From positions 1 through 29,957 of IMG/VR virus record IMGVR_UViG_3300030372_004506: DNA of 29,957 nucleotides, one strand, 5' to 3'. Under the pieces are notes generated by a model. The model had not been told where the DNA came from. It ran no database searches and saw nothing but the letters and a program-made list of their open reading frames with translations. Numbering within the stretch: position 1 is the first letter of the stretch; every line of letters begins with the position of its first letter. The stretch comes from a virus. Taxonomy: Duplodnaviria; Caudoviricetes. Position numbers and translations under genes: made by a program. This document shows positions 1 to 29,957 of this stretch, piece after piece.

Positions 1-1
1 T

Positions 2-11
2 GTACGCGCAG
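2..11. repeat. Terminal 10-bp direct repeat GTACGCGCAG (copy 1), candidate cos/cohesive end
   Basis: Identical to the last 10 bases (29948-29957); followed by a G-run; after joining the ends it lies about 50 bp upstream of terS. Confidence 0.5.
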
Positions 12-41
12 TGCCGGGGGGTCTGTGCTAGACACACAGCC

Positions 42-419
42 TTATCTCTTCCCTTCTCTCGTCTTGTCTATCAGTATTCTCTCTGCTCTGGTGAGTTGTC
101 TTCCTTCTTTCTTCGCTTGTATTGTCAATCGACGAGCGAGCATGTCTGCTTGCTCCTGTCGTCGTCGTTGCTGCTTTCGTTTTTTTCGCAGTCTGTCTGC
201 TGCTAGTATTGCTGCTCTCTCGATTGCAACCTGCTCTGCTGTCTTGCCAGGCTGCTCTCGTATCGTCTCTGTTTTGATCCTGAGCTCGTTCTCCGAGAAC
301 ATACGAAAGGCTGCTGCTGTCGCTCTGTTCTTCGGTAGTCCTTGCATCCGGAGCTCCGTGACCTTGTCTGCTATCGCTCTGTTCTCGCTCTGTGTTCTGT
401 TGCGTCTCGCTCTCGACAT
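42..419 (-). CDS. Arg/Lys-rich hypothetical protein (125 aa, MSRARRNR...)
   Basis: ATG at 419 is coupled (TAATG) to the upstream small ORF; the longer 569 start in the ORF track lies within the promoter. Confidence 0.65.
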   Translation of the reverse strand: MSRARRNRTQSENRAIADKVTELRMQGLPKNRATAAAFRMFSENELRIKTETIREQPGKTAEQVAIERAAILAADRLRKKRKQQRRRQEQADMLARRLTIQAKKEGRQLTRAERILIDKTREGKR

Positions 420-535
420 TACTTCTTTTTCTTCTTGTTGGTTGCTGTTCTGCTTCCTCTTTTCGGTTTCGATGGTTTCGGACGAGGCTTCGACATGACT
501 GATCTTATGGTCTTTCTTGTGTTCTTTTTTCGCAT
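419..535 (-). CDS. Small, extremely basic peptide (38 aa, MRKKNTRKTIRSVMSKPRPKPSKPKRGSRTATNKKKKK)
   Basis: Translated by hand (below the ORF-track cutoff); GGGAG RBS upstream; TAATG overlap with the next gene; directly downstream of a promoter. Confidence 0.6.
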   Translation of the reverse strand: MRKKNTRKTIRSVMSKPRPKPSKPKRGSRTATNKKKKK

Positions 536-558
536 GTTTTCTCCCTGTTTTGTATGTT

Positions 559-587
559 ATTATACTCATATTGTATCATATCTGCAA
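559..587 (-). promoter_or_regulatory. sigma70-type promoter TTGCAG-N17-TATAAT
   Basis: Read on the minus strand; points to the left end and, after circularisation, into terS. Confidence 0.6.
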
Positions 588-602
588 AGAATAGGAGCTT
601 TT

Positions 603-968
603 ATGCCAAAGTATCGAGTCCCTGGTACCGTCTCAAGAATAGCACGTCGAGCGATAGATTATAACCTCAGTCTCCCAATGAGCAGACGAGCAGCGTACAA
701 GGACGAAGGAGGGAAGAGAGTCCCAGGGACAGGGATGAGAACAGCAAGCCGGCTCGCGTCTGGATCTATAGATGAGGAACAAATGATACTGATGAGAGCA
801 TGGTTCGCTCGTCACGGAGAGAGCGAGAAGGAAGCAGAAGCACGAAAGGACAAGACCAGTAAGGCTGCGATTGCCTGGTCTCTGTGGGGAGGGAATCCGG
901 GGAGACGATTCGTCTCTGCGAAGCTGCGGCAACTCGAGAGAGAAAAGAAGAAGAGCCGAGAGGATTAG
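603..968 (+). CDS. Basic phage protein with the 'AWFARH...IAWSLWGG' motif (head-morphogenesis-associated domain)
   Basis: AGGAG RBS before ATG 603; motif recalled from domains appended to phage portal/prohead protease proteins. Confidence 0.7.
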   Translation: MPKYRVPGTVSRIARRAIDYNLSLPMSRRAAYKDEGGKRVPGTGMRTASRLASGSIDEEQMILMRAWFARHGESEKEAEARKDKTSKAAIAWSLWGGNPGRRFVSAKLRQLEREKKKSRED

Positions 969-995
969 TCTCGGCTCCTTGGTTGCTGTTCTGGA

Positions 996-1247
996 TTATC
1001 TCTCGTTATGCTCTATTCTTATAGACCATTCTTTGTTTTTTTCGTTCTTGTATTTTATCATTAGAGCGCAGACATATTCTTTTGATACGTCGATAGCGTC
1101 TTCCCAATCTATTAAGGGATCAGAGTGCATATAGTCGTCTATCAGGGTATTGATTAAAGTCTCATATTCATAGATAACGACTTTTTTTTCTTTATCTATG
1201 GATATGATCGCTCTGTCACATAATAATCTCGGTTCCAAATAAATCAT
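996..1247 (-). CDS. Hypothetical protein
   Basis: AT-rich ORF; ATG at 1247 is coupled (TGATG) to the upstream 25-aa ORF. Confidence 0.6.
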   Translation of the reverse strand: MIYLEPRLLCDRAIISIDKEKKVVIYEYETLINTLIDDYMHSDPLIDWEDAIDVSKEYVCALMIKYKNEKNKEWSIRIEHNER

Positions 1248-1324
1248 CACGATTTAATTCTAAAAGAATGAACTGGCAACTCTCGTCCCTTTCTGTGTGG
1301 CTTGTATTGTTGATTGATTGGCAT
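1247..1324 (-). CDS. Small hypothetical peptide (25 aa, MPINQQYKPHRKGRELPVHSFRIKS)
   Basis: AAGGA upstream; stop overlaps the next start. Confidence 0.35.
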   Translation of the reverse strand: MPINQQYKPHRKGRELPVHSFRIKS

Positions 1325-1345
1325 TTTTCTTTTCCTTGTTTTTGG

Positions 1346-1375
1346 GGTTGCGCCCCTTTCGGGGCTTTGTTGGTT
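1346..1375. repeat. 30-bp intergenic hairpin repeat (GCCCC-TTTC-GGGGC core), copy 1
   Basis: 28/30 identical to 3269-3298. Confidence 0.8.
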
Positions 1376-1583
1376 AATCGACTACAATGAGCCACTTGTC
1401 TTTTAAGTCTTTGAGGTTTTCGAATCCTAGAGTATCATCGTTTGATCCGGAATATACCCACAATTCAATGTATCCGTCGGAGTATTGCTGTGTGTATCTT
1501 ACTTCTACCCACCTTCCTGTCTCTTTGTTCTCTAGTATTTTGGAGCATACTGATTTAATTGTCGTTATCTTTTTTGTTTCCAT
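1374..1583 (-). CDS. Hypothetical protein
   Basis: 69-aa ORF preceded by a GGAAACAACATCATG start motif. Confidence 0.7.
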   Translation of the reverse strand: METKKITTIKSVCSKILENKETGRWVEVRYTQQYSDGYIELWVYSGSNDDTLGFENLKDLKDKWLIVVD

Positions 1584-1615
1584 GATGTTGTTTCCATGAT
1601 GTTGTTGTTTTGTGG

Positions 1616-1876
1616 TTATTGCAGATCTCTTATTTCTTCTAATTCGCTAATTGCATTTGTTAATTTTTCAACGCCCCATCCATATTTATGTTCTAAGATC
1701 CGAAGTTCACATGTAGCAGGATGTTTATCGAGTAAATCGTTGAAACCTTCATTATTGACATCTAATTCTGGCAAAATTTCGACGACAGTATCAATAGCTT
1801 GTTCTATTTTTTTCTGCTTCATTTTGAAGGTTTCTAATTGTTGCTTAAGTGTATTTATCATTGTTTCGGTATTCAT
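1616..1876 (-). CDS. Hypothetical protein
   Basis: 86-aa ORF with a GGAGACAACATCATG start, downstream of a consensus promoter. Confidence 0.75.
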   Translation of the reverse strand: MNTETMINTLKQQLETFKMKQKKIEQAIDTVVEILPELDVNNEGFNDLLDKHPATCELRILEHKYGWGVEKLTNAISELEEIRDLQ

Positions 1877-1929
1877 GATGTTGTCTCCTTGTCTGTCGAG
1901 TTTGGGTTATTTTGTTTCCGACATGTACT

Positions 1930-1959
1930 ATTATACTCCGATTGTTTTCAGGTTGTCAA
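1930..1959 (-). promoter_or_regulatory. Consensus sigma70 promoter TTGACA-N18-TATAAT with an A/T-rich upstream tract
   Basis: Perfect hexamers; A/T tracts at 1960-1986 resemble an UP element. Confidence 0.8.
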
Positions 1960-2026
1960 CAATTCTTTTTAAGGTAATTAAAAAAACGCCATCCGGTATA
2001 TCGGAAATCGCGATAATGATGTGAAT

Positions 2027-2224
2027 TTATTTTTCCTCCTCGCTGCTTTCGCTCTCTGTCTCCTCTTCTTCTGCCAGAAGATCGATCATAATCTCTATCA
2101 GTTCGACATATATCTCTATCAGTTCCACTTTCTTGAGATCGACGATACCCTGGTCATGTTGTCGATTGAGCGAGAGAGACAGAGCCTGTAATCGTTTCGT
2201 GAGATGGTATAGGTCGCTCTTCAT
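2027..2224 (-). CDS. Hypothetical protein with an acidic C-terminus
   Basis: 65-aa ORF, GAGGAG RBS. Confidence 0.65.
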   Translation of the reverse strand: MKSDLYHLTKRLQALSLSLNRQHDQGIVDLKKVELIEIYVELIEIMIDLLAEEEETESESSEEEK

Positions 2225-2303
2225 GTCTGCTCCTCTGTCGATGGTTCATTCTACCCGATAGATCTCAATCGATACTATATTTTTGGAGACGATTGTGAAC
2301 CAT

Positions 2304-2334
2304 AAAAAAAGACACCTTCGAGAAGAAGATGTCT
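2304..2334 (-). terminator. Rho-independent terminator
   Basis: AGACATCTTC-TTCTC-GAAGGTGTCT stem followed by a T-run on the minus strand. Confidence 0.7.
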
Positions 2335-2364
2335 GTCGTCAGAGATATATCTCTATATAATCAG

Positions 2365-2463
2365 CTATTCGTCATCGTCAAGATCATCGATATCCATAAT
2401 GACAGGAATAGCAAAAGCAGAGAGAGCCGTGAGAGCCAGAGCAAAGAGATTATACAGTATCAT
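2365..2463 (-). CDS. Small membrane peptide (32 aa, MILYNLFALALTALSAFAIPVIMDIDDLDDDE)
   Basis: ATGA-coupled to the upstream gene; hydrophobic segment plus acidic tail; followed by a terminator. Confidence 0.55.
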   Translation of the reverse strand: MILYNLFALALTALSAFAIPVIMDIDDLDDDE

Positions 2464-2723
2464 GTCTGCTCCAGTAGTTCGGAAGTGATAACCTTCCCGT
2501 ATCTTTGGATCAGAAGACGCTTTGATCTCTCGTCTCCTTCGTTCGCTTTGTTGACGAGATACTGTACGTCGATCATCGTCAGGAGCTCCAGTCTCCCGCG
2601 CAATACCTCGATCATCTCGACGAGAGCGACCTGTCGTCCCTTGTCCTCTGTCTGCTTCAGTCTCTCGACCAGGAAGGAGATGATCCCCTCGATCTTCTCT
2701 GCTGTGTTTTTTGTTGTTGTCAT
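2460..2723 (-). CDS. Hypothetical protein
   Basis: 87-aa ORF, GGAGACTACATCATG start. Confidence 0.75.
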   Translation of the reverse strand: MTTTKNTAEKIEGIISFLVERLKQTEDKGRQVALVEMIEVLRGRLELLTMIDVQYLVNKANEGDERSKRLLIQRYGKVITSELLEQT

Positions 2724-2756
2724 GATGTAGTCTCCTGTGTTGTTGTTGTTGGGTTG

Positions 2757-3257
2757 TTATACCAGTCCGTATTCTTCGAACAGGTCTTTAATTTCATTGA
2801 GAGATTTTCTCCCGAAGTTCTTCAGTCTGAGCAGTCCCTCGTCTCCTTCGGACTGTACTCGAATATAAACATCTTCGAGATAGTCGAAGCCTCCATTCTT
2901 GAGACAATTTTCAGTCCGGACCGAGAGCTCACAGTCTTCGATTCTGTGGATCTTTCCATCTTTAGATTGTGATAGTCTCTCGATTTTCTTTTGGTTGTCT
3001 TCTGTGATGACAAAATGATTATTCTCCCACTTGCTGATCGTCTCTCTGGCTACTCCGATCTTCTCTGCAAATTCCTGCTGTGTGAGACCCAGTCTCTCTC
3101 TGGTGGCTTTCACTTCGTTTCTTTTGTCGATATGCTCGATGATCTCTGCGTCTTCGACGTTGTCGATCTCCATGAGCAAGAAGTCGAGAAGATTGTCCGA
3201 AGTGTCTGTGATTACTTGTCTCATTCCTGAGTGATATTGTATGAATAATGTTTTCAT
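2757..3257 (-). CDS. XRE-family HTH protein fused to an RNA polymerase alpha-subunit C-terminal domain
   Basis: HTH: RERLGLTQQEFAEKIGVARETISKWEN; alphaCTD: IEDCELSVRTENCLK...LLRLKNFGRKSLNEIKDLF. Confidence 0.88.
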   Translation of the reverse strand: MKTLFIQYHSGMRQVITDTSDNLLDFLLMEIDNVEDAEIIEHIDKRNEVKATRERLGLTQQEFAEKIGVARETISKWENNHFVITEDNQKKIERLSQSKDGKIHRIEDCELSVRTENCLKNGGFDYLEDVYIRVQSEGDEGLLRLKNFGRKSLNEIKDLFEEYGLV

Positions 3258-3268
3258 GTTGTCTCCTT

Positions 3269-3298
3269 GGTTGTGCCCCTTTCGGGGCTGTGTTGGTT
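3269..3298. repeat. 30-bp intergenic hairpin repeat, copy 2
   Basis: 28/30 identical to 1346-1375; immediately upstream of the HTH-alphaCTD RBS. Confidence 0.8.
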
Positions 3299-3299
3299 G

Positions 3300-3569
3300 T
3301 TATTTGGCTTCGTTGAGTGTTCTCATAAGAATCGTGTGAGGGTTATTGTTCCATGATCTCCAGTCTGCGAGAGAATACAGTTTCGATCCGTCCTTCATTT
3401 GCACAATGATTCTTTTAATTGTCTTGTTTCCTCTGGTGACGTTGACCCAGTATGCTTTTTTCATAATGTTATTGAGTCCCCCTTCATATCCTTTGAAAGG
3501 ATGAGCTGCTTCTCTCTGCATTGTTTGGAAACCGCGAAGTGTCAATGTGTATTTGTATTGTGATCTCAT
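3300..3569 (-). CDS. Hypothetical protein
   Basis: GGAGAAAACATCATG start at 3569 (MRSQY...). Confidence 0.7.
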   Translation of the reverse strand: MRSQYKYTLTLRGFQTMQREAAHPFKGYEGGLNNIMKKAYWVNVTRGNKTIKRIIVQMKDGSKLYSLADWRSWNNNPHTILMRTLNEAK

Positions 3570-3639
3570 GATGTTTTCTCCTTGTGTCGTTGTCATCATG
3601 TAAACAGGTTATAGGATATGTTTTCATAGTGCAACCATT

Positions 3640-3902
3640 TTCTACACTTTTTCTGTACTTTTTCGTAGAAAGTCCAAAAAGTCCACCCTTTGACCAGCAT
3701 GTTGGCCAGCAAAATAACAAGGTTCTACCTAGCTTTTCCTCTGTTTTACTATATAATTGGACTTTTTCTATAAACTTTATAAAAAGGGGTAATTATAAAA
3801 GTTATAAGAAAGTCCACGGACTTAGTGGACGCAATAAAAAAACCCCGTATATCACGAGGTTTTTGTCTGTTTCATTGCTGGTCAAACTGTGGACGCGTCC
3901 AA
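3640..3902. other. Putative replication origin
   Basis: Non-coding AT-rich core with AAAGTCCA/GTCCAC repeats in both orientations, bracketed by a 19-bp inverted repeat, directly downstream of the primase and helicase genes. Confidence 0.6.
3836..3864. terminator. Bidirectional rho-independent terminator downstream of the helicase gene
   Basis: AAAAAAACCCCGT-ATATC-ACGAGGTTTTT. Confidence 0.6.
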
Positions 3903-5207
3903 TTATGACGGCCACCATCCCCGGAGACGCTTCGATGCATTCTCGTGTTTTTTCCGACGAGCATAGACAAAATTATTCGACAGCAGGATGTCTGAGATAA
4001 TCGCTTGATTCTGTCTCGTACTCTTGTCGAGATGCTTTATAGAGTATCTTGTCGGGTCTGGGTCTTTGTATATATGCTCCAATATCTGAGACACTGTATA
4101 AGGAGGAGAGAGAAGAGACACAGCATCCAACACAGCATCCTCGAGAGGATGGGGATCCGTAAAGTCAGCAGCAGACGAGACGCGCAGCTGCTCCTCTTCG
4201 TCTGTGAGATAATGCTGCTCTCCTGCTTCGTAGTGATACAGAACCTCGGACCATATGAGATCGAGATCCTGTCTCAGTTTGCATATGTCTATCTTCTTGC
4301 GTCCCAGGTCCACACACCAGAAGCGACGAGATCCGGATGCATCATTCAGGACATTCTTCTTGTTCGTTGTCGCACAGAAAATCGTCTTCCGCGCGAATTT
4401 CTGATAGCTTCTCTTGTACGGGAGACGAACATCATCGTAGTCTCGAGACAGGAATGCTTTCTCGACTCTGACATCCTTCGTCCTCTTCGCTAGTTCTTGT
4501 AGCTCATAGATTGCTTTCCCTTGAATAGCCTGCACACTCTCCCGATAGTTATCCATAGAGAGCTCACTGTCTCCGAAGTACTGACCGGATAGCACACTCG
4601 AGAAGCACAGACAGCGCAGAGCGGTACTCTTTCCGATTCCTTGTCCTCCATACAGAACGAGCATCGCGTCTGCTTTGATCGGCTTGCGTACTGTGGCATA
4701 TGTGCGAGCAGCGACAGAGATCAACCATCGGAGAGAGTATGCTTTGTTTATGGGCGTGTCTTCTGCTCCGAAGTAGTCGATCAGCAGTCTCTCTGCTCTT
4801 GGCTCGTCTCCCGGCTTCCACTTTCCTCTGATGCTATCAAAATAATCATGTATCGGATTCTTCTTGTTCTCCTTGGCTACGATCTCGACAGCAGCGAAGA
4901 TGTCGTCTTTCTTGAAATTGACAGACCATCGATCCTGACAGACATATCGGATCATATCGACATCGTGATCAGTGATCTCTCCCCAGTCTCCGACAGCGTC
5001 TTCCCATCGGACAGACTCCGCAAAAGAGTCATAGTACGATCGACCCTTGAAGACAGGATGATGTCTCAGCAGCTGCGTGATGTTGTACAGAGACGCGAGA
5101 ACCTTGTCTCCTGAGTCTGATCTCCGGATCCGGATGTCGAATCCCATATTCGTTAGTATCTCGATTCGTGCGCTCGTTGTGCTGTGTAGTTGTTGTGTGT
5201 TGCTCAT
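3903..5207 (-). CDS. VapE (virulence-associated E)-like P-loop ATPase / replicative helicase
   Basis: Walker A GGQGIGKST, ELQEL, 'CATTN...LNDASGSRRFW' motifs; GGAGACAACATG start at 5207. Confidence 0.88.
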   Translation of the reverse strand: MSNTQQLHSTTSARIEILTNMGFDIRIRRSDSGDKVLASLYNITQLLRHHPVFKGRSYYDSFAESVRWEDAVGDWGEITDHDVDMIRYVCQDRWSVNFKKDDIFAAVEIVAKENKKNPIHDYFDSIRGKWKPGDEPRAERLLIDYFGAEDTPINKAYSLRWLISVAARTYATVRKPIKADAMLVLYGGQGIGKSTALRCLCFSSVLSGQYFGDSELSMDNYRESVQAIQGKAIYELQELAKRTKDVRVEKAFLSRDYDDVRLPYKRSYQKFARKTIFCATTNKKNVLNDASGSRRFWCVDLGRKKIDICKLRQDLDLIWSEVLYHYEAGEQHYLTDEEEQLRVSSAADFTDPHPLEDAVLDAVSLLSPPYTVSQILEHIYKDPDPTRYSIKHLDKSTRQNQAIISDILLSNNFVYARRKKHENASKRLRGWWPS

Positions 5208-5215
5208 GTTGTCTC

Positions 5216-6151
5216 CTATAGGTATCCGTTTATTTCTGCCAAGTATCCGAGGCTTTTCCGAAAGCCACATGACGATCTGTGCATGCAATACGCTAGACTG
5301 CTGCTCTTGTTATTGTCCTTGCGTATCGGGTCGATAAAGAAGAATGTACAGTCATTTAGATGACATTGAGGACAAGTCCAGCCCGTAGCTCGTTCTCCTG
5401 CGTCTCCGTGTTTCATCGTCGATCCCAGGAAGACAGCGAGCTTTCTTCTCTCTATTGGACATTCGGATAGCTGCTGATACTTCATCCGTCTATTATCCGA
5501 GTAGCTTCTGTTCTGTCCGAGTTGCTGCTCCTTCTTCCGGAGCTCTTCGAGACGCTGCTCTCTCTCTGCTTCGATACGTCTGCGCTCTGCGAGATAGTCT
5601 CTCTTTGCATCCTGTGCCATTCCTGCCCAGTCGAGAAGCTTCCCTCTGATGTGATTCTCTTTGAAGTATTGCGTCCTGTATCCGACAAAATACGCTCGGC
5701 TTGCATCTTTTGCGCTCTCGTCGAACTTCGGACCCCGGAAGATCATGTCCCAATATTTTTTCACTGCCATATGATAGAACATCCAATCCTCCGCAGGAGC
5801 GTCTTCCGCGAGAGGAATGACGAGACGAAACCTGTCCTCGGTCCAGGGATTGTGCGATACACTGGTGTGTAAATATGCTTTAATTCTGTGAAGATACATA
5901 GCCACAGACACAGAGAAGAAGAGGACATCATGATCGACATCGATGACGATACAGGACAAGGAGACGACATTCTCTGCGGATCTCTTTCCATCAAAGACAG
6001 CAGGAGACCAGCATCCCTGCTTGAGCTTCTCTACTGGTTTTCTGTCTGCTCCGAGGAAGCGACAGAGATTCGTCCAAGAATAAGATCGTCTAATTTGTTT
6101 GTGGGGGTTGAGTATGCTCGGAAAAGCGGTTATATTGTATAGGCGTGACAT
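5216..6151 (-). CDS. AEP-superfamily primase with a C-terminal zinc-binding domain
   Basis: IDVD, HTSVSH and RFRLVIPL motifs; CPQC...C..H..C; adjacent to the VapE helicase. Confidence 0.75.
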   Translation of the reverse strand: MSRLYNITAFPSILNPHKQIRRSYSWTNLCRFLGADRKPVEKLKQGCWSPAVFDGKRSAENVVSLSCIVIDVDHDVLFFSVSVAMYLHRIKAYLHTSVSHNPWTEDRFRLVIPLAEDAPAEDWMFYHMAVKKYWDMIFRGPKFDESAKDASRAYFVGYRTQYFKENHIRGKLLDWAGMAQDAKRDYLAERRRIEAEREQRLEELRKKEQQLGQNRSYSDNRRMKYQQLSECPIERRKLAVFLGSTMKHGDAGERATGWTCPQCHLNDCTFFFIDPIRKDNNKSSSLAYCMHRSSCGFRKSLGYLAEINGYL

Positions 6152-6200
6152 GTTGTTTATCCTCGTGTCATGTTATTGTGTTGTAAAGATTTTCCTTGTG

Positions 6201-6238
6201 TACCCTGCTTTGTTCGTATCAGAGCAGGGTATTTTTTT
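6201..6238 (+). terminator. Hairpin plus T-run oriented as a plus-strand terminator
   Basis: TACCCTGCTTTG...CAGAGCAGGGTA followed by TTTTTTT. Confidence 0.5.
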
Positions 6239-6617
6239 ATATTGTTGTGTAGATCGGTGCGTTCTGGATCATGAGCTCGATCGATGGTCCCTCATCGGAT
6301 GAGGCATAGAATTTGTCTGCGACGATCTTGACGACTCTGCAATCGTCATCGATGGGAAGAGCATCAAGAACAGACTTTACCAGGTTATCGAGATCGGGTC
6401 TCTTGTCGTGATACTCTCGTTCGCCGGCTCCGAGACGCTTCGGTCTGTGAATTACGAATGTAATCTCTACCATGATCGGACCATCAGGGACATATACATC
6501 CGACAGTCTCTCCTTCATCTCTTTCACCCACTCGCGATATTTCACTGGATAATAAACCCTTCCCGCTCGTGTCACTCTGGGACGAGGACATGCTACGGGA
6601 GCAATCTCGATTATCAT
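6237..6617 (-). CDS. rusA: RusA-like Holliday junction resolvase
   Basis: PRPRV N-terminus; catalytic motif RPDLDNLVKSVLDAL...DDCRV. Confidence 0.88.
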   Translation of the reverse strand: MIIEIAPVACPRPRVTRAGRVYYPVKYREWVKEMKERLSDVYVPDGPIMVEITFVIHRPKRLGAGEREYHDKRPDLDNLVKSVLDALPIDDDCRVVKIVADKFYASSDEGPSIELMIQNAPIYTTI

Positions 6618-6892
6618 ACTCTCTCCTGTGTTGCTTTGTCAAGGACAGCAGAGACATGTCCGCATATCGTTTTAAAATACCATCCCTGACAATTGCATGT
6701 AGCAAAGTCATATCGCGGATGATCTGGATAGATATAGACGATCGTGACATACTGTCCTCCCGATGAGGAGCGAGTAACAGCCACAGAGACCCGACAGTCC
6801 CGTCCTGAGATTGTCTGCTCCTTCTGAGACATACAGACGATCTCAGTCTGTCGTCCTTTGCGCTTGACATGATCGGATCGTACTGGGATCAT
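6614..6892 (-). CDS. SWIM zinc-finger protein
   Basis: ATCNCQGWYFKTICGHV = CxC-x(8)-CxH; ATGA-coupled on both sides. Confidence 0.75.
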   Translation of the reverse strand: MIPVRSDHVKRKGRQTEIVCMSQKEQTISGRDCRVSVAVTRSSSGGQYVTIVYIYPDHPRYDFATCNCQGWYFKTICGHVSAVLDKATQERV

Positions 6893-7260
6893 TCTGTCTC
6901 CTTCTTCTTGTTTTCTTCATTCTTAAAGTTTCTCCATCCTTCCGAGTATGCATGCTCGAGATCACTCAAGATCAACACAGAAGAGATCCCTGTAATTGTA
7001 GCAAAATATCTCGATATGTGTCTGTGTACTTGTCTCCCAGGAGGAGCACCATGTCTCCAATGAGAGATACTTGACAGTGAATAATCAACATAAGCAGCCA
7101 TCTCCTTTCTATTCCACTTCCCGCGAGACAGAGAGATATACAGAACAAAGAAGTTCTTGATCTCTGGGAACCTCTTATTTGTATTTCTGCATCCTTTCGT
7201 CTTCTCCTTCTTTGGTGGAACCTTGGGAAGAAGATCCGGATTGAATTGTCTACGCTTCAT
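6889..7260 (-). CDS. HTH DNA-binding protein
   Basis: RKEMAAYVDYSLSSISHWRHG HTH-like segment; GGAGG RBS before ATG 7260. Confidence 0.65.
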   Translation of the reverse strand: MKRRQFNPDLLPKVPPKKEKTKGCRNTNKRFPEIKNFFVLYISLSRGKWNRKEMAAYVDYSLSSISHWRHGAPPGRQVHRHISRYFATITGISSVLILSDLEHAYSEGWRNFKNEENKKKETE

Positions 7261-7528
7261 GATTCCTCCATTCGGAGACATGACATCTCCACAAGATCTC
7301 TCGAAGCAGAGCAGACTTGTTATCGATATCTCTCTTCTCGAGAGCGTCTGCGATACGGACCTTCAATCGGCAGGTCGGAAGACGCTGTCCGGATCTCCAC
7401 AGAGAGACCGTCGATCGATTGACATCGATCTCTCTTGCTAGTTGGGATGAACTTATTTTGTATGTGTTAAGCGTCTCGCTTAACCATTCCGAGAAGTCGA
7501 TCTCCTCTGTTGTGACATAATCTGTCAT
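7250..7528 (-). CDS. XRE-family HTH transcriptional regulator
   Basis: SSSQLAREIDVNRSTVSLWRSGQRLP. Confidence 0.85.
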   Translation of the reverse strand: MTDYVTTEEIDFSEWLSETLNTYKISSSQLAREIDVNRSTVSLWRSGQRLPTCRLKVRIADALEKRDIDNKSALLREILWRCHVSEWRNHEA

Positions 7529-7541
7529 TGTGTCTCCTGGG

Positions 7542-8039
7542 TTAGATAGATTGTAAGTATGAGAGTCTCATCGCGACTACATCTCTATTGAAGTCGAAGA
7601 TCTCTGCGACTTGATAGATCTTCTTCTTTGTAATTTTTCGTGCATTGAAAAGATCGAGCATTGCTCCATAATGTTGATACTTGCCAGGCTCGACTCCTTT
7701 TGGAGTAATCGCGGACTCTGTCCAACATTTAAAAATCCATGCAATGATATTAGATGCGTCTGCTTTCTTGACCTTCTTTGGATCGATGTCATAACCGTCT
7801 TCTGTGTATGTTACAAAATCGTGCTCTTCCATAATAGGAGCTTCTGTCGCTGTCTCTGCTTTCTTGAGATAGCCGTCTCTGTCTGCTTCCTCTTGTTCGA
7901 TCTCTGAGACGAGACGATCTGTATCGACATATCGGTGATGACGAAGACTTCTTATCGCTGCGAGATCTGCTTTCAATTCGTCGATTCGTTGTTGACAAAA
8001 TTTGGCATATTCGAGATATTGTTGTCTTGTGTGTTGCAT
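7542..8039 (-). CDS. Hypothetical protein, first gene of the replication operon
   Basis: 165-aa ORF, AGGAGACAATACCATG start directly after a promoter. Confidence 0.8.
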   Translation of the reverse strand: MQHTRQQYLEYAKFCQQRIDELKADLAAIRSLRHHRYVDTDRLVSEIEQEEADRDGYLKKAETATEAPIMEEHDFVTYTEDGYDIDPKKVKKADASNIIAWIFKCWTESAITPKGVEPGKYQHYGAMLDLFNARKITKKKIYQVAEIFDFNRDVVAMRLSYLQSI

Positions 8040-8073
8040 GGTATTGTCTCCTTGTTGTATTGAATACTTAGTC

Positions 8074-8103
8074 AGTATAACCCGAGTGTTGTCGGGTTGT
8101 CAA
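8074..8103 (-). promoter_or_regulatory. sigma70 promoter TTGACA-N18-TATACT containing the operator palindrome AACCCGA-N6-TCGGGTT
   Basis: Hexamers read directly; perfect 7-bp inverted repeat at 8079-8098. Confidence 0.8.
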
Positions 8104-8122
8104 CAAAATAAGGAAAAATAAT

Positions 8123-8713
8123 ATGAGCGAGATAAAATGCTTTGTCGATATAGAGACTACAGGACTGAATCCAGAGATACACGAGATCATAGAGATATGT
8201 ATTATTCGATGTGTAGAGGGTTTTCCTCCTCTGGTCTGGGTAGAGAAATTGTCTCCCCAACGTCTGGACCTAGCAGACCCGAGAGCTCTCGATATAAACC
8301 GCTTCTCTATCAAGGAGTGGTACGAAGCGAAAGAGCAGGAGGAGGCTGCTCGGATGATCTCCGAACTGACAAAAGACGCGATTCTGATCGGTCATAACAT
8401 CCGATTCGATGAGTCCTTTATCTCAGAGCTACTCCATCAGCATGGAGTGAAAGCATTATATAAGCGCAGACTGATCGATACAATCACTCTCGCTCATGAG
8501 CACATCCCGCATATCGGATCTTTGTCTCTCGAGAACATCAGAGAATACTATAATTGGAACCTAGAAGGAGCGCACAGAGCGAAGAAGGACGCTCTCGACT
8601 GTATGCGCTTGTATCATCGTCTGTATCGTTGCTCTGTGTTCTCTCGCTCGTTCTGGCGTATCGCTCATGAGGTTCGCGGACTGGTAAAAATAATCAAGAG
8701 GTTTTGTAAGTAA
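8123..8713 (+). CDS. DEDDh 3'-5' exonuclease (DnaQ-like)
   Basis: DIETTG, GHNIRFD, IDT and HRAKKDA motifs. Confidence 0.92.
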   Translation: MSEIKCFVDIETTGLNPEIHEIIEICIIRCVEGFPPLVWVEKLSPQRLDLADPRALDINRFSIKEWYEAKEQEEAARMISELTKDAILIGHNIRFDESFISELLHQHGVKALYKRRLIDTITLAHEHIPHIGSLSLENIREYYNWNLEGAHRAKKDALDCMRLYHRLYRCSVFSRSFWRIAHEVRGLVKIIKRFCK

Positions 8714-8720
8714 CCAGTAA

Positions 8721-9074
8721 TTATCCTTTGACCTGTTCTTTGATCTGCTCTTTGATCCTCATCTCTTGTATCTGCTCTTTGAGAGGTTCGAGTATTGCAA
8801 AGAGTTTCTTTTGTCCTCTCTCGAGAGACATGATCCGATCGGAGAACGAGGAGACGAGATGGTCTCTGTCTTGGTTGAGTTCCCGGATCACCTTCTCGAA
8901 GCGATCGCGGATGATCTGCTCTTGGTCCCTGGCTTCTTTCCGGATCTCCTTCATCTCGTCTCTCTGCTCCTTGTTCGTCTTCCTCTGGTCCCAGTATTGA
9001 TACAGGAGAAAGCCAACGAAAGGAGCATTCGTCGCGAGATCCATCCATAGATTTGTTACAGTCGCTTGATCCAT
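8721..9074 (-). CDS. Putative holin (BhlA/UviB-like: single N-terminal hydrophobic segment plus coiled coil)
   Basis: GGAGGAGG RBS before MDQATV; LATNAPFVGFLLYQYW hydrophobic segment; directly after the lysin. Confidence 0.55.
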   Translation of the reverse strand: MDQATVTNLWMDLATNAPFVGFLLYQYWDQRKTNKEQRDEMKEIRKEARDQEQIIRDRFEKVIRELNQDRDHLVSSFSDRIMSLERGQKKLFAILEPLKEQIQEMRIKEQIKEQVKG

Positions 9075-9679
9075 TCCTCCTCCATAGGGTCCGCTTCGAT
9101 GAGCGTGTATGAGAATGAATCGTATCCGATACCGACCTGTAACTGTGCGAGACCGATCAGACGAGAGAAGTCCGCAGGGTTTTGTATCACTTGACATCCT
9201 GCCGAATAGTAGCGAGTAGAGTCGACCAATTTGCTCTTGTGGGCTCTGTGGATGTTGATACCGAACATCCCTGTGTCTTCCTCGAGATAGTCTGTCTGAT
9301 TATTTAAATTATTGTCCCTATAGACGGTTACTTCTGCGTTTCTCTGACACAAAGCTAAGTACGAGCCTCTATGCATGTCAAGCTTCCATGCTCCTCTATA
9401 TTGTCCAGGCTTGAGGACTGCGACTCCTTTGCTGTTGCCGGGATTGAGATGCTGCTCGAGAGATGCGTCTGTCGTGCAGACATAACGCTCTTCAATCCAT
9501 TCTCCTCTGTCTTTGTACACGCAATGAAACATATCATCGAATCTCCCTGGCGTGCGAGACGGGGATCGGACTCCGATCAGGTTCAAGTCATAATCTTTAT
9601 TTGTGAAAATCTTGTATCCCATCGACTCGACACGTCGCAAAATAGGAGGCATGACTTTCTTCCAATTGTTAATTATCAT
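9056..9679 (-). CDS. Putative endolysin with an L,D-transpeptidase (YkuD)-like catalytic motif
   Basis: GINIHRA-x(11)-YSAGCQV His/Cys motif; located between tail genes and the holin. Confidence 0.7.
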   Translation of the reverse strand: MIINNWKKVMPPILRRVESMGYKIFTNKDYDLNLIGVRSPSRTPGRFDDMFHCVYKDRGEWIEERYVCTTDASLEQHLNPGNSKGVAVLKPGQYRGAWKLDMHRGSYLALCQRNAEVTVYRDNNLNNQTDYLEEDTGMFGINIHRAHKSKLVDSTRYYSAGCQVIQNPADFSRLIGLAQLQVGIGYDSFSYTLIEADPMEEEWIKRL

Positions 9680-11445
9680 GTGGTCACTCTTCTCAAGTCT
9701 ATCGTAGTCTCTTGGTACATTATATCATATAACCATGCTGCTCCGTCGTATTGCTTCCCGACGATCTGCACCTTTGCAGACTCTAGTCCGAGATCCGGAT
9801 CTGTCAATGATATCACGTCTCCGAGACGGAGATAACCAAAGGAGAAAGCGGCTTGATATTGTGTCCTCTTCTCTGGGAGTGCTTTCCGTCTGATCAGGTC
9901 CATCCCGATTTTTATCGCTGTGTCTCTGTCGTGTACGTACTCGAGAGAGAGTGTTCCTTCCTGCCGTCCGTATCTCTGGACAGACTGTATACTGTATGGA
10001 GAAACAATCTCGTAAGGAAGGACAGCGTCTTCGTTTCTCTTGTCTCTGATATAGACTGTGCCGTGATACTCGGATCCCTCTGCAATCTGATGTATCTGTC
10101 CACTATCGACAGGAGCAAGAGACCGGACGAATCCTGATGCATACTGTACGGTTAGATCATTAATTATATTCGTCGATCGTGTCTCTACCGGCTTGATTCT
10201 CTTGAATACTTCCGAAGTCTCTATCTCTATCCTGGGAGAGAAATTGTCTGTCAGTCTCCAGTCAATGATCGGATACAATCCCTCTGCTCCGTTCGCGATT
10301 GTGACAGGGAGCATCGGAATAATATACTTTTGTAAGAACTCATAGATCTTGATACTGGGGTCGTTTATGTATCCGTCGAATTTGTACTGATTGAGCAGTC
10401 CTCGAACCGACTCGAAAGCAGACCGATCGAAGAGCACACCAAGAGAAGACAGAGCCCAGTATAATAAGTCTCCTCCTCCTGAGAGAGTATCTCCTGTATA
10501 TGGGGAGACTGCTCCTCCTCCTGTCCCTACCCATCGACAAAAATACTGTAGGTTCTCTTTGTTGACATCGATGTCTATATCGTTTGCGGATACTTTGACA
10601 TAAGAGAATACTTGTCCTTTCGCTCCGGGGGCCTGATTGACAGCTACCGAAAAATTTATGTTCCCGTTGTTATCCTCGAAGGTGATTGTGTCTGCTTCTG
10701 TGGGATGTCCTGCGATGACAAAATAACCCTGTACAGGAGGAGAGGAAGCATCGAGAGCAATGATATAGGCAGGAGTCGACGGGTAATTTGTTGTCGTTCC
10801 GTCGGGTCTCGTTGTTTTCCCTGGCGAGCCGATGACAGCTGGAACAATCTTTCCCTCAAACTTCTTTTCAGCAGACAAGAGACCATTGCTGATCACGCTC
10901 TCGATCAGTCCTCCTCCTGCATAATTGCCTCTGGAGAATTGTCCTTGTCCGATGGTTGTTAGGTCTTGATTGATCATGCGAAGCAGAGACGAGTCAGAGA
11001 CGAAGATCTCATTTTCGACCGAGAAGTCACACGTGCCGCTATCAAGTCCAGGATAACCATACACGGGTTCTCTGATTATTCCCTTGAATATGGGAATACG
11101 CTCGTTGAATGTCTGCTGAGATTGTCTCTTCTTGGTTGTTACATATGAGATCGTAACGACAGCATTCTCTATTCCCTTCCCGAGCATCTGCCTTCGTGCG
11201 ACATCGAAAGGAAAGCGAAGAGACATCGCGACAGTATCCTGTGATAGCTTGACCTGTCCGATCTCCTCGAGTCCTTGATAGTACTCTGGATCGGATAGTC
11301 CTCCTGTGTATAAAACCTCTCCTCCTCCTTGCACAGACAAGACGATAGGGAATGACGAGAAATAATACACAGTGCCAAAGACATCGACCTCCGCGAGGAA
11401 GCATATGTCTGTCTCCAGAAAGTCGATACTCGGATATACTCGCAT
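9676..11445 (-). CDS. Tail tip / baseplate hub protein
   Basis: 589 aa; C-terminal 'SVQRYG...LRLGDVISLTDP...QIVGK' typical of hub proteins; second gene after the tape measure. Confidence 0.7.
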   Translation of the reverse strand: MRVYPSIDFLETDICFLAEVDVFGTVYYFSSFPIVLSVQGGGEVLYTGGLSDPEYYQGLEEIGQVKLSQDTVAMSLRFPFDVARRQMLGKGIENAVVTISYVTTKKRQSQQTFNERIPIFKGIIREPVYGYPGLDSGTCDFSVENEIFVSDSSLLRMINQDLTTIGQGQFSRGNYAGGGLIESVISNGLLSAEKKFEGKIVPAVIGSPGKTTRPDGTTTNYPSTPAYIIALDASSPPVQGYFVIAGHPTEADTITFEDNNGNINFSVAVNQAPGAKGQVFSYVKVSANDIDIDVNKENLQYFCRWVGTGGGAVSPYTGDTLSGGGDLLYWALSSLGVLFDRSAFESVRGLLNQYKFDGYINDPSIKIYEFLQKYIIPMLPVTIANGAEGLYPIIDWRLTDNFSPRIEIETSEVFKRIKPVETRSTNIINDLTVQYASGFVRSLAPVDSGQIHQIAEGSEYHGTVYIRDKRNEDAVLPYEIVSPYSIQSVQRYGRQEGTLSLEYVHDRDTAIKIGMDLIRRKALPEKRTQYQAAFSFGYLRLGDVISLTDPDLGLESAKVQIVGKQYDGAAWLYDIMYQETTIDLRRVTT

Positions 11446-14400
11446 TATAAAACCTCTTGTAGTGTCATTGTCCCGACTCTCATAAGCTCCCCACTCGTAC
11501 TCTGCAATTCGTTACCGAGCACAGATTCGATCTGTATGTCTCCGACAAGAACACAAAGAGCCTGCTCATCGTCTCTCAGGAGCTCTCGCGGTGTGCTGCT
11601 CTTTTCAATGAATGGAAGATATACGATCGGTGTCTTCTCTCCTTGTAGATAGTCGAGCAGTCCCTGCAGGAGATACGGAACATCGTTCGCGATTGCGATC
11701 GGTTCTTTTGATCCAGAGAGAGACGCTGTCCAGTAGTCCGGATCCGGATTGTCTCCTTGCAATGTCGATATGTCGATCCCTTCTGTCCATCCGATTCGGA
11801 ATGTCCTTCTGCTCGGTCTGTAGTTTCGAGAGTATAGGACTCCTCCTTGTGTCTCTGTGCTCTCTGTGCCCGATGTTATATTGATCGTCCGTCCTCTCTG
11901 GTATTGCTTCCCTGGGATGAGTATCGATCCGACATGTAGCAATCCGATTCGGATGTCTTTGTCGTATGTCTCTTGGGAGTGTATACGGATCGCGATGGCT
12001 TCGAATCGTAGTCCGTCCAGATTGATTACAAGGGACATGCTCTTGGGAATAATGTTTACATTCCCAGAAGATATACCCGAAAGCGTTACCTTTTCGTCCA
12101 AAAGTATTACAGACTGCTTTGTCGTTGTCGATGTGCCTCCGAAGCGTCCTTCTGAATTGCTGACAATCTTCCGATATGCGTAATCAGTTGCTGATATCTG
12201 TACTCTGATATAACATCCTGCTAATTCGTTGTATTTAAAGTACGGTTGATTCGGAGCGGAGGAGTCTCCTCTGAGTGTTCTCCCCTCTGGGACCGCTTTC
12301 GATAAGATCGCTGTGTTGAACGTATCGAAAGCCGTCCATGATCCCCCGGAATAATACTGTAGTTCTGCTGTGAGAAAGTTGTGTCCTGCGATGTGGATCC
12401 CGAGGATGTCATTCGGAAGAGATTCGTTTATGTGGACCGATGTGTCTGGATCCAGTTTCAGAGCAATCTTTTGCTCTGGGACTGCTCCTGATGTGACGGA
12501 TTGACTTCTCCAAAAAACGCGAGAAGTAGGTGAGACCGAATAAAAAACATTGTTGATTGAATAATTGCTGTCTGGCGTTATTTTGTACTCGTCTCCCTCA
12601 TATGTCTGTCCGTCTGCTGTAGAGATCAAGACGTTATCCGTAGTCCAGGCGAAAGATCCTGCTGATGGATAGATCCGAAACATCAGATCGTCGGGATTCG
12701 TAAAGTCGTGTAATGTCTCGCTGAACTGGAATCCCTGTGCAATATTGATATGTGACCATTGCGTATTCAGTGTGCCCGTGGATTGTAGATTCCCGAAGCG
12801 GACTGTGTGAGCTGCGCTCCCTCCTCCTCCGTCTGTCAATCCTGTAAAGGTCCCAGCATCGACCCATCTCTTCTTATTGTCGATCGCGTCAATGTCTCGA
12901 TAGAACAGAGTAACCTTTCCCGTACTGAGAGAGACCAGACACTCGAGACGATTGAGAGATAATCCTGACAATGTTAATTTTGTTGTCGATCCGTTGTCGT
13001 CCTCTATCCTGATGGATGAAGGAGAGATCCGGACTGTGACCTCATAGTCTGCGCTCCCATCGTCGATCTTGAGATTGACCCCTCTGTAATTGTTCGTAAC
13101 GTCTCCGGAGGACATGCTCTCGATACGGAAGTGAACCAAGAGACCGAGATCGAGAATGTCCGAAGAGGGAAGACCAGACAGATTCGGGGATGCTGTATAA
13201 AACTTCTGTGCTGTCAGAGCGACTCCTCCTGCGTCTAGTGTCTCCGTCCCTGCTCCTGTCGCTGTCAATGAAGAATAGTTCGAGTATAGATCGAGACCGA
13301 GATAATTAAATCGGTATCCTGATCGATTCCATTCTGCTTTCTCGCTCTCCTTCAGAGCAGCAGGAGGAAGAGTGACAGAGGAGTATCCCCCAAAATGCAA
13401 AGCAAGAAGAGAGAAATTTGTCGCTGTCGATACACATTCTGTCAAGACGATCGTCTTCCCTGTCCACGATAGCGCGTAGCTATTTTGTATCGATGAACTC
13501 GAGTCGGCTGTCTGGAGTGCTCTCCCTATCCCATTGATCGTCTGTCCTTGCTTTCTCCATGATAGAGCATCCTGTGACCAGTGTATAAGATAACTGTTTG
13601 CTGATGACGTATCTCGCGCGATGATATGATGAGACGAATTGTCATCTGTGTAACACATGAGATCCCCGTCTGTCATGAGATCATTCGTCCCAGAGCAGGA
13701 AGCTCCCGAGATGCTGAGAAACGATCCTGCTGTTCTCAGGACATGAGCAGAAGTAAAAGCGGACGGCAATGTCATATAGTTGGGAACCTTGTCCCCATAG
13801 TACGCAAGACGAAACAATCCATCAAAAGCATAGAGAGAGATACTGTGGAAAGAGTGATCGTCGATCTCTGTGTCTGTGGTGATCTTCCGAAAGGAGGCCC
13901 CGAGATCTGTCGATGCATACTGAATCAAGCGGTTTCTCTTCGTTGCGCTGGTATCATTAAACAGTGTTTCGATCATCAGGAGTATGACTCCTTGCGTCTG
14001 TGCGATCCTCAGTCTCTGCGGATTGTGTGTGAGTGTTCCCGCTCCTGTCGAGGTTCCCACCAGTATCTCGTCCTCTAGTGTTTTGAACGTTCTCCGGGTC
14101 CATGTGTCTCCGTCGTCTGTGGAGACGTATGTCGAGACGTTCGCTGCTTCTGCTGTACCTTGTAGTATCGCGATGAGATACGATCCATCGGGAAGCTGAC
14201 ATATATCAGAGAGCATCCTGTATCCAATAGAGATCAGAGCAGAGAAAGAATATACTGTGACCTCACTCGATACGTCATCGACACTGAGTTTCTTGACGCG
14301 TACTCTGTGTAGAGATGTTGTCTCCTCTGTGTATGAGATCAGAAGATCCCCGTCTCCAGTATCCAGAGCAGCAGGACGGAAAAACTTCCCATTGAGAGCG

Positions 14401-14723
14401 GATGTCGAGAATTCCAGAATCTGGAATCTGGAAAGAGAATTCTGCGGATCTCTTCCGTACGTTGTCGATGTCTGGTTATCGGTAAAGACAAAGCCGGCTT
14501 TGTCTCCTGCGAATCCAGAGCTTTGGGTCTTTATGGTTATGTCTGATGCTCCGGACTGTCTTCCTTTCGCTATCAATTGCATCGGGTTATTTTGTTGCGC
14601 GATCGGGTCTCCTGCTCTCTCGTCTGCGACTGTATTTGTGGATTGTGCTGTCCATACATTATTCGATCCCAGTCCGAGAGGGACAAGGAATCCTCTGAGA
14701 AAATCTGGTGTTGTGTCTGCCAT
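11445..14723 (-). CDS. Large tail protein (1092 aa) with Asp-box/BNR motifs, probable extended distal-tail protein
   Basis: STDDGDTW and STDLGASF Asp-boxes; Ser/Thr-rich; immediately after the tape measure gene. Confidence 0.7.
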   Translation of the reverse strand: MADTTPDFLRGFLVPLGLGSNNVWTAQSTNTVADERAGDPIAQQNNPMQLIAKGRQSGASDITIKTQSSGFAGDKAGFVFTDNQTSTTYGRDPQNSLSRFQILEFSTSALNGKFFRPAALDTGDGDLLISYTEETTSLHRVRVKKLSVDDVSSEVTVYSFSALISIGYRMLSDICQLPDGSYLIAILQGTAEAANVSTYVSTDDGDTWTRRTFKTLEDEILVGTSTGAGTLTHNPQRLRIAQTQGVILLMIETLFNDTSATKRNRLIQYASTDLGASFRKITTDTEIDDHSFHSISLYAFDGLFRLAYYGDKVPNYMTLPSAFTSAHVLRTAGSFLSISGASCSGTNDLMTDGDLMCYTDDNSSHHIIARDTSSANSYLIHWSQDALSWRKQGQTINGIGRALQTADSSSSIQNSYALSWTGKTIVLTECVSTATNFSLLALHFGGYSSVTLPPAALKESEKAEWNRSGYRFNYLGLDLYSNYSSLTATGAGTETLDAGGVALTAQKFYTASPNLSGLPSSDILDLGLLVHFRIESMSSGDVTNNYRGVNLKIDDGSADYEVTVRISPSSIRIEDDNGSTTKLTLSGLSLNRLECLVSLSTGKVTLFYRDIDAIDNKKRWVDAGTFTGLTDGGGGSAAHTVRFGNLQSTGTLNTQWSHINIAQGFQFSETLHDFTNPDDLMFRIYPSAGSFAWTTDNVLISTADGQTYEGDEYKITPDSNYSINNVFYSVSPTSRVFWRSQSVTSGAVPEQKIALKLDPDTSVHINESLPNDILGIHIAGHNFLTAELQYYSGGSWTAFDTFNTAILSKAVPEGRTLRGDSSAPNQPYFKYNELAGCYIRVQISATDYAYRKIVSNSEGRFGGTSTTTKQSVILLDEKVTLSGISSGNVNIIPKSMSLVINLDGLRFEAIAIRIHSQETYDKDIRIGLLHVGSILIPGKQYQRGRTINITSGTESTETQGGVLYSRNYRPSRRTFRIGWTEGIDISTLQGDNPDPDYWTASLSGSKEPIAIANDVPYLLQGLLDYLQGEKTPIVYLPFIEKSSTPRELLRDDEQALCVLVGDIQIESVLGNELQSTSGELMRVGTMTLQEVL

Positions 14724-16816
14724 TAGTAAGATCTCCTTGACGATCTTGTAGACAGTCCCGCTCTTTGTCTGTCTGTCATGTATCGATCAAAATGTTTAAA
14801 AGGGTTCATCACAATAACCTGAGGAGATCCGCCTTGTCCATTTTGCAGAGCTCGGACTCCTGGCTCTCCTCCTATTCGATTCACTGTGCTGCTGTCGAGA
14901 ACTGCCTCTCCTGTCTTGACGACTACAGTCCTTTCATCGGGAGTCATACCACCCATATGTAATTTGGGAGGCTGTTGTGATAGAACTGCTGCCGTCTGTG
15001 CTGCTGCTGCTGTTGTCGCTGCTGCGATAGCAAGAGGAGCAAGCGGACCGAGCGCTCCTGCTGCTGTGACGGCTTTCGCTGTGTTGAATGCGATCTCTCC
15101 GATGGCTGCGACTCGATTCATCTCAAAGAGAGCACGTATCAGTCCCGCGTTTTCGACTCCTGCTGCTTTCGATACGTTCTGGATTGTCTCGATGCTATTG
15201 CGAAAAGTCCCGATTGTCAAGTTGCCAAGTTCTCCGATCTCTGCTGCTTCTCTTCGTATTGCTGCGATTCTTTCTCTTTCTGTCTCTTCCGCTTCCTTTC
15301 TCTCTTTGTCCTTCCGCTCTTGCTCTCTCTTGTGATTCTGCTCTTTGAGTGCATCGAGCTCTTTCTGTCCTTGCATCTCTATGAGACCTATCTCTTTCAG
15401 AAGTTCACCGATTGCCTCCTGTGCGATTGCTTCTGATTCACGCGCAGCCTCTCGAGAGGCTTCCGTCTGTGCCAATATCTGAGTCGCTTCGACCTGTCCT
15501 TTCAAGTCTTCAATCTGCTGTCTTCGTGCCGATACCTGACCGGACGTGCTCTTTCTGATTTGGTCTTCTCGGGACAGCATAGACAAAGAGAGATCAGCAT
15601 TGCGATCTCTTGTCTGGAGTGTGACCTGTTCGATCTCTTCGATCTCTGCGAGTACTGCCTTTAAATTCTCTGCGTCCCTGGTCCTCTTCTTTGCAATTGC
15701 TTCGTTCGTTCTCTCTTGTTTCAGGGTCGAAAGTCGTAATTTGAATTCGCTTTCTGTGGCTGTGGATAATTCGTTCTGTGTGCTTTTTGCGTCAGAGATT
15801 GCGCTCTTGAATTCACTCACGGCTTTCGTTATGTCCTGATACTCTTGAGTGATCTCTGCTCGTCTTATTTCTGCGGCTGCTTTCTCTGCTTCTGTCGCTG
15901 CACTGTTGAGTATGTTTGTCTGGATCTTTTGCTCCTGATCCAGTAGATCTCTTTTTTCCTCGAGTGTCTTGATCCCTTTCTCTGCGATCTCGACTGCAAT
16001 TCTCTCATCGTCTCGCTGCTTTTTGAGGATGCTGTCTCTCTCGTTGAGGAGCTTCTGTCTATCAAATTCGAATTTCGTGATCTTTCCCTGTGCGAGGAGG
16101 AGCTCTAACTGAGCGTCTCTCTCTGCTTTCTTTGCATCGACAACGCCTTTTGCTGCTGCTTCCTGTTCGAGTGCTAGAGATCGCGCTGCGTCTGTGGCTG
16201 CTTTGATCTCTGTGGATAGATCTTTGAACTGCTCCAATTGCTTTATGAGGTTCGCTGCTGCTTCTCGAGACGCTGCTCCCAATTGATCGAATGCGAAAGC
16301 AAGAGCGACGACTCCCGCTGTGAGTGCCATTGTCGCAGGTCCTCCCTTTATCGCCTGCTCTGCTGCTGTCGCTAATCCATCGGCCATTTCGAGAGCGTTC
16401 TTCGTAGTCTCGGACATGCCCGGAGCGAGTTTATCGAGAGCAAGAGACGCAGACCCAAAAGCAGTCGCGACTGCTTCTGAGTTTTCCGCGAGTACGTCTG
16501 TCTCTTCTGCTGCTTCCTCGAAGGATACCTTTATCTCTCTTGCTGCTGTGGCTGCTTCGTCTGCTGCTCCTTTGAATGATTCTCCTATCTTTTCGGACGA
16601 TTCTTCGAATGCTTTCGCAGACGCTTTCGCTGCTTTCCGACTCTCCTCTGCTGCTCTCTTTGCTGCTTTCTGTGCTTTGTTGAACTCAGAGGACAGCGCG
16701 CGAACCATCTTCGACGCTTCCTTCTTTGTCATCCCTGGGATCTGCTCGAGGTTCTTCTGTAGCTGTTTTATGTTTGCCTTGAGCGTTATTTCTACGCTCT
16801 TGTTAAAATCTGCCAT
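14723..16816 (-). CDS. Tail tape measure protein (697 aa)
   Basis: Ala/Glu/Lys-rich helical sequence with hydrophobic patches; C-terminal LHMGG...E...GEAV motif; ATG 16816 coupled by TAATG. Confidence 0.85.
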   Translation of the reverse strand: MADFNKSVEITLKANIKQLQKNLEQIPGMTKKEASKMVRALSSEFNKAQKAAKRAAEESRKAAKASAKAFEESSEKIGESFKGAADEAATAAREIKVSFEEAAEETDVLAENSEAVATAFGSASLALDKLAPGMSETTKNALEMADGLATAAEQAIKGGPATMALTAGVVALAFAFDQLGAASREAAANLIKQLEQFKDLSTEIKAATDAARSLALEQEAAAKGVVDAKKAERDAQLELLLAQGKITKFEFDRQKLLNERDSILKKQRDDERIAVEIAEKGIKTLEEKRDLLDQEQKIQTNILNSAATEAEKAAAEIRRAEITQEYQDITKAVSEFKSAISDAKSTQNELSTATESEFKLRLSTLKQERTNEAIAKKRTRDAENLKAVLAEIEEIEQVTLQTRDRNADLSLSMLSREDQIRKSTSGQVSARRQQIEDLKGQVEATQILAQTEASREAARESEAIAQEAIGELLKEIGLIEMQGQKELDALKEQNHKREQERKDKERKEAEETERERIAAIRREAAEIGELGNLTIGTFRNSIETIQNVSKAAGVENAGLIRALFEMNRVAAIGEIAFNTAKAVTAAGALGPLAPLAIAAATTAAAAQTAAVLSQQPPKLHMGGMTPDERTVVVKTGEAVLDSSTVNRIGGEPGVRALQNGQGGSPQVIVMNPFKHFDRYMTDRQRAGLSTRSSRRSY

Positions 16817-17361
16817 TACTTCGAAGCCCTCCGGAGTAGATCGTCTGCAAGTACGTTCGCGAGCTTGTTTCCTGCTTTCCGTACTGGAGCCCATAATAAT
16901 TCATTACTGGTACGCGTACCATACGCGAGATTATTGAGAGTGTATGTTCCCGTTCTTATTGCCCATGCATACGGAGCGGTATTTCTTACAAAGCCGATGA
17001 GCTCGTCTGATGTGACCATAATCCCTCTCTCCAGTTTATTTTTGGAGTCCTGGCTCTTTGGAGAGATCCTTCCCTCTTCCGGTGTGAATGTCATCTCTTC
17101 GACGATCGCGAGAGCATCCTGTCTCGTCTTCCCGCTCTGCTGAATGGCATATATCGTCTGCTCTTTTCGTCTGTCTGCGCTCTTTGGAGGAATGACTCTC
17201 ACTGGCCATTGTCGGTACGCATCCTGATAGACCTGCTCGATCTCGTCCTCGATTGCTCTCTTGATAATCGGATTGGCATTGAGCAGCTGCTTCACGAGTC
17301 TCTCCATCTCATCAGAGACAGAGACAGCAGCATTGCCTTGTTGCACGAAGATTTTAGACAT
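16816..17361 (-). CDS. HK97 gp10-like tail completion/neck protein
   Basis: 'WPV...LERGI...VRNTAPYAWAI..G...LWAPV' pattern. Confidence 0.6.
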   Translation of the reverse strand: MSKIFVQQGNAAVSVSDEMERLVKQLLNANPIIKRAIEDEIEQVYQDAYRQWPVRVIPPKSADRRKEQTIYAIQQSGKTRQDALAIVEEMTFTPEEGRISPKSQDSKNKLERGIMVTSDELIGFVRNTAPYAWAIRTGTYTLNNLAYGTRTSNELLWAPVRKAGNKLANVLADDLLRRASK

Positions 17362-17916
17362 TGTTTCTCTCTCTCATTCTCTGTACTTGTTGCATATTAT
17401 ACTTTCTTTTTCTTTCTTCTCGTTCCTTTTTTCCTTCTTGGTCGAGAATATAATCAGCAATGAGATCGATCTGTATGTCTTTGTCTAGTCCCTGGAACCA
17501 TCGCGGATGCTGTCCCCATAACCGCGATATCTGAAGTGCTAGTCTGTCGAGATGTCCTGCTCTTCCGTAGAGATAAAATTTGCCTTTTCATCGACCTCTT
17601 TCTCTGTCGGGATTCGTGTCGTCATGTGTGTGAGACACTTGACTCCCTCCGAATAAATGACAGAAGGAGTCACTCCGATCTCGAGAAGACGATCCAGACA
17701 AGTATGACCATAATCAGAAGCACGATGTCGGCTAGGTCTGTACTTAGGTAGCTGGGCAAGATGATCAATACATACTCCGATCGATCCCGCGCATAGTCTC
17801 GCTAATTGTGCATTGTCTGACTCTGATGTCCAGAGAGAGACGAATTCAAAACATGTAGCAAGAGAGGGAGAGGAGATCTCAATCTCTCCTCCCATTTTCG
17901 CGATAGTTATTTTCAT
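17354..17916 (-). CDS. Tail assembly chaperone, long (-1 frameshifted, gpGT-like) form
   Basis: Slippery A_AAT_TTT at 17581-17575; the -1 frame is open to TAA at 17354. Confidence 0.75.
17539..17916 (-). CDS. Tail assembly chaperone (gpG-like)
   Basis: Follows the tail tube gene; ends shortly after a slippery site. Confidence 0.75.
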   Translation of the reverse strand: MKITIAKMGGEIEISSPSLATCFEFVSLWTSESDNAQLARLCAGSIGVCIDHLAQLPKYRPSRHRASDYGHTCLDRLLEIGVTPSVIYSEGVKCLTHMTTRIPTEKEVDEKANFISTEEQDISTD

Positions 17917-17937
17917 TGTAGTCTCCGTTTATGCTAT

Positions 17938-18441
17938 CTAAGTGTATACAACGCCACCGTAACAAGTAAAGTTAATTGTGAAGGAAGAAGGGTCTCCTTC
18001 AGTGAATGAAGCAGTACAGACGCATTTTGATAAGGTTGCCTGATGAGCAGTCTCAGCAGCATCGACAGAAGAGGCATCGATTCGATAAGCCAAGTCGATA
18101 CAGTAGAACTCGACGAAAGGAGTCCCAGACAATCCGGTTGAAACATTCGAAGCATAGTGTCCTGTTTTGTTGATGAAGTCGAGCATAGATCCAGCTTCTG
18201 CGCCATCGGTAAATTGTCGGAAGAATGCAGAGAAAGACCCTGTCGCTGCTGGTTCACTGTCTCCTTTTCGGATTGTTGTGATTACACCACGATCACGAAT
18301 GACAGTCTGCGCTTCTTTTGGTGTGTCGAAGGTGACATTCCCTTCTTCGTATTCGATCTCGAGAGTAACTGGTGATCCTGTCCCGTCCTTCAGTGTTAGG
18401 ACAGCGTCTCGTCTTGTTTTTGGTAAGGTAGAATAGGCCAT
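17938..18441 (-). CDS. Major tail (tube) protein
   Basis: 167 aa, Thr/Gly/Phe-rich beta-type sequence; lies before the chaperone and tape measure genes. Confidence 0.75.
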   Translation of the reverse strand: MAYSTLPKTRRDAVLTLKDGTGSPVTLEIEYEEGNVTFDTPKEAQTVIRDRGVITTIRKGDSEPAATGSFSAFFRQFTDGAEAGSMLDFINKTGHYASNVSTGLSGTPFVEFYCIDLAYRIDASSVDAAETAHQATLSKCVCTASFTEGDPSSFTINFTCYGGVVYT

Positions 18442-18454
18442 AACTGACTCCTGA

Positions 18455-18889
18455 TTATGTTAGTGATATTGTATGCAGAGCAGAGAGCTCTATTTCTGAG
18501 ATTAGATATTCTTGACTGTCTGGTGTTCGTCTTGTTGCCCGCAAAAATCGGATCTCGATTGCTTTCCCAAAATTGCGAGCCATGCATGTTTTAATTACTT
18601 CTTGCTCTTTGTCGAGAGCATTCCCATAGTCCAATATAAGATCATGAGGACGAAGACGAAAAGCAAAGCGGACTCGGATTGTCGTATCGAGATATAGTCC
18701 GACAGAGATCCTCTGTCTCTCTGGTGACTGATTAGATGTGCTGACATCCACAGAAAAGCCGAGATGAGCGAGTGTATTTTGAGTACGACCGAACAATTCC
18801 GGCAGCTGTCGGACCTCTCTGAATCCTGACAATTCTCCGATCTTTGTCGCGAGTGCATTTTGTACTTCCTTGACCGAGACAGCAGACAT
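18455..18889 (-). CDS. Putative tail terminator protein
   Basis: 144 aa; directly upstream of the tail tube gene. Confidence 0.55.
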   Translation of the reverse strand: MSAVSVKEVQNALATKIGELSGFREVRQLPELFGRTQNTLAHLGFSVDVSTSNQSPERQRISVGLYLDTTIRVRFAFRLRPHDLILDYGNALDKEQEVIKTCMARNFGKAIEIRFLRATRRTPDSQEYLISEIELSALHTISLT

Positions 18890-19659
18890 CAGTATCTCCG
18901 TCTCCGATAGTACTCTCCCGGACGATTGAGAAAGACTGTCGGCTGTCCTCGGGTCCGCTTGTTCGCGTCGTCTGCTTCGCCGTCGTGATCGGTATCATAG
19001 ACAAAATTGATCGAGTCGAACTCATCACGATAGAGCTTATAGTGTTCATTGGCAAGATCCAAATATCGACCATTGCTCTGTCCGAGGGATGAATGAAAAT
19101 CTCGAAATATGAGATAGAGAGATAGATGTCTGTGAGCCTCAAAGAAGGACTCTGCTGACATCATGAGATACTCATATCCCATCCCTCTATTTCGTATCCT
19201 GCGTAGTATCTGATACCATGCATCGTCGATATATTGCTGATAGCTCGACAGAGACGAAGGACGGACATTATTGAGATCAGAGTATGTCGCTGTCAGGTCG
19301 ATATCTGAAACGACAGGATACAAGCGTCTGCGGACGAGAGCAGCCATTCGACGGAAGAGATACTGGTCTCCGTCGATGGTCAGAGTCCACTCCTGGACAT
19401 ATCCCTCTCCGAGCGATTCGGTATCGGACAATTGAGCAGGCGTATGCGTATACGAGACAGTCCCTGATCCATTGATCAGAGCCGTCTCTCCTGTCAAGAG
19501 ATCCGCTCCCGTCGGTTTGATAAGAGTATATGTCGCTGCTGTGGGGACCAATTGCGATCCGTCTCGATATACTTTAAGGTGAGTCTTTTGACTCTTGCCT
19601 CTCTCGAGAAGTTCGATCGCTCTGATCTGTGCAGCATATGGAATGGAAGAAGTCGTCAT
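18889..19659 (-). CDS. Putative head-tail adaptor with an N-terminal beta domain
   Basis: Helical C-terminal half 'QQYIDDAWYQILRRIR...'; position; ATG 19659 abuts the upstream stop. Confidence 0.55.
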   Translation of the reverse strand: MTTSSIPYAAQIRAIELLERGKSQKTHLKVYRDGSQLVPTAATYTLIKPTGADLLTGETALINGSGTVSYTHTPAQLSDTESLGEGYVQEWTLTIDGDQYLFRRMAALVRRRLYPVVSDIDLTATYSDLNNVRPSSLSSYQQYIDDAWYQILRRIRNRGMGYEYLMMSAESFFEAHRHLSLYLIFRDFHSSLGQSNGRYLDLANEHYKLYRDEFDSINFVYDTDHDGEADDANKRTRGQPTVFLNRPGEYYRRRRY

Positions 19660-19660
19660 A

Positions 19661-19987
19661 TTATGCTTTAAATACCAAGTAGTAGTCAGAGCCATCAGAC
19701 GCTACCATGCATCCCTCTGCTGTTCCCAGAATAGTATATGTCTTCGTTGCTCCTGCGTCTCGAATGTGGATCGCTTGAGTGCCTGCATTATGGATAAAAA
19801 AGAAAGCTCCTGGCTTTGCTTCTGGAAGCTTGCAATCTACAACTCCCGGAGAACTGTTATCAAATATTTGTACTTGAGAATCTGAATAGTCCATAACTCG
19901 GACCGTTGTTAAACTCTCTACATTGACCCCACCTTTTAAGATGATGTGACGAGGGATTTTAAATTCTGCTTTGTCTGTATAGGCCAT
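19661..19987 (-). CDS. Small virion structural protein (possible decoration)
   Basis: 'KLPEAKPGAFFFIHNAGTQAIHI...SDGSDY' beta motif common in phage fibre/decoration proteins. Confidence 0.6.
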   Translation of the reverse strand: MAYTDKAEFKIPRHIILKGGVNVESLTTVRVMDYSDSQVQIFDNSSPGVVDCKLPEAKPGAFFFIHNAGTQAIHIRDAGATKTYTILGTAEGCMVASDGSDYYLVFKA

Positions 19988-20127
19988 TATTGACTCCGTT
20001 TGTTTTCTGCTCGGTTAATGTGTTTCACAACAAGATCACGAGCGTCTCGATGTGATAAATTGCTTTGTCTGGATACTCGCTGTGCGATTCGATCAATCGC
20101 TTCTCTCTTTTCTCTATCTGAGCTCAT
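19987..20127 (-). CDS. Small basic protein (46 aa, MSSDREKREAIDRIAQRVSRQSNLSHRDARDLVVKHINRAENKRSQ)
   Basis: Translated by hand; GGAGG RBS; fills the gap exactly and is TAATG-coupled to the next gene. Confidence 0.7.
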   Translation of the reverse strand: MSSDREKREAIDRIAQRVSRQSNLSHRDARDLVVKHINRAENKRSQ

Positions 20128-20770
20128 AGGCGAGCCTCCCTAATTTTTCAATTCGTGTGATTGCTTTCTTTGTCTGTGCGAGCTCGTCCTGCTTACTCTT
20201 GAGGCGATTCAGAACCTCTGGGATATGTTGGTCCCTCTCTAGTCTGGAGAGAGCTCTGTTCATTCCTATCAGACGAAGAGATGCGATTTTTGGATGTGGT
20301 GTTGAGATCTTTCCGGATGTCATCAGAGATAGTCTCCAGTCATCATAACCGTCTTGATCAAAATGCTCGATCATTCTTCGTCCGACCTTCTCGATCCCGA
20401 TCCATCGACTTGTATAATAATTTCCCTTATGAGCAGGATAGACGCGAAGATAGTCCTCTTCCGATGCGTCTAGTATTGTCCATCCATTGTCTCGTAAGGT
20501 TGTACGCATATACGACGAGTCGAGTCTTCCTCCGACTGCTCTCGTTCCGTTGACACCTGGTGTCTCTGGTATGGATGACAGCACGGGAAGCAGAACAGGG
20601 ATAACCTGTGTCTTCTTCTTCTTTCCGTCGTCTGTCTGTGTCGTGTACAATTTTAGTTCCCAATTCTCTGGGTTATGTGCGTAGAAAAATCTTGCGTTCG
20701 CTCGGACTGGGATTCGTGTATCGACTTGTGTCTTCTCTTCCCAGGGTTGCGAAAAATTTGTGTAGTCCAT
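20114..20770 (-). CDS. Hypothetical protein downstream of the capsid gene
   Basis: GGAGACTACAATG start at 20770. Confidence 0.75.
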   Translation of the reverse strand: MDYTNFSQPWEEKTQVDTRIPVRANARFFYAHNPENWELKLYTTQTDDGKKKKTQVIPVLLPVLSSIPETPGVNGTRAVGGRLDSSYMRTTLRDNGWTILDASEEDYLRVYPAHKGNYYTSRWIGIEKVGRRMIEHFDQDGYDDWRLSLMTSGKISTPHPKIASLRLIGMNRALSRLERDQHIPEVLNRLKSKQDELAQTKKAITRIEKLGRLAYELR

Positions 20771-20784
20771 TGTAGTCTCCATTT

Positions 20785-20846
20785 AAAAAAAGGCCGGGAG
20801 ACTGCATCATCCGGAGACTACATGGTAGATCATGCAGCCTCCCGAC
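20785..20846 (-). terminator. Terminator/attenuator after the major capsid gene
   Basis: CGGGAGGCTGCAT...ATGCAGTCTCCCG stem followed by a T7 run. Confidence 0.7.
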
Positions 20847-20856
20847 ATTGCAATCC

Positions 20857-21837
20857 TTAGCGTTTAGATAGCAGTTTGACTCCGCGAGAGTCTTCGATAA
20901 TTCCACATCCGAGATATGCATGTCCTACAACAAATGTAGACGCAGACATCGGACGACGATCAAATTCGACTACTACCTTACCCATAGACATCAGGTCAGA
21001 AGAACCGCGTACTCCTGCAGGAATACCGTCAACATAACCGAGAGCCATCGGGCTGATCATGTAGTTATCATAGCCAGAGGATGCATTTTGATTCACTCCG
21101 AGAGCGGATGAGTAGACATCAACACCGAAGAGAGAACCTTTGAAATTTTCTCCTTTTACCTGAAGCATATCCATAGAGGACTGCATTCGAGAGATAGCAT
21201 TTCCGGTCTCATTGCGGAGACTGTCCTGAAGCTCTGTCAGTGCCTTAGGCGCGAGGACGCAGGCATAGGGTCCAGGAGCGCCACCTGCGGAACCAGTACC
21301 GAATCCGGCCTGCTCGAGTTTGAATATTGCGTCGAAGAAGTCATCGACAGAGAGAGTCGTTGTGTTCGCTCCTGCTGTCTGAGTAAAGGAAGCAGCAGAA
21401 GCACCGGTCAATTGTGCGAATCGTGTTTCGTAAGATCCTGCGATTGACTGAGCAATTCGGAAAGGGTCAATGTCAGAACCACCGAATCCAGTCATAGAGC
21501 TGAGATCTGACATCTCGTAGATGATATACTGACGAGCAGCGATCAAGTCTGCGCTGTTGATTGTAAGAGCTGTTTTGTTTGCACTTTCGTCTGAGATCTC
21601 ATTGGTAGCAGCTGCCATACTGTCGAAGCCGTCAAGACCAGCAAGACGAACACGTACTGTATCGCTTCCAGTGCCGTTTATGGAGCCTTGGTAGCTTAAA
21701 AGACCAGTATTTCGAAGGTTAGAATTATCTTTGAGAAGGAGATTGATTTCTTGGGAGATCATCGCAGAAAGACGAAGAACGCCTTCCAATTGATTCCCGA
21801 TTGTATTCGCAAAACGAATCGGATCGACTGTTGCCAT
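20857..21837 (-). CDS. Major capsid protein (HK97 fold inferred)
   Basis: 326 aa; 'GDTVRV'-like, 'GSLFGVDVY', 'VEFDR...GHAYLGCGII' patterns; own promoter and terminator. Confidence 0.85.
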   Translation of the reverse strand: MATVDPIRFANTIGNQLEGVLRLSAMISQEINLLLKDNSNLRNTGLLSYQGSINGTGSDTVRVRLAGLDGFDSMAAATNEISDESANKTALTINSADLIAARQYIIYEMSDLSSMTGFGGSDIDPFRIAQSIAGSYETRFAQLTGASAASFTQTAGANTTTLSVDDFFDAIFKLEQAGFGTGSAGGAPGPYACVLAPKALTELQDSLRNETGNAISRMQSSMDMLQVKGENFKGSLFGVDVYSSALGVNQNASSGYDNYMISPMALGYVDGIPAGVRGSSDLMSMGKVVVEFDRRPMSASTFVVGHAYLGCGIIEDSRGVKLLSKR

Positions 21838-21939
21838 TGTAGCACCTATTTGTTAGAGTGAGAGTATAGTCTGAGAGCGTTCTGAGACTTCTTCTGCTGT
21901 TACCGGGGCGACCGTATCTCTTTCTCTGCTGTCTTCCAT

Positions 21940-21948
21940 ATTATAGCA
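21940..21948 (-). promoter_or_regulatory. Extended -10 promoter (TGCTATAAT) upstream of the capsid gene
   Basis: About 100 nt upstream of the capsid ATG. Confidence 0.55.
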
Positions 21949-22080
21949 TAATAAAAGAGGTTGCAACAATGATCGATATTTTTGCGAAATGGAAGGACGG
22001 AGATCTCGTCTGTGTACCCAAAAAGAGAAGAGGGATGTCGAAAGGCGAGTATCTCAGAGCCGCTCATGTCTGTCTCCGAT

Positions 22081-22566
22081 TTAACGAAGCCTCATTCCCC
22101 TCCCTTTCTTCTCGAGAGCTTTCTTTGCTTTCTGGTATAACTCCCGATCTGGACCCTTCGTTACCGCTCCTCCCTTCTGGAGAAAAGAATACACGCGAGC
22201 TCTCGCCCATTGAGACTGCGTCGCTCCCGGGCGATGACCGACAGCCCACGCAGCTAACCCTCTTTTGTATACCTGATCGATAATCCCTTTCGGGACTCCT
22301 GTTACTTTTGAGACTCCTCGGATGAATCTGTCTTGCTGGGATCCTGTCTCCATTTTCGATGTAGCCTCTCGGATCTCCTGTCTCATCTTCTTCGCTGAGA
22401 GTGTATATCGAGACGGACGAGTTTTTTTCGTGTCTCCTGGGAGCGGTTTGAATTTTGCGGATCCTGTTCTCTTCCCAGAGATCCTCTTTCTGATCTCGGC
22501 TTTTCGTCTCGCTGCTGTACTCTTGCCGAGACCGGATGTGTATTTTCTTGGTACCCTTTGTGCCAT
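22081..22566 (-). CDS. Basic protein with a DUF5824-like domain
   Basis: VYKRGLAAWAVGHRPGATQSQWARARVYSF motif; GGAG RBS before MAQRVP. Confidence 0.7.
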   Translation of the reverse strand: MAQRVPRKYTSGLGKSTAARRKAEIRKRISGKRTGSAKFKPLPGDTKKTRPSRYTLSAKKMRQEIREATSKMETGSQQDRFIRGVSKVTGVPKGIIDQVYKRGLAAWAVGHRPGATQSQWARARVYSFLQKGGAVTKGPDRELYQKAKKALEKKGRGMRLR

Positions 22567-22579
22567 AATGACTCCATGT

Positions 22580-22608
22580 AAAAAGGGAGAGGATTTGCAT
22601 CCCCTCCC
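22580..22608 (-). terminator. Rho-independent terminator after the fibre gene
   Basis: GGGAGGGGAT-GCAA-ATCCTCTCCC-TTTTT. Confidence 0.7.
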
Positions 22609-22639
22609 CATGATCAGAGGATGATCTGTTGTGGTGGGA

Positions 22640-24367
22640 TTAGTGGATGAACCAGACCAAAACGCCATCTGAGTCGGACAAAGCTGATCCAAAAGTCAGA
22701 CGTGCATTTCCGCCACTTCCTCCGGTAGCAGAGACGGAGAACTCATCATTGTCCGCAGGAGTATCACCAAGAGCAGTCATGTTTCGAAGAGACAGACCAT
22801 TTTTAAACACCAGCACAGCGTTAACAGTGTTACTCGGGAGAGCCTGAGACAGATCGAGAGTAGTTGTCGATCCTCCTGAGATCTGAAATCCTTGTTGCTT
22901 GAATGAGATACCCAATTTTGCAGCAGTCACGGAAGAGTCAGCAAGCTTCGCAGCAGTGACACCAGTGTCCGCGAGAGCAGTCGTTCCGACAGCACCCGAG
23001 GCGATTTTTGCAGAAGAAACAGCAGCAGAGGCGATTTTTGCAGAAGAGATCGCGCTGTCTGCAATCTTCGCAGAAGAAACGGCATTGTCCGCGATCTCAG
23101 CAGTGTCTACAGCATTGTCAGCAAGTTTCGCGTTAGTGATCGCATTGTCTAAGATCTTCGCTGTCTCTACACTGTTGGAAGCTAATTTTCCGGCAGTGAC
23201 ATTCGCGTCCGCGATCTTTGCTGTGGTGATGGCATTGTCTGCGATCTTCGCTGTGAGAACAGCAGCAGAAGCAAGAGCAGCAGAACCGACAGAGGCATCT
23301 ATCAATTCATTCGCACCGACTGAGTCGTCTGCCATTTTTGCATTACTGATGGCATTGTCCGCAATCTTTACAGAAGAGACAGCAGCATCCGCGATCTTTG
23401 CAGTGCTGACAGCAGCGTCCGCGATCTTCGCTGTAGATACGCCAGCATCGGCGATCGAGATTGTGTCTCCCTGCTTCTGTAGACCTCCTGATGCACTCAC
23501 TTTCCCCAAACCGGTAAATCTTTGGAAGGAGATAGAGTCAGAGCCGAGAGAGGGTGCTGTATCGTTGATACAGACGAATCCTTGATCTGCAAAAGTATTC
23601 CCTTGTAAACAGAAGAGGAATGCTCCGGGATAGTCTGCTCCTGCGTCCATGTCTGATGCGCGAGACATAGAAGAACCTGCGCTCGTGTAGCTGTACACGC
23701 CGTTTTCGGCTGCTGATGTCTGACCGAAAAGGAGGACTCTGTCTCCATTGGAAAGAGTAACTCCATCGATCGCAGCAGGAAGATCAGAAATATCAACATT
23801 GCTATCGAGAGCAACCTTGACATTTTCCTTTACAGAGAGACCAGCAGCGACAGAGTCGACATAGCTTTTATTCGCAGCATGTCCGCTCGAAGAAGGAGTC
23901 GGGACAGAGATAGCGCCAGAGAAAGTATAATTGTCGCTTTCGTCTAATTTGCTCGCGTCGACAGCATCGGCAGCGATCTTCGCTGTGGTGACTGCTCCAT
24001 CATTGATTTTTGCAGTTTCGACGGCATTGCTGGCGAGTTTCGCTGCACTGACTCCCGCGTCTGCGAGTTTCGCTGTGGTGACAGCAAGAGAGCCGAGAGC
24101 AGCAGAGTCGACGGCACCGGCAGCAAGTTTCGCGCTAGTGACAGCATCGTCCGCGATCTTTGCTGTTTCAACGGCAGCAGAGCCGATTTTCTGTGCCGTT
24201 ACTGATGCGTCATTGAGAGCAGCAGTCAGAACGGCAGACGCTCCGAGCTTGGCTGATGTGATGGCATTGTCCGCGATCTTTACTGATGTAACAGCATTGC
24301 TCGCGAGTTTGGCTGCTTCAATAGCCGAGTCGACTATCTGCGCGCCTTTAATTTGAACAGAACCCAT
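22640..24367 (-). CDS. Fibre protein with decapeptide repeats (AVTxAKIADx), encoded in the head module
   Basis: Two long arrays of 10-aa repeats flank a globular 'AANKSYVD...GDRVLL..QT...ENGVY' domain. Confidence 0.8.
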   Translation of the reverse strand: MGSVQIKGAQIVDSAIEAAKLASNAVTSVKIADNAITSAKLGASAVLTAALNDASVTAQKIGSAAVETAKIADDAVTSAKLAAGAVDSAALGSLAVTTAKLADAGVSAAKLASNAVETAKINDGAVTTAKIAADAVDASKLDESDNYTFSGAISVPTPSSSGHAANKSYVDSVAAGLSVKENVKVALDSNVDISDLPAAIDGVTLSNGDRVLLFGQTSAAENGVYSYTSAGSSMSRASDMDAGADYPGAFLFCLQGNTFADQGFVCINDTAPSLGSDSISFQRFTGLGKVSASGGLQKQGDTISIADAGVSTAKIADAAVSTAKIADAAVSSVKIADNAISNAKMADDSVGANELIDASVGSAALASAAVLTAKIADNAITTAKIADANVTAGKLASNSVETAKILDNAITNAKLADNAVDTAEIADNAVSSAKIADSAISSAKIASAAVSSAKIASGAVGTTALADTGVTAAKLADSSVTAAKLGISFKQQGFQISGGSTTTLDLSQALPSNTVNAVLVFKNGLSLRNMTALGDTPADNDEFSVSATGGSGGNARLTFGSALSDSDGVLVWFIH

Positions 24368-24435
24368 GAGGTTATACTCCTGTATTTTTGTTTGTAAATT
24401 GCAATTTCAGTAGTCTCCGAATGTTCTTTTTTTTC

Positions 24436-24699
24436 CTACGACTGAGGAGTGTAATCGATTGTAAGAAATGCTCCTGCTTCTGGAGAGAAGCCGGTCGTCG
24501 TGAATGTGTTCGAATTGTGCTCGGAGAATGTCTCTCCTTCCACTTGTCGCACTCCATTATAGTAGACCCGAAGAGATCCTGCTTTATAATTTTCGGGAAC
24601 TGTGAAAGACGTATTTGAACCGTCACATTGTGAGGATAGGTCTGCTTGTTTCATCTCTTCTCCTGTCCCTTGTTCGTTGAAAAATGCGAATCGAAACAT
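24436..24699 (-). CDS. Small virion beta-domain protein
   Basis: 'DGSNTSFT...LRVYYNGVRQ' motif, similar to the fibre C-terminus (VLVFKNGL). Confidence 0.65.
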   Translation of the reverse strand: MFRFAFFNEQGTGEEMKQADLSSQCDGSNTSFTVPENYKAGSLRVYYNGVRQVEGETFSEHNSNTFTTTGFSPEAGAFLTIDYTPQS

Positions 24700-24700
24700 G

Positions 24701-25012
24701 TCATAGCTCCTCGAGGACGATCGATATTTCTGCATTCCCAGACGAAGACGCGACGAACATAGAAGAAGGACGATTCATCCCTCTCCCGAGACGCAAGACT
24801 ATATAGTTACCTGTCGGCACTGTCATTCTATTTGATGGAATTGATCCTCCGTCTGTGGCTCCATTACGGCAGACATAGATCGTCTTCCCTGGAGATCCGA
24901 TACTGATTTGTGAACATGCAGAAGGAAGGAGTATCTCTGTTACTGTCGAGTCGTTCGCTGTAAAATTATGGAAGGCAGGATATGTCTCCAGGCTCTGAAG
25001 GTTCTCGCTCAT
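24701..25012 (-). CDS. Hypothetical (probable virion) protein
   Basis: ATGA-coupled to the scaffold gene; GGAG RBS. Confidence 0.65.
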   Translation of the reverse strand: MSENLQSLETYPAFHNFTANDSTVTEILLPSACSQISIGSPGKTIYVCRNGATDGGSIPSNRMTVPTGNYIVLRLGRGMNRPSSMFVASSSGNAEISIVLEEL

Positions 25013-25662
25013 GACTGTCTCCGATTGCGATTCTTCCATGCCTCCCGGACCTTGTCTCTGTTCGCTGCGTAGAACTCTGGATCCTTCAGAGCACGATCCA
25101 GAAAGCCGGGAGAGTCAGGAGCTGGTATCGCTCCGACATTCGTCTTCGGTGCTTCGTATGTCTGTGGTTGTTCTTGGTATGTGTATTCTTCTGTGGATTG
25201 CTGCGTCTGTGGTGTGTCTGTTTCTTCTGCGATCATCTTCAGTGCTTGTAAATGTGGACGGATTGTGATCGGTGCATTCTCGGGGCTCTGGACTTGATTG
25301 TCTAGCCATTCAGAAAGAGATACTCTGTCTTTGTCGGATACTCCCTTCTGCGCTCTCTCGTAACTCCACTCAATCGCCTCTACGAGATCCGGATCTGTCA
25401 GACCATGCTTCGAGATACTCTGGTATCGATCGAATCGCTTCTCTGCTGTGGATAGTTTTCCTTGCATCTCCTGAAGTTGTTGATTCAGGATGTCAACAGA
25501 GGACATCGCTTTCTCGGCTTTCGACAGTCTGCTCTCTGCGTCTTCGAGTGCTTTCTCTGCGAGTGTCGCTCTCTGGGCTACCTTCGATACTCTCTCTTTG
25601 ATAATGTTCTCTACTTCGGATTTCAGGACGTATACCCGTCCCTCGTTTTCTATTTCGGTCAT
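25009..25662 (-). CDS. Putative capsid scaffolding protein
   Basis: 'EVENIIKERV' plus coiled coil and a Pro/Gln-rich C-terminus; follows the portal gene. Confidence 0.7.
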   Translation of the reverse strand: MTEIENEGRVYVLKSEVENIIKERVSKVAQRATLAEKALEDAESRLSKAEKAMSSVDILNQQLQEMQGKLSTAEKRFDRYQSISKHGLTDPDLVEAIEWSYERAQKGVSDKDRVSLSEWLDNQVQSPENAPITIRPHLQALKMIAEETDTPQTQQSTEEYTYQEQPQTYEAPKTNVGAIPAPDSPGFLDRALKDPEFYAANRDKVREAWKNRNRRQS

Positions 25663-25678
25663 GTAGTCTCCTTATGGG

Positions 25679-27142
25679 TTAGATTGTGTATTGTGCTCTC
25701 TCTGCTCGGATGCGTTCTAATTGCTGCTTTGCTTCGATGGGATCAAGATCCGGATTCAGCATTTGCATGGCATCGACAGGAGAGATCAGTCCTGCGGTTA
25801 ATTTCTGTATGATGTCTTCTCTCTGTGCTCGCATCTCTTCAGGAGATAGACCAAGAGGAGTATAAACAACCCGATAACCTGATTCGGGAAGGTTGGCACC
25901 CAAGAATCGATTAGACAACATTGCACACTTCGACAGCATCTCCTCGTCTGCTCGTCGGAATACAGGAGCATATCGTCTCTGTGCTTCTCGTTGTCCGTCT
26001 CTGGAGATAGAGAGAGCATATCCGGATCTCGGGTCTCCGCTCTGTCTCAGAACCTCGGATGAGATACCGGCTGCTGTCGCGACTCGATACTCATATTTTG
26101 AGATACTTTCGAGGAGCTTGTCGGGATCGGCATAACTGAAGGATCCGATCAAGGGTTGTCCTTGCATGTCTGGATCTGTCTGGAACATCAGGATGCTGCT
26201 CGGGTCTGTGGAGATCGCGGATCGTCTTCCTGTGAGATCGTTCTCTACTTGAGACAATCCGGATACATGCAGACCAGCGACATATTTTTGAGGCCAGGAG
26301 TTATCGCGGACGCAATGGACATAAAAGGAAAAGAGGACGGCAGCAGTCAAGGAACCATAGGCCAATTGGGCAGCGTCGAAAGCGTTAAATAACTGTCCTG
26401 TCTTCTCGGCATGATACAGGACGACAGGGAGGAAGGGAGAGCCGTCTCTGCTGCGATATGGATACGCGTCTCCCCTCATCGTCTCATGTCCCATATAGAT
26501 CTCAGACATATCCTTCCCGATTGCTCCTGCTGGTGTCGCTTCGAACATACCGAACAGAGGATTGTTCGCATCTCGAATATCCAGTATGTCCCAAACCCAA
26601 ATTGGATCACCGCTCTCGGGATCCATCCGAAGACGAAGCTCTTGATAGTACAGAGGAACGTCGGGAGCGTCTGGAGATGCTGATGCAATCACGAAGTCGG
26701 GAGACACAGAGCGAAAGGACAGACCAGGGACCCGAGCGACATCTCCTGCGTGATGAGGAGCGACATCCACTCTCACGAACATCTCCCGGATACCGAGTGT
26801 CATTTGTTGGATACGTTGCATCAATTGAAAGTATCCGCTCTTTGTCATAAATCCATCTCGACCGACGAGAGCAGAGATGTCTCCTTCATTCGATACATTC
26901 GGATCCGAATGATATAACATCGCTAATTGTCTCGTCACTTGCTCGATCGCACAGGAGGACATATCCGAAGGACCGAGAGCTTCTCTCCTGTCCGTCGGAA
27001 GGTGCCTCAGAAGCTCATTCTCGAGATCCTGCTCCCAGAGACCAGTTAGGAGTCGTCTCCGGAGAGCGGAGTGCTTCCATCTTTCATCATCTGCATTTGT
27101 CGGGGCTTGTGGCTTTGCTGGGATTGTATAATCATTCTGCAT
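25679..27142 (-). CDS. Portal protein
   Basis: 487 aa after terL; 'SGYAL' and 'GLISPVDAMQMLNPDL...LERIRAE' portal C-terminal signature. Confidence 0.85.
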   Translation of the reverse strand: MQNDYTIPAKPQAPTNADDERWKHSALRRRLLTGLWEQDLENELLRHLPTDRREALGPSDMSSCAIEQVTRQLAMLYHSDPNVSNEGDISALVGRDGFMTKSGYFQLMQRIQQMTLGIREMFVRVDVAPHHAGDVARVPGLSFRSVSPDFVIASASPDAPDVPLYYQELRLRMDPESGDPIWVWDILDIRDANNPLFGMFEATPAGAIGKDMSEIYMGHETMRGDAYPYRSRDGSPFLPVVLYHAEKTGQLFNAFDAAQLAYGSLTAAVLFSFYVHCVRDNSWPQKYVAGLHVSGLSQVENDLTGRRSAISTDPSSILMFQTDPDMQGQPLIGSFSYADPDKLLESISKYEYRVATAAGISSEVLRQSGDPRSGYALSISRDGQREAQRRYAPVFRRADEEMLSKCAMLSNRFLGANLPESGYRVVYTPLGLSPEEMRAQREDIIQKLTAGLISPVDAMQMLNPDLDPIEAKQQLERIRAERAQYTI

Positions 27143-28560
27143 CAGTACACTCTAATTTGTTGTGGAATATTTGGTCTGTAATCAAGGATCGGGAGTAGTC
27201 CATAGCGAAGAGCGTCGATCGCATGTCCATGTGGATCACGTGATCGAGCGGACTGTGTTCTCTTCATTGTCCATGACTGAATCGACTTCACAGTCTTCTC
27301 ACATTCCGGACGAATCCAGAAGTGTTTCCTGGACATTATAGCATGAAGAATCGATGCTCCCACATATACAGAGTGTCGTCCCTTTCTTGCTCTGTGTACG
27401 GTAAAGGGAAGACCCCGAGGAGGATAACCAAGGATACTCTCGAAAGCTCTCATCAGCATTATGTTACTCATTCTGTATTGATCTCGTCCTCTGTGCTCTC
27501 CGTCTCCTGTCCATCGGCATAGATTCGGATCGACTCCGTGTTTTCGAAGCATCTCGAGAATAGCTTGTGCGTGATGTTCGGGAGGAGCCTGTCCTGATAC
27601 GTACTCAGCAAGCACGAAGACTCTCGGGTTCTGCTGGTCTCGCATGTCAACACAGGACAGTATCGCGACCTGGGATCCTGGATTGCTACCATGATCGATC
27701 CCGACACAGAAACGATAGTCTCCTCCTCTCGGGACCGATTGCGCAGAGATCATATCTTCAGAGAAATTCTCAAAGACGACACCGATCGGAGCGACATCAA
27801 AAGATCCATTGATACGAGCTTCTCTGTCGTATGGGAGATAGGCTTGCGTTATCTTGTCGATCTGCTCCTGTGATAAGAGATACCCTTTCGGGAGACCGAT
27901 GGGAGTCGTCGCCTCTACTGTGAGAGGAGCTCGATGGGATGAGATCAGTCCTCTCTCGATCATCTCTTTTATATATGTGACATCCACTCCCCCGACAGGA
28001 GTCAAAGAGATCGCGACTGTCCCTCTTTTCCCTCCTGCTCCTCCTCGGGAGGTTCTCGCTATCAATTCGTTAAATGTGGACTGATCGACAGGTTCGTCTA
28101 TACATACGAGATTCGCTGTCGCGGATGCTAGTCCGAGACCTTGATTCGCTGTCTTGATCCGAATGATCGAACCATTGCGGAACTTCACCAGAGGAGCCAA
28201 TCCTCTGAATCCTTTCCCTCTCACAAACTCACAATCTGGAGAGAGATCGTCCTTCGGTATCATGTCGTATAACTTCTGTTGTATGGTTCTCGATTGCTCG
28301 TGACTGTGCGTGATAAGCCAAGCTTCGATCGGTGGGGGATCTGTCTTGTAGTATGGATGTCTCCCGAGACAGTGATACAGCAGGAGAGCACATGTCGCCA
28401 TAGTCTTTCCTACCTGGTTCCCACCGATGAGAGCTTTTATCGGGGCTTTGTCTGCGAGATAGTCTCTCTGGGGAGGAGTCGGACGATAGTATCGAAGCGG
28501 ATCATGTTGGGACCGCTTTTTCAACCACGATAATTTTTTCGCCATTCCACATAGGGACAT
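27142..28560 (-). CDS. terL: Terminase large subunit
   Basis: Walker A GGNQVGKT, Walker B VCIDEP, 'LTP' motif III, nuclease GIDHG and HAIDALRY. Confidence 0.93.
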   Translation of the reverse strand: MSLCGMAKKLSWLKKRSQHDPLRYYRPTPPQRDYLADKAPIKALIGGNQVGKTMATCALLLYHCLGRHPYYKTDPPPIEAWLITHSHEQSRTIQQKLYDMIPKDDLSPDCEFVRGKGFRGLAPLVKFRNGSIIRIKTANQGLGLASATANLVCIDEPVDQSTFNELIARTSRGGAGGKRGTVAISLTPVGGVDVTYIKEMIERGLISSHRAPLTVEATTPIGLPKGYLLSQEQIDKITQAYLPYDREARINGSFDVAPIGVVFENFSEDMISAQSVPRGGDYRFCVGIDHGSNPGSQVAILSCVDMRDQQNPRVFVLAEYVSGQAPPEHHAQAILEMLRKHGVDPNLCRWTGDGEHRGRDQYRMSNIMLMRAFESILGYPPRGLPFTVHRARKGRHSVYVGASILHAIMSRKHFWIRPECEKTVKSIQSWTMKRTQSARSRDPHGHAIDALRYGLLPILDYRPNIPQQIRVY

Positions 28561-28934
28561 TACTTTCTCCGATAGAATACTTCATAGCATATCGATCCTG
28601 CGTCTGTCTGCTCTTTGCAGTATTCGATCATTGTGATTGTATTCGAGATATTGGATATTTCTTCGCATTGCTTCCCGGATGTCTCTGAGTCGATTCCTCT
28701 CGAGTAGATGAAACACGTCATTTCTCTACATAGGAGAAACCCTTCTTTTGTCTTCGTGTTCTCTGGCTTGCATATCTCTTTGATAAGATCGAGATCCGTG
28801 AGCTGATGGATGATCTCCTGCTGTGTCTCGCTCGTCTTGTCTGGGAGTGTCTCTTTGTTCTGGTTCACAGCAAAGAGAGTCCCTGCTGTACCGGCTAGTA
28901 TTCCGATGATTGTCGCAAGTGCTATCTCTATCAT
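28560..28934 (-). CDS. Membrane-anchored Cys-rich protein
   Basis: N-terminal TM (IALATIIGILAGTAGTLFAV) and six Cys; ATGA-coupled start at 28934. Confidence 0.7.
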   Translation of the reverse strand: MIEIALATIIGILAGTAGTLFAVNQNKETLPDKTSETQQEIIHQLTDLDLIKEICKPENTKTKEGFLLCREMTCFIYSRGIDSETSGKQCEEISNISNTITMIEYCKEQTDAGSICYEVFYRRK

Positions 28935-29236
28935 TTTCTTTCTGTCCGTATTCTGTGTATGCATTCTGTCCATCTGGTATCATTGAGATCGAACACGAAC
29001 TGAATATCCTCTGGGAAGAGAGCGTCCTCCTTGATGATTGCAGCAATTAGATCGTCCATCTCTGACTCTGTTCTGTGTTCCTTGTATACTATAATCATGT
29101 TCCGGAGTCTCGTCTTCGTTTTGTATACTTCTTCGGTTAGTTTCGCGTGTAGCTTCGATCCTTTCGACACTCTGTCGATAAGATAGAGTATCTGTCCCTC
29201 GATGGTCTCTTGATCCAAAAAGTCGAACCTGCTCAT
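28931..29236 (-). CDS. Hypothetical protein
   Basis: 101 aa; ATGA-coupled to terS and to the next gene. Confidence 0.7.
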   Translation of the reverse strand: MSRFDFLDQETIEGQILYLIDRVSKGSKLHAKLTEEVYKTKTRLRNMIIVYKEHRTESEMDDLIAAIIKEDALFPEDIQFVFDLNDTRWTECIHRIRTERK

Positions 29237-29895
29237 GATCCCTTCTTCAGTGCGACGACATTCGACCCGACAAGACTATGAAGATCGGACTGTACTCTCT
29301 GTCTCAGTAGAGGAGGGAGAGAGATGATCGTGTTGACAATCTCGGACAGAAGCTGCTCGTCTGTCATTCTGTCATGTGCGTCGATCGCTCCCTCTTCTGC
29401 GTCTAGTGTCCTCAGTTCTTGCATCAGAGAGACGAGCTGTCTCTGAAGTGCTGCGTATGCTTGCCAGGAGCCGGACTCTTTTGCTTTGTCCATGCTCGTC
29501 CTAAGTTCGGATATCTGTGTCTCCAGTATCTCCCGATAATCGAGCATGTCCCCGCTCTTCTTCGCTGCTTTCGTCTCTGCTGGTAGAGTATGTGTCGCGT
29601 CGTTTTTGTACCCGAAACGACGAGACAGGAGCCATGCAGCAGCCTTCCAGTCTTCTTTTGCTGTGTTCTGAATCGTGTTCAGACAAGCGACAGCAGAAGA
29701 ACTCTCTGCCTCTCGGATCTTCTTCGCAAAAGTCTTGTATGGTTCTCTTGCTCTGTCCTGTTCTCCTTTCCGGATCCAGACATACAACGTATTGCGAACG
29801 ATCCCTCCTGCTTCTGCTGCGATCGCATAGGTAGCTCCCAGGCGCAAGGCCTGACAGATTCTCTCTGTTCTCTCTTCGGTTAATTTTTTACTCAT
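29233..29895 (-). CDS. terS: Terminase small subunit (N-terminal HTH)
   Basis: 'KLTEERTERICQALRLGATYAIAAEAGGIVRNTLYVW...DWKAAAWLLSRR'; first gene of the packaging operon. Confidence 0.75.
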   Translation of the reverse strand: MSKKLTEERTERICQALRLGATYAIAAEAGGIVRNTLYVWIRKGEQDRAREPYKTFAKKIREAESSSAVACLNTIQNTAKEDWKAAAWLLSRRFGYKNDATHTLPAETKAAKKSGDMLDYREILETQISELRTSMDKAKESGSWQAYAALQRQLVSLMQELRTLDAEEGAIDAHDRMTDEQLLSEIVNTIISLPPLLRQRVQSDLHSLVGSNVVALKKGS

Positions 29896-29947
29896 GTAGT
29901 CTCCGTTTTTTTTGAAAAAAATATACTCGTTTCTCTAAAAGGCTTCG

Positions 29948-29957
29948 GTACGCGCAG
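29948..29957. repeat. Terminal 10-bp direct repeat GTACGCGCAG (copy 2)
   Basis: Matches positions 2-11. Confidence 0.5.

Follow-up and report, generated by a model that had tools for sequence, protein, structure and literature searches.

An XRE helix-turn-helix joined to an RNA polymerase alpha C-terminal domain in a marine phage: a candidate competitor for UP elements

Introduction

Why would a phage encode the RNA polymerase alpha subunit's C-terminal domain (alphaCTD) joined to a helix-turn-helix (HTH)? The question is raised by a gene at 2757..3257 (minus strand) of a 29,957-base virus record, the whole of which is the window analyzed here. Its product, P0001, has 166 aa, and an initial annotation suggested that it might activate phage promoters, occlude UP elements, or titrate host activators or NusA as a decoy. 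Phages are known to act on alphaCTD by other means: T4 Alt and ModA ADP-ribosylate it (PMC2988021), alpha is acetylated and cleaved by phage, with phiKMV Rac as an example (PMC7552054; PMC7824862, section 3.4.4), and Staphylococcus phage G1 gp67 binds sigma4 and keeps the host alphaCTD off UP elements (PMC3694059). An alphaCTD mimic is not among the phage factors given in section 3.4.4 of PMC7824862.

The fusion gene and its domains

P0001 is encoded by an intact open reading frame (ORF), one of 40 scanned in the window, with a ribosome-binding site (AGGAG) at 3263-3267. The protein consists of an acidic N-module (residues 1-44; 3126..3257, minus strand), an XRE/Cro-CI-type HTH (residues 45-95; 2973..3125, minus strand), and a short linker followed by an alphaCTD (residues 96-166; 2760..2972, minus strand). 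The fusion of an XRE HTH to an RpoA alphaCTD proposed in the initial annotation is borne out by Pfam, in which both domains score above the curated cut-offs: RNA_pol_A_CTD (PF03118) matches residues 105-161 (E 9.5e-14, 51.3 bits against a cut-off of 23.8) and HTH_3 (PF01381) matches residues 49-94 (E 7.8e-12, 45.5 bits against a cut-off of 23). The short acidic N-domain that had also been described is evident from the 10 D/E and 2 K/R among residues 1-44. The N-module belongs to no known family and elsewhere stands alone; searched alone, neither it nor the alphaCTD matched a PHROG family. TIGR02027, the equivalog model for full-length RpoA, scored 49.8 bits (cut-off 227.8) and matched at model positions 216-293 only, and the alpha N-terminal domain (alphaNTD) families PF01000 and PF01193 were not among the Pfam matches listed for P0001. 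Because the alphaNTD is absent, P0001 would be unable to join RNA polymerase.

The top sequence match of P0001 in the PDB was a Caulobacter alphaCTD (9zum, E 3.5e-10). An AF2 model built from a 39-row alignment had a mean pLDDT of 80, with values of 91-95 in the alphaCTD blocks and 51-60 in the N-module. The predicted C-domain superimposes on 1z3e_B (Z 10.7, 1.3 A over 63 residues), consistent with an alphaCTD fold, and the middle domain matches HigA2, P22 c2, the 434 repressor, and C proteins (Z 8-10); as the model alignment included RpoA fragments, the predicted alphaCTD fold is not fully independent evidence. Foldseek gave the same fold matches for the model, none at E <= 0.001, and the best ESM Atlas scores (0.82 and 0.85) are leads only. 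A single-sequence AF2 model was discarded (pLDDT 41). A homodimer prediction for two P0001 copies (alignment A5) scored 0.01 (mark 0.42), which speaks neither for nor against dimerization.

The fusion is real, and independent contigs exclude a misassembly. Single contigs from runs X2 (2565-3359) and X3 (2640-3353), which belong to one study, cover the gene with 0 differences, and one contig from run X4, which belongs to a separate study, crosses the fusion junction. All three are marine runs distinct from the possible source run of the record. RNA run X20 contained contigs only of a variant N-half, and these are no sign of expression of P0001.

Elsewhere in the window there are genes for a terminase, a portal, a tape-measure protein, tail proteins, a VapE-type helicase, RusA, and an exonuclease; no integrase was found among the 40 ORFs scanned. 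Two ORFs run against the main direction: an uncharacterized 208-aa ORF at 342-968 (+), with 62-68% matches in loci L006, L007, and L010, and a DEDD exonuclease at 8123-8713 (+), which in L024 and L013 is found close to the alphaCTD gene.

Surfaces kept and lost in the alphaCTD

We numbered alphaCTD positions as in Salmonella RpoA and took the 265, 261, and 287 determinants as defined in PMC10853779 and PMC1874639. They comprise positions 265, 268, 294, 296, 298, 299, and 302; positions 257-259 and 261; and positions 285-289, 315, 317, and 318, respectively. All seven residues of the 265 determinant are identical in P0001, among them the six UP-surface residues that the initial annotation had named (R114, N117, N147, G149, K151, and S152). 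In 28 clade members, the DNA face has R265 in 26, N268 in 26, N294 in 22, G296 in 27, K/R298 in 27, S299 in 28, and E302 in 28.

The initial annotation had overlooked that 4 residues are inserted ahead of position 285 and that the protein stops at about alpha 313, with the result that some alphaCTD surfaces are not conserved in P0001. The insertion, placed by alignment at ~2856..2867 (minus strand; the position is the aligner's gap placement), lies just before the 285-289 segment and marks the phage clade. After it, G-D-E-G-L replaces T-E-V-E-L, and 315, 317, and 318 are absent, so P0001 lacks the 287 determinant. Clade members have G285 in 28 of 28 cases and G288 in 25, and positions 315, 317, and 318 are gaps in 21, 27, and 27 of them; among the 145 RpoA sequences used for comparison, T/S285 is found in 145, E286 in 145, and G315 in 144.

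We also measured retention over the 42 columns that are conserved among 24 Myxococcota RpoA sequences. The mean retention in 24 clade members was 52%, as against 88% for the seven 265 columns and 1% for four 287 columns (permutation p ~0.003 in each case), with p-values that are overstated because of the kinship of the rows, the single truncation behind three of the four 287 columns, and search patterns for several sequences that extended over positions 293-300. In the 8 family members that have no insertion, the corresponding values were 68%, 96%, and 19%. By these alignments, the predicted DNA-gripping face is kept in the phage alphaCTD while the 287 activator patch is lost.

The loss of this patch bears on the proposal of a decoy. 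Titration of activators through the usual 287 patch is not supported, because the patch is both remodeled and cut off in P0001 and its clade. A protein decoy could also work by the R265 face, titrating NusA AR2, those activators that work through the 265 determinant, or the ADP-ribosyltransferases of competing phages. The NusA AR2 contact overlaps the DNA face of alphaCTD. AR2 binds alphaCTD (PMC5842316), the R265 face also binds proteins in the case of some factors (PMC10853779), and Arg265 is the residue modified by T4 Alt and ModA (PMC2988021). With the main activator patch gone, however, and with an HTH fusion and AT-rich phage promoters that suit DNA binding better, we consider a decoy of this kind quite improbable.

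The 261 determinant is kept in P0001, in which I106, E107, D108, and E110 correspond to positions 257-259 and 261. This raises the alternative that P0001 is an activator: the HTH, bound to an operator, would put the alphaCTD at about -42, where contact between the 261 patch and sigma region 4 (a contact described in PMC1874639 and PMC10853779) would recruit the host holoenzyme. An acidic residue at 258 in 24 of 28 clade members and at 259 in 25 of 28 fits this reading, under which loss of the 287 patch would be costless because the tether is covalent. Residue E261 itself, however, is found in only 16 of the 28 and in 2 of the 8 members without the insertion, the majority of the family has no HTH, and the linker is of ~8 residues. 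Moreover, the candidate promoters described below are already close to consensus, and a free alphaCTD would oust the polymerase's own, which makes the same contact while tethered. We regard activation as unlikely.

Assembly of the fusion

A protein search gave 35 matches among 69 candidates. They include the full fusions (16 distinct sequences in 3 clusters), 8 proteins of 95-115 aa that consist of the N-module and HTH only, 11 proteins in which the same alphaCTD type follows N-termini that are unrelated and for the most part helical, and 13 alphaCTD proteins that are more distant. On a crude heptad score, we read the N-terminal helices as "helical, coiled-coil-like." The N-module alone is encoded by genes of 52-53 aa in marine phages (three of five viral loci: L106, L107, and L108).

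In 10-residue windows, the HTH-only protein P0005 shares 6-10 identities with P0001 as far as residue 90, and P0196 shares 7-10 with it from residue 101 on, which places the join at about residue 96. Of its last 71 residues, 63-64 are identical to the P0013 cluster, which has a helical N-terminus, and 58-71 to other fusions; between the alphaCTDs of P0001 and the P0013 family, shared states are distributed as a mosaic. An HTH is missing from most of the alphaCTD relatives in the clade, and some proteins consist of the N-module alone or of N-module and HTH. We infer from these sequences that the fusion is a late, derived chimera: a 52-aa N-module first acquired an HTH, giving the forms of 95-98 aa, and later, with the join at residue 96, took up an alphaCTD from a sister family. 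The pairing of XRE HTH and alphaCTD, which had been taken for the evolved core of the protein, would instead be a late add-on, absent from most alphaCTDs of the clade.

The leader of the gene (3263..3288, minus strand; repeat family D7) consists of a GC-rich hairpin at 3275-3288 and the ribosome-binding site. A second copy of the hairpin lies at 1352-1365, and hairpins like it stand in front of the N-module genes of L104-L106 and L108. The order GC-rich hairpin, C/A-rich leader, and ribosome-binding site is found at 1346-1375 and 3269-3298 of the window, before small early genes, and the same hairpin leader is found at 9240 and 9451 in L104, 1658 in L105, 5138 in L106, and 9046 in L108. The repeated leader looks like a shared cassette boundary, which could favor the shuffling of genes or shield mRNA ends.

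A mosaic of this kind might be close to neutral: the alphaCTD would be a general HhH accessory that binds AT-rich DNA, and its joining to the HTH a side effect of the shuffling of early-region cassettes, with domains that do not cooperate. The junction at residue 96 is sharp, with a mosaic shared with the P0013 family; the same hairpin leader stands before most of the stepwise forms (52, 95-98, and 166 aa), as if the join mainly supplied a leader and a start; and elsewhere alphaCTD is joined to TPR, sigma4, T5orf172, ResIII, and MazG-like domains. The 16 fusions speak against it. They vary at up to 13 of 71 alphaCTD positions, yet none departs from the common reading frame, linker length, or residues 66-86 (a stretch containing the recognition helix), and the 265 residues change only by K151R; the fusion is maintained. 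We give a near-neutral chimera only a small chance. Codon changes between P0001 and L024 are synonymous in 24 cases and non-synonymous in 15, and the contig variants of run X20 have 6 synonymous changes and 3 replacements, every one of the latter in the N-half. These changes are signs of selection.

Free alphaCTDs in the phage family and beyond

All 19 viral loci that we collected encode free alphaCTD proteins (75-221 aa), and none encodes a full RpoA. Two genomes, G1215 and G1218, belong to the phage family of the window (portal 59-60%, putative capsid 45-54%), matching 21 and 18 of 38 window genes, respectively. Their alphaCTDs are of types without the insertion and are encoded upstream of RusA, so that the related phages carry alphaCTD in three sequence types (window, G1215, and G1218). 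In L007, L010, and L013, the alphaCTD gene lies immediately 5' of RusA. No alphaCTD was found in any of five records with an N-module or HTH gene, one of them 92% complete, which indicates that the module is accessory; the most complete of the five, G001, is a more distant phage with an unmatched terminase.

A profile of the clade matched 6,575 representatives, true RpoA included. Among 97 of the best 150 matches, together with P0037, the partners of free alphaCTD were TPR, sigma4, T5orf172, ResIII, and RpoB/C, with one HTH_3-sigma4-alphaCTD protein (P0140). Among the proteins searched or scanned, a direct XRE-alphaCTD join without sigma4 is confined to the lineage described here, and the 4-residue insertion to this lineage and sister families; P0040 has G-x-x-G-L-L without the insertion. 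A sigma4-like HTH precedes alphaCTD in L012, L017, L019, L020, and L023 (by eye) and in P0029 and P0177 (by Pfam). Tandem alphaCTDs stand behind T5orf172-like or ResIII helicase domains (P0039, P0045, P0054; P0041, P0062, P0068), which suggests that they are used in defense or mobile-element proteins. A weak alphaCTD match was seen in BREX PglW.

Searches of isolated phages returned 21 records; annotation or context identifies most of them as host rpoA (H3 and H20 were checked). The sole confirmed free alphaCTD among them is gp23 of Ruegeria phage vB_RpoS-V16 (L003 5923-6789, AWY09459.1), which combines alphaCTD with a MazG-like pyrophosphatase and is annotated only as an HTH protein; this culturable roseophage offers a system for testing a phage alphaCTD. 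A metagenome scan gave mostly true rpoA, with L024 as its only clade member, and scans of viral contigs gave 1 weak partial locus for alphaCTD alone and 0 for P0016 and P0019. With so few loci, the gene context of the family with helical N-termini comes from one short contig, L024. The phage alphaCTDs of L008, L011, L015, and L016 are of a separate type on a long branch of their own. This type, which presumably resembles Bacteroidota RpoA, is probably an independent capture.

Relation to known systems

P0001 shares with the alphaCTD of RpoA (PF03118; 1LB2, 3N97, 9ZUM, 1Z3E) its predicted fold and the 265 and 261 determinants, and its alphaCTD is up to 56% identical to the RpoA of one Myxococcota family. 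It differs from RpoA in having no alphaNTD or long linker, in the 4-residue insertion, the remodeled 287 determinant and missing tail, and in the fused XRE HTH. With XRE/Cro-CI regulators (PF01381; C.Esp1396I, P22 c2, 434 repressor, HigA2) it has the HTH fold and recognition helix in common, but it carries no S24 peptidase or known dimerization domain, and its HTH lies between the N-module and the alphaCTD. The likeness to gp67 is limited to the proposed outcome, because the two folded domains of P0001 belong to other families: gp67 is not an alphaCTD, and the block by P0001 would be that of a DNA-bound mimic. T4 Alt and ModA and phiKMV Rac target alphaCTD function, as is proposed here, but they are enzymes, whereas P0001 has no catalytic domain. 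If the proposal is correct, an alphaCTD mimic would be a fourth route of neutralization, beside ADP-ribosylation, acetylation or cleavage, and a sigma-bound steric block.

The free module itself is shared with several uncharacterized alphaCTD proteins (sigma4-alphaCTD, HTH_3-sigma4-alphaCTD [P0140], TPR-2x alphaCTD, V16 gp23, and the phage protein UniProt A0A6J5M7I6), none of which has the direct XRE-alphaCTD join of P0001. A survey of transcription-apparatus domain fusions by Iyer and Aravind, published in 2012 in J Struct Biol, is said to cover this ground and may already mention such fusions. In a literature search that took in few subscription papers, we found no paper describing or characterizing a phage-encoded alphaCTD, and the statement that no characterized phage protein has this architecture holds within that literature. 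Two myxophage groups are said to carry unspecified "RNA polymerase subunits" (10.64898/2026.09.14.751636), which may bear on novelty. Free alphaCTD fusions are common in databases, phages included; what is new here is a lineage-specific XRE-alphaCTD variant. Its significance is limited in that the type of architecture is not unique, the join to the HTH is recent, and function is deduced from sequence. The phage family nevertheless amounts to a natural dissection of alphaCTD, with the DNA face kept, the activator face lost, three sequence types, and several N-terminal partners, and at 166 aa P0001 is small enough to make the role of free alphaCTDs testable.

Host and donor

The initial annotation had taken the RpoA variant as a hint of a delta- or alphaproteobacterial host. 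The terminase matched in 10 of 401 genomes of Myxococcota, the phylum of G006 (29-36% identity, up to 196 bits), and in none of the 401 Bdellovibrionota or 401 Alphaproteobacteria genomes; the best match in an isolated phage scored 83 bits. The delta-type part of the hint is supported, in the form of Myxococcota, and the alphaproteobacterial part is not. Portal and putative capsid were matched in 5 of 5 genomes tested, mostly on the same contigs, and within G006's order 20 of the 151 genomes had a portal match. The window thus probably derives from a marine phage with a Myxococcota host, as judged from these matches, which link a family of uncultured marine phages with a Myxococcota order. The Myxococcota genomes searched are likely mostly MAGs, and binning can assign phage contigs to the wrong MAG. 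As a guide to the host, the alphaCTD profile score by itself was rejected, as Myxococcota (65-67 bits) could not be separated from Bdellovibrionota (65). Portal homologs with 40-42% identity lie more than 100 kb into two Myxococcota contigs (G1298:C7:111061-112425 and G1291:C110:110328-111623) and are likely to belong to integrated prophages of this phage family.

Identity between the phage domain and the RpoA CTDs of G006's family is 47-56%, and the GC content of seven rpoA loci of that family is 42-46%, that of the phage 47%. We built a careful tree of 65 rows and 66 columns, from which 5 long or doubtfully labeled RpoA rows and 2 of 15 family loci were excluded. The insertion clade had support of 97/94, all 19 family alphaCTDs fell on one side (80/89), and a split with support of 86/97 separated RpoA of other phyla (with 3 Myxococcota rows) from the phage sequences and the Myxococcota order. 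A 57-row tree likewise placed the family's 19 rows on one side, and in a quick tree of 106 rows the donor was unplaced and viral alphaCTDs were scattered in at least 4 places, so that there may have been one capture or several. The grouping of the phage alphaCTDs with a Myxococcota order, the point on which the initial annotation had proposed a phylogeny against host RpoA, has moderate support, and Myxococcota rpoA is the putative donor.

PF03118 was matched in 294 of 301 Myxococcota genomes surveyed; among the matches listed for these and for 5 portal-bearing genomes, none was an alphaCTD on a portal contig. In a genome of G006's family, a long ORF ends in an additional alphaCTD that does not belong to RpoA (L241; G1254:C126:8842-9009) and has an L-K-L-K-N-F-G-R stretch in common with the phage clade. 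Three rpoA CTDs with other labels cluster with Myxococcota (L114, labeled Bifidobacterium breve, and L119 and L122, labeled Enterobacterales); that of L114 equals the CTD of G227 over the aligned columns, and the labels or bins of all three look wrong.

Candidate promoters and a proposed mode of action

Promoter-like sites number 21 in 900-8300 (12.7 expected), the best at 1930, followed by 8074 and 6613. The first (1930..1982, minus strand) is a sigma70-type promoter with 12 of 12 matches, an 18-nt spacer, and a UP-like tract that is 86% AT and scores 10/15; the second (8074..8126, minus strand) is of the same type, with 11 of 12 matches, a palindromic spacer, and a tract that is 82% AT and also scores 10/15. 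Both promoters named in the initial annotation thus have AT-rich upstream tracts, and both are candidate targets. We took the E. coli UP consensus as the reference for the tract score, and on that consensus 10/15 is reached by ~2% of background; the upstream tracts of 1930 and 8074 are rarer than 0.1% and 0.5%, respectively, of genome 22-mers. At 6613 there is no AT-rich UP-like upstream tract. Outside the scored sites, a weak candidate promoter with upstream A-tracts, seen by eye at 3606..3660 (minus strand), could serve the unit 3599 -> 3257 -> 2723, and a terminator-like hairpin lies upstream of it at 3812-3830. In G1215, an AT-tract promoter lies upstream of the alphaCTD operon.

The reading that we favor, although we rate it at somewhat less than an even chance, is that P0001 binds DNA through two heads and competes with host alpha at UP-like tracts rich in AT. 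P0001 would be an early-region accessory DNA-binding regulator. On the evidence of tree and host, the phage family would have captured the alphaCTD of a Myxococcota rpoA, and the captured domain would still have the surface with which alphaCTD holds the narrow minor groove of AT-rich DNA, minus the 287 activator patch. From the XRE HTH would come the affinity and the choice of site that an alphaCTD on its own does not have, allowing the alphaCTD to occupy UP-like tracts and exclude host alpha subunits. UP-dependent promoters would be turned down, either the phage's own early ones at 1930 and 8074, host ones such as those of rRNA, or both, with an outcome like that of T4 ModA and phage G1 gp67, but by mimicry. 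Occlusion of UP elements by P0001 would mean host take-over or an early-gene switch through mimicry.

Of the outcomes that the initial annotation had put forward, occlusion is the one best matched by the intact DNA face, with its 7 of 7 residues of the 265 determinant, and it still falls a little short of probable. Retention of the 265 residues across the clade, together with loss of the 287 patch, supports it, as do the three alphaCTD sequence types of the related phages, the signs of selection, the rare AT tracts at the two strongest promoters, and the precedent of other phages that attack the alphaCTD-UP contact (PMC3694059; PMC2988021). Against it stand the dispensability of the HTH in the clade, the missing alphaCTD in the five N-module/HTH records, and the presence of alphaCTD-like domains as promiscuous accessory modules in unrelated proteins. 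A search for operators across relatives found no conserved site, and a UP-like promoter was seen upstream of rRNA in 1 of the 6 Myxococcota regions scanned, which also argues against occlusion, as does the point that it would strike the phage's own promoters. The acidic 261 residues retained in P0001 are compatible with activation as well. A broader and more doubtful proposal joins the two: marine Myxococcota phages might switch promoters by a streamlined alphaCTD mimic, its XRE head making the replacement of the polymerase's alphaCTD site specific, so as to block UP-dependent promoters or, via the 261 patch, to activate phage promoters independently of host activators.

The promoters at 1930 and 8074 share a 25-base pattern (1938-1962 and 8082-8106, minus strand), both with spacers of 18 nt. 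The spacer at 8074 is a perfect 6-6-6 inverted repeat, which is partial at 1930. The palindrome is absent at the equivalent promoter of L190, a close relative, and the shared motif is absent in other relatives too; because L190 has no motif and another HTH gene lies in that operon, we do not assign the motif to P0001. The inverted repeat at 8074 is a possible operator of this Cro-like HTH gene (7250-7528), whose product is as likely to read it as P0001.
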